A DNA stretch of 64,000 bases from an uncultured Gemmatimonadaceae bacterium (GTDB taxonomy: Bacteria; Gemmatimonadota; Gemmatimonadetes; Gemmatimonadales; Gemmatimonadaceae), in contig CAVXGK010000002.1 in the NCBI GenBank assembly GCA_963761305.1, forward strand, positions 992,001 through 1,056,000, in the 5' to 3' direction. The position numbers and the translations under genes are program-made. The notes beneath the pieces were generated by a model. It was not told the DNA's origin and ran no database searches. It saw only the letters and a list, made by a program, of their open reading frames with translations. This document shows, piece by piece, positions 1-64,000 of the stretch (within the stretch, counting starts at the first letter, position 1; each line of letters opens with the position of its first letter).

Positions 1-93
1 ACTCGTCCGGCGGCGATCAGTTCTTCGGCCTTTCTCCGCGACGCGACTCCGGCGCGTGCCAGCGCGCGCTGGATGCGCATCGTCCCGGCCATG

Positions 94-819
94 CTACACG
101 CTCGCTTCCGCGAGGCCCGCGGTATCGGCGTCGGCCGACTCCGCGGGAGAGTCGCCCGGCATCGTGTCGGCGCGCAGCGACGCAACCTCGACCAACCGGT
201 CGGCCGGTTCGGTCGGATCGACGCGGCTGACAGGCTCCGCGACTTCCGCGCGCTCCGCTTTGTCGGCGGTCGCCGCGTCGTCGACGTGACCCGGGACGCG
301 CAGCGCGATCGCCAGCTCGTCGGCGCGCGGCAGCTCTTCGAGATGACGCAGCGCGAAGTACTCGAGGAAGACCGGCGTCGTTCCGTAGAGAAGCGGCCGG
401 CCAAGACCTTCACCGCGGCCCGTCACGTCGATGAGACCGCGCTCGTGGAGCGACTTGAGCACGCTCCCCACCATCACGCCGCGAATCTCTTCGATCTCGG
501 CGCGCGAGATGGGTTGGCGATACGCGATGATGGCGAGCGTCTCGAGCGCGGCGCCGGAGAGTCGCGCCGGTCGCGCCGCCAACTGCGCTCGCTCGATCGC
601 CTCGGTGTATTCGGCGCGCGTGAGAATCTGCCAGCCGCCGCCGAGCTCCTGCAGCTCGACGCCGTGGCCGTCGACGTTGTAGTGCTCGCGCAGCTCGTCG
701 AGGGCGGACTGAAGTTCGGCGGGCGAGGCGTCCGGTTCGAGGACGGCGAGCTCCTCGGTCGCGATGGGCCGTGCGCTGGCGAACAGCGCGGCTTCAAGCA
801 GCTTCGCTAGCGGCGTCAC
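94..819 (-). CDS. scpB: SMC-Scp complex subunit ScpB
   Basis: LEAALFAS N-terminus, LSGAALETLAIIAYRQPISRAEIEEIRGV, GRPLLYGTTPVFLEYF motifs; adjacent to scpA. Confidence 0.95.
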   Translation of the reverse strand: MTPLAKLLEAALFASARPIATEELAVLEPDASPAELQSALDELREHYNVDGHGVELQELGGGWQILTRAEYTEAIERAQLAARPARLSGAALETLAIIAYRQPISRAEIEEIRGVMVGSVLKSLHERGLIDVTGRGEGLGRPLLYGTTPVFLEYFALRHLEELPRADELAIALRVPGHVDDAATADKAERAEVAEPVSRVDPTEPADRLVEVASLRADTMPGDSPAESADADTAGLAEASV

Positions 820-1546
820 GGGTGATCTCCACGTCGGCGAAAGGTCTGGGCTGGTCTACGCGTAGCTCGCCGATCTTGGCGAGTTCGAGCAGACCGAGGA
901 GCGTCGAAAGAATCTGCCATGGCTCGGCGTCGCGCTGCACGAGCTGCGTCCAGCGGATGCGCGCCTTGAGGGCGAGCACAGAGCGAATGACGAGGATCGC
1001 GCCGGGAATGTCGAGCGCGCGCGGCACGACTTCGTGCATGTCGGGGCGCGCAACCGTACGAAGCACTCGGTCGACCGCGGCAAGCAGCTCGGCGAGCGAG
1101 AGCGCAAGCGGCGCCTGCGCGGCCACGGGAGCCTGCGGCAGATACGCGCGCGCGAACTGGTTGCGCCGCTCTTCGCCGCGACGCTCGAGGACGTCGACGA
1201 CTTCGCGCATCTGTTGGTACTCGAGGAGCCGGCGCACCAGCTCGGCGCGCGGATCCTCCCACTGCTCCTCGTCTCCGTGCGGCAACAACATCTGCGCCTT
1301 GATGCGCAGGAGCCGCGCCGCCATCTCGAGATACTCGGCGGCTTCGTTGAGCCCGAGGGTACGGATGCGCACGACGAACTGCTCGCAGATCCGCGCGATG
1401 GGGATGTCGTAGATGTCGAGCTGCTCTTCGCGAATGAGCGAGAGCAGCAGGTCGAGCGGTCCCGAGAACGACGAGACTTCGACGACGAAGCCGGTCTCGG
1501 TCGTCGTTGCGAACGCGTCGGGAACGTATGCCTGGGGGGGGGTCAT
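794..1546 (-). CDS. scpA: Segregation and condensation protein A
   Basis: FSGPLDLLLSLI, DIYDIPIARI, AAEYLEMAARLLRIKAQMLLP, EDPRAELVRRLLEYQ; start taken at ATG 1546. Confidence 0.93.
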   Translation of the reverse strand: MTPPQAYVPDAFATTTETGFVVEVSSFSGPLDLLLSLIREEQLDIYDIPIARICEQFVVRIRTLGLNEAAEYLEMAARLLRIKAQMLLPHGDEEQWEDPRAELVRRLLEYQQMREVVDVLERRGEERRNQFARAYLPQAPVAAQAPLALSLAELLAAVDRVLRTVARPDMHEVVPRALDIPGAILVIRSVLALKARIRWTQLVQRDAEPWQILSTLLGLLELAKIGELRVDQPRPFADVEITRDAASEAA

Positions 1547-1553
1547 TGGGTGG

Positions 1554-2237
1554 TCAGGCGAGCCACTCGGGAAGGTTCGGCAGCGCGTACGGCCCGAGCA
1601 ATCCGCCGATGAACGAATCGGCCGACCGCTGCCACAGGCCCAGTACGTTGCCGCCAAACGCGAGAAACAACACGAGGATCACGATACCATACCGACCGAT
1701 CTGTTGGTACCAGACCGCCAGCCGCAGCGGCAGCAGATATTTCACCACGTGCGAGCCGTCGAGCGGCGGAATCGGGAGCAGGTTGAAGACCACGAGCAGC
1801 AGGTTGAGCTGCACCGCGACGTACATCATCGCTTGCAGAATGGTGAGCGTCGTCTCAAGTCCGGAGACCGCGTGTCCGACCAGACCGACCAGAACGAAGA
1901 CGATCATCGCGACGATCGCGATGAGGAGGTTCACGGTCACGCCGGCCAGCGACACGATGATGTCGCCACGCTTGAAGTTGCGGTAGTTCCGCGGATTCAC
2001 CGGCACCGGCTTCGCCCCGCCGAGGATGATTCGGCCGCCGCTCGAGACCGCGAGCACGAGCGGCAGGATCACCGTCATGAACGGATCGATGTGCTTGATG
2101 GGATTCCACGTGAGACGACCGAGACTCAGGGCGGTGGTATCCCCCTGCTTGAGTGCCGCATAGCCGTGCGCGTACTCGTGCGCGATGACCGAGAACAGCA
2201 GCACCGGCGCGGCGAGCAAGACATCCTGGATTTGCAA
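1554..2237 (-). CDS. Site-2 protease family (M50) membrane metallopeptidase
   Basis: HEYAH zinc motif, GRLTWNP, AKPVPVNP, FNLLPIPPLDG; probable TTG start at 2237. Confidence 0.9.
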   Translation of the reverse strand: MQIQDVLLAAPVLLFSVIAHEYAHGYAALKQGDTTALSLGRLTWNPIKHIDPFMTVILPLVLAVSSGGRIILGGAKPVPVNPRNYRNFKRGDIIVSLAGVTVNLLIAIVAMIVFVLVGLVGHAVSGLETTLTILQAMMYVAVQLNLLLVVFNLLPIPPLDGSHVVKYLLPLRLAVWYQQIGRYGIVILVLFLAFGGNVLGLWQRSADSFIGGLLGPYALPNLPEWLA

Positions 2238-2316
2238 CGGTCGGCGGTCGGGAACAGGTTGGCGGTCGTCGTCCCGGTCGCGTGCGCCCCGCGCCGGGCA
2301 TGGCGGTCCCGCGCGT

Positions 2317-2345
2317 AAGGTAGTAGTGCGCGAGTAGTGTGTCAA
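2317..2345 (-). promoter_or_regulatory. sigma70-type promoter for site-2 protease-scpA-scpB
   Basis: Minus strand TTGACA-17 nt-TACCTT. Confidence 0.7.
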
Positions 2346-2359
2346 AGCCTTATCGCGCC

Positions 2360-2388
2360 TTGACTTTCGTGTTATTAAACTCTAGCTT
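2360..2388 (+). promoter_or_regulatory. sigma70-type promoter for rpsT
   Basis: TTGACT-17 nt-TAGCTT in an AT-rich patch, back-to-back with the divergent promoter. Confidence 0.7.
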
Positions 2389-2438
2389 CAACGCCTCGCC
2401 AAAGCACCATCGCTCTATCGAATCCGGAGACCCGTTTC

Positions 2439-2672
2439 GTGCCGAATATCGCGTCCGCCAAGAAGAATATGCGCAAGACCCGCGCAGCCACTGTCCGCAA
2501 CCGCGCGCAACGCGCCGCACTGCGAACGGCGGTCAAGAAAGCGGCCGCGCCGGGCGCCACCGCGTCGGCGAAACTGGCCGCGGTGAAGCTGCTCGATCGC
2601 GCGGCCCGCAAGGGACTCATTCATCGGAACACCGCCGCGCGGCGAAAGTCCGCCATCGCCAAGACAGCCTAA
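2439..2672 (+). CDS. rpsT: 30S ribosomal protein S20
   Basis: MPNIASAKKNMR, LDRAARKGLIHRNTAARRKS. Confidence 0.97.
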   Translation: MPNIASAKKNMRKTRAATVRNRAQRAALRTAVKKAAAPGATASAKLAAVKLLDRAARKGLIHRNTAARRKSAIAKTA

Positions 2673-2692
2673 AGCGCGAGTCGCCTCGAAAC

Positions 2693-2731
2693 AAACGAAA
2701 GAGCCCGGGTCTCCGGGCTCTTTCGTTTTTT
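2693..2731 (+). terminator. Intrinsic (probably bidirectional) terminator after rpsT
   Basis: aaacgaaagagcccgg-gtct-ccgggctctttcgttttt hairpin with U tract. Confidence 0.85.
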
Positions 2732-2816
2732 CGTCGTACTCGCCGCTCGTTACCTTCGCCCTTCGTCAACTTCGCAGTTCGTTCCCTTCGGAGTTCGTCA
2801 CGTTCGCCGTTCGGAG
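2730..2816. repeat. Degenerate 16-bp tandem repeat, about 5 copies (TTCGTYACNNTCGCNN family)
   Basis: Units ttcgtcgtactcgccg, ctcgttaccttcgccc, ttcgtcaacttcgcag, ttcgttcccttcggag, ttcgtcacgttcgccg; same family as 17371-17530. Confidence 0.75.
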
Positions 2817-2817
2817 T

Positions 2818-3876
2818 TCACAGTGCCGCGAGCTCCGCGCCGCAGCGTTCGCAGTACCACTCCGTCGGATAGTTTAGCGCTCCGCACTCGCTGCACTTGA
2901 GCGTTTTCGACTGCTCCGTTTGACCCGACGTGCGCAGCACGATCGGCGTATTGGAGGGGACGTTTGCCGCGAGCGGACGGTCGACCCGCGACGGGTCGAT
3001 GCGCACCGTGTCGATCAGCGATTCCTGTGACGCGCGCCCACGCAGCGGCACGTTCGCGCTGCCGACGTCGCGCACGACTCGAGTCGGAGCCGGCGGCGCA
3101 GCCGGCGCGGCGGTGTTTCCTTCCGCGCCCACCACGTTGCGCACGAACGCCATCTCGTCGAAACGTCCGTCCGGGGTGCGCACGCCGCGTTCCGGCGGAG
3201 GCGGTTCGGTGGACGGGATGATCGGCTCCGCGCGCTCGGTCTTGGCGGTGGCCATGGCGGGCACGTTCGGCGCCGCCGGGGGCGCGTACGCGGCCGGACG
3301 CGGCGGTGCGGGCGGCGGCGGCGGGCTGATCGGTGCGGCAGCGCGTGGAGCGGCCGGCACCGGCGCCGGCGCCGGCGCCGAAATCGGAACACTCGCGATA
3401 CCAATTGGCGGCGACTCGATCCCCGCACCGGCGATCGGCGTCGAAAACGGCTTGAGCTCGAGCATCGTGTCCAACTCGCTGATGCGCGCCGACAGCCCCG
3501 TCTTTTCTCCGACCAGTTGCTTCAGCGCGTCATCCACCGCCTTGAACGCCGACTCGGCCTCACTCCCCGCCAACTCACCGACGTGTTGGCGCAGCTCGAG
3601 CTCCGCGCGCTCGTCGCGCCGGAGCTGTTCCTCGGCCTCGAGGAGCGATCGGCGCGAATGCAGGCTCGAACGCTCCTCCTGCACCGCTTGGCGATGCACG
3701 GCCAGCTCTTCATCTACCCGCTCCAGGCGACCCGTATAGTCGGCCTTCACGCGCTCGAAGACATGCTGCGGCGTGATGTCGCGCCGAGCCTCGAGGGCAC
3801 TCAGCCACTTCTCGTATTTACGGCGCTCCGCCAAAAGGGCCGGTAGCTCCTGCAGCGAACGATTCGTATCGGTCAT
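2818..3876 (-). CDS. Hypothetical protein: N-terminal coiled coil, Pro/Ala-rich linker, C-terminal zinc ribbon
   Basis: Glu/Arg/Leu heptads; C-terminal CSECGALNYPTEWYCERCG; ATG overlaps the aldolase stop. Confidence 0.8.
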   Translation of the reverse strand: MTDTNRSLQELPALLAERRKYEKWLSALEARRDITPQHVFERVKADYTGRLERVDEELAVHRQAVQEERSSLHSRRSLLEAEEQLRRDERAELELRQHVGELAGSEAESAFKAVDDALKQLVGEKTGLSARISELDTMLELKPFSTPIAGAGIESPPIGIASVPISAPAPAPVPAAPRAAAPISPPPPPAPPRPAAYAPPAAPNVPAMATAKTERAEPIIPSTEPPPPERGVRTPDGRFDEMAFVRNVVGAEGNTAAPAAPPAPTRVVRDVGSANVPLRGRASQESLIDTVRIDPSRVDRPLAANVPSNTPIVLRTSGQTEQSKTLKCSECGALNYPTEWYCERCGAELAAL

Positions 3877-4517
3877 CGATGATCCTCGTGCCTCGAGCGA
3901 AGGGCGTCGACGTCGGCGACATTCAACTCCCGCACTTTGCCAACCGCGCGGGCCGCGAGCAAAATGCGCGCGGCGTGTTCCAGACTTTCCATTCTGTGGT
4001 GCGCCTCGGTCAGAGTCGCCCCGAGCGTGGTGGCTCCGTGGTTGGCCAGCAGCAGTGCGTCGTGGTGATCGAGATACGGATCCAGCGCATCCGCCAGCGC
4101 ATCCGTTCCGGGCGTGGCATATGGAACCAGCGGAACCTCGCCCATCTGCAAGATAACTTCCGGCAGCACGGGCGCCATAAAAGCTTCGCCAGCGACCGCA
4201 AACCCGGTTGCCGTGGGAGGATGCGCGTGCACGACGGCGCGAACATCCGGCCGGCGCGCGTAGATACGAAGGTGCATCCGAAGCTCGCTCGATGGTCGCA
4301 GATTCCCCTCGAGCACCGTCCCTTCGGTGTCGACGATCACGAGGTGTTCCGGGGTCACAATCCCCTTCGACATCCCGCTCGGCGTGACGAGGATGGACCC
4401 GTCGGAGAGCCGGGCCGACACGTTGCCGTCCGGCCCCGCGATCAACCCGCGCTCGTACAGCCGCCGGCACACGCCGACGATCGCCAGGCCGGCTGCGTCG
4501 CGGTCGCGAGCCGCCAC
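3873..4517 (-). CDS. Class II aldolase/adducin family protein
   Basis: GPDGNVSAR, TPSG, PSSELRMH, VVHAHP, LANHG; GTG start overlaps the pyrC stop. Confidence 0.9.
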   Translation of the reverse strand: MAARDRDAAGLAIVGVCRRLYERGLIAGPDGNVSARLSDGSILVTPSGMSKGIVTPEHLVIVDTEGTVLEGNLRPSSELRMHLRIYARRPDVRAVVHAHPPTATGFAVAGEAFMAPVLPEVILQMGEVPLVPYATPGTDALADALDPYLDHHDALLLANHGATTLGATLTEAHHRMESLEHAARILLAARAVGKVRELNVADVDALRSRHEDHR

Positions 4518-5872
4518 TATCCCCTCGGTCTCCTGCCCCCGCCGCCAACCCCGCCCCTGGCGCCAATGCCTGCCGCGGCGGCGTCGTGAACGACGCGACC
4601 ATCGACCACCGTCCATCGAACTCGCCCACGAAGTGTCTGACCGGTGTAGGGCGTGTTGCGACCCTTCGACTTGAATGCCGCCGGATCGACCGTCCATTCC
4701 ACGTCGGGGTCGAACACCGTGATGTCGGCCGCGCTGCCTCGGCGCAGCGTTCCACCCGGCAGCTTGAAGACGCGAGCGGGCGCGCACGACATCTTTTCGA
4801 TGAGCGTGGGCAAGTCGATCCGTTTCGGCGCCACGAGCCACGTGAGATTCACCGCGAGCGCCGTCTCGAGTCCGACGATGCCGTTCGGTGCGTCGGCAAA
4901 CTCGCGCTCTTTTTCGTCATAGTGGTGCGGCGCGTGGTCGGTGGCGATGAGATCGATCGTTCCGTCGCGCACCGCCTCCTGAATCGCCGCCACGTCGTCC
5001 GCCGTGCGAAGCGGCGGATTCATCTTGGCGTTCGTGTCGTAGTCACCGACGGCGTCTTCGGTGAGTGAGAGATGGTGCGGGCAGACTTCGGCCGTCACGT
5101 TGATGCCGCGCTCCTTGCCCCAGCGAATCAGCTCGACCGAGCCGCGCGTGCTCATGTGACAGAGATGAATGTGCCCGCCCGTGCGCCGCGCGAGGAGAAT
5201 GTCGCGGATCGCCATGATCTCCTCGGCTTCCGACGGCACACCCTTGAGTCCCAGGCGCGCGCTGACGATGCCCTCGTTCATCGCGCCGCCCTTGGCGAGC
5301 GTCGGCTCCTCGCAATGGTCGGCGACGGGAATCCCGAACGTGCGCGCGTACTCGAGCGCCGTGCGCATGAGATGCGCGCTCGCCACCGGCCGGCCGTCGT
5401 CGCTCACCGCCACGGCGCCGGCCGCCACCATCTCTCCAAACTCGGCCAGCGATTCGCCTCTTTGTCCGACGGAGATCGCGCCGATCGGATAGACGCGCGC
5501 GGCGTTGGCGCGCTGCGCCTGCCGGATGATGAATCCCACCGCCGCCTGGTTGTCGGTGACGGGATCGGTGTTCGGCATCGCGCACACCGCGGTGAATCCG
5601 CCCGCCGCCGCGGCCCGAGCACCGGTGGCGATCGTCTCGACCTCTTCGCGGCCCGGCTCGCGCAGATGACAATGCACGTCGACGAAGCCTGGCGACACGA
5701 CGAGCCCCGTGCAGTCGAGCGTCTCGAGTCCCTCGCGTCCCTTGGCGTCGTTGCCGGCGCGTGGCCCGACCGCCGCGATCTCACCGTCGATCACGAGCAC
5801 GTCGCCGGTTTCGTCGAGCGACTGCGACGGGTCGACGACGCGACCGCCGCGCAGGAGCAGCGAGCGACTCAT
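4517..5872 (-). CDS. pyrC: Dihydroorotase
   Basis: [40 protein letters not shown]. Confidence 0.96.
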
Positions 5873-6834
5873 CGTTCACCTCCACCCTTTTTCGCCGCTT
5901 CGGCCAACTCGGGCCGGCCACCCGAAAGGAGATAAAGCACCGCCATTCGTACCGCGACGCCGTTCGTCACTTGGTCGAGGATCACGCTGAAGGGACCGTC
6001 GGCGACGTCCGAGTCGATCTCGACGCCGCGGTTCATCGGTCCAGGGTGGAGAATGAGCACGTCGCGCTTGGCGGCGTCCAGCCGCTCGCGCGACACACCG
6101 AACACGCGATTGTACTCGCGCAGCGAGGGGATGTAGCCGGCAGTCATGCGCTCGAGTTGCAGGCGCAGAATGTTGAGCGCGTCCGCCCACTCGAGCGCCG
6201 TTTCCACGCGATCGAACACCGTGACGCCGAACTCGTCGATCGCGTTGGGCAGCAGCGACCTCGGCCCGCAGACGCCGACCTGCGCGCCCATCTTCTGCAG
6301 TCCCCAGATGTTCGATCGGGCGACGCGCGAGTGCAGCACGTCGCCGACGATGCATACCTTGATGCCGTCGAGCCGCTTGAAGTGATCGCGCAGCGTCAGC
6401 ATGTCGAGCAGTCCCTGTGTCGGGTGCTCGTGCGTGCCGTCGCCGGCGTTGATCACGTTCGACTCGATGCGGTCGGCGAGAAACTTCGCCGCGCCCGACG
6501 CACCGTGCCGAATGACGACCATGTCGATCCGCATCGCCTCGAGATTGCGTGCCGTGTCGACCAGCGTCTCGCCCTTCGACACGCTCGATCCCGAGGCCGC
6601 GACGTTCACCGTGTCGGCCGAGAGGCGCTTTTCAGCGAACTCGAACGACACGCGCGTGCGCGTGGACGCCTCGAAGAACAGATTGACGATCGTCGCGCCG
6701 CGCAGCGTCGGCACCTTCTTGATCGCGCGCTCGCTGATTTCCTTGAACGGCTCGGCGGTGTCGAGAATCAACCGGATTTGCTCGCCGCTCAGTGGCTCGA
6801 GCCCCAGGAGATCCTTGCCGAGCGAGTGAATCAC
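5869..6834 (-). CDS. pyrB: Aspartate carbamoyltransferase catalytic subunit
   Basis: [42 protein letters not shown] start overlaps the pyrR stop. Confidence 0.97.
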
Positions 6835-7388
6835 GCGGTGTCCTCGCGTTGCGTGATCATCACGCCCTTTTTGCCGTCGATGTCCTCGACCAGCACATCG
6901 ACGCGCTGCGACGGCGGCGCGGAGATCGTCTTGCCGACGATGTCCGGTTGGATCGGCAGCTCGCGGCCGCCCCGGTCGATGAGAACGGCCAACGCGATTC
7001 GCCGTGGCCTTCCGAAGTCGGCCAGCTCGTCGAGCGCGGCGCGGATCGTTCGCCCGGTGTAGAGCACGTCGTCGACGATGACGACGCACTGGCCGTCGAT
7101 GTCGACCGGAATCTCGGTCTGGCCGACGACGGGGCGTGGTCCGACCGTCTGGAGGTCGTCGCGATAAAGCGTGATGTCGAGCGCGCCGCGGGGGACGTCG
7201 GCCTTCTCGCGCTCGCTGATCGTGGAGACGATGTGCGCCGCGAGCTGCACGCCGCGGCGCTGAATACCGACGATGACGAGGTCGTCGGTTCCCTCGTTCA
7301 GTTCAACGATCTCGTCGGCCATTCGCCGAACGGTCCGGTCGAAGGCCCTCGCGTCGAGGACGATAGTCTGTTTTGGCGGCGCGGCCAT
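6831..7388 (-). CDS. pyrR: Bifunctional pyrimidine regulator PyrR / uracil phosphoribosyltransferase
   Basis: [42 protein letters not shown]. Confidence 0.96.
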
Positions 7389-7610
7389 CGGGAGCAGAAT
7401 ATAGAAGGGTCCCGGTCCGCGTGTCGACGCCACTGCCCGGACGGCCCGGTCCGGGCCGATCGGTTGAACCCGCTCGGCGGGCGGCGGCGCTCTGTAACGG
7501 TCGACCAACGAGGTCAGTTCTTCTCGCCAATGGTTGTCATTGCGGCGTCAGGTTCGTTTCCCCGGGTCCGCCTACATTCGACCGAGTTTCCACGGTCTCA
7601 CGGAGCTCTT

Positions 7611-8627
7611 ATGCGTCGCCTCGCCGCCGGCATTCTCGCGTGCGCCATCAGCAGCTTGCCCGCCCAGTCGCCCTCATATCACATCTCTCATACCTATCCG
7701 CTGGGCGGCGACGGCAGTTGGGACTACGTCGTTCCCGATCCTCCGCATCACCGCGTGTTCATCGGCCGCCAGAACCGCGTGATGGTCGTCAACGCCGACG
7801 ACGGAACGCTCCTGGGCGAGGTGACCGGCATCAACGGTGCGCACGGCACGGCGATCGCCGAACAATCCGGTCATGGTTTTGCGACGTCGGGCAACGACAG
7901 CTCGGTCGTGATGTTCGATCTGGCGACGTACAAGGTGCTCGGCCGCACGCACGCCGCCGAGGACGCGGATGCGATCATCTATGATGCCGCGTGGAACCGC
8001 GTGTTCACGTTCAACGGCGACGCGCATTCGTCCACCGTCATCGATCCCGCGACCGGCAAGTTGATCACCAACATCGACCTCGGCGGGAAACCCGAGTACG
8101 GCGTCTCCGCCGGCGACGGGAAGGTGTACGCGAATCTCACCGACAACGGCGAGGTCGTCGAGATCGATGCGAAGAACCTCAAGGTGACCCGCCGCTGGTC
8201 CACCGCGCCGTGCAAGAATCCCGTGTCGATGGCGATCGACGTCACGCATCACCGGTTGTTCAGCGGCTGCCGCAGCGGCGTGATGGCCGTGTCGGACTAC
8301 GCGGCGGGAAAGGTCGTGACGACGCTGCCCATCGGATCAGGCGTCGACGGCGCGGGCTACGATCCGGCGAGTGGCAACGCCTTCGCGTCGAACGCCGACG
8401 GCACGCTCACGGTGATCCACGAAGACACGCCGGACGCGTATCACGTCGTCGAAACGGTGCAGACCATGACCGGCTCGCGGAACATGGGGCTCGACCCGAC
8501 GACGCACCGAATCTTTCTCGCCGGCGCGAAGTTCGGCGCGGCGCCGGAGAATGCCGGCGGGCGGCGCGGCCGGCCCCCGATGGTGCCGGGGTCATTTGTC
8601 GTGCTGGTCGTCGAGCCAAATCCTTAG
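7611..8627 (+). CDS. Secreted YncE/YVTN-type beta-propeller protein
   Basis: Signal peptide, GGDGSWDY, repeated beta-propeller blades. Confidence 0.8.
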   Translation: MRRLAAGILACAISSLPAQSPSYHISHTYPLGGDGSWDYVVPDPPHHRVFIGRQNRVMVVNADDGTLLGEVTGINGAHGTAIAEQSGHGFATSGNDSSVVMFDLATYKVLGRTHAAEDADAIIYDAAWNRVFTFNGDAHSSTVIDPATGKLITNIDLGGKPEYGVSAGDGKVYANLTDNGEVVEIDAKNLKVTRRWSTAPCKNPVSMAIDVTHHRLFSGCRSGVMAVSDYAAGKVVTTLPIGSGVDGAGYDPASGNAFASNADGTLTVIHEDTPDAYHVVETVQTMTGSRNMGLDPTTHRIFLAGAKFGAAPENAGGRRGRPPMVPGSFVVLVVEPNP

Positions 8628-8631
8628 GAGC

Positions 8632-8750
8632 CAACTGCCGCCGGCAGTTGTCAGTTGGGGGTTTCGGTAGGAGTGATCAGTTCGCGATGCCGCGAAGCGC
8701 AGCAGCACTCACTCGACACTCGAATCGATCACCGTCAACTGACGACTGCC
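8632..8750. other. Structured intergenic palindromic element between convergent genes
   Basis: CAACTGCCG-C-CGGCAGTTG palindrome (8632-8650); ggcagttgtcagttg (8643-8657) pairs with caactgacgactgcc (8736-8750). Confidence 0.5.
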
Positions 8751-8763
8751 GTTCCAGCGCCAC

Positions 8764-10194
8764 TTACTTCGACGTGCCGCTTTTCGTCCGAATCGCGATG
8801 ACCTTCTGGCCCGGCGGTGTCCCGTACTCTGCCGCGGCCGCGGGACCCTTGAGCACCTCGACGCTCTCGATGTTGTTGCCATCGAGCCGTCGAACCTCGC
8901 TCGCGTAGTCGACGCGCACACCATTCAGGAACCAGGCTACGGCGGTGTCACCTAGAGCACGCCGCGCGAGAGCCGGCATGATGCCGGTGTCGGGTGCCAC
9001 CCGAGCAAGGTCGTGCTTCGTCGTGATGTTGATTTCGGGGGACGTATTCCCGTCACGCCGGACTTTCATCGTCAGGATCTGGTCGCTTCCGAGGCGGTGC
9101 GCTGTTTCCGGCGACACGCGGACGCTGTCGACGACATAAGCCACGCCCGTGTCGGCGGCGCGCAGCACGCCCATTTGGTGCGCCGCTTTCTCCGCCGACG
9201 CGCCGGTCATGGCGTCGACCTCGGCGGCCGTCGGTTCTTTCGCTTCACACGCGGCAAGCACGGCGATGGCGCCGATCAGCGCGGCAAGGCCGGCGCGGGT
9301 CCGACCGAACTTCGGAAGATGTGCGTCCATGGCAAGAATCCTCGTCTTCAAATGAGATGAATCGTCGGCCAGCGCGAGCGCGCTGGGACGGAGCGGCGAC
9401 GCCAGCTCGGCGACCGAGACCAACAGAGATCCGTACGCGCTTGGCGACGCGCCCCCGCGCAGCACGCGACGATCGCAGTCGACTTCGATCGCGAGCCTGA
9501 GGCGCGACACCATCAGCCACAGCGCCGGGTTCCACGGAAACAGAATGAGCGCGATCCACGCGGCGCCGAGGAGCTGCGGGTCGCGGGCGCGCTTGTGCGA
9601 CGATTCGTGTGCGATCGCCATTCGTTGCTCGGTGCTCGAACGCGCGAGCAGCCACGCCGGAACGACGATCTCGGAACGGAGCAGCCCGATCGCCGCCGGC
9701 CCGACGCGCGTCGAGAGCCGCACCGGCGCGCCGTGCAGCTCCGCACGCGGCCACCGTGATCGCGCCAGGCCAAGCCGGGCGTGCACCATGACAAACGCGA
9801 GCGCCAGCATCGTGCTGAGCGCGATCCACGCGCCGATCGCGTACCGGTCGTCGACGCGACCGATCGTCGAGACGCCGGACAACCGGAGCACGCGCGCGGC
9901 GTCGAGCCGGCGCGCAGTCTCCGCGAGTCGCCAACGCGCGGCGGCGAACCAGCCTTCCGTCGCCGCCGGCACGCGGCCAGCCAGGTCATTCGACGAGACG
10001 CCGAACGTAGCGACGTCGAACGAACCGTCGACCTCCGGCGGACGCATCGACAATCCGATCGCGAGCGGGATCGCCGCGGCCCATACCCAGCGCGTCGGCA
10101 TGCGAACGAGTCGGGCCGCGCGATCCACGGCAAGCGCAGCGAGCGCGGTCAACCCACCGATCAAGACGGCGTACGTCATCCAGAGCAGCATCAC
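8764..10194 (-). CDS. BlaR1/MecR1-like M56 metallopeptidase with C-terminal TonB-receptor plug-like domain
   Basis: TM N-terminus, HESSH zinc motif, FPWNPALW, EVDCDRRV; C-terminal IESVEVLKGPAAAAEYG...IAIRTK. Confidence 0.88.
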   Translation of the reverse strand: MMLLWMTYAVLIGGLTALAALAVDRAARLVRMPTRWVWAAAIPLAIGLSMRPPEVDGSFDVATFGVSSNDLAGRVPAATEGWFAAARWRLAETARRLDAARVLRLSGVSTIGRVDDRYAIGAWIALSTMLALAFVMVHARLGLARSRWPRAELHGAPVRLSTRVGPAAIGLLRSEIVVPAWLLARSSTEQRMAIAHESSHKRARDPQLLGAAWIALILFPWNPALWLMVSRLRLAIEVDCDRRVLRGGASPSAYGSLLVSVAELASPLRPSALALADDSSHLKTRILAMDAHLPKFGRTRAGLAALIGAIAVLAACEAKEPTAAEVDAMTGASAEKAAHQMGVLRAADTGVAYVVDSVRVSPETAHRLGSDQILTMKVRRDGNTSPEINITTKHDLARVAPDTGIMPALARRALGDTAVAWFLNGVRVDYASEVRRLDGNNIESVEVLKGPAAAAEYGTPPGQKVIAIRTKSGTSK

Positions 10195-10577
10195 TTGTCG
10201 CCTCCGGCGCTTCCGCCGAGCCGCTTCGCGATCAACGCGCGCAGGCGCTCGAGCTCTTTGCGACTCAGCTTCTTGTCGGAGACCATCTGCGCGAGCATCC
10301 GCTCGGCCGAGCCGTGGAAGATGGCGTCGCGAATTCGCGCGAGCGCGCTGCCCCCCGCCTTCTCGGCTTCCACGACGGCGAAATAGCGGTAGGCGCGGCC
10401 CTCGGCTTCGTGCCGCACGTAGCCTTTTTCTTCGAGTGTCTGCAGCGCCGAGAGCACGGAGGTATACGCCAGCTCGTCGTCGAGCCCGTCTTTGACTTCG
10501 CTCACGGTGGCGGACCCGAGACGCCAGAGCACGCTCATGACGGCGAGCTCACGGGGCGGGAAGTAGAAGTCGGACAT
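10191..10577 (-). CDS. BlaI/MecI/CopY family transcriptional repressor
   Basis: RELAVMSVLW, LAYTSVLSALQTLEEKGYV, GRAYRY; translationally coupled to the M56 gene. Confidence 0.93.
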   Translation of the reverse strand: MSDFYFPPRELAVMSVLWRLGSATVSEVKDGLDDELAYTSVLSALQTLEEKGYVRHEAEGRAYRYFAVVEAEKAGGSALARIRDAIFHGSAERMLAQMVSDKKLSRKELERLRALIAKRLGGSAGGDK

Positions 10578-10596
10578 TGGATCAGGGTACGCGAGA

Positions 10597-10620
10597 ACGG
10601 TGGACCGGTGAACCGGTGGA
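10597..10620 (+). repeat. CCGGTGGA-family tandem repeat (3 copies)
   Basis: acggtgga ccggtgaa ccggtgga. Confidence 0.6.
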
Positions 10621-10625
10621 TCGGC

Positions 10626-10668
10626 TACGGAAGTTTCCGTAATATGCGGCGCGCCGCGCGGTTGTCAA
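10626..10668 (-). promoter_or_regulatory. Promoter and putative BlaI operator
   Basis: Minus strand TTGACA-16 nt-CATATT, overlapped or followed by palindrome TACGGAA-GT-TTCCGTA (10626-10641). Confidence 0.65.
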
Positions 10669-10864
10669 CTGTTTTTTCCGTAGCCGAGCGAGGAACGGCA
10701 GTTTTCGTCGGCTGCACTGCGTCGCGGGCGTTGTCCGCTCCTGGGATTCGCCGCCAAAAAACGTGGCCAATCTGCGCGTCGGGAGCCCCTCGCGTGTCCT
10801 GCGGCCCATCGGCTCGTCTCCCTTCCGACGCCGCTTCCCCGCCCACCCGATCCGTTCCCCACCA

Positions 10865-13303
10865 GTGCGCCTCTCCCGAACCGACCTTCGCATTGCCGCC
10901 CGCTCGTTCGCGCGACAGCGCGCGTTCAGCATCGTCGCCGTGGTCTCCCTCGGTCTGGCGATCGCGCTCAACACGACAATGTACAGCGTGCTCGACGCGA
11001 TGCTCGAACCGCGCGTCGACGTGTCGCACCCGGAGCAGCTCTATTCGCTGAGCGTTTGGGGCGACCGGTACGGGAGAATCACGCTTCGGCAGCGCGCCGA
11101 GCTTCTGCACTCGGCGTCGAACGTGCTGGTCGCGACGACGAGCGTCGCGGCGCACGGCGACGCGGCGATGCTCGAGCACGGACGTCGCCTCCGGCGTGGG
11201 TCGGTCGCCACCGTCGCGCCGAACATCTTCAGCTTCCTCGGCGTGCGTCCGACCGCGGGCCGCGCCTTCACCGACGCCGACTACACAGACTCGTCGTCGC
11301 CGGTGGTGATCAGTACCGCGGTGGCGAGCGGCCTCTACCTATTCGACTCCCCGGTCGGCGCGACGATCAGCATCGACGGCGAATCGCACCCGATCATCGG
11401 CGTGGTCGATCGCGCGTCACAGCTCCCGGGATCGGCGGTCGACGTGTGGATGCTCCCGAAGCCGACCGTGCCGCTCGCCTCGCTCGCGATGAACGTCGCA
11501 CGCTTGCGACCGGGTATGACGCTCAAGGCAGCGCAGCCGATGATCGACGAGCTGTCGCGGCGATTCGGCAGGCTCGCTGAAGCGAATGGCGAGACGTCCA
11601 GCGGCGCGGGCTTTCTGCTCAAACCGATCGAGTTCCGCCAGTTCCATCTCGCCGGATTTCACTTCGCTCTAATCGGGGCCGTGCTCGCGGTGCTGCTCAT
11701 CGCCTGCGCGAATCTGGCGAACCTCCAGCTCGCGCGTGGACTCGGCCGCAGTCGCGAGCTCGCGTTGCGCGCGGCACTCGGCGCGACGCGCCGCGACATC
11801 ATCGCGCAGCTGTTGCTCGAGAGCGGCCTGCTCGCCGGTGCGGGCCTCGTGTTCGGCCTGTTGGCGACGCTGTGGAGCAACAAGCTGCTCGAGGCGCATA
11901 TTCCGCCGAGCGTCGCCGAGTGGGTGATCGCGCCGCAGACGAGCTGGCGGGTGTTCGCGTTCGGCATCGCGGCGTGCGTCGTGTGCGTCATCATCATCGG
12001 TCTCGTGCCGGCGCTTCATGTTTCACGCGCCGATCCGAACGAGCTGCTCAAGTCGGGCGCCGGCACGGGTGCGAATGCGAACAACCGCCGCAAGTATTCG
12101 TTGATGATCATGGTCGAGATGGGGCTCGCGCTGGCCGTGTTGAGCGGGACGGCGATCGTGGTGCGCAGCGCGCTGGCGTACAACACGTACGACACCGGCT
12201 ACGACCTCAAGCCGCTGACGCGCGCGTGGTTCTTCAACCGCACGCCGCATGTCGTGATGCGCTACGTCGACGCGCAGAACGAGGCGTTGAGCCGAGTGGC
12301 CGGGGTGCCCGATGTCGCGAGCGCCGCGGTCTCGACCAGCGGCTATCTCGACGGCGCCGGGATCGCCGCGGTCGACGCGCACGGCGACAAGCGCGAGTAC
12401 TTGTCGATGCGTCAGGGCTACAGCGTCGTGTCACCGGGATATCTGCGCACGATGGGAATCCCGATCGTGCAAGGCCGCGACTTCGCCGACGGTGCGTCGA
12501 GCGTGGGCGAGCTGATCATCGACGAGCAGACCGCTCTCTTTCTCTGGCCCGACGGCCACGTCGTCGGCAACCAGATCAAGCTGGGGACGGACTCGTCGCA
12601 CGCACCCTGGGTGCGCGTGATCGGCGTATCGCGGCTGACGCACGGGCATTTCACGCAGCACGAGATCGACAATCCGCACGCACCACCGCCGCACGCGCTC
12701 GGCGTGATGTACTACCGTCCGGCGGCCACGGACACGTTCGTCGCCAGCAAGTTCGGTTACTCGAACGTGCTGGTCGTGCGCGCGGCGCGCGATCCGCAAC
12801 ACATGCCACTCACTCTCCGCCACACTTTAGCCGTCGCGCTGCCGTACTCGTGGATGGCGAACGCAGAGAGCATGGAGGACGCGATCGGACTCCGCACGCT
12901 GCGCGAGAGCCACGATTTCGTCGCCGGCGTGTTTCAGCTGTTCACGCTGCTCGCGCTCGGCCTCGCGGCCCTCGGCATCTACGGCGTCGTCGCGCATTCG
13001 GTGGCCGAACGCAGACGCGAGATCGGCGTACGCATCGCTCTCGGCGCGGACGCGCGTCAAATCTTGCGCGCGGTGCTCCGCGAGGGGAACGCCGTCGCGC
13101 TCGGCGGCGTCGCCTTCGGGCTGCTCTGCACCAAGTACACGATGAAATGGCTGTACGCGTTCTCGTTCGACGGCGACGAGTACGACGCGCCGCTCTTCGC
13201 CGCGATGGCGGCGGTGCTGTTCATCGTGGCGATCGCGGCGTCGTTCGGGCCGGCACTCCGCGCGACGCGCATCGATCCCGTGGAGTCGATGCGCGCGGAA
13301 TGA
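10865..13303 (+). CDS. Duplicated MacB/FtsX-type ABC permease (ADOP-like, no ATPase)
   Basis: LLIACANLANLQLAR, RSRELALRAALGA, RRREIGVRIALGA, RATRIDPVESMRAE. Confidence 0.9.
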   Translation: MRLSRTDLRIAARSFARQRAFSIVAVVSLGLAIALNTTMYSVLDAMLEPRVDVSHPEQLYSLSVWGDRYGRITLRQRAELLHSASNVLVATTSVAAHGDAAMLEHGRRLRRGSVATVAPNIFSFLGVRPTAGRAFTDADYTDSSSPVVISTAVASGLYLFDSPVGATISIDGESHPIIGVVDRASQLPGSAVDVWMLPKPTVPLASLAMNVARLRPGMTLKAAQPMIDELSRRFGRLAEANGETSSGAGFLLKPIEFRQFHLAGFHFALIGAVLAVLLIACANLANLQLARGLGRSRELALRAALGATRRDIIAQLLLESGLLAGAGLVFGLLATLWSNKLLEAHIPPSVAEWVIAPQTSWRVFAFGIAACVVCVIIIGLVPALHVSRADPNELLKSGAGTGANANNRRKYSLMIMVEMGLALAVLSGTAIVVRSALAYNTYDTGYDLKPLTRAWFFNRTPHVVMRYVDAQNEALSRVAGVPDVASAAVSTSGYLDGAGIAAVDAHGDKREYLSMRQGYSVVSPGYLRTMGIPIVQGRDFADGASSVGELIIDEQTALFLWPDGHVVGNQIKLGTDSSHAPWVRVIGVSRLTHGHFTQHEIDNPHAPPPHALGVMYYRPAATDTFVASKFGYSNVLVVRAARDPQHMPLTLRHTLAVALPYSWMANAESMEDAIGLRTLRESHDFVAGVFQLFTLLALGLAALGIYGVVAHSVAERRREIGVRIALGADARQILRAVLREGNAVALGGVAFGLLCTKYTMKWLYAFSFDGDEYDAPLFAAMAAVLFIVAIAASFGPALRATRIDPVESMRAE

Positions 13304-13315
13304 ACCGCGGTTCGG

Positions 13316-14590
13316 CTATCGATTCACCAATGCCGCGTAGACTTCGCCCGGCAGTTTTGCCGCGAGATCCGCGGTGTTCGGAATCTGATTGATCATGAAC
13401 ACGACGGTGAGCTTCTCCGTCGGGTCCACGAACGCGATCGTGCCGTATCCGCCGCGCCAGCCGAACGTCCCGATCGACTTCGGGCCGTCGGCCCCCGTGT
13501 TGTCGATCGTATAAAAGCCGAAGCCAAAGCCCTGCCCCGGCACGCCGTAGCGCGCGCCGATCTGATTGTGCGTCATCAGGTCCACGGAGCGCGGTGAGAG
13601 AATTCGCACGTCGTCTAACGTGCCGCCGCTCCGCACCATCTCGAGGAAACGCGCGTAGTCGCGTGCCGTGGAGAGCAGCCCGGCGCCGCCGGCGAGATTC
13701 TTTCGCGGCCCGTCCACATAATCACCCTGGCCGCGCGGACCGGCCGGCCCGCGAATCGCATGGTTCGTCGAGTCGCTCGCGTACACGGCGACGAGCCGCG
13801 GGCGCTCGTCGGGCGGCAGAAAGAAGTGCGTGTCCTTCATGCCGAGCGGTGCGGTTATGCGATCGTGGATGAAGCGGTCGAGTGGGATCCCCGAGACGCG
13901 CTCGACGACGCAGCCGAGAATGTCCAGGTTGTACCCGAATACCCATTTTTCGCCCGGCTGCGCGACGAACGGCAACGTGCCGAGGCGCTGCATTGTCGCG
14001 CACGCCGGTTCGTCCTTGTCGGCCGTGTACCAGCCGAGTCCCGCGCCGGCTCCGGGGCCAAGCCCCTTGGCGGCGTAGCGCGCGGCGACCTGAGGCTCGA
14101 GACCGTAGGAAATGCCCGCCGTGTGCGTGATCAGATCGCGAATCGTGATCGGGCGACGGGCGCGCACCAGCGTGCGTCCATTGTCACCGGCTCGGTTGCT
14201 CGCCACGAACGTTTTCGCGAAGGAGGGGACCCACCGCGAAACCGGATCGTCGATCGAAAGCCTCCCCACCTCGGCGAGCTGAAGGATCGCGACTGACGTG
14301 ATGGGCTTCGACTCCGACGCGATGCGAAAGATCGCGTCGGTGGTCATCGGTCGATGCGCTTCGCGGTCCGCCCAACCGCCGGCCTTGTCGTAGACGACCT
14401 TGCCGTCGCGCAGCACGAGCACCACGGCGCCGGCGATTCGATTCGAGTCGACGTACGCCTGGAGAAAGCGATCGATCCTCGTCGCTTGCGCGACGCACGG
14501 CGCGAGAGGCACGATCGTCAGCACCGCGGCCGCGGACGCGACCACGCCGGTACGCGTGCGCCGCAGGCGGCGCGGTGGGACGTCACTCAT
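13316..14590 (-). CDS. Serine hydrolase, beta-lactamase/class C-like family
   Basis: FRIASESK (SxxK), LITHTAG, QPGEKW, GGAGLLST, FGWRG. Confidence 0.88.
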   Translation of the reverse strand: MSDVPPRRLRRTRTGVVASAAAVLTIVPLAPCVAQATRIDRFLQAYVDSNRIAGAVVLVLRDGKVVYDKAGGWADREAHRPMTTDAIFRIASESKPITSVAILQLAEVGRLSIDDPVSRWVPSFAKTFVASNRAGDNGRTLVRARRPITIRDLITHTAGISYGLEPQVAARYAAKGLGPGAGAGLGWYTADKDEPACATMQRLGTLPFVAQPGEKWVFGYNLDILGCVVERVSGIPLDRFIHDRITAPLGMKDTHFFLPPDERPRLVAVYASDSTNHAIRGPAGPRGQGDYVDGPRKNLAGGAGLLSTARDYARFLEMVRSGGTLDDVRILSPRSVDLMTHNQIGARYGVPGQGFGFGFYTIDNTGADGPKSIGTFGWRGGYGTIAFVDPTEKLTVVFMINQIPNTADLAAKLPGEVYAALVNR

Positions 14591-14731
14591 GGGAACGCTC
14601 TCCTCGGCTGAGAACGCGACGATAGGTTGGTCCTTCCAAGTCAGAGCGGTCCGGCTCCGTGAGACCGGACACGTTCGCTCCTCATTATACACGCGTTCGG
14701 CCGACGCGCGGCGCGGCCGACGAGCGACCGT

Positions 14732-15001
14732 TCAGTGACCGAAACGACGGTGGAGCGAGCGCCACTCGAGCATGGCGGCGAGTCCGCTCAACACCATGCT
14801 ACCACTGAGGTAGAACGCGCTCTCCAACACGAGTCGGTTCGCGTCGTATTCGCCGAGACTTCCGCCGACGAGCGCGTTCCAGGCGGCCAGCGAGATTCCG
14901 AGCACCGCGCCGATGCGCGAGACGCGTTCTTCGATGAACGAATGGCGGCCCCGTCGGTTCGCCGCGAGCCAGTCGGCGCGATCAAGTTCGTCGTCGGACA
15001 C
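14732..15001 (-). CDS. Small hypothetical membrane protein
   Basis: 89 aa, two hydrophobic segments, gagg RBS upstream. Confidence 0.55.
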   Translation of the reverse strand: MSDDELDRADWLAANRRGRHSFIEERVSRIGAVLGISLAAWNALVGGSLGEYDANRLVLESAFYLSGSMVLSGLAAMLEWRSLHRRFGH

Positions 15002-15061
15002 GCCTCAGAGAGGCGCACCAACCGTGCCTTTCCCGGAACAACCTCGGCTTCCGACGCCCGG

Positions 15062-15874
15062 CTAATGCGTGAGCGCGTAGATGAGGTAGTTGACGCCGAG
15101 CTTGTATGCCTCGTTCGACTCGTCGATGGGCCGGAAGCCCATGGCCGAGTATTCCCAGTAGTTCGAGATGTCCGTGTTGAAGTTGATCATCACCATGAGG
15201 CGCTTCTTCGGGTCGTTGTTCTCGAAGACGCCGCGAAACACGGGCGGACCAAAATCGTAGAACTGCCTCACGATGTCGAACGACGGGATGTCGAAGAACG
15301 AGTGGAAGATCGGGTGCGCGATGTCCATGTCGACCGGATGCAGTCCGGGCAGCACGAGGGCGAGCATCGCCTCCAGGTTCGCCCATCCCGACTTTCCGCG
15401 GCGGCTGTCCTCGCGCGAGTCGTCGATGATGAGGAAGCCGCCCTTGAGGATGTACTTCCGGAGCGCGGCCACCTCTTTGTCGTCGAGCGTCAGGTACCCG
15501 CCCTCGACGAGGAACGCCACCGGATAGTGAAAGAGGGCCGGGTCGTCGATCGCGATGGCGTTCGTCGCGTCGACGTGCGGGCGCAACGTGCTGATGTCCG
15601 CCGTGATCTTGAGCAGGTTCGATTCGGCGGTGCCGTTGTCGGTATAGCCGTATCCGTGCGCCCACGACGGCTCGCCGCGGTAGTAGCACCCTCCCGGACC
15701 GCCGGTGTACATCAGCCGCGCGAAGGTGAAGCGGCCGTCGTACGGAATGTTGTTGATCGGCGGGTTCTGGCAGCCGAGCATGCCGCCGAAACCCCCGGTA
15801 CGCTGCGCGTGCGCCACTGGAAGCGCGCACGCAACGAGGACTGCCACCATCGTTGTTGTGACAACTCTATTCAC
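15062..15874 (-). CDS. DUF4159 domain-containing secreted protein
   Basis: FTFARLMY, LRKYILKGGFLIIDD, HPIFHSFF, NTDISNYWE, KLGVNYLIYALTH. Confidence 0.82.
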   Translation of the reverse strand: MNRVVTTTMVAVLVACALPVAHAQRTGGFGGMLGCQNPPINNIPYDGRFTFARLMYTGGPGGCYYRGEPSWAHGYGYTDNGTAESNLLKITADISTLRPHVDATNAIAIDDPALFHYPVAFLVEGGYLTLDDKEVAALRKYILKGGFLIIDDSREDSRRGKSGWANLEAMLALVLPGLHPVDMDIAHPIFHSFFDIPSFDIVRQFYDFGPPVFRGVFENNDPKKRLMVMINFNTDISNYWEYSAMGFRPIDESNEAYKLGVNYLIYALTH

Positions 15875-17123
15875 AAATCGCCGTCCGGCGGAGATAGGAC
15901 GCAAGCGCCGCGTTGGTGACATCCCGGATTCGGGCGGACATCGCGGCGTCGGCCGTCTCTGACAAGATGCGGTCGGCGATCGGTCCAAGGAAGCGGGCGT
16001 ACCGCGCTAGGGTTTCTTGATCGTGGGCGCCGACTGCCGTTCGAACGGTCTGGACGGTCGCGGGTGTCAGGACTTCCATGCGGCCGACGAACACCCTGGT
16101 GACGTGAGACGGCGCCGGGGCGATCTCGAGCGGCAGGATCTCATCTACGGTTCGGCGCGGTACGATGTAGAACACGCGCGTCCCCTCCTCGAACCACGAG
16201 TCGCGCCACGTCTCGACCATCGCCGACGCTTCCCTGGCCGTGAGGCCATTGGCCACCAGGGTCTGCTCGAGCGTCGACCTGAGGTCGTCGAAGGAACCGT
16301 CGAGTGACGGCGGCGCGACCGTCCGGTCGCCGCTGAGCCGCCCGACGACGCGGAATCCAAGCCTCGCGCCGCGTCGCTCGAACAACACGACGGCTGGGAT
16401 TTCCGCGTCCGAAACGTTTTTCAGAACGATGCGGCCGTCGCCGTCGACGGCCGCGCTCAGCGACGCGTCGAAATCCGCCACTCCTCTGTAGAAGAGGAAT
16501 CGCTCGTGCTGGTCGCCGACCGATAGCGGCGCGGCGTCGGTGCTGCGGGCGGCGTAGTAGTGCGACGCACCGCGCTCGAGCGGGAACGCCGGCTGCGCCG
16601 TCGGTGACACTCGTACACTCGGCCACTCGATGACGCTGGATTCGTTCGGATTCCGCAGCGTCGCCGCGCTGACCGCTGCCTGGGAGACGACGGCCGGCGG
16701 ATACCACTCGGTCATGAGGCCCCGATGGAATCGCACCCGCACGCGCACCGTGGTGTCGCGATTCGAGTAGAAGTAGAGAACGGGCGTCTCCATGCGTACT
16801 CGTGCCGCCATGCCGCGACGGGCGTCGCCGTACGCGACATTGGTGCTCGCGCCGCCGGGACCGATCCGCGAACCGTTGGGCAACACCTTGACCAGCGGGT
16901 CGCTGTTGAAGTGCTCGACGAAGCACGGCAGATCGCTCGGGCCGCCGAGCGGCAACCAGTCGATCGCTCGGCCGTCGACCCCCGCGACGGTGGTGAACGT
17001 CCCCCACTCGTGCACCGCGAGCTCGTCGGCGGCGGCTGGGTACAGTGCGGATTCGCCGACTCGTACCGTGACAAACACACCCACCGCGATCGCGCAAAGC
17101 ACCGGCATCAGGAAGCGACGCAT
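15867..17123 (-). CDS. Conserved hypothetical secreted protein (HEWGTFT / METPVLYFY motif family)
   Basis: Signal-like N-terminus; VHEWGTFT, RMETPVLYFY, EWYP, FLFYRG, MVETWRDSWFEEG. Confidence 0.75.
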   Translation of the reverse strand: MRRFLMPVLCAIAVGVFVTVRVGESALYPAAADELAVHEWGTFTTVAGVDGRAIDWLPLGGPSDLPCFVEHFNSDPLVKVLPNGSRIGPGGASTNVAYGDARRGMAARVRMETPVLYFYSNRDTTVRVRVRFHRGLMTEWYPPAVVSQAAVSAATLRNPNESSVIEWPSVRVSPTAQPAFPLERGASHYYAARSTDAAPLSVGDQHERFLFYRGVADFDASLSAAVDGDGRIVLKNVSDAEIPAVVLFERRGARLGFRVVGRLSGDRTVAPPSLDGSFDDLRSTLEQTLVANGLTAREASAMVETWRDSWFEEGTRVFYIVPRRTVDEILPLEIAPAPSHVTRVFVGRMEVLTPATVQTVRTAVGAHDQETLARYARFLGPIADRILSETADAAMSARIRDVTNAALASYLRRTAICE

Positions 17124-17242
17124 GGCTGTTCTCCTGAACGGTCGATTTCAGAGGACGACCCCCTGCCCTCTCGAAGAGTCACATCGCACAGCCTCTGCTC
17201 GTCTGCTCTGTAGGCGGACTGGCCCCGTTCTCGCAGGCTGAG

Positions 17243-17293
17243 CCGGTGGACCGGTGGACCGGTGGACCGGTGGACCGGTGGACCGGTGGACCG
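17243..17293 (+). repeat. (CCGGTGGA)6 perfect tandem repeat
   Basis: Six exact copies at 17243-17290 plus a partial copy. Confidence 0.95.
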
Positions 17294-17312
17294 CCAGAGT
17301 CAGTCACCCTGT

Positions 17313-17331
17313 ATCAGTTTCTGAAACTGAT
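17313..17331. promoter_or_regulatory. Perfect palindrome, candidate operator
   Basis: ATCAGTTTC-T-GAAACTGAT between divergent genes. Confidence 0.45.
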
Positions 17332-17370
17332 GTCTCGGATCTGAACGTGCCGTTCTCGCCGTTTCCGCCG

Positions 17371-17530
17371 TTTGTTACCATCGCCTTTCGTTACCCTCGC
17401 TCTTCGTTATCATCGCTCTTCGTCACTCTCGCCCTTCGTCACTCTCGCTCTTCGTCACTCTCGCTCTTCGTCATCATCGCCCTTCGTCACTCTCGCTCTT
17501 CGTTACCATCGCCGTTCGTCACCTTCGCCC
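17371..17530. repeat. 16-bp tandem repeat, 10 copies (consensus TTCGTCACTCTCGCYC)
   Basis: Ten contiguous 16-mers ending 10 nt before ATG 17541. Confidence 0.92.
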
Positions 17531-17540
17531 TTCGGTTTCC

Positions 17541-18023
17541 ATGCGCTTACTCTCATTCGCGGCGCTCCTTGCGTTCCCCGCCGTCGCCCAGTCTCAGCTT
17601 CGACTTTCCGTCGGCGCCGGCGCCGGCATATCTGGTTCGACCGACGAGTCGCTCTCGTACGGCACCGGTGCTCCCATCCTCATGGGCCAGGTCACTCGTT
17701 CGGTGTTTCCGCTGCTCGGCCTCGGCGCCGAGGTCGACTACTGGAAAGGCAGCGTCTCGCACGTCGCGTTCGCGACGGGCCTCGTGCAGGCGCGCCTACC
17801 GGTCATTCCCCTCTACGTGAAGGCCGGCCTCGGCTACGGCGACGGCGATCCGGACGGCCACGGAAATGTGAGCGGTCTCGCCGGCCAACTCGGCATCATG
17901 TACGATGTCACGCTGCCAGCCTTTCCGATCGCGCTCACCGTGTTCACCAACGCGTTTCTCGCACACGCGACGCTCCGCAGTGTGCAGACGGTCGACGCCG
18001 GGCTGGCGCTCACCTGGCGGTAG
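17541..18023 (+). CDS. Small outer-membrane beta-barrel protein
   Basis: Signal peptide, amphipathic beta-strand pattern, PLYVKAGLGYG, C-terminal AGLALTWR. Confidence 0.7.
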   Translation: MRLLSFAALLAFPAVAQSQLRLSVGAGAGISGSTDESLSYGTGAPILMGQVTRSVFPLLGLGAEVDYWKGSVSHVAFATGLVQARLPVIPLYVKAGLGYGDGDPDGHGNVSGLAGQLGIMYDVTLPAFPIALTVFTNAFLAHATLRSVQTVDAGLALTWR

Positions 18024-18130
18024 GAAATCGACACCGCGCGAAGCGATGGCGCCATTTATGCGACCCGATCGGGCGCGTTGAGAACGGTTCGAGCAATGTG
18101 GGGGACTCATTCACGCCATTCGGGGGCCGT

Positions 18131-18469
18131 ATGCCGAGAGCGGACAGCGCGGGTGATTACGCACGATCGAACGATCTGCGGCGGGCGTCGGAAGAAGTGA
18201 TCGCGCGGTTGGAGTCGCTCGGCATCACGCTCAACGGTGACGAGAGTCCCGAATCGTTGATCCTCGTCCTCGAGGAAGTCGAGCGATTCGAGGAAGCGGT
18301 CGAGGAGTGTGGCGGCGATCTCATGCTCGACGAGAATCCCCCGGGCACGCTCGCGCAACCGGACGACCCGCGCTTCGCGCTGCCGATGCGCCGAGCCGAC
18401 GAGACGATTCGCGCCTACCGCGAGCGACTCGCGCAAGCGACCGACGAGCTGGCAGGCCAGCAGCCGTAG
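18131..18469 (+). CDS. Hypothetical protein
   Basis: 112 aa acidic protein with GC3-rich codon usage. Confidence 0.65.
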   Translation: MPRADSAGDYARSNDLRRASEEVIARLESLGITLNGDESPESLILVLEEVERFEEAVEECGGDLMLDENPPGTLAQPDDPRFALPMRRADETIRAYRERLAQATDELAGQQP

Positions 18470-18482
18470 CTCGCGCGACGGG

Positions 18483-19235
18483 CTACCTCCCCGCGTGCCT
18501 GCGTTCGCTGAACAGCGGCTCGTCGTCGCTGTCGAGAAACGCGACGATGTCGCCCGCCGGGGCCGACGGCGGCACGAGGTGGCCTTCGGCGGCCAGGCGC
18601 ACGAAAAAACTCACCGACGGCAGCCTCTCGCGCGACGACGTGCGAGCGGTCTCCTGCATCGGCGTATCGACGGTTCCGGGCTCGAATGAGAGAATTGCAA
18701 TGTCGGCGTGCGTGCCGCGGGCGCGCGCCGCTTCCTCTTCGGCGGCGAGCGCCATGCCGGCCATGCGGAGCCCGGCCTTGCTGGTGCAATAGGCGCCGAG
18801 TCCCGCGATTCCGCGCACCGCCGCCGCCGACGACACGTTGACGATGCGCAGCGGCGTCTCGGCCGGCGTGCGCCGCGCGACCTGACCCATCAGCCACGCC
18901 GGCGCGACGACGTTCGTCGCCAGAACGCCGGAAAAAGCCTCGGCCTCGGTGCGCGTGAGGGGTCCGAGAAATCCGGCGTGGGCAGCATTGTTGACCAGCG
19001 CCACGCGCGCCCATCGGGCCTCGCCGAACGCGGCGTCGAGGCGCGGCGCGACGATACGCGCGAGCAACGGCGTGTCTCCCAAATCGACCGACACGTGTTG
19101 ATAGTGCTCGTGCCGGATCTGCGGGTCGCGCCGCGCGAAGCCGACGACTCTCCAATCGCGCTCGAGCAGCTGGCGGGCGACGGCGTCCCCGAGGCCGGAC
19201 GATGTTCCGGTGACGAGCGCGATGCGGTTGGGCAT
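18483..19235 (-). CDS. Short-chain dehydrogenase/reductase (benzil/sepiapterin reductase-like)
   Basis: VTGTSSGLG, LVNNAA, NVSS, YCTSK, PGTVDTPMQ; start 19235 or 19247. Confidence 0.9.
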   Translation of the reverse strand: MPNRIALVTGTSSGLGDAVARQLLERDWRVVGFARRDPQIRHEHYQHVSVDLGDTPLLARIVAPRLDAAFGEARWARVALVNNAAHAGFLGPLTRTEAEAFSGVLATNVVAPAWLMGQVARRTPAETPLRIVNVSSAAAVRGIAGLGAYCTSKAGLRMAGMALAAEEEAARARGTHADIAILSFEPGTVDTPMQETARTSSRERLPSVSFFVRLAAEGHLVPPSAPAGDIVAFLDSDDEPLFSERRHAGR

Positions 19236-19334
19236 TTGATAGGACATTCTAACAGCCGTGTGGCCCAGCCCGCTCGGCTCGAGACGCGTCATTCGCCGTC
19301 GTACGTTCGGGCCTTCTCGCGCCCGGGAGCCAGC

Positions 19335-19650
19335 GTGCAACTCTTCGATAGAAGCGCGGTGGTCGCCGTATCGTTCGTGCTCCTCGCCGGACCACTCCCG
19401 GGCGTGTCTCGGACAATCGCGCCGTCGGCGACGGCCGACCCGGACGCCTGCTCGCTGCTCACCACGACCAGGTGAACGCGCCGTCGAGGCCAAGACGCAG
19501 CCCGGTCAACACCTGGTCGCGTCGAGCACCAAGCAATGCATCTGGTCCGACGCCGCCACGCCGATGGACGTCGCCAGCGAGGCTCCGTACCTGTACGTGA
19601 AGAAAGGCAATTCGTTCTTGTGCGTGCGCGACCGCACGCCGCCGCCATGA
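19335..19650 (+). pseudogene. Frameshifted remnant of a secreted protein gene
   Basis: Signal-like VVAVSFVLLAG and DACSLLT in one frame (stop at 19473-19475), continuing as AVEAKTQPG...KQCIWSD...LYVKKG in another frame. Confidence 0.5.
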
Positions 19651-19657
19651 TTCCTAC

Positions 19658-19696
19658 TTGACGACCCTCGGCCTCTGTCGTACCCTACCTATGTAG
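19658..19696 (+). promoter_or_regulatory. sigma70 promoter with CTAC-N4-GTAG inverted repeat (putative PadR operator)
   Basis: TTGACG-17 nt-TACCCT overlapping ctacctatgtag. Confidence 0.6.
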
Positions 19697-19716
19697 AGAA
19701 CGACTTAGAGGCCCGC

Positions 19717-20037
19717 ATGTCCGCTCCCTTCCGATTTACCTACCCCACGGCGATCGTCCTCCTTGCCGTGCACCGCGGCTTCCGCCACGGATTCGACATC
19801 ATCGACGCGTCGGGGCTCAAAAGCGGCACCGTCTACCCCATCCTGCGCCGCCTCGAGGAAGCGGGCATGCTCCGCGCGCGGTGGGAGTCGATCGCCGACG
19901 CGCGCGACGCGCAGCGACCGCCCCGCCGCTACTACCAGATCACCGGCGCCGGCGCGCAGGCGCTGCGCGATGCAAACGAGCGCTATCCGGGATTGGCCCG
20001 CACGTTGGCGCCTGGCGCCGCGCCGGCGGCCACATGA
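19717..20037 (+). CDS. PadR family transcriptional regulator
   Basis: HGFDII, LKSGTVYPILRRLEEAG, RPPRRYYQITGAG. Confidence 0.92.
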   Translation: MSAPFRFTYPTAIVLLAVHRGFRHGFDIIDASGLKSGTVYPILRRLEEAGMLRARWESIADARDAQRPPRRYYQITGAGAQALRDANERYPGLARTLAPGAAPAAT

Positions 20038-22706
20038 CCGCGCCGACCGCCAACCCCCCGGGTTCGACGCTCGTTCGCCTCGCCGCGCGCCTCCTGCCGG
20101 CGTCGCGCCGCGACGAGTGGATCGCCGAGTGGATTGCCGAGCTCGAATGGACGTGGCGAGGCGACCCGAACGCGGGGCAATCCGTCGGCGACGCGCTCCG
20201 ACTTCGGTTGCGCTGTCTCGGCGCGATGAGCGATGCGCTCTCGTTGCGGCGACGGCTGCACCGCGACGAGAGCGCGCGGTCCAACACACTGGCCGGCGAC
20301 GTCCGCTTCGCCGTGCGATCGCTGCGCCGCACGCCCGTGTTCACCGCAGTCGTGGTGTCCACGTTGGCACTGTGCATCGGCGCGACGACATCGGTGTTCA
20401 GCATCGTCGAGTCGTCGCTCCTCGACGGACCGGGCTATCGGAATCTCGACCAGCTCGTCGCCGTGTCGTCGGACAATCCCAAAGAGAACAACAACCACTA
20501 TCAGGTCTCCGTCGGCGACTATTACGACTGGCGAGCGCGCTCGCACGCGTTCGCGCGCCTCGCCGCGTTTTTCCCGACCTGGAACACGCTCTACTCGGCG
20601 CCCGATGGCGTCGAGCGGCTCGACGTCGGCGCCGTCTCGGCGAATCTACTGGGAACGCTCGGCACATCGCCGAGCCTCGGACGCGACTTCGCGGAGGGCG
20701 AAGACCGCCCCGGCGCGCCAGGCACCGTCATTCTCAGCCACGAGTTCTGGTCGCGCGAGCTTCAAGCCGATCCGCGCGTGCTCGGCAAGTCGCTCACGTT
20801 CGACGGCAAGCCGTACGTCGTGATCGGCGTGATGGACACGCGGTTCGTCTTTCCTGAATCGAAGGTCGACATTCTCCTGCCGCTCTCGGTGCTCGGCACG
20901 TACCTCGACCGTCGCGAAGTGCATCTGCTCTCGGTCGTCGGCCGGCTTCGCGACGGTATGTCGATCGACGCGGCGCGACGCGAGATGACGCCGATCGCCG
21001 CGCAGCTGCGTCAGGAGCACGCCAAGGAAGACGGCGGGCTCGGAGTGGCCGTTCGCCCGCTCGCTGACGATCTGCTCGGCGACGTGCGGCGCCCCATTCT
21101 CGTGCTCTTCGGCGCGGTGTGCGCCGTACTGTTCATCGGCTGCGCGAACGTGACGAATCTCATGTTCGGCCGCGCGTGGGGCAGGCGCCAGGAGCTTGCG
21201 GTACGCACGGCGATGGGCGCACAGCCGGCCGCGATCGTGCAACAGCTCCTCGTGGAGAGCGCCGTGATCGCGCTCGGAGCGGCGGTGCTCGGCGTGGGCC
21301 TCGCGATCGCCGCCACGCACACGCTCTCGAATGTCCTGCCCGTGCCGATCACGCATTTCGGACCAGTCGCCATCGACGGGCCGGTGCTCGGGTTCACACT
21401 GGCGGTCAGCGTCGCTGTGACGCTGGTGTGCGGCACGGCTCCGGCGATCGGCGCGGCGCGGAAGACGATGCGGCGAACGCTCGCCGATTCGACGCGCGCA
21501 TCGCATGGCCGCGGCGCGCGACGCGTGTACCGCGCGCTGGTCGTCGGCGAATTGGTCCTCGCCCTCGTGCTCACGGTCGGGGCCGGGCTGCTCATCAATA
21601 GCTTCGCGCGGTTGTCCGGCGTCAACGCGGGATTTCGGCGCGATCACGTGGCACGGCTGAAGGTCGCGCTCCCGTCCGTGGCCTATGCGGCCCCCTCGGC
21701 GCGCTTCCGCTACTATCAGAATTTGCTCGAGCAGATCCGCGCGCTGCCGGGTGTGCGCGACGCCGGATTCATCAATCGCTTTCCACTGCACGACGGCAAC
21801 GTGACGACGGCGATCGTCGTGGACGGCGATCCCGCTCCGCCGCCGGGTACGGGCCCGAGCGCCGATTATCGCATCGCGAGCGTCGGCTACTTTGGCGCGA
21901 TGGGCATTCCACTGCGCGCCGGGCGCGATTTTGCGGCGACCGACAACACCGACTCGACGTCGCGGGCCGTCGCCATCGTCAACGAAACCGCGGCAAGGAC
22001 GATCCTTCACTCGCCGAATCCGGTCGGCCGGCGCGTCGGCCTCGGCGGCAGCAGCCGTCCGCTGTTCACGATCATCGGCGTCGTGGCAGACGTGCATGAT
22101 CCGTCGCTCCGTGCGGCGCCCCGGCCGCAGATCTTTCTCACCGTGCAGCAAGCGCCGCAGAGTGGCGGCAATCTCGTCGTCCACTACACCGGGGCCGCGG
22201 GCCCGATCGTGACGGACGTGCGGCGCATCGTGCGGTCGATCGACAACTCGGTTCCGCTGTTCGATGTGCAGACCGTCGACGAAGTGTTGGACCAGGCGAA
22301 CGTCGGCGATCGATTCACGATGCTGGTCCTCTCCGGCTTTTCGCTTCTCGCGCTCCTGCTGGCGGCACTCGGCACGTACAGCGTGATGGCGTCCGGAGTC
22401 GCCGAACGGACGCGCGAGATCGGCGTGCGGATCGCGCTCGGCGCGCGCGCGCAGGACGTGCTGGCGATGGTGCTGGGCGAAGGCGCGGTGCTCTTCGCGA
22501 TCGCACTTCCGATCGCGCTCGCCGGCGTATGGGCCGCGACCCGCGCCCTTCAGAGTTTGCTGTTCGGCGTGGCGCCGACCGATCCGGGGACCATCGCACT
22601 CGCGGCACTCGCGCTGGCGGCGGCGACCGCCGTGGCGTGCTATCTCCCGGCGCGCCGCGCGGCGAGCGTCGATCCGACGACGGCGATCCGCGGCGGCGAC
22701 ACGTAG
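20034..22706 (+). CDS. ADOP-type duplicated ABC permease
   Basis: ATGA overlap with padR; DVRFAVRSLRRTP, IGCANVTNL, RTREIGVRIALGA, RRAASVDP. Confidence 0.92.
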   Translation: MTAPTANPPGSTLVRLAARLLPASRRDEWIAEWIAELEWTWRGDPNAGQSVGDALRLRLRCLGAMSDALSLRRRLHRDESARSNTLAGDVRFAVRSLRRTPVFTAVVVSTLALCIGATTSVFSIVESSLLDGPGYRNLDQLVAVSSDNPKENNNHYQVSVGDYYDWRARSHAFARLAAFFPTWNTLYSAPDGVERLDVGAVSANLLGTLGTSPSLGRDFAEGEDRPGAPGTVILSHEFWSRELQADPRVLGKSLTFDGKPYVVIGVMDTRFVFPESKVDILLPLSVLGTYLDRREVHLLSVVGRLRDGMSIDAARREMTPIAAQLRQEHAKEDGGLGVAVRPLADDLLGDVRRPILVLFGAVCAVLFIGCANVTNLMFGRAWGRRQELAVRTAMGAQPAAIVQQLLVESAVIALGAAVLGVGLAIAATHTLSNVLPVPITHFGPVAIDGPVLGFTLAVSVAVTLVCGTAPAIGAARKTMRRTLADSTRASHGRGARRVYRALVVGELVLALVLTVGAGLLINSFARLSGVNAGFRRDHVARLKVALPSVAYAAPSARFRYYQNLLEQIRALPGVRDAGFINRFPLHDGNVTTAIVVDGDPAPPPGTGPSADYRIASVGYFGAMGIPLRAGRDFAATDNTDSTSRAVAIVNETAARTILHSPNPVGRRVGLGGSSRPLFTIIGVVADVHDPSLRAAPRPQIFLTVQQAPQSGGNLVVHYTGAAGPIVTDVRRIVRSIDNSVPLFDVQTVDEVLDQANVGDRFTMLVLSGFSLLALLLAALGTYSVMASGVAERTREIGVRIALGARAQDVLAMVLGEGAVLFAIALPIALAGVWAATRALQSLLFGVAPTDPGTIALAALALAAATAVACYLPARRAASVDPTTAIRGGDT

Positions 22707-22709
22707 CTG

Positions 22710-24476
22710 CTAGAGCGGCTCGAGACTCTTGGAGCGGAAGATGACCTGCCAGTCGATCAACTCGGAGGCCATCATGTCGGCGAACTGCGCCGCGCTCTCG
22801 CCGACCTGATCGGAATCGAGGGGCAGGCTCTCGTTCTCGACGCGGACGCGCAATTGCGCCAGACGCGCGGCCATGGCGCTCGACCGGCGGTGCATTCGCC
22901 CGAATTCCGCTTGTCCGGCGATGCCGGCGAATGCCGCGCCGAGGGCGGGCAGCAGCGCGGCGGCGACGACCAGCCACGCGTTGCCCCACCGCGCCGCGTC
23001 GTGCAGCGACTCGGCCAGTACCCACGGCGACAGGTGCTCGTGCTGGAGACGCCGGTAGTCGTACGCGAGATGGAGCGTGCACACGATGAGCGTCGCCCCG
23101 AACAACAACTTGGTGAGGCGATGGATGCGATGCTCCAGGCGTTCGCTTCGGTCGGCGTTGACGGTGTGGTACGCGACCTGTGAGACGATGCGCGGCGCCA
23201 ACCACTGGTCGCGATACGCTCTCAGATACGGCCGGTCGATCGTGACCGGCGGCAGCGCGGCCTCGCGAAGTCGCGCGCGAAAGAGCCAGTTCACCCAATC
23301 GTGCGTGGCGTCGGCGTCTTCGTGATACGGCGGCGTGTGAAACGACGGCAAGCTGCGCCCGATCGGCCAAAGCAACTCGCCGTGACTCAGTTGTTGGGCC
23401 AGCAGCCGATAGTGAAGCCAGCGCTTGTGCCAGCGGTGCCGGCGCTCCCACACGATGAGTCCGAGCACCCACAGAATCGTCGCGAGCTCGAGCCAAGTCG
23501 CCCACGACGAGATGTAGCCGAACATCGCGCACGCCACGGCGAAGACGCCGAATAGGTACACGCCGACGAACGAGTCGCGATATCGGCCGGCGTACCGGTT
23601 CGCCAGATCGTCGGCCCGTACGCGCTCCGCTTCCACCGGCGACAGGGGTAGCGGTCCGTTCGGATCGGGCGCCGTCTCGCGCCATGCAGCCTTCTTGCGC
23701 GGACGCACGAGGGGTTCGGTGAACGCCCGGTACAGTCCTCGCCAAAGCCGCCGACCCGGCCCCTGATCCTGCCAGTACGCGCCGCGCATCACACCCTCCG
23801 GATCGTCCGGCACGTCGAGCAGCCGTTTGATCTCTCGCGGCAGGACGTCGAGCGACTGCGTGGCTCCCATGCTCTCCGCCCCGGCGGAGATGACGGAACA
23901 CGTATTAGGGGATTTCGATGAAATCCAGATGACCGGAATCCCGAGCGCGACCGCGCCCACCACGACCTCGCCCGTTCCGCCGCGGCCGTTCGCGGCCTCG
24001 CCGTCCCAGATGGCGAGGAGCACGTCGGTGTGCCCCAGGAGAATGCGGCCGACGCGCGCATACGGCAGCGCGCCCGTCGAGTGGTCTCCGTCCAATTCGA
24101 GCACCGAGCGCGCGCGGCGAATGAGCCGGTCGAACCCCGACGTGTCGGCGAAGTCCTTCTTGTATTCGTCGCGCGCAAACGGCAGCGGCGCGTCGAGCTC
24201 GTACCCCAGCTCGAGTCCGACATCGGCGATCAGCTGATCGGCGCCTTCGGCCAGCGCGGACACGAGCACGAGTCGCGGCGGATCGGCCGAGTAGTCACCC
24301 TGCCCCGCGCCCGCGATCTCACGTGCATGCTCGGCGATTTTGCGAAGCGCCAGCCGCACCGAGTTGCACAACGCGGTCTTGTCGACGGGCTCCAGCGCCT
24401 TGGCGCGATGCCCCGTCGCTCCGACCCTCAACGTGATGCGCGGCCGCGGCGGCGCGGCGACTGGCGGTGGCGTCAA
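22710..24476 (-). CDS. SLOG-like domain fused to two SLATT/DUF4231-like transmembrane modules
   Basis: RVGATGHR, SALAEGAD, LLAIWDG-x5-GGT (SLOG/YspA-like motifs); two 2TM hairpins, first followed by WHKRWLHYRLLAQ, second preceded by QVAYH and followed by SELIDW. Confidence 0.72.
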   Translation of the reverse strand: MTPPPVAAPPRPRITLRVGATGHRAKALEPVDKTALCNSVRLALRKIAEHAREIAGAGQGDYSADPPRLVLVSALAEGADQLIADVGLELGYELDAPLPFARDEYKKDFADTSGFDRLIRRARSVLELDGDHSTGALPYARVGRILLGHTDVLLAIWDGEAANGRGGTGEVVVGAVALGIPVIWISSKSPNTCSVISAGAESMGATQSLDVLPREIKRLLDVPDDPEGVMRGAYWQDQGPGRRLWRGLYRAFTEPLVRPRKKAAWRETAPDPNGPLPLSPVEAERVRADDLANRYAGRYRDSFVGVYLFGVFAVACAMFGYISSWATWLELATILWVLGLIVWERRHRWHKRWLHYRLLAQQLSHGELLWPIGRSLPSFHTPPYHEDADATHDWVNWLFRARLREAALPPVTIDRPYLRAYRDQWLAPRIVSQVAYHTVNADRSERLEHRIHRLTKLLFGATLIVCTLHLAYDYRRLQHEHLSPWVLAESLHDAARWGNAWLVVAAALLPALGAAFAGIAGQAEFGRMHRRSSAMAARLAQLRVRVENESLPLDSDQVGESAAQFADMMASELIDWQVIFRSKSLEPL

Positions 24477-24664
24477 GTCCAGGCTGACCGTGTGAGATCC
24501 GATTCCACTGAGCGTTCAAAGGTCCGCCCGCCCGGGTGGTTTCGCCAGACGCCCGCGCCTCTGCACACGAGTCGCGCGTGACTGGCGGGTCGGACCGCCG
24601 ATTGGTAGCTTCGGCCCGCAAGAGGAGTGGCTTCCCCCCTCGCTCCTACTCGCCCAAAACTCGC

Positions 24665-25405
24665 TTGCCTCATCTCCCCAGGCCACTCGTCACGTTGGCC
24701 GCGGCAACGATTGCGCTGACGGTGATCGGCTCCGGCTGCACATTTCCCGACCCGCCGAGTCAATCGGGCTTTGTCGCGCTCACGATTCAGACGCACTTGG
24801 ACAGCGCCGGCGCCGTCCTCGTCGACACCGCCGATGGGACGCGCACCGTCACGATCGACGCGGCGCTCGACACGATCCAGGCGCCGCTGAGCGCCACGGT
24901 GAGCTTCACCAGCACCGCCGGCACATTGCTTCCCGTGTCGCAAAGCGGCGCCGTCACGGTTCCGGTCGATGCGAGCGGGCACGCGCGCGTGCAACTGCGT
25001 GCACCCTCGGACACCGCGCGCTCGGACATCACGGCCACGGCGGCCGGCATCACCCGGTCGGTGACGGTCACGTGGCTTCCGGCTCCAGCGACGGTCGTGC
25101 AGGTGCAGCCGCAATCGCCAGTGCTGTCCACCGGCTCGAGCCACACGATGACGCTCAACGTCACGCTGCTGCGCACCATCGGCGCGCCGAGTCCGGGATC
25201 GCTGGTTTTCTTCAAGGCGGTCGACACGCTCGGGCAAACGCTCGGGCGCTTCAGCGCCGATTCTCTAATCGCAACGACACCGGCCGTCTCGGTGTCGTAC
25301 ACGGCGGGCGACGGCCCGTATCTCGGACCGGTGACGCTTCGCGTGCGGGCCGCGCGCGGCACGCAGAGCGTCACCGGCACCGGTTCGGTTCTCATCACCA
25401 AATAG
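24665..25405 (+). CDS. Putative lipoprotein with bacterial Ig-like (invasin/Big) domains
   Basis: Hydrophobic stretch plus IGSGC lipobox-like motif; VSFTSTAGT, VDASGHARVQL, ITATAAG; probable TTG start. Confidence 0.65.
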   Translation: MPHLPRPLVTLAAATIALTVIGSGCTFPDPPSQSGFVALTIQTHLDSAGAVLVDTADGTRTVTIDAALDTIQAPLSATVSFTSTAGTLLPVSQSGAVTVPVDASGHARVQLRAPSDTARSDITATAAGITRSVTVTWLPAPATVVQVQPQSPVLSTGSSHTMTLNVTLLRTIGAPSPGSLVFFKAVDTLGQTLGRFSADSLIATTPAVSVSYTAGDGPYLGPVTLRVRAARGTQSVTGTGSVLITK

Positions 25406-25408
25406 CCG

Positions 25409-26823
25409 ATGAATCCGTTCCGCACTCTTTCGCTGCACGATACTCGCGCGCGTGCGTGGGTGGCGGCGACCCTGCTCATGCTCGGCGGCGCCGCCGCGGC
25501 GCGCGCGCAGTCGGTCGGGTCGTCGACTCCCTGTGGTCTCGACCCGGCACCCGTGGCGGAATCAGACCGGCTGCCCGAGTTCGCGGTGCGCCAGCTCGCT
25601 CCGCGCGACGTGCGCGAGCTCCGCTCCGCGCTGAAAACGAGTGTTGGACGCGCGCACTCGGCACGTTCTACAGCGTGTTCCGCCCCGATCTTCCCGACTG
25701 GATCGTCTACATCGACTCGTCGGGCGTGATTCACCAAACGTTCCTTCACGGACGCGACGTCGACTCCACGTCGCGAGTGCTGTACGGCGAGCGGTACATC
25801 TGGGCCTCGATCTTCAGCGACCGGCCGATGCACGACGTGTTGACGCCGGAGGAGGATCGCGCGCTGCGGGCCGACCTGGCCGGTTCGCCGGCGCCGCGGC
25901 CGTTCGCCCCCGACGCACCCGCCGCACGCGTGTGTAGCACCGCCGGCGGCGTGGCCACCGGAGTCGGAGGAGGACCGGGCGGCGCTGGGGGCGGGAGCGG
26001 AGGCGGTGGTGGCGGCGGAAATGGGGCGGCCAATGCGGCGGCGAGCGCGCGAGCGACGGTGCTGTCGTCGGATACGTCGGATCTTCGATTCTCCCGCCGG
26101 CTGATCGCCTATCATCGCGATCCGGTCGTGTCGCTGCTGATCAAGGGTCTCACGAAGCTCGTCGGCGTGGATCCTGGGAGCGACCCCGCCGCCGCCGATT
26201 CGACGCGCCTCGTCGAGTTGCAGGAGGTGTCCGCGGATACGACGGCAGACCGGATGTATGCCGGCTTCGGCCGGTTCGGCCTCATCGAGAACGCGCAGGT
26301 GGAGCTGTCGCTGGCGCCGGTGCGTTGCAAGGCCTTCCCCGCCGCGCGCCGCGCCACCGACGCGCCGACCGCCGATTCGCTCGGCCGGATAGACTTCATT
26401 TATGCTGATTTCGTGAATGCGAAGCATCGCATGTTCGACCTGGCGGTGCTCACTGGCGTCACCTGGGGCGGCCGGATCCCGACATACAACAGCAACCTGC
26501 AGATCACGAGCGAAACGCCGCGGCTGTCCGCCAACGCGTATCTGACCGTCGTGTACAACATGGTCAACCTCGGATTTCTCGACGGACACTTCGCGCAGAG
26601 TCCGTTCTGGCAGCAACGTCCGTTGGGCATCTTCGCCGGAACGAACGTCGCCCGCGGCAGCCTGGCCGACGAGCTGGTCGCCGGCGGCGTGATCGGCGAT
26701 TTGCTCGGCAACGCCGGCATCGCGGTCGGTTGCTCGTGGGTCAACGCGCCGCACGTCGAAGACGGTCACACGGTCGGCCGCATGCAGCGCCGGCTGCTCG
26801 CCGGCTTCGATCTCCGCCTCTAG
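25409..26823 (+). CDS. Secreted / putative outer-membrane protein, split by an apparent -1 frameshift at about 25634-25637
   Basis: Signal peptide in frame 25409; body (NECWTRALGTF...LLAGFDLRL) in the -1 frame; one extra A in ctgaaaacgag joins them; Gly-rich linker; beta-signal-like C-terminus. Confidence 0.6.
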
Positions 26824-26833
26824 CTCGCGGCGC

Positions 26834-28834
26834 GTGACCAGCTCGATCGTCGTCGAGACCATGTACCCGCGCCCAGCGCGCGCCGACGCCCACGCGCTGG
26901 TCCGCGAGTGGCAACTGCACGACGAGTCGACGTGGGCCTCCTCCCCGACGCCGTACGTTCGCGCGGCCGAGCAGTTCGCCGCGCGGGCGAGCCGCTCGCC
27001 GCGTACGACGCCATCGCGGAAGGCCTTCGGTATCATCCGACGAACCTGCGCCTCCGCCAGCTGCAAGGATTCACGCTCGCGCAAAGCGGCGATGCCGAGC
27101 GCGCGATCGTCGCGATGGAAGCGTTGGCGGCTGAAGGCGGACAGTCGTCCGACCAGCTCGAGGAGACGCTGGCTGCATTGGCGCGCGTCTACAAGGAACA
27201 GGCGCTTCGCCGCAGCGGCGACGAGGCGACGCGCGCCGCCGTGCGCGCGCGCGATGCGTACCTGCGCGCGCACGACGTGTCCGGCGGGTACTACAGCGGC
27301 ATCAACGCGGCGGCGCTCGACCTTCGGCTCGGCGAAGCCGAGTCGGCGCGAACGCTCGCGCGCGCTGTCGGGTCGCGGGCCGAGTCGGCGTTCGAAGGTG
27401 GACCCGCCAGCCAGAAGTATTGGGCAGCGGCAACGGTCGCAGAGTCGGCGCTCATTCTCGGTGACCAGGAACGGGCGATTCGCTGGTATGAACGCGCGCT
27501 CGAATACGGCAACGAGCCCGGCGACGTCTCCAGCACGCGACGCAACGCGCGCCTGATCATCGACGCGCTGGGTCTGGACCGCGTGCTCGTCGACGGGTTG
27601 CTCCGCGTCCGCGTTCGCCTCCATCGTCGGGGCCGCGTCGTTCTCGGCGGACGGACCATTTCCCGCTGCGCTGGAAACCGAATTGTCGGCATTGATCGCG
27701 CGACGACTCGCCGACGACGACGTGCGATTCGCGTACTCGTCCGGCGCGGCGGGTACGGACATCCTCCTCCTGGAGTGCGTAGAGCAGCGCGGCGGGCGAA
27801 CGCACATCGTCCTGCCGTACGGGCCGGACGAATTCATCCCCGATCGTGTGGCTCGCGACGGCGCGGGCCCGTGGCGCGACCGCTTCGATCGGGCCGTCGC
27901 CAACGCCGACGAGGTCGTGGTCGCCACCGACCGTCGGTTCACCGTCGGCACGTCGCTTCACGAATACGCCGAGCGGCTGCTGTTCGGTCTCGCGCGCGTG
28001 CAAGCGCTGGCGCTCGACACGGAGCTCGTTCCCTTCGTCGTGATCGACGAAGGGGCGAACGCGAGCGACGTGGACCGCGCCGTGACGACACTGCGCGATC
28101 GCGGGCAAAAGCCGATCGTCGTCGACGTCGCGTCGATGCGCGGCGTGCGCGTTGCGCAGTCGTCGCCGGCAGGGTCGTCCGCGCCGAGCGACTGGGCAGC
28201 CGACACGCGCATCCTCGGCATTCTCTTCGCCGACGTCGTGCACTCGAGCCAGCTCACCGACGACCAACAGCCGCTGCTCGTGAAGCACTTTCTCGGGCGC
28301 ATCGGACGCCTGGCGCGCGAATCGCCGAACCGGCCGGCCTGGAAGAACACCTGGGGCGACGGGCTGTACATGGTATTCGACGACGTTGGTCGCGCCGGCC
28401 GGTTCTCGCTCGAGCTGCGCGACGTGATCACCGGAACGAACTGGCTCGACTACGGTCTGCCGCGACACCTCACGATGCGCATCGGGCTCCACGCCGGTCC
28501 GATATTCTCATATGAGGATCCCATCACGGGATATCAGAACTTCACCGGGCGGCACACCATTCGGGGCGCGCGAATCGAGCCGGTGACGCTGCCCGGCCAG
28601 GTCTACGCGAGCCGCGAGTTCACCGCGCTGGCGGCGGCCGGCTTCGCCGACGACTTCACGTGCACACCGGTCGGGCGCGTCACGCTCGCCAAGAACGCCG
28701 CGACGACGTCGTTGTTCGTGGTCGAGTGGGCGAGTCGCCCGGTGGACGCGACTCGCGGCGACGCTACGACGCCGTCACTGGAGGGGGCGACGACGCGCGC
28801 CGAACAGCCCGCAGCATCAGCTGGCCCAGGCTGA
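26834..28834 (+). CDS. TPR (TRAFs-binding/DUF4071-like) + degenerate SLOG-like + class III nucleotide cyclase, split by two apparent frameshifts (about 26980 and 27610)
   Basis: Three consecutive frames: VREWQLHDESTW...; GEPLAAYD, GGYYSGINAA, YWAAATVAE, STRRNARL; SSGAAGTDIL, ILFADVV, NTWGDG, RIGLHAGP, ARIEPVT. Confidence 0.78.
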
Positions 28835-29951
28835 CGACGATCATCGCCAGCCCGGCCGCGGCGAGGCAACGGCGCGGCCCGACCGACGCGACGTCGGCGA
28901 TGCGTCCGAGCAGCGGCGCGCTGCACCCCATGGCGAAGAACAGCACGACGAAATAGAGTGCCATCGCGCGGCCCCGCTCGGCGTCGGGCACGCACGCTTT
29001 CACGTCGGTGACGAGGCTCGAGTTGATGATCAGCCACGCGACGCCCGCGGCGGCGAGCGCGATACGAAGCGTCCACCCGTCGCTCACGGCGACGATCGCC
29101 GAGCTCGCGCCCAACAGCACGCACGACCAGATCCCCGCCCGCGCCAGGCCGAGGCGTCGCTGCACGGGGCCGATGATCTCGACGGCGAGCACGATGCCGA
29201 TGCCGAAGAACGACAGCAGGCGCCCGTACTCCGTCGGCGTCGCGCCGTGCTGCACGCTCGGCAGGAGCGCGAAGAGCGCGACTCCCAGGACGCCGAACAA
29301 TCCGGCACGCGTGAGAATCGACGTGTAGTCGCGAATGGCGACGATCTCGCGAGCTCCCTGCCGCAGGATGCTGCCCAAAGCCGCGGTGTTCGGGTGGATC
29401 GCCGGCCGGTCGTGCCAGCGCGCCAGCACGACGATCACCGCCACGAACGAGGCCGCATTGCAGATGAAGGCGGCGCCCATACCGAATTGCGCGATGACAT
29501 AGCCGGCGACGAGCGGCCCGACGGCGCGCGCGCAGTTGAAGGCGAGGCTGTTGAGCGCGTAGGCTTGCCCATCACGGCGCGGCAGGACCATCTCGGGGAT
29601 CACGGCGAACATCGCCGGCGTGGCGATCGCCTGCCCGACGTTCAGCAGCACCGTGAAGCCGAGAAACCGAAGCGGCGTCAGGCCGTTCGAGATCGTGACG
29701 ATCGCCAGCACGCTCGCCGCGCCGAGCATCCAGCACTGCGCGATGAGCACCACGCGGCGGCTGCCGAACAGATCCGCCGCCGCGCCGGCCGCGAACGCGA
29801 ACATCGCCATCGGGAGAAGCGTCGCCGTCTGGACGAGCGCCGGCCAGACCGCCGACGTGCTCGCACCTTTCGTGTAGATCTGACCCGCGACGTCCTGGAT
29901 GTTCGTGCCGACGTTCGAGACGAGCGCCGCCACCCAGAGGGCGCGAAACAC
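28764..29951 (-). CDS. MFS transporter (MFS_3-like)
   Basis: FRALWVAALVSNVGT, AGAAADLFGSRRV, ARAVGPLVAG, ERGRAMALY; about 12 TM segments; start uncertain. Confidence 0.82.
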   Translation of the reverse strand: MFRALWVAALVSNVGTNIQDVAGQIYTKGASTSAVWPALVQTATLLPMAMFAFAAGAAADLFGSRRVVLIAQCWMLGAASVLAIVTISNGLTPLRFLGFTVLLNVGQAIATPAMFAVIPEMVLPRRDGQAYALNSLAFNCARAVGPLVAGYVIAQFGMGAAFICNAASFVAVIVVLARWHDRPAIHPNTAALGSILRQGAREIVAIRDYTSILTRAGLFGVLGVALFALLPSVQHGATPTEYGRLLSFFGIGIVLAVEIIGPVQRRLGLARAGIWSCVLLGASSAIVAVSDGWTLRIALAAAGVAWLIINSSLVTDVKACVPDAERGRAMALYFVVLFFAMGCSAPLLGRIADVASVGPRRCLAAAGLAMIVVSLGQLMLRAVRRASSPPPVTAS

Positions 29952-30047
29952 CGGTTGCCGAAGTGGCGACCAGACCCCGCTGCTATGGTAGCGGTAGCGC
30001 TCTTCGAGTGGATGCCGCTCGTCGTGATGGTGCGTGGAACGCTCGAC

Positions 30048-30173
30048 CTATTTGTGGTAGAAGCGCTCGCGCACCACCCCCCCGTTCTTCCACCGGCGCA
30101 CCGCGACTGCCTCGCGCGACTTGCGTTCGATGATCAACGCATTCAGGCGCGTATCCAGTTCGAGTGTGTTCAT
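30048..30173 (-). pseudogene. 41-aa internally deleted SnoaL/NTF2-like gene remnant
   Basis: MNTLELDTRLNALIIERKSREA joined directly to VAVRRWKNGGVVRERFYHK, resembling the first helix and last strands of SnoaL-like proteins. Confidence 0.55.
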
Positions 30174-30180
30174 CTCGATC

Positions 30181-32319
30181 TCAGAAAATCAGCGGCCGGG
30201 AGGAGGGATCCGTGAGCTGCCGCACGAAATACGTGTACTCGAACGCCGTGGTGTGCGCCTGCTCGCGCAGGTTGGCCCCGGCGCCGTGGCCGCCCTCGGT
30301 CACCTCGAAGAACATGTAGGGCAGTTTCATCGCCGCCATCTTCGCGGCGAACTTGCGCGCGTGCTGCGGGCCCACGCGATCGTCCTTGGTCGTCGTCCAG
30401 ATGAGCGGCTCGGGATACTTCACGCCGGGTTTCAAGTTCTGATACGGGGAGATCGACGCGAGAAACGCGCGTTCCGCTGGCACCGACACGCTGCCGTACT
30501 CGCCGACCCACGACGCGCCGGCATCGATCTGTTCGTACCGGAGCATGTCGAGCAACGGGACCTCGATGTCCACCGCGCCCCAGAGCTCCGGATGCTGTGT
30601 CATCTCCACGCCCATCAACAATCCCCCGTTCGATCCACCGCGAATGCCAAGCCGCCGAGGACTCGTGATCTTGCGCGTGATGAGATCCTGCGCGACGGCC
30701 GCGAAGTCGTCGTAGATCACCTGGCGGTGCGTCTTGAGGCCGGCCTCGTGCCAGGCCGGTCCGAACTCGCCGCCGCCGCGGATGTTCGCCAGCACGAACA
30801 CGCCGCCGTGCTCCAGCCAGAGCTTTCCGAGCGACCCCGAGTAGAACGGCGTCGACGAGACCTCGAATCCACCGTACGCGTTCAGGATCGTCGCGTTGGA
30901 GCCGTCGAGCTTGATCGACTTCGGACGAATGACGAAATACGGCACCTTCGTCCCGTCCTTCGAGGTCGCCTCGAGTTGCTCGACCGTGTCGCGCGCCGCG
31001 TCGAATTGCGCGCGCAGCGACTTGGCGACGTCGATCGACCCGGCGTGCGCGTCGGCCAGCCACACGCTGCTCGGCGTGAGAAATCCGGCGACGTTCACGA
31101 ACGCGTCGTTCCCGTGCACGTCGGCGTCGGTGACCGTCGTCGCGAGATTGTCCGGCAGCGGCAGGCGGGTCCGCGTCCAGGCGCCGTTTGCGCCGCGCGC
31201 GAAGACGTACGTACGGCCGCGCACGTTCTCGTAGATGCTGGCGACGAGCCGATCGCGCGTCGCCGCCGCGTTCTCGACCGACTCGCGCGGGCCGGGTTCG
31301 AACACGGCCACCGGCGCGAGATGCGATGGATCCGTCGCCGCCTTCGCCAGATCGAACGACGCGAGCGAACCGGTGCGAATGTGCGTCGTGCCTTCGCTCC
31401 ACGCCTCGGAGAGCTTCACGATCACCTGTCCGTCGACCATCGCGATCGGGCCGGACTTGAGCGGTATCGCGAGCCGGCGCACGCCCGAGGATCCGACCAT
31501 GAAATACTGCGTCTCGAAGAAGCTGGTGGATTGACCGATCAAGACGGCGCGATGTCCGGTCCCGTCGTCGAGCGTGAACGGCGACGTCGAGACGTCCTTG
31601 GCGGTGCCGCGGTACACCTCGACGGCCTTCGCCAGCGGCTGGCCGCGCACGACGCGCTTCACGATGTACGGATATCCCGACGCGGTGAGCTCGCCCTTGT
31701 TCCATTCGCGTGACACCAGCAACGTGTCCTCGCCGACCCAGGCCACGTTCTGCTTGCCATGCGGCAGCGTGAATCCGTCCTTCGGAAACGCGCGCGTGCC
31801 GAGGTCGAATTCGCGGACGGTCGACGCGTCTTCACCGCCGTCCGACAGGGTAAGCAAGCAGCGACGCTCAGCCGGCAGCGCGCAGTCGGCGCCTTGCCAC
31901 ACCCAATTCGCTTTCTCGGCTTTGGCGAGCGAGTCGAGGTCGAGCACCGTCGTCCACTGCGGCGACGCGGTGCGATAGCTCGACAGCGTGGTGCGCCGCC
32001 AGATGCCGCGCACGTGCGCGCTGTCCTGCCAGAAGTTGTAGATCTGTCCGCCGAGGAAGCGGCCATATGGAATGCGGTCGCTCGCCTGGGCAACGGCGAG
32101 CGCGTCGCGGTAGAGCGAGGCGTAGTGTGGATCCTTCTCGATCACCGCCGTCGTCTTGGCATTCTCCGCGTTGACCCAAGCCATCGCCCGAGCACCGCGC
32201 TGATCCTCGAGCCAGATGTACGGATCGGCGGCCGATGCGGCGGAGCCCGACTGCGTTTGCGCCGCGACTCGAGCGGCAGCGAACAGGACCAGCAGGAGCG
32301 AAAGCGAACGGGGCGTCAT
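30181..32319 (-). CDS. Prolyl oligopeptidase (S9A), secreted
   Basis: DPYIWLED, AYGGF, ANIRGGGEFG, GGSNGG nucleophile, DDRV, GGHG. Confidence 0.93.
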   Translation of the reverse strand: MTPRSLSLLLVLFAAARVAAQTQSGSAASAADPYIWLEDQRGARAMAWVNAENAKTTAVIEKDPHYASLYRDALAVAQASDRIPYGRFLGGQIYNFWQDSAHVRGIWRRTTLSSYRTASPQWTTVLDLDSLAKAEKANWVWQGADCALPAERRCLLTLSDGGEDASTVREFDLGTRAFPKDGFTLPHGKQNVAWVGEDTLLVSREWNKGELTASGYPYIVKRVVRGQPLAKAVEVYRGTAKDVSTSPFTLDDGTGHRAVLIGQSTSFFETQYFMVGSSGVRRLAIPLKSGPIAMVDGQVIVKLSEAWSEGTTHIRTGSLASFDLAKAATDPSHLAPVAVFEPGPRESVENAAATRDRLVASIYENVRGRTYVFARGANGAWTRTRLPLPDNLATTVTDADVHGNDAFVNVAGFLTPSSVWLADAHAGSIDVAKSLRAQFDAARDTVEQLEATSKDGTKVPYFVIRPKSIKLDGSNATILNAYGGFEVSSTPFYSGSLGKLWLEHGGVFVLANIRGGGEFGPAWHEAGLKTHRQVIYDDFAAVAQDLITRKITSPRRLGIRGGSNGGLLMGVEMTQHPELWGAVDIEVPLLDMLRYEQIDAGASWVGEYGSVSVPAERAFLASISPYQNLKPGVKYPEPLIWTTTKDDRVGPQHARKFAAKMAAMKLPYMFFEVTEGGHGAGANLREQAHTTAFEYTYFVRQLTDPSSRPLIF

Positions 32320-32392
32320 CGAGCGGCTCCGGGTGCGGCGAGAGGGAAAGAGTACTCTGCTCGCCGCGACGGAGGAGCGCAAGCGTAGCCGG

Positions 32393-32941
32393 TCAATCCT
32401 TCCAAAACCACATCATCAGAGTTCCCGCGGTGCTCAGTCCGATCGAGCTGAGCGCTATCGCGCGATGACGGTCGGCGTCGGCGCGCGATCGGCCGGCGCT
32501 GTTGGCGGCGATACCCGTCCCTACGAACCCGGCGCCGGAGCCGAGCATCAGTGCGGCGTGGAGAATGCGCCGTGTTCGCCCGGCGGGATCGTGTCTCGAG
32601 TCCCAGAGATTCCAGGCGCCGGTCACCGTGTTGACGGTAAACAGCACGCCGATCGCGCCGGCGACGAACTGGTGCGTGTCGAGCATCCACGTCGACCGCT
32701 CGCGGTCTTGCAGCAGATTCTGACCCAGCGACCACTCGGCCGCGAAGAGCGGAAGCATCGTGTAGCTGCCGATGCGATGGATCGTGAGGCGCCGGTTGTA
32801 CCAGTCGCTGTACTGGATGGCGTGGGCCGAGTTTGGGATGGCGGAATCGTCCGCAAGCGGCGAACCGACGAACCACGTGAACAGCGCCAAGAGCGAGGAG
32901 ACTCGACGAGACTCGAGAAATTCGCCCTTGACGTCGTTCAC
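32393..32941 (-). CDS. Four-helix membrane protein with a His in each helix (cytochrome b-like)
   Basis: IHRIGSY, THQFVA, LHAALM, RHRAIA; start uncertain. Confidence 0.6.
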   Translation of the reverse strand: MNDVKGEFLESRRVSSLLALFTWFVGSPLADDSAIPNSAHAIQYSDWYNRRLTIHRIGSYTMLPLFAAEWSLGQNLLQDRERSTWMLDTHQFVAGAIGVLFTVNTVTGAWNLWDSRHDPAGRTRRILHAALMLGSGAGFVGTGIAANSAGRSRADADRHRAIALSSIGLSTAGTLMMWFWKD

Positions 32942-32951
32942 GCGTTCCCGC

Positions 32952-34163
32952 TCAGCGCATGTTGCCGGTGTGCCCCAGCGAGTATCGCCCGGGCTGTGGC
33001 CAGACGCAGAGTCCGTGTGGCTCGTTGCCGACCGGAATGCGATGCGTGAGCTTGCCGGTCGCCGTGTCGAACACGTACACCTCTCTGTCGTAGCGGCCGC
33101 TCACCCACAGTTCCTTGCCGTCGGCGGTCACGTTGCCCATGTCCGGGCTGCCACCGCCGAGGATCGTCCAGGTCGCGACCACCTTGCGTGCGATCGGATC
33201 GACGACGCTCACCGACCCTTCGCCGTGCGGACGCGCGACCAGCGTGTTCCATCCGCGATTCGTCACGTAGAAGAAGCGACCGTCGCGGCTCGGATAGATG
33301 CCATGCGTTCCCTTCCCCGTGTGAACGAACCCGACCTGGGTGAAACTCGTCGGATCGATGAATCGCACGCCGTCGGCTTTCATGTCGGCCACGAGAAACA
33401 CGCTGCCGTCGGGCGACGAGCGAATGTCCTGCGGCATCGCGCCGCCGTCGCCCGACGTGTCGTCGAGCGTGAGATAGGCGATCGGCGTCTTCTCCGAGAG
33501 ATCGAGCTTGAGCAGGCGGCCGTCGAACTCGCACGTCGCGATCGCGTAGCGGCCGTCGTCGGTGAACTCCATGTGATCGATGCCGACGCACTGCGTCTGG
33601 ATCGATCCCACGGGCGCCATCGTCACCGGATCGTGAAGATCCAATCGCTGGCGGCGCTCGGCGACAACGATCGCGAGACGGCCGTCGGGACTGAAGTACA
33701 TGTTATACGGGTCGATCACGCGAACCGGCACGCCTTCCTTGCCGGTGAGTGGATCGATCGGCACGACGGTGCTCGATCCGTTGTTGAGCACCCAGAGTGT
33801 CGTCTCGTCGTACGAGGGTACGACGTGCTGCGGCACGTTTCCCGTCCTGAACGTGCGCACGACCGTATACGTCGCCGGATCGATCACGCTCACCGTTCCG
33901 GACCGCGAGTTCGGCACGTAGACGAGGTGCTTGGCACGCGCGGCGACGGGCGACAGTGCATTGGCGCCCGTGGCTCCATAGATGTTGACCACACCTTTTG
34001 CATCCTCGACTTCACCGGCGGCAGAGAACGTCGTGTAATGGTGCCGCCCGTCCGCGGCGATGAGCGAATCGCGCCGAGTGCTCGAGTCGCGACAGGCGAA
34101 CGCGAGCAGCAACGCCGGACACAGAAACCGCAGACGCGTCCAAGTCGCTCGCATAACTGCCAT
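32952..34163 (-). CDS. YncE/YVTN beta-propeller lipoprotein
   Basis: LLLAFAC lipobox; VYVPNSRSGTVSVIDP, SPDG repeats, IPVGNEPHGL. Confidence 0.82.
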   Translation of the reverse strand: MAVMRATWTRLRFLCPALLLAFACRDSSTRRDSLIAADGRHHYTTFSAAGEVEDAKGVVNIYGATGANALSPVAARAKHLVYVPNSRSGTVSVIDPATYTVVRTFRTGNVPQHVVPSYDETTLWVLNNGSSTVVPIDPLTGKEGVPVRVIDPYNMYFSPDGRLAIVVAERRQRLDLHDPVTMAPVGSIQTQCVGIDHMEFTDDGRYAIATCEFDGRLLKLDLSEKTPIAYLTLDDTSGDGGAMPQDIRSSPDGSVFLVADMKADGVRFIDPTSFTQVGFVHTGKGTHGIYPSRDGRFFYVTNRGWNTLVARPHGEGSVSVVDPIARKVVATWTILGGGSPDMGNVTADGKELWVSGRYDREVYVFDTATGKLTHRIPVGNEPHGLCVWPQPGRYSLGHTGNMR

Positions 34164-34193
34164 GACAAAAGGCAAGAGCGATTCCTTGACTCG

Positions 34194-34211
34194 TCGTGCA
34201 ATGTTGCACGA
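34194..34211. promoter_or_regulatory. Palindromic candidate operator
   Basis: TCGTGCAA-TG-TTGCACGA, 30 nt upstream of the YncE gene start. Confidence 0.5.
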
Positions 34212-34382
34212 TGGGCCGGTTGACATCCGCCCTCGGCGAGACATCGGTCGCGTCTCTTACATCTCCGAAAGGATGCGGGCCGGAGCGTGACGTTTCGTTA
34301 GCCTCACAGGTCGTCGCGATGGCATTGCATCGCGCTGCTCGCGCCCCAACTCGTGACTCGGCTCGCACCCGTCGACAGGACA

Positions 34383-34667
34383 ATGGAAGAAACCTCGGCA
34401 GCGAACATGCTCCGCGAGATCTTCGCGCACGTCAGCCAGCGGTCGAGCTGGGATTTTCTATCAGAGAACGCCGTCGCTCGGCTTGCCGTGCGCGCGTTCG
34501 TCGATGAATCGCGCGCCGCAGGACGGCCGGTCGACGACGTCATCATCGAGGCCGTGGCGCTCACGGGCTCGGCGGTGTCGGGAGTCGCCGACCCGCATCT
34601 CGAGACGATCATTCGGTGGGTGGTCGAGGACTTCTTCGCTCCCGACCCCTCGCAGCGCGACGGGTGA
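34383..34667 (+). CDS. Hypothetical protein
   Basis: agga RBS, 94 aa helical protein, followed by hairpin cggcaaag...ctttgccg. Confidence 0.55.
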   Translation: MEETSAANMLREIFAHVSQRSSWDFLSENAVARLAVRAFVDESRAAGRPVDDVIIEAVALTGSAVSGVADPHLETIIRWVVEDFFAPDPSQRDG

Positions 34668-34772
34668 TGCGCGGAGGCGGCAAAGCCTAGTTCTTTGCCG
34701 GTTACTCGAGTCCAGGAAGCACGCGCAAGGCTGGGGCCATACTTTGCCTCGCGCCAGGTGTAGCTGTCTTGG

Positions 34773-36257
34773 ATGGATCCTCTGCTCACCGTCCCGCTTT
34801 ACCTCCGCAGGAGCGCGAGCGCGCGTATCGTCACACGATACACGCTGGCAATCGTCGCGGCTGGTGTCGGGCTGGGCGTGTCGTTGGCTCTTCACCGATT
34901 CGGGGCGACGACCTCGGCGTCGCTGTTCGTGGCCGTCGTCGTGCTGGTCGCGCGGTTTGGCGGCGCCGGTCCCGCTCTGCTCGCCGGCGGCCTCTCGGTG
35001 TTGGCGCTCGACTACTACTTCATTCCTCCCATCGGGGAAATCGACCTCCAGCAGCCCGAGCAGGGCGTCAACGCGCTGGTATTCGCCCTCGTCGCACTGA
35101 TCGTCGGATCGACGACGGCCCGTCTGCGCGCCGCGGAGCGCAACATGCGCGAGCGAGGGGACCGAATCGCCGAGCTCCAGGAGGCCACGGCGGCGCTGTC
35201 CCGGGCAACGACAGTTGCCGACGTCGGTCGCGTGGCGATGACTCGCGCGTCAGTGCTGTCGCCGTTGCAATACGGGGCGCTGCTCCTTGGCGGCGACGAC
35301 GACGACCTCAAGCCTCTCAGCACGTTCGGCGAGCCGGCGAACAAGCCGGAGACAACCGGTCCCCCAGGGGATGACGAGCTGCGTCTCAGGCTGCGCTATG
35401 GCGATCGGTCGATCGGCGTATTGTCGCTCGAATTCGCGAACTCGTACATGCCCGGCGACGCGGAACGCGGCCTCCTCCAACTGTTCGCTGACGCGACAGC
35501 CAGCGCGCTCGTGCGAGCGCAGAGCTTCGACGTCGAGCGGCAGCTCCGCGAGGCGGCCGAGACGCTCGCCCGAGCGCGCGAGGAAGTGCTCGCTGTCGTC
35601 GCCCACGACCTGCGAAATCCGCTCAGCACCGTCCTCGGCGCCGCCACGTTGCTCGAGGAGGGTGGCCAGGATGCTGCCGAGGCTCGAGAGGTGCTCGGCA
35701 TGATTCGGCGCGCCGTCGATCGCATGAATCGATTGATCGGCGACCTGCTCGACGTGACGCGCCTCGAGGCGGGGCGACTGGTGCTCGATCAAGAGCCCGT
35801 GGCGGTCCGTGAGCTCCTGAACCAAACGGCGGAGTCGTGGAACGGCACGGCGGCCGAGCACGGGCTCTCGCTGGATGTGGGGTCGGCGCCGTCGAGTCTG
35901 GCCGTTTTCGCGGATCGCAGCCGAGTGCTTCAGGTCTTGGACAACCTCGTGGGAAACGCGGTGAAGTTTTCCGAAGCCGGCGGGCGAATCACCGTGCGCG
36001 CGGCCCCGAGCGAAACCTCGCCGGCTGAGGCTCGGTTCATGGTGTCCGACACCGGCCCGGGAATTACGCCCGAGGTGATGAAGGGATTGTTCGAGCGTTT
36101 CTGGCAAGCGAAGGTGACCGATCGTCGAGGCATCGGCCTCGGGCTGGCCATCTGCAAGGGTATCGTCGAAGCGCACGGCGGCCGCATTTGGTGCGAGAGC
36201 CAGGTCGGACGTGGAACGCGATTCACCTTCACGCTGCCCGTCGCGCGGGGCGACTAG
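34773..36257 (+). CDS. Sensor histidine kinase (DUF4118-like TM, short GAF-like, HisKA, HATPase)
   Basis: DYYFIPP, AHDLRNPL, NLVGNAVKF, DTGPGI, GLGLAICKGIVEAHGG. Confidence 0.93.
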   Translation: MDPLLTVPLYLRRSASARIVTRYTLAIVAAGVGLGVSLALHRFGATTSASLFVAVVVLVARFGGAGPALLAGGLSVLALDYYFIPPIGEIDLQQPEQGVNALVFALVALIVGSTTARLRAAERNMRERGDRIAELQEATAALSRATTVADVGRVAMTRASVLSPLQYGALLLGGDDDDLKPLSTFGEPANKPETTGPPGDDELRLRLRYGDRSIGVLSLEFANSYMPGDAERGLLQLFADATASALVRAQSFDVERQLREAAETLARAREEVLAVVAHDLRNPLSTVLGAATLLEEGGQDAAEAREVLGMIRRAVDRMNRLIGDLLDVTRLEAGRLVLDQEPVAVRELLNQTAESWNGTAAEHGLSLDVGSAPSSLAVFADRSRVLQVLDNLVGNAVKFSEAGGRITVRAAPSETSPAEARFMVSDTGPGITPEVMKGLFERFWQAKVTDRRGIGLGLAICKGIVEAHGGRIWCESQVGRGTRFTFTLPVARGD

Positions 36258-36274
36258 CGGCGTCGCGTCGGCGC

Positions 36275-37330
36275 CTATTTTCGACTGGCGACGGTGAAGC
36301 TGTCCACTCGAGCAATCGCATCGGCGAAGGCCCGCGGCGCCTCCTGCGGCACGTTGTGTCCGATTCCATTGAGCGTCACGTGCGCGTACTTGCCGGTGAA
36401 CTTGTCGCGGTACGCGTTGCCGTCGGCGTTCGCGCCGTCGAAATCGCTCCCCATCGTCACGGTCGGCACGGTGATCACCGGATTCGTTTGAAGCTTGTTC
36501 TCTAACTCGTCGTACTTCGTTTCGCCCTGCGCGAGACTGAGCCGCCACCGGTAGTTGTGGATGACGACGGCGACGTGATCCGGATTGTCGAACGCCGCGG
36601 CGGTTCGGTCGTACGTCGCGTCGTCGAAATTCCATTTCGGCGAGCAATTGTGCCAAATCAACTTGTTGAAGTCGCGCCGGTTCTTGTCGTAGCCGGCGAC
36701 GCCGCGATCGGTGGAGAAGTAGTACTGATACCACCATCCCCATTCGGCAGGTGGGGGCAACGGCTGCTTGTTGGCCGCGAGATTCGTGATCAAGTAGCCG
36801 CTGACGGCGACGATGCCACTGCAGCGCTCCGGCCAAAGCGCGGCGATGATCCCGGCCGTGCGTGATCCCCAGTCGAAGCCGCCGATGATCGCTTGCTTGA
36901 TCTGGAGCGCGTCCATCAGCGCGGTCACGTCGAGCGCAACCACCGACTGCTGGCCGTTGCGAACGGTGTCGCTCGAGAGAAAGCGAGTCGATCCGTAGCC
37001 CCGAAGGTACGGAACGATCACGCGGTAGCCTTTCGCCGCGAGAATGGGGGTGACGTCGGCGTAGCTGTGAATGTCGTACGGCCAACCGTGCAGCAGCACG
37101 ACGGCCGGTCCGCCGGCCGGGCCGTCCTCGGCGTACCCGACGTTCAAGAGGCCGGCATCGATCTGCTTGATCGGTCCGAACGGCGTCCGCTCGGATCTGC
37201 GAATCGGCGACGCGCCCCGAAGAGTCGGCTCGACGAACTCTGTACCTCGCGCGCCGAACTTGGCGCCGGCAATGGCCATGGCCGCGGTGCCCAAGAAATC
37301 GCGGCGATCGAGCTTCGTGTCGTCCGACAT
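36275..37330 (-). CDS. Alpha/beta hydrolase (epoxide hydrolase-like) with Tat signal
   Basis: DRRDFLG twin-arginine motif, LLHGWP, LRGYG, GFDWG, IGHNVPQE. Confidence 0.9.
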   Translation of the reverse strand: MSDDTKLDRRDFLGTAAMAIAGAKFGARGTEFVEPTLRGASPIRRSERTPFGPIKQIDAGLLNVGYAEDGPAGGPAVVLLHGWPYDIHSYADVTPILAAKGYRVIVPYLRGYGSTRFLSSDTVRNGQQSVVALDVTALMDALQIKQAIIGGFDWGSRTAGIIAALWPERCSGIVAVSGYLITNLAANKQPLPPPAEWGWWYQYYFSTDRGVAGYDKNRRDFNKLIWHNCSPKWNFDDATYDRTAAAFDNPDHVAVVIHNYRWRLSLAQGETKYDELENKLQTNPVITVPTVTMGSDFDGANADGNAYRDKFTGKYAHVTLNGIGHNVPQEAPRAFADAIARVDSFTVASRK

Positions 37331-37572
37331 CGCGTGGCCTCCAAGCATTGCGTCGAGTTTGCCGAGCACGAGGGGTGCCGGCGCGCGACGTCGCGCTCCG
37401 CACCCGCCCTTCGTGATTCGGGCCAGACCGCGTCGCTCCCCAGTGGCCGGCCGATAAGAAAGAGGAAATTTGCGTTCACGAGCCCGGCTCGCCGGCGCTG
37501 CGACACCTCGAATGGCTGGCTGAAGCGTGTGCTTCGATGCAGCTTTGGGTCGACGCCGGTCGAGGGGGTTTA

Positions 37573-37836
37573 ATGGAAGGGTTTGGGATCGAAAAACTGT
37601 CGCTCGTATTGGTGATCGTGTTGGTGCTCTTCGGAGCGCGACGGATTCCCGAGATCGGAGCGTCGATCGGCAAGGGGATTCGCGAATTCAAGCGCGGGAT
37701 GAACGGCGCCGCCGGAGACGCCGATCGCGAGCATCTCGACGCGCAACCCAACGAGGCTGCGCCGACCTCGGCGTCGGAGCTCGCCGAGCCGGCGTCGGAG
37801 CCGAAGCGCCTGATCGAGGGTTCGCCGAACCGCTGA
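37573..37836 (+). CDS. tatA: Twin-arginine translocase TatA/TatE subunit
   Basis: TM helix, LFGARRIPEIGASIGKGIREFK. Confidence 0.9.
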   Translation: MEGFGIEKLSLVLVIVLVLFGARRIPEIGASIGKGIREFKRGMNGAAGDADREHLDAQPNEAAPTSASELAEPASEPKRLIEGSPNR

Positions 37837-37852
37837 TCCGATCGCGCCGCGC

Positions 37853-40321
37853 TCAGTCGGCGCGCAGCGCGATCAGCGGGTCGACTCTCGTCACGCGGCG
37901 CGCCGGCCACCAGCAGGCGGCGACGGCGACGAGCGCGAACAACGCGGCGACGCCCGCGTAGGCGACGGGATCGAGCGGTGACACGCCGAACAGCACTATT
38001 CTGATGAGCCGGCCGAACGCCGTCGACAGCAACAGTCCGAGTCCGATGCCGACGACGACGAACCGCGCGCCGTCGCCCATCACGACGCGCATCACGTCGC
38101 CCGGCGTGCCGCCGAGGGCGAGGCGAATGCCGATCTCGCGCGTGCGACGCGCGACGCCGAACGCGACGACGCCGTAGATGCCGATGACGGAGAGAAAGAG
38201 CCCCGACACCGCAAAGACGCCGATCAGACCGCCGAAGACGCGCGTCTCGAACAACGCGGGGTCGACCTGGTCGGCCAATGTCGGCGTGTCGCGAAGGAGA
38301 ACCATCGTCGGATCGGCGGCGCGCACGAAGTCGACGATGTGCGCGTGCAGTGCTTGCACGTCGCCACGGCCGGTCGCCAGGATCTCGGGATATCCGCTGA
38401 ACGCCTGCCGCGCCGAGAGATAGAGCTTGGGTCTCGGTCCGTTGCTGTAGCCGCGACCGCCGCCGCGAAACTCGTTGATGTCGTCGACCACTCCGATCAC
38501 CGTGAGCGCATCTCCCTTCGCTCCCACCTGAATCGTACGACCGATCGGACTGCCACTCGGCCACACGGCCTTGGCGACCGACGCGCTGATCACGGTCACC
38601 GGCGTCGAGCCTTCGACGTCGTCCGTGGCGAAATTGCGGCCGACGCGCATTCTCAAATGCACGAGCGAGAAATAGTTGTCGGTCATGACGACGAGTTCCG
38701 GGCTCCCAATGCCCTTGACCCCTCGCGTTGTGTCACGATCCGGGATGAGCCGGTCGTCGAATGCCGACGGCGAATCCGACGACGCCGGCTTCGGCGCGGT
38801 GCGCAGTCGCCAGAATCCGCCGCGCAACGCAACCGTCGTTACACCAGGCAGCTCGCGCACTCGAGCCATGATCGCGTCGGCGAACTGCACACGTGACGAC
38901 AGCTCGCCGTAGCGCGCCGGGTCGAAGAGCGGCTCGACGACCGCGATGCGATCCGCCGGATACCCGAAGTCGATGCGACTGAGCCGCTGATAGCTCCGCA
39001 CGAGCAGCGCCGCGCCAATGAACAGCGCCACCGAGAGCGCCAGCTGTAACGCCGCGCCGCGCCGACTCGCCCGTGCGATGCCGCTCGCCGCCGCGCCTCC
39101 TTCCCCGCCGCGTTTGAGTGCGGCGACCAGATCGATGCGCGTTCCCTCGATCGCCGGCATGAGGCCGACGGCAATCGTGGCCAACACCGTGAGGCCGACG
39201 GCGAACGCCAGCACGCGGTAGTCGATCGCCACGTGGAACCACGACGGGAACCCCGTGGTGGGAATGAAGTGCAAGCCGAGGCGCACCAGCGCGCCGGCCA
39301 CCGCGGTGCCGCACACCGCTGCCGCAGCTCCCAGAAGTAGCGTTTCGACCAGCGTCTGCCGCATCAGGCGCCGTCGTGCCGCCCCCATCGACGCGCGAAT
39401 CGCCATCTCGCTCCGTCGCTCGGCGGCTCGGACGAGAAACAGATTGGCGACGTTCGCGCACGCGATCAGGAGCACGAAGAGCGCGGCGCCAAGGAAGAGA
39501 CTCGGCGCCGGCAGGAACGCATAGCCTTTGCGGTCGAGCATCTCGTCGCGGACCTCGAGTTGCACACGGTCATAGACCTTGTCGAATCCCGCGAGGCGTT
39601 GGGCGAGGGTTTGCATTTCCGCTCGAGCCGCGTCGCGCGTGACGCCGGGCCGCAACTTGCCGATCATCGCGTAGTCGCGGTCGTGCAGCCTCGCGGCCGA
39701 ATCCGACGGCGTCCCCATTCCCGTGAGTGCGTCGGTTTGATAGGGGAACCGGAATCCGCGGGGCAGCACGCCGACGATCGTGTACGAGTGATTCCCGATC
39801 GTCACCGATTTGCCCATGGCACCCGGATCGCCGCCGTACTCCGCACGCCAGAGTTGGTCCGAGAGCATGAGCATCGGCGAGCCGGCGGCGATCTCCTCGG
39901 GCGAGAGCAGTCGCCCGACCTCGGGGCGGAGATCGAACAACGGCACGAACGCCGAGTCGACGCGCAACGTGCGCAGCTGCCGCGGCGCGCTGCCGAAGAC
40001 CGCATTGCCAAAGGACTCGTCGTACGCCGAGACGCGCTCGAATGATCGGTTGCTGCGCTGGACGAGCTGGACCGCGTCGAGCGACATGGCGCTAAACGAG
40101 TAGAACCCCTTGGGACGGCGCTCGTTCAGCGCGACGACGCGATCGGCGTCCTTGTACGGCAGCGCCGCGAAGTAGATCGCGTTCATGTAGCTGAACAAAC
40201 TCGTGACGCTCGCGACGCCGACCACCAATGTCATGAAGGCCACGAGTGTGAACCCCGGAGCGCGCTTGAACAGGCGGCCGGCGAATCGAAGGTCGGCAAA
40301 GGTCTCGTCGATCAAGCGCAT
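37853..40321 (-). CDS. ADOP-type duplicated ABC permease
   Basis: DLRFAGRLFKRAPGF, LLIACANVANL, RTREIGIRLALGG, VDPLIALRAD. Confidence 0.92.
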   Translation of the reverse strand: MRLIDETFADLRFAGRLFKRAPGFTLVAFMTLVVGVASVTSLFSYMNAIYFAALPYKDADRVVALNERRPKGFYSFSAMSLDAVQLVQRSNRSFERVSAYDESFGNAVFGSAPRQLRTLRVDSAFVPLFDLRPEVGRLLSPEEIAAGSPMLMLSDQLWRAEYGGDPGAMGKSVTIGNHSYTIVGVLPRGFRFPYQTDALTGMGTPSDSAARLHDRDYAMIGKLRPGVTRDAARAEMQTLAQRLAGFDKVYDRVQLEVRDEMLDRKGYAFLPAPSLFLGAALFVLLIACANVANLFLVRAAERRSEMAIRASMGAARRRLMRQTLVETLLLGAAAAVCGTAVAGALVRLGLHFIPTTGFPSWFHVAIDYRVLAFAVGLTVLATIAVGLMPAIEGTRIDLVAALKRGGEGGAAASGIARASRRGAALQLALSVALFIGAALLVRSYQRLSRIDFGYPADRIAVVEPLFDPARYGELSSRVQFADAIMARVRELPGVTTVALRGGFWRLRTAPKPASSDSPSAFDDRLIPDRDTTRGVKGIGSPELVVMTDNYFSLVHLRMRVGRNFATDDVEGSTPVTVISASVAKAVWPSGSPIGRTIQVGAKGDALTVIGVVDDINEFRGGGRGYSNGPRPKLYLSARQAFSGYPEILATGRGDVQALHAHIVDFVRAADPTMVLLRDTPTLADQVDPALFETRVFGGLIGVFAVSGLFLSVIGIYGVVAFGVARRTREIGIRLALGGTPGDVMRVVMGDGARFVVVGIGLGLLLSTAFGRLIRIVLFGVSPLDPVAYAGVAALFALVAVAACWWPARRVTRVDPLIALRAD

Positions 40322-40350
40322 GGTGCGTCCTCTTTGGGGAATCTTTTTGT

Positions 40351-40368
40351 CCGGTCCACCGGTCCACC
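40351..40368 (-). repeat. CCGGTGGA-family repeat directly after a stop codon
   Basis: Minus strand ggtggaccggtggaccgg. Confidence 0.6.
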
Positions 40369-40371
40369 CAG

Positions 40372-42507
40372 CTACGGCACCGCCTTCCCCTTCACGTACC
40401 GGTCGAACCACGCCCGCTCGTTGAGCATCCTGTGCACGTTGTTCCACGACCCGGCGATGCCGTGCGGTTGGCCGGCATACTGGATCATCTTGGCCGGCAC
40501 GCCCTGCTTCTTGATCGCCACGTACAGTTGCTCGTTCTCCGAGAACGGCACGCGGTGGTCGATCTCGCCGTTGATGAACAGCGTCGGCGTCTTTATCCGA
40601 TTGGCATACGTGATCGGCGATTGCTTGATCATTGTCTCGCGCGCCTTGGGGTCGGACGGTGGACCCCAGAACTCTGTTTCCTTGGTGCGCGGGATGTCGG
40701 AGTTCGCGTAGTCGCTGGTCCAGTTGGCGATGCCGGCGCCCGACGCCGCCGCGGCGAAGCGATCCGGATATTGCGTGATCAGCCAGTTCGTCATGAAGCC
40801 GCCGTACGAGTGCCCGATCGCCGCCACCTTCTTGCGGTCGATCGGATAGTGCGCGATGGCATAGTCGACGCCGGCCATCACGTCTTGCCCATCCTTCGTG
40901 CCCCACGCGCCCCACGTGCCCCAGAGGAACTTCTCGCCGTACCCGGTCGAGCTGCGGAAGTTCACCTCGAGCACGAAATAGCCGTTGGCGGCGAAATATT
41001 GATTCTTGAAGTCGAATCCATATTCGTTGGCCGCATGCGGGCCGCCGTGGTTGCTGACGACGAGCGGGTATGGGCCGCCGCCGGCGCGGTAGCCGTACGG
41101 GTACGTCAGCCAGCCTTCTATAGGAGTGCCGTCAGGGCTGGTGAAGTTGAGGCGCTCGGCCTTGCTCAGCGTCACTTCGTTGGTGAAGTCATCGAATACG
41201 TGCGTGAGCTGAACCTCTCCGCTCCCATCGACGCGCGCAGCGAAGATCTCCGACGGCGCGTCGAACGTGCCGACCAGATACGCCATGCGCGTCTGGGCCC
41301 GGTCGAAGCTGAAGCCGCTCAACCGCCGCTGACCCGTCGTCACCTGCTCGACCTTGCCGCCGTTCGCCGACGCGCGGAACAGATGCGTCGTACCGCCGAT
41401 GCCGCCGGTGAAGTAGACGAACTTGCCGTCGCGGCTCCAGAACGGCGCCGACGGCAGATAGTCCCACGCCTCGGTGAGATTGACCTCGTTGCCGCCATTC
41501 GCCGGAACGAGCACGACGTCCACCGGACCGCCGTTGTCCATCTTCTTCGCGATCACCCAATCGGTCGGCGTCGACCTCGTGGTGAGAATCCACGCGCCGT
41601 CGGGCGAGTACTGCGCGCCGGCGTACGAGAACGCGGGGTTCGACGTGAGCTTCTTCACCGCCCCGTCGACACTCACCGTCCACACGTCGCTGCGGCCGTA
41701 GAGCATCTCGTTGCGGTAGCTCGAGTCGGCGGTGAACGCCAACATCGTCCCGGCGGGATTCCAGTTCGCGCCCGCCGGACGCAGCCCGAGGTGCGTGAGC
41801 TGTCGCTCGGCGCCGCCGGTCGGCGTCACGAAGATCTCTTGCGGCGGACTGACCTGCGGGTCGGCGCGATTCGGAAGCGGAAACGGCGCGGCGTCGCGCT
41901 GAAAATCCATCCAATCGAACTCCACGCCCTTGAATCGCTCTTCGTGTCGTTTCGCGAAATCCGATTCGTAGACCGCCTCGCGTTTCGGAGGCGGCGTGTC
42001 GCGTACGACGGCGACCATGGTTCCGGCCGCATTCGACATCGCACCGCCGCCGCCGCCGCGACCACCACGACCACCGCCTCGGCCGCCGCCACCACCGCCG
42101 CCGCGCGCGCTCGCCGTGCCTGCCTCGGTGACCTCGGCGGGCGACGAGGGATTGAGCACGAACGCGCGCCCGTTGGCGGCGAAACGAAGACGCCCGTCGT
42201 CGAGCCACGCCGGCGCGACGGCGTTGTCGCCCGCGGCGCTCACGCGACGAGCAACTGCGGACCCGTCGGACGGAACGAGCCACACTTCAGTCGTGTTGTC
42301 GTTCGTCGCTTCGACGCGCGTGCTGACGGTGAAGGCGACCCACTTGCCGTCGGGCGAGAGGTCGGGGTTTCCGACCGTCTTCAGGCGATAGTAGTCCTCG
42401 ATCGCCAGCGGCCGTCCGCTCGGCGACTGCGCAGGCAGACCCGCCGCTCCGGCGAGCGAGAGTGCGAGGAAAATGACTCTGCGGTGAACGGCAGGGGACG
42501 CTTTCAT
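40372..42507 (-). CDS. S9 family peptidase (acylaminoacyl/dipeptidyl peptidase-like), secreted
   Basis: SPDG propeller repeats, HGGPH, GHSYGG, DHRVP, PHG. Confidence 0.92.
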   Translation of the reverse strand: MKASPAVHRRVIFLALSLAGAAGLPAQSPSGRPLAIEDYYRLKTVGNPDLSPDGKWVAFTVSTRVEATNDNTTEVWLVPSDGSAVARRVSAAGDNAVAPAWLDDGRLRFAANGRAFVLNPSSPAEVTEAGTASARGGGGGGGRGGGRGGRGGGGGAMSNAAGTMVAVVRDTPPPKREAVYESDFAKRHEERFKGVEFDWMDFQRDAAPFPLPNRADPQVSPPQEIFVTPTGGAERQLTHLGLRPAGANWNPAGTMLAFTADSSYRNEMLYGRSDVWTVSVDGAVKKLTSNPAFSYAGAQYSPDGAWILTTRSTPTDWVIAKKMDNGGPVDVVLVPANGGNEVNLTEAWDYLPSAPFWSRDGKFVYFTGGIGGTTHLFRASANGGKVEQVTTGQRRLSGFSFDRAQTRMAYLVGTFDAPSEIFAARVDGSGEVQLTHVFDDFTNEVTLSKAERLNFTSPDGTPIEGWLTYPYGYRAGGGPYPLVVSNHGGPHAANEYGFDFKNQYFAANGYFVLEVNFRSSTGYGEKFLWGTWGAWGTKDGQDVMAGVDYAIAHYPIDRKKVAAIGHSYGGFMTNWLITQYPDRFAAAASGAGIANWTSDYANSDIPRTKETEFWGPPSDPKARETMIKQSPITYANRIKTPTLFINGEIDHRVPFSENEQLYVAIKKQGVPAKMIQYAGQPHGIAGSWNNVHRMLNERAWFDRYVKGKAVP

Positions 42508-42700
42508 CGGTGCCTCCGAGTGGATTCGCGGACGGACGCGCTCGTTGAACTCTGTCGCTGATGTGACGCCTGCACCAGAGGGTGACCTCACTCCGTCACA
42601 GATAGGACGGGTGAGCGCCGCAGAGTGCCGGATCGCCACGCGCGTGGACAGCGCAGCTCGCCACGCTCGTCACACGGCACAAACAAATGCTAGCGCTCGA

Positions 42701-42716
42701 CGGCACCAACGTTGCC
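42701..42716 (+). promoter_or_regulatory. Putative sigma54 (-24/-12) promoter
   Basis: CGGCAC-CAACG-TTGC with canonical GG/GC spacing, about 105 nt upstream of ATG 42821. Confidence 0.55.
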
Positions 42717-42820
42717 GCGTTCGCCGCGTCGTACATGTGTAGCACGCGTAGCGCCCGACCACCCTCGGCGAAGCAACGTGTGAGAGCTATCAGAGAACTC
42801 TCAACCGAAGGAGACGGGAC

Positions 42821-43534
42821 ATGCAGCACAGCATCAGTGGGGCGGTACGGTGGTTCGATGGCGCCGCGGGCCGCGGCCTGGTCTTGGCGGCGCTCGTCGC
42901 CGTCGGTGCCTGTAGCGACAACAACAATTCCGTGGCGCCTTCGGCGACCGCGGTCACGGTCGTCGCGGCGACCAACGGTCAGACCGCGGTCGTGGGGACG
43001 GCGCTGGCGCAGCCCGTCGGAGTGCTGGTGGTCGATCAGAACGGCGCGCCGCTGCCGAATGCGACGGTGACGTGGACGATCCAGTCGGGCGCGGGCAGCG
43101 TGGCCTCATCGACGAGTACCACGGACGCGAACGGCAACGCGACCGTCGTGTGGACCATGGGCACGATCGCCGGAACAGACTCGCTCGAAGCATCGATCGC
43201 CGCCGGCGCGAACGCATTCATCGCGGCCACGGCCACGGCCGGACCGGCGTCGCAGCTGACAATCACCAGCGGCGGCACGCAGACGGTCACGGCGGGCGCG
43301 GTGACCGCGCCACTCGTCGTGAAAGTGGCCGACCAGTTCGCGAACCCGGTCGCCAGCGCGACGGTGACGTGGGCGGTGACCGGCGGCGGAACGTTGAGCG
43401 CGACGACGTCGACGACCGACGCCACCGGCACGACGCAAGTGACGCTGACGACGCTCGCGGCACCAGGGAGCTATACCGTGACCGCGACCAGCGGCACCCT
43501 CACGCCGGTCACATTCACCATTACCGCGATGTAG
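42821..43534 (+). CDS. Lipoprotein with two Big_1/invasin-like Ig domains
   Basis: AVGAC lipobox; VDQNGAPLPNATVTW, TTDANGNA, ADQFANPV. Confidence 0.85.
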   Translation: MQHSISGAVRWFDGAAGRGLVLAALVAVGACSDNNNSVAPSATAVTVVAATNGQTAVVGTALAQPVGVLVVDQNGAPLPNATVTWTIQSGAGSVASSTSTTDANGNATVVWTMGTIAGTDSLEASIAAGANAFIAATATAGPASQLTITSGGTQTVTAGAVTAPLVVKVADQFANPVASATVTWAVTGGGTLSATTSTTDATGTTQVTLTTLAAPGSYTVTATSGTLTPVTFTITAM

Positions 43535-43546
43535 CCGCGTTTCCTC

Positions 43547-43580
43547 GCACGGGGCGCGGCAATTCTGCGCGCCCCGTGCA
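43547..43580. terminator. GC-rich hairpin between convergent genes
   Basis: gcacggggcgcg...cgcgccccgtgc. Confidence 0.6.
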
Positions 43581-43616
43581 CTCCTGCCCGCGTCTCGAGC
43601 AGGCCACGACCCGACT

Positions 43617-44393
43617 TCAATAGCGTTCGGGTATCAGCGCGAAAGACAGGTCGGCTTCCTCGTAGCCCTTGGACTTCTGGTGCGGTGGAAGTTTGTCCTT
43701 GAATTTTGGCACGGCCGGGCATGGGAACAGGCTGACTAGGTGGGCGATCACGTTGAGCCGCGCTCGACGTTTGTCGACCGAGGGCACGATGATCCACGGC
43801 GCCCATTCCGTGTGCGTGCGCGGAATCATCTCGTCGCGAGCACGGGAGTAGTCGGTCCAGCGTTTGTGCGACTCGAGGTCCATCGGTGACAGCTTCCATC
43901 GCCGCCGGGGGTCCTTGATGCGGCGCTTGAACCGGCGGGTCTGTTCCTCCTTGCTCACTTCCAACCAGAACTTGACGAGCACGATCCCGTCTTCCACGAA
44001 CACCTTCTCCATGCGCGGGATCTCGTCGAGGAATTGCTCTACCTCGGCCGGCGTGCAAAAGCCCATCACTCGCTCGACGCCGGCGCGGTTGTACCAGGAG
44101 CGGTCGAAGATCACGACCTCTCCCGCCGCCGGCAGGTGAGCGACGTAGCGCTGCATGTAGATCTGACTTTTCTCACGGTCGGTCGGCGCCGGGAGGGCGA
44201 CGGTCCGGAAGATGCGCGGACTGACGCGCTCCGTGAGGTGACGGATCGTGCCGCCCTTCCCCGCCGCGTCGCGCCCTTCGAAGAGCACGCACACCCGAAG
44301 ACCCTTCTTCACGACCCAGTGCTGGAGCGCCACCAGCCCGACGTGCAGGCGGCTGAGCTCCGCCTCGAATTCCTTTCGCTTGAGCCGGCTCAT
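43617..44393 (-). CDS. ppk2: Polyphosphate kinase 2
   Basis: FEGRDAAGKGG, FDRSWYNRAGVERVMGF, WKLSPMD. Confidence 0.96.
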   Translation of the reverse strand: MSRLKRKEFEAELSRLHVGLVALQHWVVKKGLRVCVLFEGRDAAGKGGTIRHLTERVSPRIFRTVALPAPTDREKSQIYMQRYVAHLPAAGEVVIFDRSWYNRAGVERVMGFCTPAEVEQFLDEIPRMEKVFVEDGIVLVKFWLEVSKEEQTRRFKRRIKDPRRRWKLSPMDLESHKRWTDYSRARDEMIPRTHTEWAPWIIVPSVDKRRARLNVIAHLVSLFPCPAVPKFKDKLPPHQKSKGYEEADLSFALIPERY

Positions 44394-44573
44394 GCTACCC
44401 GACGCTCCTGTCTGGCGTGTCTCGAATTTCCCGAGGGCGTGGCGAACGACTCAAGTTTCAAGCCGAATGGCAGGTGGACCGGCGGAAAGGCGAACAGGGC
44501 CGGTGACCAAAGTCCCATCATCCTGTCCGGGTCTTGCAGCTAGATCTCGCCTTCTGTAAAACGGAGTGGCTTC

Positions 44574-45518
44574 GTGGCGGAGCGCGGGCCGGGGGGCGAG
44601 CGAGCAAGCGGCGGTCTCGGGCACTCGGTCGGTCCGCAGACGTCGTGGCGCACGACCGCTGCCGGCGACTATCTCGCCGAGTTTTTTGGCACCTTCGTCC
44701 TGATCGTCTTCGGTTGCGGCGTCGTTGCGACGACCGTGGCCGCGCTGCCGGAATCGGGTCGTACCGAAACCGCGTTCCTCGCCGGAGGCGACTGGCTCAT
44801 CGTCAACGTGGGCTGGGGAATGGCGGTCACGTTCGGCGTGTACGTGGCCGGCGGAGTGAGCGGCGCCCATCTCAACCCGGCGGTCACGCTCGCCTTCGCG
44901 GCGCGCCGAGGCTTCCCGTGGTCCAAGGTCCCCGGCTACATCGTTGCCCAGGTGCTCGGCGCGTTCGTCGGCGCCGCCCTCGTGTTCGGCCTCTTCGCGC
45001 AGGCGATCGGGGCATATGAGATCGCTCACGGCATCGCGCGCAACGGCGGGTCGAGCGCCGGCATCTTCGTCACCGGACCGGCGGTCTACTTCTCGACCTA
45101 CTGGGGACCGATGATAACCGAGATCGTCGGCACCGCGTTCCTGGTCATCTTCATCCTGGCCGTGAGCGACCCAATGAGTACGCCCCCGCGGGCGAATCTC
45201 GGTCCGCTGGTGCTCGGCCTCGCCGTGTTCGCGATCGGCGCGTCGCTGGGCGCGAACACCGGGTACGCCATCAACCCGGCGCGCGACTTCGGCCCTCGTG
45301 TGTTGACCTGGATCGCTGGCTGGGGAGACGCCGCGTTTCCCGGCGTTGCCGGAAAGCTCCGCGCGTACTGGTGGGTCCCAGTTGTCGCGCCGATCATCGG
45401 TGGCCTGGCCGGCGCCGTCGTCTACGATCTCCTGATCCAGCAGGTGCTGGCCGCCCGCAACACGCGAGCGACGCCGCGCGCCCTGGTGCGCGGCGAGGTC
45501 ATCGTCGATGAAGAGTGA
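44574..45518 (+). CDS. glpF: Aquaglyceroporin / glycerol uptake facilitator
   Basis: AEFFGT, SGAHLNPAVT, GYAINPARDFGPR; upstream of glpK. Confidence 0.9.
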   Translation: MAERGPGGERASGGLGHSVGPQTSWRTTAAGDYLAEFFGTFVLIVFGCGVVATTVAALPESGRTETAFLAGGDWLIVNVGWGMAVTFGVYVAGGVSGAHLNPAVTLAFAARRGFPWSKVPGYIVAQVLGAFVGAALVFGLFAQAIGAYEIAHGIARNGGSSAGIFVTGPAVYFSTYWGPMITEIVGTAFLVIFILAVSDPMSTPPRANLGPLVLGLAVFAIGASLGANTGYAINPARDFGPRVLTWIAGWGDAAFPGVAGKLRAYWWVPVVAPIIGGLAGAVVYDLLIQQVLAARNTRATPRALVRGEVIVDEE

Positions 45519-45570
45519 GCTCTCTTCCCGCCGCATCGCGTCCACAGCAGCAAGTCCGAGGAGGTAACGC

Positions 45571-47076
45571 ATGGCCCGGTACGTCGGCGCGATCGATCAG
45601 GGCACGACGAGCACGCGCTTTATGATCTTCGACTCCGCGGGACGCCCGGTCGGCGTCGCGCAGAAGGAGCACGAGCAAATCTTCCCGAAGGCAGGCTGGG
45701 TCGAGCACCGACCCGCCGAGATCTGGGAACGCGCGCAAGAGGTGATCGCCGAGGCGCTCGACTCGGCCGGCGTCACAGCCTCCGACCTGGCCGCGATCGG
45801 CATCACGAATCAACGCGAGACGAGCGTGATCTGGGATCGCGCCACCGGCGAGGCGGTGTCGAACGCGATCGTGTGGCAGGACACGCGCACCGACCGTCTC
45901 TGCCGCGAGCTGGGCGGGTCGAAGGGACAGGATCGCTTTCGCGCCAGCACCGGTCTCCCTCTCGCCACGTATTTCTCGGGACCGAAGATTCGCTGGATCC
46001 TCGACAACGTGCCGGGCGTACGCGAGCGCGCCGAGGCCGGCGAAGTCCTCTTCGGCACGATGGATACGTGGATGATCTGGAACCTGACCGGCGGATCCGA
46101 CGGCGGGGTGCACGTCACGGACGTCACGAACGCGAGCCGGACGCTGTTGATGGATCTCGAAACACTCGACTGGGCGCAGGAGAACCTCGACGCGATCGGC
46201 GTGCCGCGTTCGATGTTGCCGGAGATCCGCTCCTCGAGCGAGGTGTACGGCGAGGCGCGGATTCCCGCGCTCGCCGGCGTGCCCGTCGCCGGCGACCTCG
46301 GGGATCAGCAGGCCGCTCTGTTCGGTCAGACGTGCTTCAACGACGGCGACGCGAAGAACACGTACGGCACGGGGAATTTCCTTCTGCTCAACACCGGCAC
46401 CCGCGCGGTGCATTCGAAGAACGGCCTGATCACGACGGTCGGCTATCGCCTCGGCGAGGCCCCGGCGGTGTATGCGCTCGAGGGCTCGATCGCGATGGCC
46501 GGCGCGCTCGTGCAGTGGCTGCGCGACAATCTCGGGCTGATCAAATCGGCGGCCGAAGTCGAGGATCTCGCCCGCACAGTCGACGACAACGGCGGCGCCT
46601 ACTTCGTCCCCGCGTTCTCGGGACTCTTCGCGCCATACTGGCGCAGCGACGCGCGCGGCGTGATCGCCGGGCTGACTCGCTTCATCAACAAGGGCCACAT
46701 CGCGCGCGCGACGCTCGAAGCGACGGCGTTCCAGGGCCGAGAGCTGGCCGAGGCAATGGAGGCCGACGCTGGAATCAAGCTGGAATCGCTCAAGGTCGAC
46801 GGCGGCATGGTCAAGAACGAACTGCTGATGCAATTCCAGGCGGACATCCTCGGCGTGCCGGTGGTCCGCCCGGAGATCGTCGAGACCACCGTGCTTGGCG
46901 CGGCCTACGCCGCGGGCCTGGCCGTGGGGTTCTGGCAGATGGACGACCTGCGCGACAAATGGGCCGAGGACAAACGCTGGTTGCCGCAGATGGAAGCGCC
47001 GACCCGCGAGCGGCAGTACGCGATGTGGAAGAAGGCGGTGACGCGAACGTTCGACTGGGTGGAGAACGACGACTAG
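45571..47076 (+). CDS. glpK: Glycerol kinase
   Basis: [52 protein letters not shown]. Confidence 0.97.
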
Positions 47077-47120
47077 GCTTCGCGTGCGGCCAGCGTAGAC
47101 TGTGCCGCCGGCCGAATGGT

Positions 47121-47477
47121 GGTTGCGAGCTCACTGCTACGTGTCCCGCGTTCACCGCGGAGTGTCGCGAGCTCATTGGGAGGTGTCGCGACCTCACTGC
47201 GGGCGGACGCGAACTCATCGCGAAGTGTCGCGAAGTCACTACGAGGTGTCGCGAAGTCAACACGAGGTGTTGCGAAGTCACCGCGAAGTGTCGCGAGCTC
47301 ATTGCGAAGTGTCGCGAGCTCATTGCGAAGTGTCGCGAGCTCATTGCGAAGTGTCGCGAACGCATTGCGAAGTGTCGCGAGCTCATTGCGAAGTGTCGCG
47401 AGCTCATTGCGAAGTGTCGCGAACGCATTGCGAAGTGTCGCGAACTCATTGCGAAGTGTCGCGAACTCATTGCGAGG
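47121..47477. repeat. 21-bp tandem repeat, about 17 copies (TGTCGCGAGCTCATTGCGAAG)
   Basis: Contiguous units without spacers, degenerate at the left and near-identical at the right. Confidence 0.95.
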
Positions 47478-47860
47478 TGCTCCGCGTCAAGTGCCAAGTG
47501 ACGCCGCAGGAGTCTCAGGTGCCCGCGCCGAAGTCGAATGTGCCCATGAACGAGTCGGGCCGTCCCACACCCGGTATATGCACGAACCCGAAAAACGGTC
47601 TAGACTGTTTTCGCGCGTCGAGCATGTTCTAAGTGGGGATCGGTGTGGGCGCGCACGTACGGCAACGCGTCGCACCATCTCCGCGTCCACATTACACATC
47701 TACGGCGAAAAATTGAGCCTGACCCCGCGCGACCCGTGCTGATCGTCACCGAGCCGGGCGTCGGCTACCCGTTTCGGCATCCGGATGACGAGCTCTGACT
47801 ATTGATGGTTTCTTTGCGGCGCCGGTGGTGACTCGACGCACGCCGCACCGGTCAACCGGA

Positions 47861-49621
47861 ATGAGAGCGACACTTGCAGACCTTTTTGGAGGCGGTGCGG
47901 TGGATCGTGTGACGCGGTGGACAGTAGGGGCGATCGCGATCGCTGCGTGCGGCTGTGGCGGATCGACCGCGCCGATTCCGATGGAGTTGTCGCGACCAGC
48001 CGGCATTCGCGAGCTGACGGCCGACGAACAGGTGAAGCAGGCATTGTCCCGATTCACCTTCGGCACGCGCCCAGGCGACTTCGCCCAGGTCGAATCCATC
48101 GGGCTCGACCGCTGGCTTGGCGAACAACTGGAGCCAGACGGACTTGCCGATCCCGTCACGGATTCATTGCTCGCGTTGCTTCCCGTCGAGACTCACTCGA
48201 CAGCCGAGCTCGCGGACGCGTATCCGCCGCAGGATTTGTTCTTGAGATCGGTGCGGCGCGCGCATGGCTTGGCCGACAACGCGCCGTACACGATGACGTC
48301 CGACGACAGCGCGCGCTTCAAGACGCTCAACGATCAGGGCAACCGATTGGGCCAACAGGTGCTCACGGCGAAGCTCCTGCGCGACGCGACGAGCGAACGA
48401 CAGCTCCTCGAGGTCATGACCGACTTCTGGGAGAACCACTTCTCGGTGTTCGCCGGCAAGATGCCGACTCGATACACGTTGGCGTCCTACGACCGCGACG
48501 TGATTCGTGCCCACGCGTTGGGAAGGTTCCGCGATCTGCTCGGCGCCGTTGCTCACAGTCCGGCAATGCTCTACTACCTCGACAACTGGGACAGCCAATC
48601 GGACACGGCGCACCAGACCTTGGGCGAGTTGGAACGGATCGCAAAGGCGCGCACGCCGTTGCAGGTGGAGCAGATTCGCCTCGCCGCCAAGCGGCGCCGG
48701 CAGGGGCTCAACGAGAACTACGCCCGCGAGTTGATGGAGCTCCACACGCTCGGCGTGGACGGTGGCTACACGCAGCACGACGTGCAGGAGGTGGCGCGTG
48801 CGCTCACCGGGTGGACGATTCAGGATCCGCGCTCTGGCGGCGGCTTCGTCTTTCGACCCGAGTGGCACGACGCCGACGCGAAGCACGTCCTCGGCCACAC
48901 GCTTGCGCCGCGGCGCGGCGAAGAGGACGGCGAGGAGGTGCTCGACATTCTCGCCCGACACCCGTCGACGGCACACTTCGTCGCGACGAAGCTCGTGCGC
49001 CATTTCGTGAGCGACGATCCGCCGCCACTCCTCGTGGCGCGACTGGCGGAACGGTTTCGGGAGACGGACGGCGACGTTCGCCAGGTGATCGCCGCGCTGG
49101 TGACCAGCCCCGAGCTGTACAGCCGACAAGCCTACCACGCCAAGGTAAAAACGCCGTACGAGCTCGTCGTGAGCACCATGCGCGCGATGGAGGCGCGCCC
49201 GGACACCGCGGCGCGCGCGACGCAGCTGACGGCGCAACTCGGCCAGCCGATGTTCGGCCGCCTGACGCCGGACGGATGGCCCGACATCGGGACGGCGTGG
49301 CTGAACTCGGGGGCCATCATCCAACGGATCAACTTCGGCATGGGTACCGTGTCCGGCCGAGTGCCGGGCGTCGCGCTGGATCGATGGAGTCCGACACCAG
49401 CGTTGCGACCGCTCCCGTACCCGGCGCAAGTGGACGGCGTGATCAGCGCGCTGTTCGCCGGCGAGGCGTCACCCGACACGCGGGGCATTTTGATGAACGG
49501 ACTGAACCCGCTCGCCGACGCTGCAACGAAAGTCGCCGTCATGAACACCAACCCGAAGCCCGTGCCGTTCGCGCAGCTCGTCGGCTTGGCGCTCGGGGCG
49601 CCGGAGTTTCAGCGTCGATAA
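47861..49621 (+). CDS. DUF1800 domain-containing protein
   Basis: LSRFTFG, QLLEVMTDFWENHF, PAMLYYLDN, LNENYARELMELHTLG, KVKTPYE, PEFQRR; start uncertain. Confidence 0.9.
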   Translation: MRATLADLFGGGAVDRVTRWTVGAIAIAACGCGGSTAPIPMELSRPAGIRELTADEQVKQALSRFTFGTRPGDFAQVESIGLDRWLGEQLEPDGLADPVTDSLLALLPVETHSTAELADAYPPQDLFLRSVRRAHGLADNAPYTMTSDDSARFKTLNDQGNRLGQQVLTAKLLRDATSERQLLEVMTDFWENHFSVFAGKMPTRYTLASYDRDVIRAHALGRFRDLLGAVAHSPAMLYYLDNWDSQSDTAHQTLGELERIAKARTPLQVEQIRLAAKRRRQGLNENYARELMELHTLGVDGGYTQHDVQEVARALTGWTIQDPRSGGGFVFRPEWHDADAKHVLGHTLAPRRGEEDGEEVLDILARHPSTAHFVATKLVRHFVSDDPPPLLVARLAERFRETDGDVRQVIAALVTSPELYSRQAYHAKVKTPYELVVSTMRAMEARPDTAARATQLTAQLGQPMFGRLTPDGWPDIGTAWLNSGAIIQRINFGMGTVSGRVPGVALDRWSPTPALRPLPYPAQVDGVISALFAGEASPDTRGILMNGLNPLADAATKVAVMNTNPKPVPFAQLVGLALGAPEFQRR

Positions 49622-49671
49622 GGACGCGCGTTAGAGATTTCCAAGGCTCATTCCGTCCACCCGTCCACCCG

Positions 49672-52600
49672 CTACGGGATGACGGGCCTCGCCGGCGTAA
49701 TCACATGTGGCGTTCCCGCGAGCGCCTGGTTGATCTTCGCCACGCGACCGGCGACGATCGCATCCAGGCGTGCCTGCGCCTGATCCGCCTCCGTCTTGAG
49801 CTCGCCCATTCGGAGCATCTCGCCCGCGGTGGGCGGCATCATCGGCCGGCTGACCATGCCTGACACCGTCTGCGCCTCCTCGCGCAGACGCGGGTACTGA
49901 CGATAGCCGAGCCCCGGCAGCGGTCGCGCGAGCACCGAGTCGCGGAAGTGGCGGAGATCTTTGATCGTTCCGTCGATGTCGGTCTGCACCTCACCCTGCT
50001 GCGCGATGCCCGAGCCCTGCTCTCGGCGGAGCTGCGTCTGCAGCGACGTCAGTTGCGCGAGGAGATCGTCGGTGCCGGTAATCACGCGATTCACACGAGC
50101 CAGAATGTCGTTGAGTTGCGTCGCGGTTTGGTATTGCGCGGTGAGCTGCGCCGGAGTGATGTCGGATCGCGGATCGATCTCGACCTGAACCGGTTTCGTC
50201 AGCTGCTTGCCGTTGACCGACAACGCGACGGTGTAGACGCCGGGCAGCACGTCGAGTCCGCCTCCTCCGCCCCGGCCGCCGAAGTTTTCGTCGCCGGCGC
50301 CCTGGTCAGGATCGGCTTGCGCCGCGGCGCGCCGGGCGCGGAACGCCGCCAGCGACGTGTCGGCATCGGTCGCCGGCGCCGCCGCGCCGCCGCCGCCGCC
50401 GCCGCGTCCACCACGACCTCCGCCGCCTGCCGGCGCATCAGAGCGAAGGTCCCACGCCACGCGATTCACTCCAGCGTCGTCCGACACGCGGCGCATGCGA
50501 CGCACCGTGCGGCCATCCTTGTCGGTGATCGTGATGTTCACTTCGCTTGCCGGCTGCGACTTGAGGAAATACGTAATCAGCGCGCCCGGCGGCGGATTCT
50601 CACCCGTCCATTTTTTTTGCCCGAGGTTTCCGTCGCGGCTCCAGAGCACCCAGCGCGTCGCCGGGCGAATGTCGAAGAGCGTCGCGTCGGCGGTTTCCGC
50701 GGCCCCCAGGTTCTGAAGCGCCGAGATGTCGTCGATGATGTAGAGACCGCGTCCGTGCGTCGCGAGCAGAAGATCATTGTCTCGCGGATGCACCTGGATG
50801 TCGCGCACCGGCGTTGGCGGCAAGCCGCCGCGGATCGACACCCAGTGCGTGCCCTTGTCCCACGACGCCCACACGCCCATCTCGGTGCCGATGTAGAGCA
50901 GGTCGCGGTTGCGTGGATCCTCGCGCACGACGTGCGTCCAGGCCGCGGACGCCGGCAAGTCGCCCGTGATCTTGTGCCACGTCTTGCCGTAGTCCGTGGT
51001 CATGTACGCGTACGGCGAGTAGTCGTCGTCCTGATGGTGATCGGCCGCGACGTACGCGGTGCCCGCGGCGTAGTGCGACGCGTCGACCGTCGGGATCCAC
51101 GCGTTCGGCTTGAGGCCGGCCACGTTCGTGAAGGTGTTGCTCCAGGTTTTGCCGCCGTCGCGCGTCACCTGCACGTTGCCGTCGTCGGTGCCCACCCAGA
51201 TGACGTTCGAGTCGACCGGCGACGGCGCGATCGTGATGATCGTGCAGTGGAACTCGGCCGCGGTGTTGTCGACGACGATCGGGCCGCCCGAGCTCTCCTG
51301 CTTCTTCGGATCGTTCGTCGTCACGTCGGGCGAGATGACTTGCCACGACATGCCATAGTCCACCGACTTGAACAGCACGTTGCCGCCGAAGTACACCACC
51401 TTGGGATTGATCGGCGACAGCGCGATCGGCGAATTCCAGTTGAAGCGATACTTGTGGCTGATCATCGCGTCGCCCACCGAGCCGACGCGATTCGGATACG
51501 GATAGATCGTCTTCTGCGTCCCTGTGCGCGTGTCGGTGATGTTGATCATGCCGCCCTGGGCGTCGGAGTAGACGAGCCACGGCTTGTCCATCACCGGCAC
51601 CGTGAAGAAGCCGTCACCGCCCGAGACGGTGAACCAGTCGTTCTTACGGATGCCCTGCCCCGACAGCGCCTGACTCGGTCCACACCAGTTGCCGTTGTCC
51701 TGCAAGCCGCCGCATACCATATACGGGCGCTGCAGGTCGAAGTTGATGTGGTAGAACTGCGTGAACGGAAAGTTGTTCACGACCTCGAAGTTCTTGCCGC
51801 CATCGTAGCTCACCTGCCAGCCGCCGTCCGATCCGCTCAGGATGTACTTCGGGTTCATCGGGTCGATCCACATCGCCTGGTGGTCGCCGTGCACGTCGCG
51901 CGCGATCGTGCGGAAGTTCTGCCCGCCATCCTCCGACATGTAGAGCGATCCCGACAGCGAGAACACCCGGTTGGGATTCTGCGGGTCGACGCGAATGTCC
52001 GCATAGTAGAACGGACGGAAGTTGATGTTCGGATCGCGGTTCACGACGCGCCAATGATCGCCGGCGTCGTCCGACCGCCACAGCTCACCTTCGTTCTTTG
52101 TCTCACTCACGACGTACACGATCGACGGATCGCTCGGCGCCACGGCGATGCCGATGCGGTCCATGTCCGTCTTCGGCAGACCGCGCTCGCGATCCTTGCC
52201 CGAGAGGCGTTCCCACGTCTCACCGCCGTTGACCGAGCGATAGACCGCCGTGTTCCCGCCGCCCGACTCGAGATGCCACGCCCAGCGCCGATACGTGTAC
52301 ATGCCCGCGTACAGAATGTTCGAGTTGCCGGGATCGGCCGCGATGTCGGAGCACGCGGTCTGCGAATCGACGAAGAGAACCTTTCGCCACGTCTTGCCGC
52401 CGTCGATCGTCTTGAACACACCGCGCTCTTCGTTCGGGCCCCACTCCCGACCGAGTCCACACGCGTATAGGACGTCCGGATTCTTCGCGTCGATCACGAT
52501 GCGCGCGATCTTGTCGCTCTGCACGAGCCCGATGTGGGTCCAGTGCTCGCCGGCGTCGACGGACTTGTACATCCCATCGCCGATCGACGCGTTGTTGCGC

Positions 52601-52920
52601 GGATTCTCTTCGCCGCTGCCGACGTAGATGATGTTCGGATCGCTCGGTGCGACGGCGATGGCGCCGATCGAAGCGACGGATTCCTTGTCGAAGATGGGCT
52701 TGAACGTGATGCCGCCGTTCGTCGTCTTGATGATGCCGCCGTTCGCGCCGGCGACGTAATACACGTCGCGATTGCCTGGCACGCCGGCCACGACGGAGAC
52801 GCGCCCCGCGTTGTTCGCCGGACCGAGCGAGCGCCAGTGGAGGTTTCGCAGTTGCTCGGGCGTTTGCGCGGTGAGGGACGCGGCGAGAAGCAGCGGTGAG
52901 ACGAGCAACAGGACGCGCAT
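49672..52920 (-). CDS. Large secreted BNR/sortilin(VPS10)-like beta-propeller protein (glycosyl hydrolase-like)
   Basis: WRSLGPAN, many SxDxGxTW repeats, GGLQDNG, ATHGRG. Confidence 0.85.
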   Translation of the reverse strand: MRVLLLVSPLLLAASLTAQTPEQLRNLHWRSLGPANNAGRVSVVAGVPGNRDVYYVAGANGGIIKTTNGGITFKPIFDKESVASIGAIAVAPSDPNIIYVGSGEENPRNNASIGDGMYKSVDAGEHWTHIGLVQSDKIARIVIDAKNPDVLYACGLGREWGPNEERGVFKTIDGGKTWRKVLFVDSQTACSDIAADPGNSNILYAGMYTYRRWAWHLESGGGNTAVYRSVNGGETWERLSGKDRERGLPKTDMDRIGIAVAPSDPSIVYVVSETKNEGELWRSDDAGDHWRVVNRDPNINFRPFYYADIRVDPQNPNRVFSLSGSLYMSEDGGQNFRTIARDVHGDHQAMWIDPMNPKYILSGSDGGWQVSYDGGKNFEVVNNFPFTQFYHINFDLQRPYMVCGGLQDNGNWCGPSQALSGQGIRKNDWFTVSGGDGFFTVPVMDKPWLVYSDAQGGMINITDTRTGTQKTIYPYPNRVGSVGDAMISHKYRFNWNSPIALSPINPKVVYFGGNVLFKSVDYGMSWQVISPDVTTNDPKKQESSGGPIVVDNTAAEFHCTIITIAPSPVDSNVIWVGTDDGNVQVTRDGGKTWSNTFTNVAGLKPNAWIPTVDASHYAAGTAYVAADHHQDDDYSPYAYMTTDYGKTWHKITGDLPASAAWTHVVREDPRNRDLLYIGTEMGVWASWDKGTHWVSIRGGLPPTPVRDIQVHPRDNDLLLATHGRGLYIIDDISALQNLGAAETADATLFDIRPATRWVLWSRDGNLGQKKWTGENPPPGALITYFLKSQPASEVNITITDKDGRTVRRMRRVSDDAGVNRVAWDLRSDAPAGGGGRGGRGGGGGGAAAPATDADTSLAAFRARRAAAQADPDQGAGDENFGGRGGGGGLDVLPGVYTVALSVNGKQLTKPVQVEIDPRSDITPAQLTAQYQTATQLNDILARVNRVITGTDDLLAQLTSLQTQLRREQGSGIAQQGEVQTDIDGTIKDLRHFRDSVLARPLPGLGYRQYPRLREEAQTVSGMVSRPMMPPTAGEMLRMGELKTEADQAQARLDAIVAGRVAKINQALAGTPHVITPARPVIP

Positions 52921-53019
52921 GTTTGCGACCCTCAAAGGCAGGACGAATGGCTTGCGGCGGTCGACGCCAAACATACTGTCAAGTCGGGCGGGCCGCAGTC
53001 GAAACGGCCGGATGACTGG

Positions 53020-54495
53020 TCAGACCACCACGATGCTGCGCCACTTCCCCTGATTGAATCGGACAACGCTGAGCGCGCAGCGCGTGGCGTGGCCGACGAG
53101 GATCGCGAGCCAGATCGTGATCGGCTGCAGCGTACCGAGCCGCGAGTATACGAAGACGATGCCGAGCGGGATGACGAGCTGCGAGACGAGAGAGATGTAG
53201 AGCGGACTCTTGGTGTCGCCGGTCCCCTGCAGGCCGCCCGTGTAGGTCAGAGCGACAGAGATGAACAAGCCGCTCACGCTGAGAACATGAAGCAATTGCA
53301 CGCCGATGCCGACGACGATCGGATCGTGCATGCCGAAGATGGCGAGCAGCTGCCGCGGGATGAGCCAAAAGAGCAGACCGATGAGCGCCGCGCCCATCAA
53401 CCCAAACCGCGCCGCTACGTGCACGCCTTTGACCGTCCGGTCGGGGTGTCCCGCGCCGAGGTTTTGGCCCGCAATTGCCGCCGTGGCGCCGAGAAGTGCC
53501 TGCGACGTCCACGTCACCAGCGAGAACAGCTCGGTGTACGACACGGCGTATGCCGCCTGGGACGCGGCGCTCTGTGCCAGCGAGCCGATGAAGCCCAACA
53601 AGAGCACGCCGCCGATGTTCATCGCGATGCCCTGGACACCGGTCGGCAGGCCAAAGCGGAAGAGCGCGCGAATGATCGGCCAGTCGGGTCCCCACCCTCC
53701 GCGGTGCGCGAACGACACGACCCACCCACCGCGCGCCAACTTCCACAACGAGTAGATGCCGATGAAACCCGATGCGATCGCCGTGCCCATCGCCGCGCCC
53801 CGCGTGCCGAACGCGGGAATCGGTCCGAATCCGCGGATCAGCGTCACGTTGAGCGCGACGTTCAGCACGGTCATCGTGACGCCGAGGATCATGGGCGTGC
53901 GCGCGTCGCCCGCCGCACGGAGCGCGCCGCCGACCATGAAGAAGATCAGCATCCCGCCGCTGAACCCGAACATGATGCGCAAGAACGGCAGCGCTTCATG
54001 CTGCACGGCGGGAGCGGCGTTCACGAGCGACAGCAGGAACGGCGCGAAAAAGTAGCCGAGGGGAGCGAGAACGCCGAACGACAGCACGATCACGGCGAGG
54101 AAGGCCTGATAGACCGTGCGATCGGCCATGTCGCCATCGCCGGCGCCGACGTAGCGCGACACGAGAACGCTCATCCCCATGAACATCGACGACAGGAACA
54201 CGATCACGACGAGAAAGATCTGCAAGCTCACGCCGATCGCGGCGTTCGCCGTGAATCCGACGAGGTTGCCGACGAGCGCGTGGTCGATCATCCCTTGCAG
54301 ACCGCCGATCACGTTCGTGAGGACGCTGGGCCACGCCAGCTTCCATACTGCCGGCGACAGCGCGCCGTCGACGATCGAACGATCGAAGCGCCGCTCGACG
54401 GTCCGCGGCGCCGCCGTGTCAGGCGACGCCATCTCGAGCGCCGCTGCAGGCGCGTCGGGCGAATCCGTGGAGGGCGTCGGGATGCCGCGGCTCAT
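53020..54495 (-). CDS. MATE family efflux transporter
   Basis: KLAWP, RAAGDARTPM, GQNLGAG, QGTGDTKSP; 12 TM segments. Confidence 0.9.
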   Translation of the reverse strand: MSRGIPTPSTDSPDAPAAALEMASPDTAAPRTVERRFDRSIVDGALSPAVWKLAWPSVLTNVIGGLQGMIDHALVGNLVGFTANAAIGVSLQIFLVVIVFLSSMFMGMSVLVSRYVGAGDGDMADRTVYQAFLAVIVLSFGVLAPLGYFFAPFLLSLVNAAPAVQHEALPFLRIMFGFSGGMLIFFMVGGALRAAGDARTPMILGVTMTVLNVALNVTLIRGFGPIPAFGTRGAAMGTAIASGFIGIYSLWKLARGGWVVSFAHRGGWGPDWPIIRALFRFGLPTGVQGIAMNIGGVLLLGFIGSLAQSAASQAAYAVSYTELFSLVTWTSQALLGATAAIAGQNLGAGHPDRTVKGVHVAARFGLMGAALIGLLFWLIPRQLLAIFGMHDPIVVGIGVQLLHVLSVSGLFISVALTYTGGLQGTGDTKSPLYISLVSQLVIPLGIVFVYSRLGTLQPITIWLAILVGHATRCALSVVRFNQGKWRSIVVV

Positions 54496-54593
54496 TCGTC
54501 GCAATCTACGACAATCCCACCCCAACGGCGGCGTCGGCGACGACGGCGGTGGCCAAGCTCTGACCGCGTTTCGGTAGCACGCGGTCACGGACG

Positions 54594-54628
54594 AAAAAGA
54601 ACGCCGGCCCGTCAGGACCGGCGTTCTT
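54594..54628 (-). terminator. Intrinsic terminator of the DUF305-LVIVD operon
   Basis: Minus strand aagaacgccggtcc-tgac-gggccggcgttcttttt. Confidence 0.8.
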
Positions 54629-54646
54629 GCTTTGGCGAACCAATGA

Positions 54647-56698
54647 CTACGGGACCAGGCCGCCCGGAATATCCCGCAACGCCTTCTGGAGCATCCCGAT
54701 TCGTGGCGCATCGCACGAGCTCGACTTGTCGGCGTCGAGCGACGACGCCAAACGCTGCAACGCGTCGCGTCGCTGCGCGCCCGACACGCCCTCGGCTTGC
54801 GCGATGCCCTGGCGCGACGCGGCGATTCGCGATCCCGAGAGACACTTGTTGCGCTCGAGTTGGTCCACGAACGCCTTGGCCAGCGAGAAGCTCGGCGGCC
54901 ACACGATCTTGGGCTGGCCCTGCACGTTGAGCTGGTCCCAGTGTACCGTCTTGGCGGCGTCGATCTCGTTCTGCGACACGTACTCCGTCGGCACCAACTC
55001 GGCCACGTCGAGACCACGCGCGATTTCCGAGCTCACGATCTGGCCGTTGTACCAGTACGCCGACCACGATCCGCCCATGCTGAAGCGCGTCGAGTCGATC
55101 GGACCGCGGTCGAAGTAGGCGATTTCCTTCGGGTGTTTCGCGTCGGAGAAATCGAACACCGAGATGCCGCCCTGGTACCACGCCTGGATCATTACGTCGC
55201 GGCCGGGGATCGGGATGAGCGACCCGTTGTGGGCGACGCAATTCTCCTTGTCCGTCTGGATCGACGGGAGCTTGTAGTAGCTCTGGAACTTGAGCTTGCG
55301 GTCCTCGATGGTGAAGATGGCGTCGGCGCCGAATTCCTTCGGGTCGCCGGCGCGGCATTTCGGCGCGCCTCCCCCGCCCCACTCGTCGGAGAACAGGATC
55401 TTCGTGCCGTCGTTATTGAACGTCGCCGAATGCCAATAGGAGAAGTTTGAATCGACGACGGCATCGAGGCGCACCGGCGCGGTCGGATTGGAGATATCCA
55501 GCAGGAAGCCGTGCCCCTCGCACGCTCCGCCCGCGAGGCCGAGCGCCGGATAGACGGTGATGTCGTGGCACTGACGGAAGGCCGATTCGGAGCTCGTGCC
55601 CGGGACCGGCGCGTTCGGGTTCGGCCCGGCCACGCGGTCGATGATGGCCTGCAAGCCCGTGCGCAGCGCGGCCGTGTCGGCCGACGTCGCGTTCGACGGC
55701 GTGTTCTGCGCCGACGGCGTGCCGCCGCGCGCCTTGATGATGCTGTCGAGCTGCCCGCGGATGAAGAACGGATTGACCGCGAACTCGAGCTTCGTCTGCG
55801 GATTGATGGCGATGAACCCGTTTCCGTGCGTACGCACCGAGTCGACCGCCCGCCTCTGGGCCGACTTGTCCGCGTCCGACAAACCGTGCGTCGGAGGGGC
55901 CTTGAGCTCGCTGAAGATGTTGGCGCGGTTGACGACCGCCGCCTGCTCCGGGTGCGCCAGGGGCACCTTGATGATCTCGATGTGCATCAGCGACGACTGC
56001 GCGTCCTTGTCCGGCGTGACGCTCACGCATCCGGGCAGCTCGCTCCCCGAGCGGATCGGCGCCGAGCCGGAGACGTAGATGTAGACGTTGTCCTTGTCCT
56101 TGAGATCTTCGACCAGCGTGTGCGTGTGCGAGCCGCGGCACGTCTGGACGTTGGCGACGAGCTTCGGGTTCTTGATGTCGCTGATGTCGAACACGCGCAC
56201 GCCGCGCATGCGATCCTTGCTCACCGAGTCAGCGGGGTTGAACTGCCCGCTCGGCTTGCAATCCACGCGACCGTTGAATGCCTCGGCCGACATGAACATG
56301 AGATTCTTGAAGACCGACACGTCGTTCTGCGACGCCGGGCACTGGTACGCGGTGACCAGAGCGGGGTGCGACGGATCGGTCATGTCCCAGACCACCGGTC
56401 CGTTGTAGTTGCCCTGGATGGCGTACCTGCCGACGAAAGCGAGGTCGGAGTTGGTCTGGCCGAGGAAGCCCGGCGGCGAAACCGCCTTGGCGTCGACCTT
56501 GAGGCCGAACGTCGCTTCGCCGGCGTCCATGAGGCCGCCTTTGAGGTGCGAGCGCGCGTCGATGTGCGGCGCGACCTCGCCGGCCTGCATGACCGCGGGC
56601 GTCGGCGACGAAGACGGCGGCGCGTTCGATCCGCCGCAAGCGGCGGCGGCACTCCACGCCGCGACGAGGCTCAGTTGTGCAATGGACGAGACTCTCAT
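54647..56698 (-). CDS. LVIVD-repeat-like secreted protein/lipoprotein
   Basis: AAAAC lipobox-like, NSDLAF, CRGSHTHT, CHDITV, YWHSATF, ENCVAHNG. Confidence 0.8.
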   Translation of the reverse strand: MRVSSIAQLSLVAAWSAAAACGGSNAPPSSSPTPAVMQAGEVAPHIDARSHLKGGLMDAGEATFGLKVDAKAVSPPGFLGQTNSDLAFVGRYAIQGNYNGPVVWDMTDPSHPALVTAYQCPASQNDVSVFKNLMFMSAEAFNGRVDCKPSGQFNPADSVSKDRMRGVRVFDISDIKNPKLVANVQTCRGSHTHTLVEDLKDKDNVYIYVSGSAPIRSGSELPGCVSVTPDKDAQSSLMHIEIIKVPLAHPEQAAVVNRANIFSELKAPPTHGLSDADKSAQRRAVDSVRTHGNGFIAINPQTKLEFAVNPFFIRGQLDSIIKARGGTPSAQNTPSNATSADTAALRTGLQAIIDRVAGPNPNAPVPGTSSESAFRQCHDITVYPALGLAGGACEGHGFLLDISNPTAPVRLDAVVDSNFSYWHSATFNNDGTKILFSDEWGGGGAPKCRAGDPKEFGADAIFTIEDRKLKFQSYYKLPSIQTDKENCVAHNGSLIPIPGRDVMIQAWYQGGISVFDFSDAKHPKEIAYFDRGPIDSTRFSMGGSWSAYWYNGQIVSSEIARGLDVAELVPTEYVSQNEIDAAKTVHWDQLNVQGQPKIVWPPSFSLAKAFVDQLERNKCLSGSRIAASRQGIAQAEGVSGAQRRDALQRLASSLDADKSSSCDAPRIGMLQKALRDIPGGLVP

Positions 56699-56736
56699 GT
56701 GCTTCCTCGGATGGGGTACGAACACAGCATGAACGC

Positions 56737-57387
56737 TCAAGGCGCGACGAGCAGCATCTCGAGCATTCGGTTGATTTCCGTCGTCTGATCGACGTTCACG
56801 TCGGCGGCGAACTTGAACACCATCTCGTCGTTCGCCGCGCCGCGATTGGCGAACAGCTCCTGAACCATCTGGACGGCGCCGCGGTGGTGCTGAATCATTC
56901 CCGTCAGGAAGAGCCGGTCGAACTCGGGCCCGCGCGCGGAGTCGAGCTGCCGCATCTGCGCTTCGGTGAGCATGCCGGGCATCAATACCATATGTGTCAT
57001 GCCGTCCATGTTCATCGCTTCGCCGGCCGGATTGGGCTCCGGCACCGGCTGATTGCGGTCGGCGAGCCACCGACTCATCATCGCGATCTCGTCGGACTGT
57101 GCGTTGATGATTCGTTCGGTGAGGCGTACCACCGCGTCGCTCGCGCCATGGGTCGGCGCCATTTTCGACATCACGATCGCCTGCGCGTGATGATGGATCA
57201 TGGTCGACATGAAGCGGATGTCGGCGGTTGTGTAGGGCCACCGCACGCTGTCGGCTCGGGCTTTGGCCTTCGCCCCTTCGGGGCCGGGGACGAACGCGAC
57301 GCCGCTCGACGGCGCGTGCCCCGCGCAGGCGGCGACGAGCCCGAACAACACAGCGGCCAAAGGAAGACGAAGTCGGAGGCGTGTCAC
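56737..57387 (-). CDS. DUF305 ferritin-like lipoprotein
   Basis: LVAAC; MIHHHAQAIVMS; FLTGMIQHHRGAVQM. Confidence 0.9.
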   Translation of the reverse strand: MTRLRLRLPLAAVLFGLVAACAGHAPSSGVAFVPGPEGAKAKARADSVRWPYTTADIRFMSTMIHHHAQAIVMSKMAPTHGASDAVVRLTERIINAQSDEIAMMSRWLADRNQPVPEPNPAGEAMNMDGMTHMVLMPGMLTEAQMRQLDSARGPEFDRLFLTGMIQHHRGAVQMVQELFANRGAANDEMVFKFAADVNVDQTTEINRMLEMLLVAP

Positions 57388-57519
57388 GGTTTCGAACCGG
57401 TCGGCTGGCGTTCCATCGCTCGAAGAGAATACGACGCGCGCGCAACTTTTGACAGCGGCGGCCGATGGAACGTTGGCGCTGCAGTTTCCTTACATTCGCC
57501 GATAGACTTCGGCGTACCA

Positions 57520-58722
57520 ATGCCAGAGTCAGCCTCGATTGTCGTCATCGGCGGTGGTCTCATCGGCCTCGCCACGGCACGCGCCCTTCTCCTGGCCGAC
57601 GGTTCGCGCCGCGTCACGGTGCTCGAGAAGGAGTCGGCGCCCGGGCAGCATCAGAGCACGCACAACTCCGGCGTGCTGCACGCGGGCCTCTATTACAAGC
57701 CCGGATCGCTCAAAGCCGATTTCGCGGTCCGCGGCATTCGCGCCATGACCGCGTTTTGCCGCGAACATGGCGTTCCGCACGAGATTTGTGGAAAGCTCGT
57801 CGTCGCGGCCGATGACTCGGAGGTACCGCGCCTGCGAACGCTCCTCGAGCGCGGAACGGCCAACGGCCTCGTGGGACTACGCTGGCTCGGCGCTGCCGAG
57901 GCCGCCGAGCTCGAGCCGAATGTCCGTTGTGTCGCCGCGGTGCACGTGCCTGAAGAAGGAATCGTCGATTACGGTCGGGTCGTCGAGACGCTCACCGGGG
58001 AGATCGTGCGCTTGGGCGGCGCTGTGCAGACGAATGCCGGCGTGCGAAAGATCGAGGCTGATGGATCCGCCTGGCGCATCGACACCGACGCAACCGAGGT
58101 TCGCGCCGACGCGTTCATCAATTGCGCCGGCCTGCACTCCGATCGCATCGCCCGGTTGGCCGGAGAACGGACCGATTGCCGCATCGTCCCGTTTCGTGGT
58201 GAGTATTTCATCATCCGACCCGAGCGCCGGTCGCTCGTACGCAATCTGGTGTATCCGGTTCCTGATCCCAACTTCCCATTTCTGGGAGTCCATTTCACGC
58301 GCACGATCGACGGCGAGCTCGAGGCCGGACCGAACGCGGTGCTCGCACTCAGTCGCGAGGGCTACCGCCGCCGCGACATCTCGGTTCGCGACGTCAGCGA
58401 AGCGCTCGCTTACTCGGGTCTCCGCCGGTTCGCCGTTCGCTATCCACGACAAACCTTCGCCGAGATCCGTCGCTCGTTGAGCGCTACCATGTTTTGCCGA
58501 TCGCTCCAGCGGCTCGTGCCGTCGGTCGAGCTGCGCGACCTCATGCCCGGGCCGCGTGGCGTTCGCGCCCAGGCCATTCGGCCCGACGGATCGCTCGTCG
58601 ACGATTTTCTCCTCGTTCAACGTCCGAACGCGATCCACGTGCTGAATGCGCCGAGTCCCGGGGCGACGGCGTCGCTGGTGATCGGCGAGGCGCTGGCGGC
58701 TCGGCTGGCGAGCGCAAGGTGA
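57520..58722 (+). CDS. lhgO: L-2-hydroxyglutarate oxidase
   Basis: IGGGLIG, QSTHNSGVLHAGLYYKPGSLKA, YPVPDPNFPFLGVHFT, NAPSPGAT. Confidence 0.9.
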   Translation: MPESASIVVIGGGLIGLATARALLLADGSRRVTVLEKESAPGQHQSTHNSGVLHAGLYYKPGSLKADFAVRGIRAMTAFCREHGVPHEICGKLVVAADDSEVPRLRTLLERGTANGLVGLRWLGAAEAAELEPNVRCVAAVHVPEEGIVDYGRVVETLTGEIVRLGGAVQTNAGVRKIEADGSAWRIDTDATEVRADAFINCAGLHSDRIARLAGERTDCRIVPFRGEYFIIRPERRSLVRNLVYPVPDPNFPFLGVHFTRTIDGELEAGPNAVLALSREGYRRRDISVRDVSEALAYSGLRRFAVRYPRQTFAEIRRSLSATMFCRSLQRLVPSVELRDLMPGPRGVRAQAIRPDGSLVDDFLLVQRPNAIHVLNAPSPGATASLVIGEALAARLASAR

Positions 58723-58838
58723 ACTTTCGCGCGCAGAGGCCAATGATGGCTGATGCTGTTGCTGATGCTCGAGTGGTCCTTCCGCGCAGAGATCGTTATC
58801 AGTGAAAGGCGGTTTCGAGCGCCGCGTTCTGTACACCG

Positions 58839-59666
58839 CTACCCGGCTGAACCACGAAGCCCGTCGAGTCGCACCCCGTGGCCGATCACGAAAACGTAGA
58901 GCCCCGCGGCGAGAGCGCCCGCCACCAGCCAACGCCAATCGCGCACGACGAGCAGCGGTGGATCTTCAGGCTCGCCGATATCTGGGTTGCGCAGCAACTG
59001 CGGTCCCCACGCCAGCCCCGACGTTCCGCCTAGCGATGCGGCGACACCCGAGATCAACACGATGAACGCTCCACCGGGCTCGAACAGTCCGGCCGCGAGC
59101 GACAGCAAGCCACCAACGGCGTAGGCAGTGAGCGAGTAGCGGTTCGCTTCGGCGACGCGCGACGCGCCGGACGTGCGCAGACGCCGCCCGAGACGGCCCA
59201 TTGCCCACCGAGTCGCGAGCCAGTACCCGCCGGCCCCGAGGAAAAACAGACCCGCGTGCCACGCCCAGAACGGCGTGAGGCCGCGAACCACGTCCGCCCA
59301 GTCGCCGATGTTGCCGACACCGGAGTACATCCAGTAGCCGGCGGCTTCCATGAGGTTGATCGTCGTGAACAGCCAGAGAAAATACTCGCCCGCGTCGGCG
59401 CGCTCTCGTCGCCGCCGCAGGAAGACCGCGGCGATCGTCGCGGCCACGAGGTTGGCGAGCGTGCCGCCGGCGGCGATGAACTTGATCCCCAACGTCGACA
59501 CGGTCCGTTCGTCGCCCTCGAACTGCATGGTCGTGAGCAGCTGCGGCCGGCAGCCCACGAGCAGACAAGCGCCGCCGTGGCCGAGGGCCTCGTGCACGAA
59601 CGACGCGGCGGCGTGAGCGACAACGGCCACCGCGATCACCGTGAGCCAATCCTGCCGAGGGGTCAT
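58839..59666 (-). CDS. Multi-pass membrane protein with HExxxH motif (M50-like zinc peptidase?)
   Basis: FVHEALGHG, AAGGTLAN, GDW; about 7 TM segments. Confidence 0.65.
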   Translation of the reverse strand: MTPRQDWLTVIAVAVVAHAAASFVHEALGHGGACLLVGCRPQLLTTMQFEGDERTVSTLGIKFIAAGGTLANLVAATIAAVFLRRRRERADAGEYFLWLFTTINLMEAAGYWMYSGVGNIGDWADVVRGLTPFWAWHAGLFFLGAGGYWLATRWAMGRLGRRLRTSGASRVAEANRYSLTAYAVGGLLSLAAGLFEPGGAFIVLISGVAASLGGTSGLAWGPQLLRNPDIGEPEDPPLLVVRDWRWLVAGALAAGLYVFVIGHGVRLDGLRGSAG

Positions 59667-59812
59667 TGCGTGTCCGGAAGGAGCAATTGGTGAGATCGAC
59701 GGAACGCATCAATCTCGTCGAAAGTGGTGGGATGCGGTGCGCGGGTGCTAGTGTTCGACCACGACTGCAACACCGCTCCGCACGAACCGGCCTGTCTTCT
59801 GAGGGAAGTCTT

Positions 59813-60364
59813 ATGACGCGCGACGACGCCTTTCACTCCTGGGGCGGGATTCGACAAGCTCGTCGAGCGACTCCGTGTGTCCGTTTGAGCCCACGATTGG
59901 CCGTCGCCTGGGCGGCCCTCGCTTTGGCCGGCGCCCAAGGGCTGCACGCCCAACCGGGTCAATTCGTCGTCAACGCGGATGGCCGCGCCGACACGTCGGC
60001 TCGCGCCAACCAAATTCGCGCCGCGGAAATGTCCATTCGCGATGCCCTCCTTTCGTCCGACACGGTCGCCCTTTCGCGACTCCACGCCACTGAGTTCGTC
60101 GAGATCTCGGTGCTCGGCACGCTTCGCACCTGGGCCGAGAACATGCGCGACGTCGCGACGGGCGATTTGAAACTGCTCACGATCAAGTACGACAGCCTGG
60201 ACGTGCGCGTCTACGGCGACGTCGGGATCCTGACGAGCATTGTCAACCGGACCGGCACGTACCTCGCGAAGCCGTTCGCGACCAGGATTTGGTATACGCG
60301 CGTTTTCGTGTGGCGCGATGGGCGCTGGCAAACGGTCATGGTACAGCAGACACCCATACGGTGA
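59813..60364 (+). CDS. NTF2/DUF4440 family protein
   Basis: LDVRVYGDVGIL, YTRVFVWRDGRWQ. Confidence 0.8.
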   Translation: MTRDDAFHSWGGIRQARRATPCVRLSPRLAVAWAALALAGAQGLHAQPGQFVVNADGRADTSARANQIRAAEMSIRDALLSSDTVALSRLHATEFVEISVLGTLRTWAENMRDVATGDLKLLTIKYDSLDVRVYGDVGILTSIVNRTGTYLAKPFATRIWYTRVFVWRDGRWQTVMVQQTPIR

Positions 60365-60392
60365 GCGTGCAGGTCAATTCCCAACGCAAGCT

Positions 60393-60881
60393 TTAGGAGG
60401 CTGAACAGCCGGCGATGAATCGACGTGCCCGAAGGGCGAGCGAGTCGGCGACTGGACGCGGCACGTTGCCGTCGACGAGGATACGGCCTCCGACCCGGCT
60501 CTCGATGATCGCGGTTTGTACGAGTTTCCCGCCGAAGAGTACGGCAATGGTTTGGCCCACGTGGCTGGCCGTCGCGTCCCCCCACGACAGCGCCGCGGCC
60601 GGCGTTAGTCCGCCTACCACGTCCCACACGGTGTCGGGCCCGAGACGGTGCGATGCGACTAGGATGGTGCGAACGCCGCGCGCATCGAGGACAACCGTAT
60701 CGCGCAGGAAGTATTCCCGGCCGTCGCTCGCATTCAGGTACCGCCGCGCCGTCGGCGGAGGAGTGTCGTCGACAAAGCGCAACTGGAGCGAATCACAATT
60801 GGCGCGCTGCGACGACTGTGGGCGAAGTGGGGCAGCCGCGACAGTGAACAGCAGACAGGCGGTGAGGTTAGCGACGCGCAT
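60393..60881 (-). CDS. Secreted protein with SecDF P1 head-like subdomain
   Basis: Signal peptide; TASHVGQTIAVLFGGKLVQTAIIESRVGG. Confidence 0.6.
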   Translation of the reverse strand: MRVANLTACLLFTVAAAPLRPQSSQRANCDSLQLRFVDDTPPPTARRYLNASDGREYFLRDTVVLDARGVRTILVASHRLGPDTVWDVVGGLTPAAALSWGDATASHVGQTIAVLFGGKLVQTAIIESRVGGRILVDGNVPRPVADSLALRARRFIAGCSAS

Positions 60882-61160
60882 GCTGGCTCCCAGCTGTTTA
60901 CGGTTTCCAGGAATCGGCAGCCGTCGCCAGTGCCCGCTGGGAGGTGAAGCTCATGTTCCGGAGCCTCGGGAGACCATGGACGCCTCCGAATTGAGAGTTG
61001 TCGCCGCACTTCGCAACGCGTTGACCGTTGGATGCGTCGACTCACATTCGAAGTTACACCGTCTGGCGACACATGCCATACGTCGCTCGACGTAGCAGAG
61101 GCGACGCGGTGACGACGACACGCCCGTGGAGCAGTCTGACCGCTTGGCCGAAACTGCTCT

Positions 61161-62174
61161 TCACCGCGTCGCGATGTTCTTCCAGAACCGATCCAGACTC
61201 TCGTCGCCGCCGAACAGCGTGGTGAAGATCGTCGAGTCGGCCAAAAGGATGTCGCCCGCCCGCTCGTTCGTCGGCGGCATCCACAACAACATGTTGAAGT
61301 CGCGGTGCCCCGCCTCGATGAACGGGTGCGGGCGCCGGAGGTCGATCGGCTGGCGCGCCAGCACATGGATGGCCTTGGGGTCATCCGTCGTCACCGCGTA
61401 GTGCGGCAGGTGCTGGTGGAAAATGAACGTCTTGACGCCCTCGAGCCAGCCGTGTGTGTCCAGGTCGTTCGTCGTGATGAGCGGCTGGAGCTGCGTCGTG
61501 CCCTCGATGGTCGCCGGCCGCAGGCCCCACTGATTTTCGACCGGAACACCCAGTCCTTTCATGAGCGATCGTGTATAACGGCCGAAGCGCTGCTGGCTCG
61601 GGACGAGCGCGTCGCCGTGATGCTTGTACTCCATCTTGCGCACGTTAAAGTCGCTCGACGCGCCGACGTCGTGGTGCGGGCCCAGGATGAGCCGCGTGCC
61701 CTCGCGTGTCAGCCAGGCGCGCAGGGCCTCGATTTCCTCCGCCGACGCCTCCTGCTCGGTGACCAGATGATCGAGGCCGAAGACCATCAGCGTGTCCGTA
61801 TCGTCGAGCAAGCCGTTGTCGAGCGGCTGTTTTTGCCCAGCCTGGTCGATGCGTTGGTAGACCGCGACAGGGTGTCCGGTAGTGTCGCCGACCGCCTGTT
61901 GAAACCGGATCAGTCCGAGATGAAACAACTCGAGCGTCCCGGCGATACCCTGAATAAACATCTTCTCCGAGTACTCGAGCGTCTCGTAGTCCGGCCACAG
62001 GACGCGCCGCACCTCGGTCATCGTGGAGAACCGATTGTCGAGCTCCGTGAGGTCCCGGTTCGCTTCCCACGGATAGCTCCACGTCCAGTAGATGGAAAAC
62101 CGCGGCTTGCCCCGCGTGTACTTCCGCGGGACGCGGACTTGGTTGTAGGTCCTCGGACCGGGATACGATGTCAT
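61161..62174 (-). CDS. Conserved hypothetical protein co-transcribed with the DyP peroxidase
   Basis: ATGA overlap with dyp; WTWSYPWE, GPHHDVG, HHGD, HQHLPHY. Confidence 0.75.
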   Translation of the reverse strand: MTSYPGPRTYNQVRVPRKYTRGKPRFSIYWTWSYPWEANRDLTELDNRFSTMTEVRRVLWPDYETLEYSEKMFIQGIAGTLELFHLGLIRFQQAVGDTTGHPVAVYQRIDQAGQKQPLDNGLLDDTDTLMVFGLDHLVTEQEASAEEIEALRAWLTREGTRLILGPHHDVGASSDFNVRKMEYKHHGDALVPSQQRFGRYTRSLMKGLGVPVENQWGLRPATIEGTTQLQPLITTNDLDTHGWLEGVKTFIFHQHLPHYAVTTDDPKAIHVLARQPIDLRRPHPFIEAGHRDFNMLLWMPPTNERAGDILLADSTIFTTLFGGDESLDRFWKNIATR

Positions 62175-63514
62175 GCGAGCCTCGTGGTGGGCGCATCCGA
62201 GCCGGCGATCCGGCGAAGCGCTCGAAGACCGGGCAAAAAGAAGTACGCGGCGCCGCGAACCGTCGTGAATGCCGGCAGCCTCGCGATCTTCTTCTTCACC
62301 GGCCGTTTTGGAATGGTCATGTCGAACGTGCCGTCGTGCGTGCCGATGATCGGATCGCGTTCATTCTTGAGATTTTTGAACGTCGGATCGTTCGCCCACA
62401 CGTTCATCGTGAACTCAAACTGTCGGCTGAGGCTTGCGCAGCCGAGGAAGGCGGCGACGCCGCGATCCACGCCGTCGTCGGGGACGCCTTCCGGCAGCGG
62501 CGGCCCATACGTGCCACCGCGACGAATCAGGCGGTGCCGCTCGACGCTGTCGCCCGTATCACGCGGGTTCATTCGCCGGATGTGCGACCCCACCGGAACG
62601 CGATACCCGTACGGGTCCGACTCGGCGTAGGCGAAATCATTCGTCCGCTGCAGGTCGGCGCCAAGCGCCGGGTCTTCGCTCTCCGGCGCGAGCGCCAGTG
62701 GTGCGCCGCTGCGCCAGCGTCCCATCAATTTGGCGGCGACAAGCTCCTGCGCCTCGTGCGTGTCACCCTGCGCTTGGAGGAATTCGCGGAATTTGCCGAC
62801 GTGCTCCTGCAGCCTGAGATACGCCACGAAGCTACCGTTGCGCGAAAGCTCCTGCGGCTGAGGAATCTCGGGGACGGCGCCGCTCTCGTCGGCGTATCCG
62901 AGAAAGAACTCGCCGGCCTTGACCGGCGCTCCTGAGCCCGGCGTCGGCGCGGCGCCAAATCCCTCGATCGGGATTTCTGAAAGGCGGTCGAGGTAGCCGA
63001 AATGCTCGCGCGGCGCGCCGTCCGGAGAGATGGCCTCGAGGTCCAGAAACGACAGCAGCGTGACTCCGCCGACCTCCGACAAGTACGCCTTATGTGTCTG
63101 CGTCGCTCGATCATGCTCGGCGCTGTCGCGAGCGAACAGAATCGCGATCGCGTGGAGCGACGGGTCGGCGAGCCGTCCATCCCAATTGTCGGGGTGATTC
63201 GCGCCGGTGAAGCCGACGATCGCCGCACGTGCGGCGAGTCCTTCGCGAAATTCCTCGGGAAAAGTCGCCAGCTTCGCATCGCCGACTCCGAGCGCGCGCA
63301 GGCCGTTCCACGTGAACCCCACGGTGATCCACCGGATGTCCGGCGAATTCGAGCCGACAGACGCGCCCGTTCCCACCTTGTCGACGATTCCCGCAAGCCA
63401 TGCGCGGCCCGACTCGGCGCTCGTGAAGCTCAAGAATTCATAGCGCGCGGCACGCGCCGGCGTTCGCGCCAGCAGGAAGTGCTGAATGTCGTCGAGCTCG
63501 AGATGGTCGGTCAT
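62171..63514 (-). CDS. Dyp-type peroxidase
   Basis: LDDIQ, EHFGYLD, NGSF, KLMGRWRSGAPL, SHIRRMNPRD, LIRRG, QFEF. Confidence 0.9.
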   Translation of the reverse strand: MTDHLELDDIQHFLLARTPARAARYEFLSFTSAESGRAWLAGIVDKVGTGASVGSNSPDIRWITVGFTWNGLRALGVGDAKLATFPEEFREGLAARAAIVGFTGANHPDNWDGRLADPSLHAIAILFARDSAEHDRATQTHKAYLSEVGGVTLLSFLDLEAISPDGAPREHFGYLDRLSEIPIEGFGAAPTPGSGAPVKAGEFFLGYADESGAVPEIPQPQELSRNGSFVAYLRLQEHVGKFREFLQAQGDTHEAQELVAAKLMGRWRSGAPLALAPESEDPALGADLQRTNDFAYAESDPYGYRVPVGSHIRRMNPRDTGDSVERHRLIRRGGTYGPPLPEGVPDDGVDRGVAAFLGCASLSRQFEFTMNVWANDPTFKNLKNERDPIIGTHDGTFDMTIPKRPVKKKIARLPAFTTVRGAAYFFLPGLRALRRIAGSDAPTTRLA

Positions 63515-63551
63515 CGCGGCGTCGAGGGCGGCAGTCGTTGCGCCGGCGACG

Positions 63552-64000
63552 CTATTGGTATTGGTCCAGCATCACCGAGAAGGCCTCTTTCATGGTCAAG
63601 GCCTTCTTGATCTCATCCGCCGTGACGTACGGATACTCGCCGTACTCCAGAAAACTCGGCCGCTGGTGGTCGCGAACGAATTTGACGAACGCGGCGGCGT
63701 TGGTTTTCCAATCTTCGGGAAAGCCTTCCAACTTCTCGAAGATCGTCGTGATGCCGGTGGACGAGAAGATCTGAATGGCGTCCTCGACGTACTTGTCGAA
63801 ATCCGTGTCGAAGATGCCCTGGTACATGAAGTACAGGTCTTGCCCGATCGGAAAGAGCACCCAGCGCAGATAGTGCAATTGGAGCGGCGCCAACACGTGC
63901 GGATCGCCGGCGACCGAATCCTCGAGCGACTTGCCGTAGGCCCGAATTTCTTCCTCGGTGCCGGGTTTGATCTTCGCGATGATCGTGAAGCCGTGACACG
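63552..64000 (-). CDS. Hypothetical protein upstream of dyp (5' end outside the window)
   Basis: Frame open to the window edge: GFTIIAKIKPG...LHYLRWVLF...FDTDFDKYVED...FEKLEGFPED. Confidence 0.75.
   Translation of the reverse strand, partial: CHGFTIIAKIKPGTEEEIRAYGKSLEDSVAGDPHVLAPLQLHYLRWVLFPIGQDLYFMYQGIFDTDFDKYVEDAIQIFSSTGITTIFEKLEGFPEDWKTNAAAFVKFVRDHQRPSFLEYGEYPYVTADEIKKALTMKEAFSVMLDQYQ

Follow-up and report, generated by a model that had tools for sequence, protein, structure and literature searches.

In an uncultured Gemmatimonadaceae genome, a gene for a SLOG-SLATT-SLATT membrane protein (the effector) faces an operon ending in a gene for a TPR-S-SLOG-cyclase protein, and we predict that the four-gene accessory cassette built on these two core proteins is likely a receiver with two outputs for the alarm signals that bacteria raise against viruses. 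The linkage of effector and cyclase is real but clade-restricted, with a few distant loci in addition. The explanation we prefer, with a confidence that stays short of even, is that this is a clade-restricted accessory cassette whose core proteins act as coupled receivers of a NAD-derived (ADP-ribose-type) TIR alarm. In this cassette, members of two large uncharacterised families that are usually found beside TIR or STAND sensors partner one another, and their pairing goes along with loss of the SLOG site in the cyclase. The SLOG, SLATT and TPR-S modules, of which SLATT takes its name from an association with SLOG, were reportedly defined in predicted conflict systems by Burroughs et al. in 2015 and Burroughs and Aravind in 2020. 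Feature positions in the window (the whole 64-kb stretch analysed) are given in Table 1.

Table 1. Features of the cassette and its surroundings, in window coordinates.
Feature	Position	Strand	Basis or remark
SLOG-SLATT-SLATT membrane effector, 588 aa, intact	22710..24476	minus	367 homologs, AF2 model, YpsA structural match
YpsA-like SLOG domain, intact GxTGHR / SxLAEGAD / WDG..GGT motifs	23886..24449	minus	motif alignment and structure match
SLATT repeat 1, DUF4231-like, 2TM	23250..23633	minus	profiles, hydropathy
SLATT-like repeat 2, 2TM	22719..23243	minus	SLATT_1 profile (2 stretches), AF2 model
Divergent intergenic region	24477..24664		alignment of near-identical contigs from three public runs ends at ~24555-24562
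Big_1/Ig-like lipoprotein, lipobox IGSGC	24665..25405	plus	atlas score 0.96
Secreted protein, no named family, beta-rich C-terminus, one frameshift near 25655	25409..26823	plus	intact 459-aa relative at 77%
TPR-S + degenerate SLOG + class III nucleotide cyclase, frameshifts near 26975 and 27612	26861..28834	plus	Pfam, structure, intact allele
Cyclase domain, D459/D501/R572 retained	28202..28726	plus	residue alignment
MFS transporter, convergent, within accessory block	28764..29951	minus	Pfam; no evidence of belonging to system
Accessory block between ABC permease and S9 peptidase	22707..30180		comparison with same-genus regions

The effector frame is as the original prediction described it, and its motifs (GATGHR at residues 19-24, SALAEGAD at 73-80, IWDG at 156-159 and GGT at 166-168) are conserved in homologs, at 74-100% for most positions among 99 of them, with A20 and A74 as departures from the family. 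A Pfam search of the protein gave zero SLOG matches, and a PDB sequence search returned nothing useful. By structure comparison of the AF2 model (pLDDT 92), the SLOG domain resembles YpsA (Z 17.3, rmsd 2.5, 158 residues aligned) more closely than DprA (Z 13-14) or ThsA (Z 7-8.5), and the N-terminus combines the YpsA/LOG/DprA Rossmannoid fold with the conserved nucleotide-binding loops that mark the SLOG superfamily. The SLATT superfamily is marked by a 2TM hairpin plus a W..W..YR helix. The two 2TM modules originally proposed stand in part: NCBIfam SLATT_1 matches in two stretches (E 1.2e-8, 35/41 bits) and Pfam DUF4231 also matches (E 6.6e-5, 23.7/24.7 bits), both under their curated cut-offs, and a hydropathy scan gives three clear C-terminal TM peaks (304-322, 324-342 and 502-520), while the fourth helix (about 455-471) falls below the threshold used. 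PF14015 is annotated on many homologs, and one genome scan confirmed 542 loci of such SLOG-SLATT2 effectors.

The protein first read as TPR, Rossmann-like domain and cyclase keeps its outer parts. TPR-S (PF20308) is recognised both by profile (E 4e-14, 53.5 bits against a Pfam cut-off of 27.6) and by fold (ASK1 regulatory region, 5ulm, Z 16.9); the middle domain, modelled on the intact allele, is a SLOG fold (YpsA, Z 13.8) without the family's GHxxD and WDG..GGT ligand motifs. The C-terminus matches Pfam Guanylate_cyc (E 1.6e-4, 21.8/21.9 bits) and is a class III cyclase by its fold, which is nearer to purine cyclases (CyaB, Z 21.2) than to PycC structures (Z 14.8-15.8), and by two metal-binding aspartates, D459 and D501, invariant in 93 sequences. 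Canonical class III cyclases have an Asn/Arg pair together with Lys/Asp (AC) or Glu/Cys (GC) specificity residues. This set is incomplete here: R572 is present, both specificity positions are Asn (N497 at the Lys position, N561 at the Asp position), and because the transition-state Asn position is Ile (I568) here and Ser in 78% of the family, catalysis is not assured. A fused RyR domain was ruled out for this protein, and two genomes with RyR-only matches (G806 and G1068) were left out of the analysis. The TPR-S-SLOG-cyclase family comprises 1,084-1,155 matches at about 40% identity with the same three-domain core, under the database name 'TRAFs-binding domain-containing protein'; it is patchily distributed (a match in 4 of 400 family genomes), no relative was confirmed on viral contigs, and a plasmid search gave only 6 distant matches.

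The divergent, tightly packed layout holds, the plus-strand genes being 3 nt and 37 nt apart, and needs correction for three frameshifts (Table 1). Comparison of alleles suggests that these are probably long-read errors, since an intact 658-aa cyclase (P0365) exists that is 99% identical overall and 97-100% per piece; other genes on its contig have breaks of their own at other positions (P0242 is truncated, and P0371 has its shift elsewhere), which is the pattern expected of read errors. Intact relatives of 663-667 aa are known at 56-81% identity. The operon's 3 frameshifts fall within 3.4 kb, compared with 9 in 122 kb of genome background (P 0.002-0.01), and no public contig was usable to bridge the sites. 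Five of six same-genus regions lack the accessory block at this site, and a DNA search of 60 relatives gave, among the matches listed, hits to the flanking permease alone. On a 7,974-nt contig, about 94% identical, the effector is present and the operon is absent from 1 kb upstream. No att-like repeats, promoter or terminator were found at the block, and no sigma-70 site in the divergent intergenic region.

The first operon gene does encode the Ig-like lipoprotein originally proposed, of Big_1 type; TTG 24665 is its putative start, and the longest ORF begins at 24536. For the secreted family, Pfam gave no match on 30 members and a PDB sequence search nothing useful. The secreted gene accompanies the effector-cyclase pair on three contigs of matching length, down to 55% identity, and stands without the pair in all four other family genomes that have it, once with the Ig gene alongside; the pair in turn lacks both genes in G527, L148, L153 and L075. 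The two genes were rejected as required parts, each side also occurring without the other, and they have probably been kept for long as passengers, or at most supply an input from the envelope side.

Elsewhere, length-matched contigs carry effector and cyclase in four further cases, at identities as low as 50%. These linkages rest on the identical lengths of the two contigs and not on reading of the DNA; no length-matched cyclase accompanies five of the nine closest effector sequences. They lie head-to-head in G527, in an island with PycTM (following the effector), patatin, SIR2-like/TIR and nSTAND genes, and form direct co-directional operons in L148 and L153, a recurrence of adjacency across separate lineages for which chance would predict about 0.04 cases. 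The four contig-linked pairs give congruent trees; co-divergence including G527 was rejected, as its effector has no firm place in the tree (75/76 support). The neighbourhood linkage first predicted thus holds within one clade and at few distant loci, and strict family-wide linkage was rejected: a cyclase accompanies 2 of 160 effector loci, and an effector 1 of 43 cyclase loci (4 of 47 having been left out for lack of a cyclase domain, and 30 of 80 from the genome-locus listing). Counted with a profile seeded from these same loci, TIR lies within 5 kb of 66 of the 160 effector loci (TIR or STAND, 70) and within 8 kb of 24 of the 43 cyclase loci. Where at least 3 kb was covered on both sides of the effector, TIR was present in 41 of 76 loci and none of the tested partner domains in 17. 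These neighbourhoods support the conflict- or defence-type context that had been proposed.

The pairing is accompanied by decay of the cyclase's own SLOG site. Both motifs are absent from 6/6 effector-linked cyclases with a visible SLOG (L153, whose SLOG is off the contig, and L075, a degenerate cyclase whose SLOG retains GH, are left out) against 1/37 unlinked ones, although a Fisher value for this contrast overstates it because most of the linked cases belong to one clade and independent origins number only 2-3. The sole unlinked motif-less cyclase (G468) has an effector some 365 kb away on the same contig, and a full-length effector occurs in 0 of 31 genomes with unlinked cyclases. One account of this, which we consider possible if somewhat doubtful, is a split receptor-cyclase that arose at least twice, the cyclase having lost its SLOG site because sensing passed to its SLOG-SLATT partner in the membrane; the two would then form either a NAD-alarm relay (membrane damage plus a cyclic mononucleotide) or a SLOG gated by 3',5'-cNMP. 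If true, this would make the pair a defence system whose signalling connects the logic of Thoeris with that of Pycsar, and the 3',5'-cNMP-gated branch would be the first such SLOG case, with a cyclase of Asn/Asn pocket.

Under the preferred TIR-alarm explanation, a TIR protein made in trans would supply an ADP-ribose-type signal. The candidate source (C2:3033583-3034836) is the only TIR gene detected in the genome, about 2 Mb from the cassette; its G019 orthologue is directly followed by a SLOG-TM effector that is missing at that place here, and the pairing in trans draws on this one genome comparison. The effector's intact SLOG would bind the signal and its tandem SLATT helices would open as a pore, while the cyclase, with its decayed SLOG motifs, may respond via TPR-S or via its partner and make a purine cyclic nucleotide. 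The SLOG of ThsA binds 3'cADPR, the SLATT effectors of type VII Thoeris respond to cADPR, and the TPR of ThsI is proposed as a cADPR sensor (bioRxiv 10.64898/2025.12.03.692087; PMC9503650). These cADPR links point to the TIR alarm, as do the TIR bias of both families, pocket motifs that are essentially alike in TIR-linked (P0009, L157) and cyclase-linked effectors, the ASK1-like TPR-S, the G527 island, the motif loss, the 31 genomes with unlinked cyclases and no full-length effector, a TIR gene without neighbouring effector and the purine-cyclase fold. Against it stand the lack of any TIR in the window or cassette by profile search, the single comparison behind the in-trans pairing, the few independent origins, the length-based linkages, the 7,974-nt contig, the Ile at the Asn position, the frameshift excess, the self-seeded TIR profile and the 17 partnerless effector loci. 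Complex prediction for effector SLOG (8-225) and cyclase (8-630) scored 0.00, no evidence either way. The pair offers a compact two-gene test case for the ligands of YpsA-like SLOG and TPR-S domains, for a possible relay of TIR signals into cNMPs, and for the product of an Asn/Asn class III pocket.

The original prediction had the SLOG-SLATT protein read the cyclase's own cyclic nucleotide. In such a self-contained Pycsar-like system, TPR-S would sense the trigger, the cyclase would replace the TIR and make a 3',5'-cNMP, and the SLOG of the partner, recruited to detect it, would cause the SLATT pore to open. Retention of the pair in a window that has no TIR, the congruent trees, the co-directional operons, the degenerate SLOG of linked cyclases, the non-canonical base-specifying pocket and the PycTM gene of G527 are all consistent with this; however, it ranks second, since the effector has the same pocket motifs as its TIR-linked relatives, and we judge it rather unlikely. 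In an effector tree of 77 subsampled rows, TIR-linked L157 falls in the same clade as the cyclase-linked members, the G527 island does contain TIR and STAND, the effector family keeps far more company with these than with cyclases (70 against 2 of 160 loci), and the SLOG ligands reported in the literature covered are ADPR derivatives, AMP-type nucleotides or DNA (including PMC9503650), with no 3',5'-cNMP among them.

It is improbable, in our estimate, that the two genes just travel together as cargo, each an independent orphan from a TIR-based system that came to lie in one insertion hotspot and is inherited along with the other, with an operon that may be decaying here. The frameshift excess, the divergence of near-identical contigs just upstream of the effector and the rarity of family-wide linkage would fit, and simple vertical descent can yield congruent trees; but the cyclase has an intact allele and intact relatives, read errors are indicated by the breaks elsewhere on P0365's contig, adjacency recurs in separate lineages beyond chance, and motif loss tracks linkage. 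Least probable of the explanations weighed is a non-antiviral role in envelope signalling, with the Ig and secreted proteins reporting a surface cue, the SLOG-SLATT protein serving as a ligand-gated channel and the cyclase feeding Crp-type regulators. The secreted gene does travel with the pair on three contigs, Crp/cNMP-binding genes adjoin related cyclases in L075 and L218, a cNMP-binding/Crp-like match is present in this genome (none, and no PycTM, in the window), and no other defence-type domain was found in the window with the profile set used; against this, the secreted gene and the pair each occur alone, and the cyclase family is patchily distributed.

The cassette fits none of the canonical CBASS, Pycsar or Thoeris layouts, as first proposed: PADLOC gave 0 matches for 7 frames, and the published layouts differ. 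No paper describing the combination was found in a literature search whose reach stopped short of Burroughs 2015/2020 and of Pucsar Figure 1/Table S1. Among cassette frames, Pfam, PADLOC and NCBIfam gave no match to the CD-NTase (SMODS) of CBASS, and the TIR gene that Thoeris (types I-XI), with effectors activated by an ADPR-derived signal, has in the effector's operon is lacking. Type VII Thoeris (TIR + SLATT ThsH) shares the SLATT membrane effector, and type VIII (TIR + ThsI, CMP-hydrolase-TPR) a TPR proposed to sense cADPR (bioRxiv 10.64898/2025.12.03.692087); both families here are likewise TIR-linked in many loci, whereas the cassette itself has no TIR, its effector fuses SLOG to two SLATT repeats, and its TPR-S protein carries a class III cyclase at the C-terminus. 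Types I and III fuse a SLOG sensor to a killing domain in a comparable way (PMC13276650, PMC9503650), but the output here is SLATT and not SIR2, the SLOG is YpsA-like rather than ThsA-like, and ThsB does not adjoin. Pycsar makes cUMP or cCMP on infection. Pycsar/Pucsar also sets a class III cyclase beside a membrane effector (bioRxiv 10.64898/2026.08.12.744502), and the G527 copy has PycTM; in contrast to a PycC-clade cyclase beside PycTM or CNBD-TIR, the cyclase here is fused to TPR-S and SLOG and is nearer to purine cyclases, and the effector, distinct from both PycTM and CNBD-TIR, carries no cNMP-binding domain. Compared with the (RyR-)TPR-S-SLOG-cyclase family at large, the cyclase here has no RyR and has lost its SLOG motifs, and its partner is a SLOG-SLATT effector instead of a TIR, STAND or S8 peptidase.

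As originally predicted, the window, which comes from a 5.2-Mb source genome in two contigs, encodes a 588-aa effector carrying the claimed motifs (window translation, motif check). Its predicted model (pLDDT 92, pTM 0.90) has an N-terminal SLOG fold, nearest in structure comparison to YpsA (Z 17.3) and next to DprA, LOG and ThsA; two helical repeats lie C-terminal of the SLOG, with SLATT_1 and DUF4231 matches that are both under the cut-off. By profile comparison this SLOG is related to that of the cyclase (probability 97%).

Features of the cassette and of related loci (G, genomes, G000 being the source genome; L, loci read around homologs)
Feature	Location	Strand	Remarks
Short-chain dehydrogenase and adjoining segment	window 18486-19650		upstream of PadR
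Effector, SLOG and two SLATT	window 22710-24476	minus	
Big_1-like lipoprotein (Ig)	window	plus	
Secreted protein	window 25409-26823	plus	family of 92 representatives
TPR-S/SLOG/class III cyclase	window 26861-28834	plus	
TIR-TM-extracellular protein	G000:C2:3033583-3034836		418 aa
TIR orthologue in G019	L220:9120-13365		SLOG-TM effector gene next
Kinase, middle domain and TIR fusion	L157:2767-4824		convergent with close effector homolog (42%)
TrkA-N/RyR-coupled effector	L019:11808-13838		
RyR-TPR-S-SLOG-cyclase, S8 subtilase, small protein, ABC transporter	L098:8092-19817 (G339)		also L228, L229 (three genomes); preceded in G339 by a divergent TIR and nSTAND pair
Trypsin-TPR-S, non-specific endonuclease, TIR-TPR-S, small SLOG-like ORF, probable STAND protein	L230:1019-6435 (G592)		operon

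Two frameshifts divide the cyclase gene of the window into TPR-S, SLOG-like and cyclase pieces, which are 97, 98 and 100% identical to an intact 658-aa allele, P0365. On a contig matching that of P0365 in nucleotide size, the corresponding effector (P0242) is cut short, while the secreted protein (P0371) is frameshifted elsewhere than in the window and unbroken at the window's break positions; such complementary breaks indicate long-read indels. The operon frameshifts are thus probably, if not provably, sequencing artefacts, despite a rate above that of the genome background, where 77 orthologous genes spanning 122 kb have 9 shifts, spread over 7 genes (P 0.002-0.01). For the intact allele, the predicted structure (pLDDT 90) matches the TPRs of ASK1 (Z 16.9), YpsA (Z 13.8) and class III cyclases (CyaB Z 21.2; PycC structures 14.8-15.8). 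D459, D501 and R572 are invariant, and the cyclase is plausibly active. Aligned to Rv1264 and a trypanosome cyclase, it has N497 and N561 at the base-specifying Lys and Asp positions and I568 at that of the transition-state Asn, where 78% of the family carry Ser; a mycobacterial enzyme of class III is reported to sustain mixed adenylyl/guanylyl activity with a Gln-Asn pair (10.1101/2024.03.06.583649). The product is not readable from the sequence, and the model's fold scores slightly favour a purine. Two cyclase-family paralogues (L254 and L255, in G1179 and G1138) have the catalytic Asp replaced and lie beside a STAND gene.

The secreted family, for which no Pfam or PDB match was found, shares the conserved motif W..AL..Y...Y.P.LPDWVVYID, and its C-terminus is barrel-like (window; L280-L283). 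Its gene also occurs without the effector-cyclase pair in G246, G764, G734 and G600, in the last with the Ig gene, so that neither gene seems required. In G600 the two are joined or overlapping.

Co-occurrence of effector and cyclase, which the original prediction proposed, stood where DNA was read in G527, L148 and L153, and did not stand family-wide. In G527 the two genes are head-to-head with nothing between, neighboured by PycTM, patatin, a SIR2-like/TIR protein and an nSTAND-TPR protein; in L148 and L153 the cyclase precedes the effector co-directionally, the L148 partner being SLOG only. L075, also read as DNA, has a Crp gene and, encoded divergently, a TPR-S-SLOG protein whose cyclase is degenerate. 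Chance would give, by rough estimate, ~0.04 cases of such adjacency among 160 loci. The nearest homologs of both proteins come from contigs of equal nucleotide count (48,786 for P0003/P0248; 325,882 for P0004/P0249; 7,019 for P0006/P0252; 14,411 for P0242/P0365), covering four of the nine effector sequences closest to that of the window, and three of these sizes recur for secreted-protein homologs (seven clusters looked up); from the sizes, the DNA itself being unread, we infer that each of the four pairs shares a contig. Their trees are congruent with full support, the G527 effector being unplaced. Against strict linkage counts a 7,974-nt contig, ~94% identical, that tracks the window as far as 24562 and departs from it over the next 1 kb; two shorter contigs end at 24555-24556 of the window.

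In context profiles built from Pfam-confirmed neighbours, 160 effector loci had within 5 kb TIR (66), TIR or STAND (70), RyR or TrkA-N (27), patatin (8) and a cyclase (2), and 43 cyclase loci had within 8 kb TIR (24), RyR, often fused (21), STAND (11), S8 peptidase (6) and the effector (1). A full cyclase-family gene was present in 4 of 50 effector genomes searched, never inside the fetched flank, and a full-length effector in none of 31 genomes having unlinked cyclases. By these counts and searches, the pairing is an exception in each family. In those 27 loci the effector is coupled either to a TrkA-N(-RyR) protein or to a separate gene for an RyR domain of ~100 aa (besides L019: L028, L030, L033, L066, L081; L027, L040, L068, L142, L171), a predicted bacterial RyR/SLOG channel module.

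A new point is that loss of the cyclase's SLOG motifs goes with effector linkage. Among 93 cyclase-family proteins the fused SLOG retains GH at 95/88%, D at 89%, W at 88% and GG at 86/90%; in the window cyclase's clade these residues are lost. The H and W motifs are both missing in all six effector-linked cyclases with a visible SLOG, whereas 37 unlinked cyclases have both (32), W only (4) or neither (1), the genome of the last carrying an effector ~365 kb away. Linked cases fall at three places in the tree, and since five of the six form one clade (support 95, quick tree), the loss amounts to two or three events, not six.

The 22.7-30.2-kb block was in none of six same-genus regions read, five of which have an ABC permease-S9 peptidase spacing of 0.7-1.5 kb and the sixth of which is rearranged. 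No full-length effector occurred in 30 same-genus genomes searched, and the cyclase query matched 4 of 400 family genomes (one by TPR-S only) and, in a sample from the phylum, 1 of 400. Cassette GC3 (0.82-0.85) is similar to that of the flanking permease, and no att-like repeats were seen at the block. In four same-genus genomes the dehydrogenase and its adjoining segment lie between permease and S9 peptidase, a differing position that marks the site as a rearrangement and insertion hotspot.

The ligands reported for SLOG domains comprise ADPR derivatives, AMP-type nucleotides and DNA (PMC9503650 and PMC13276650); SLATT effectors of type VII Thoeris respond to cADPR, and in type VIII the proposed cADPR sensor is a TPR (bioRxiv 10.64898/2025.12.03.692087). 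No difference in pocket motifs separates TIR-linked from cyclase-linked effectors, and the one TIR detected in the source genome has an orthologue in G019 that is followed by a SLOG-TM effector gene, absent at that place in the source genome. On these grounds we tentatively favour, as the leading candidate, a reading in which effector and cyclase would jointly receive a TIR signal produced in trans and answer it with two outputs. G005 and G024 have SLOG-TM matches similar to that of G019.

The relay first proposed, in which the cyclase's cyclic nucleotide is read by the effector SLOG, seems unlikely, if the nearest alternative to the TIR-signal receiver; that the genes are co-travelling cargo is improbable, and envelope signalling is the least probable of the four.

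In other conflict systems, cNMP cyclases, SLOG and SLATT are reported as interchangeable modules (PMC7159879). The pairing itself was not found described in the literature searched, to which the two likeliest Aravind-group papers and the Pucsar figure and tables did not belong. The cassette is real, and its function is a prediction. Its gene set is non-canonical, as had been claimed, failing the layout tests of CBASS, Thoeris and Pycsar; on the best reading, it would nevertheless act as a Thoeris-like receiver with a Pycsar-like second output.
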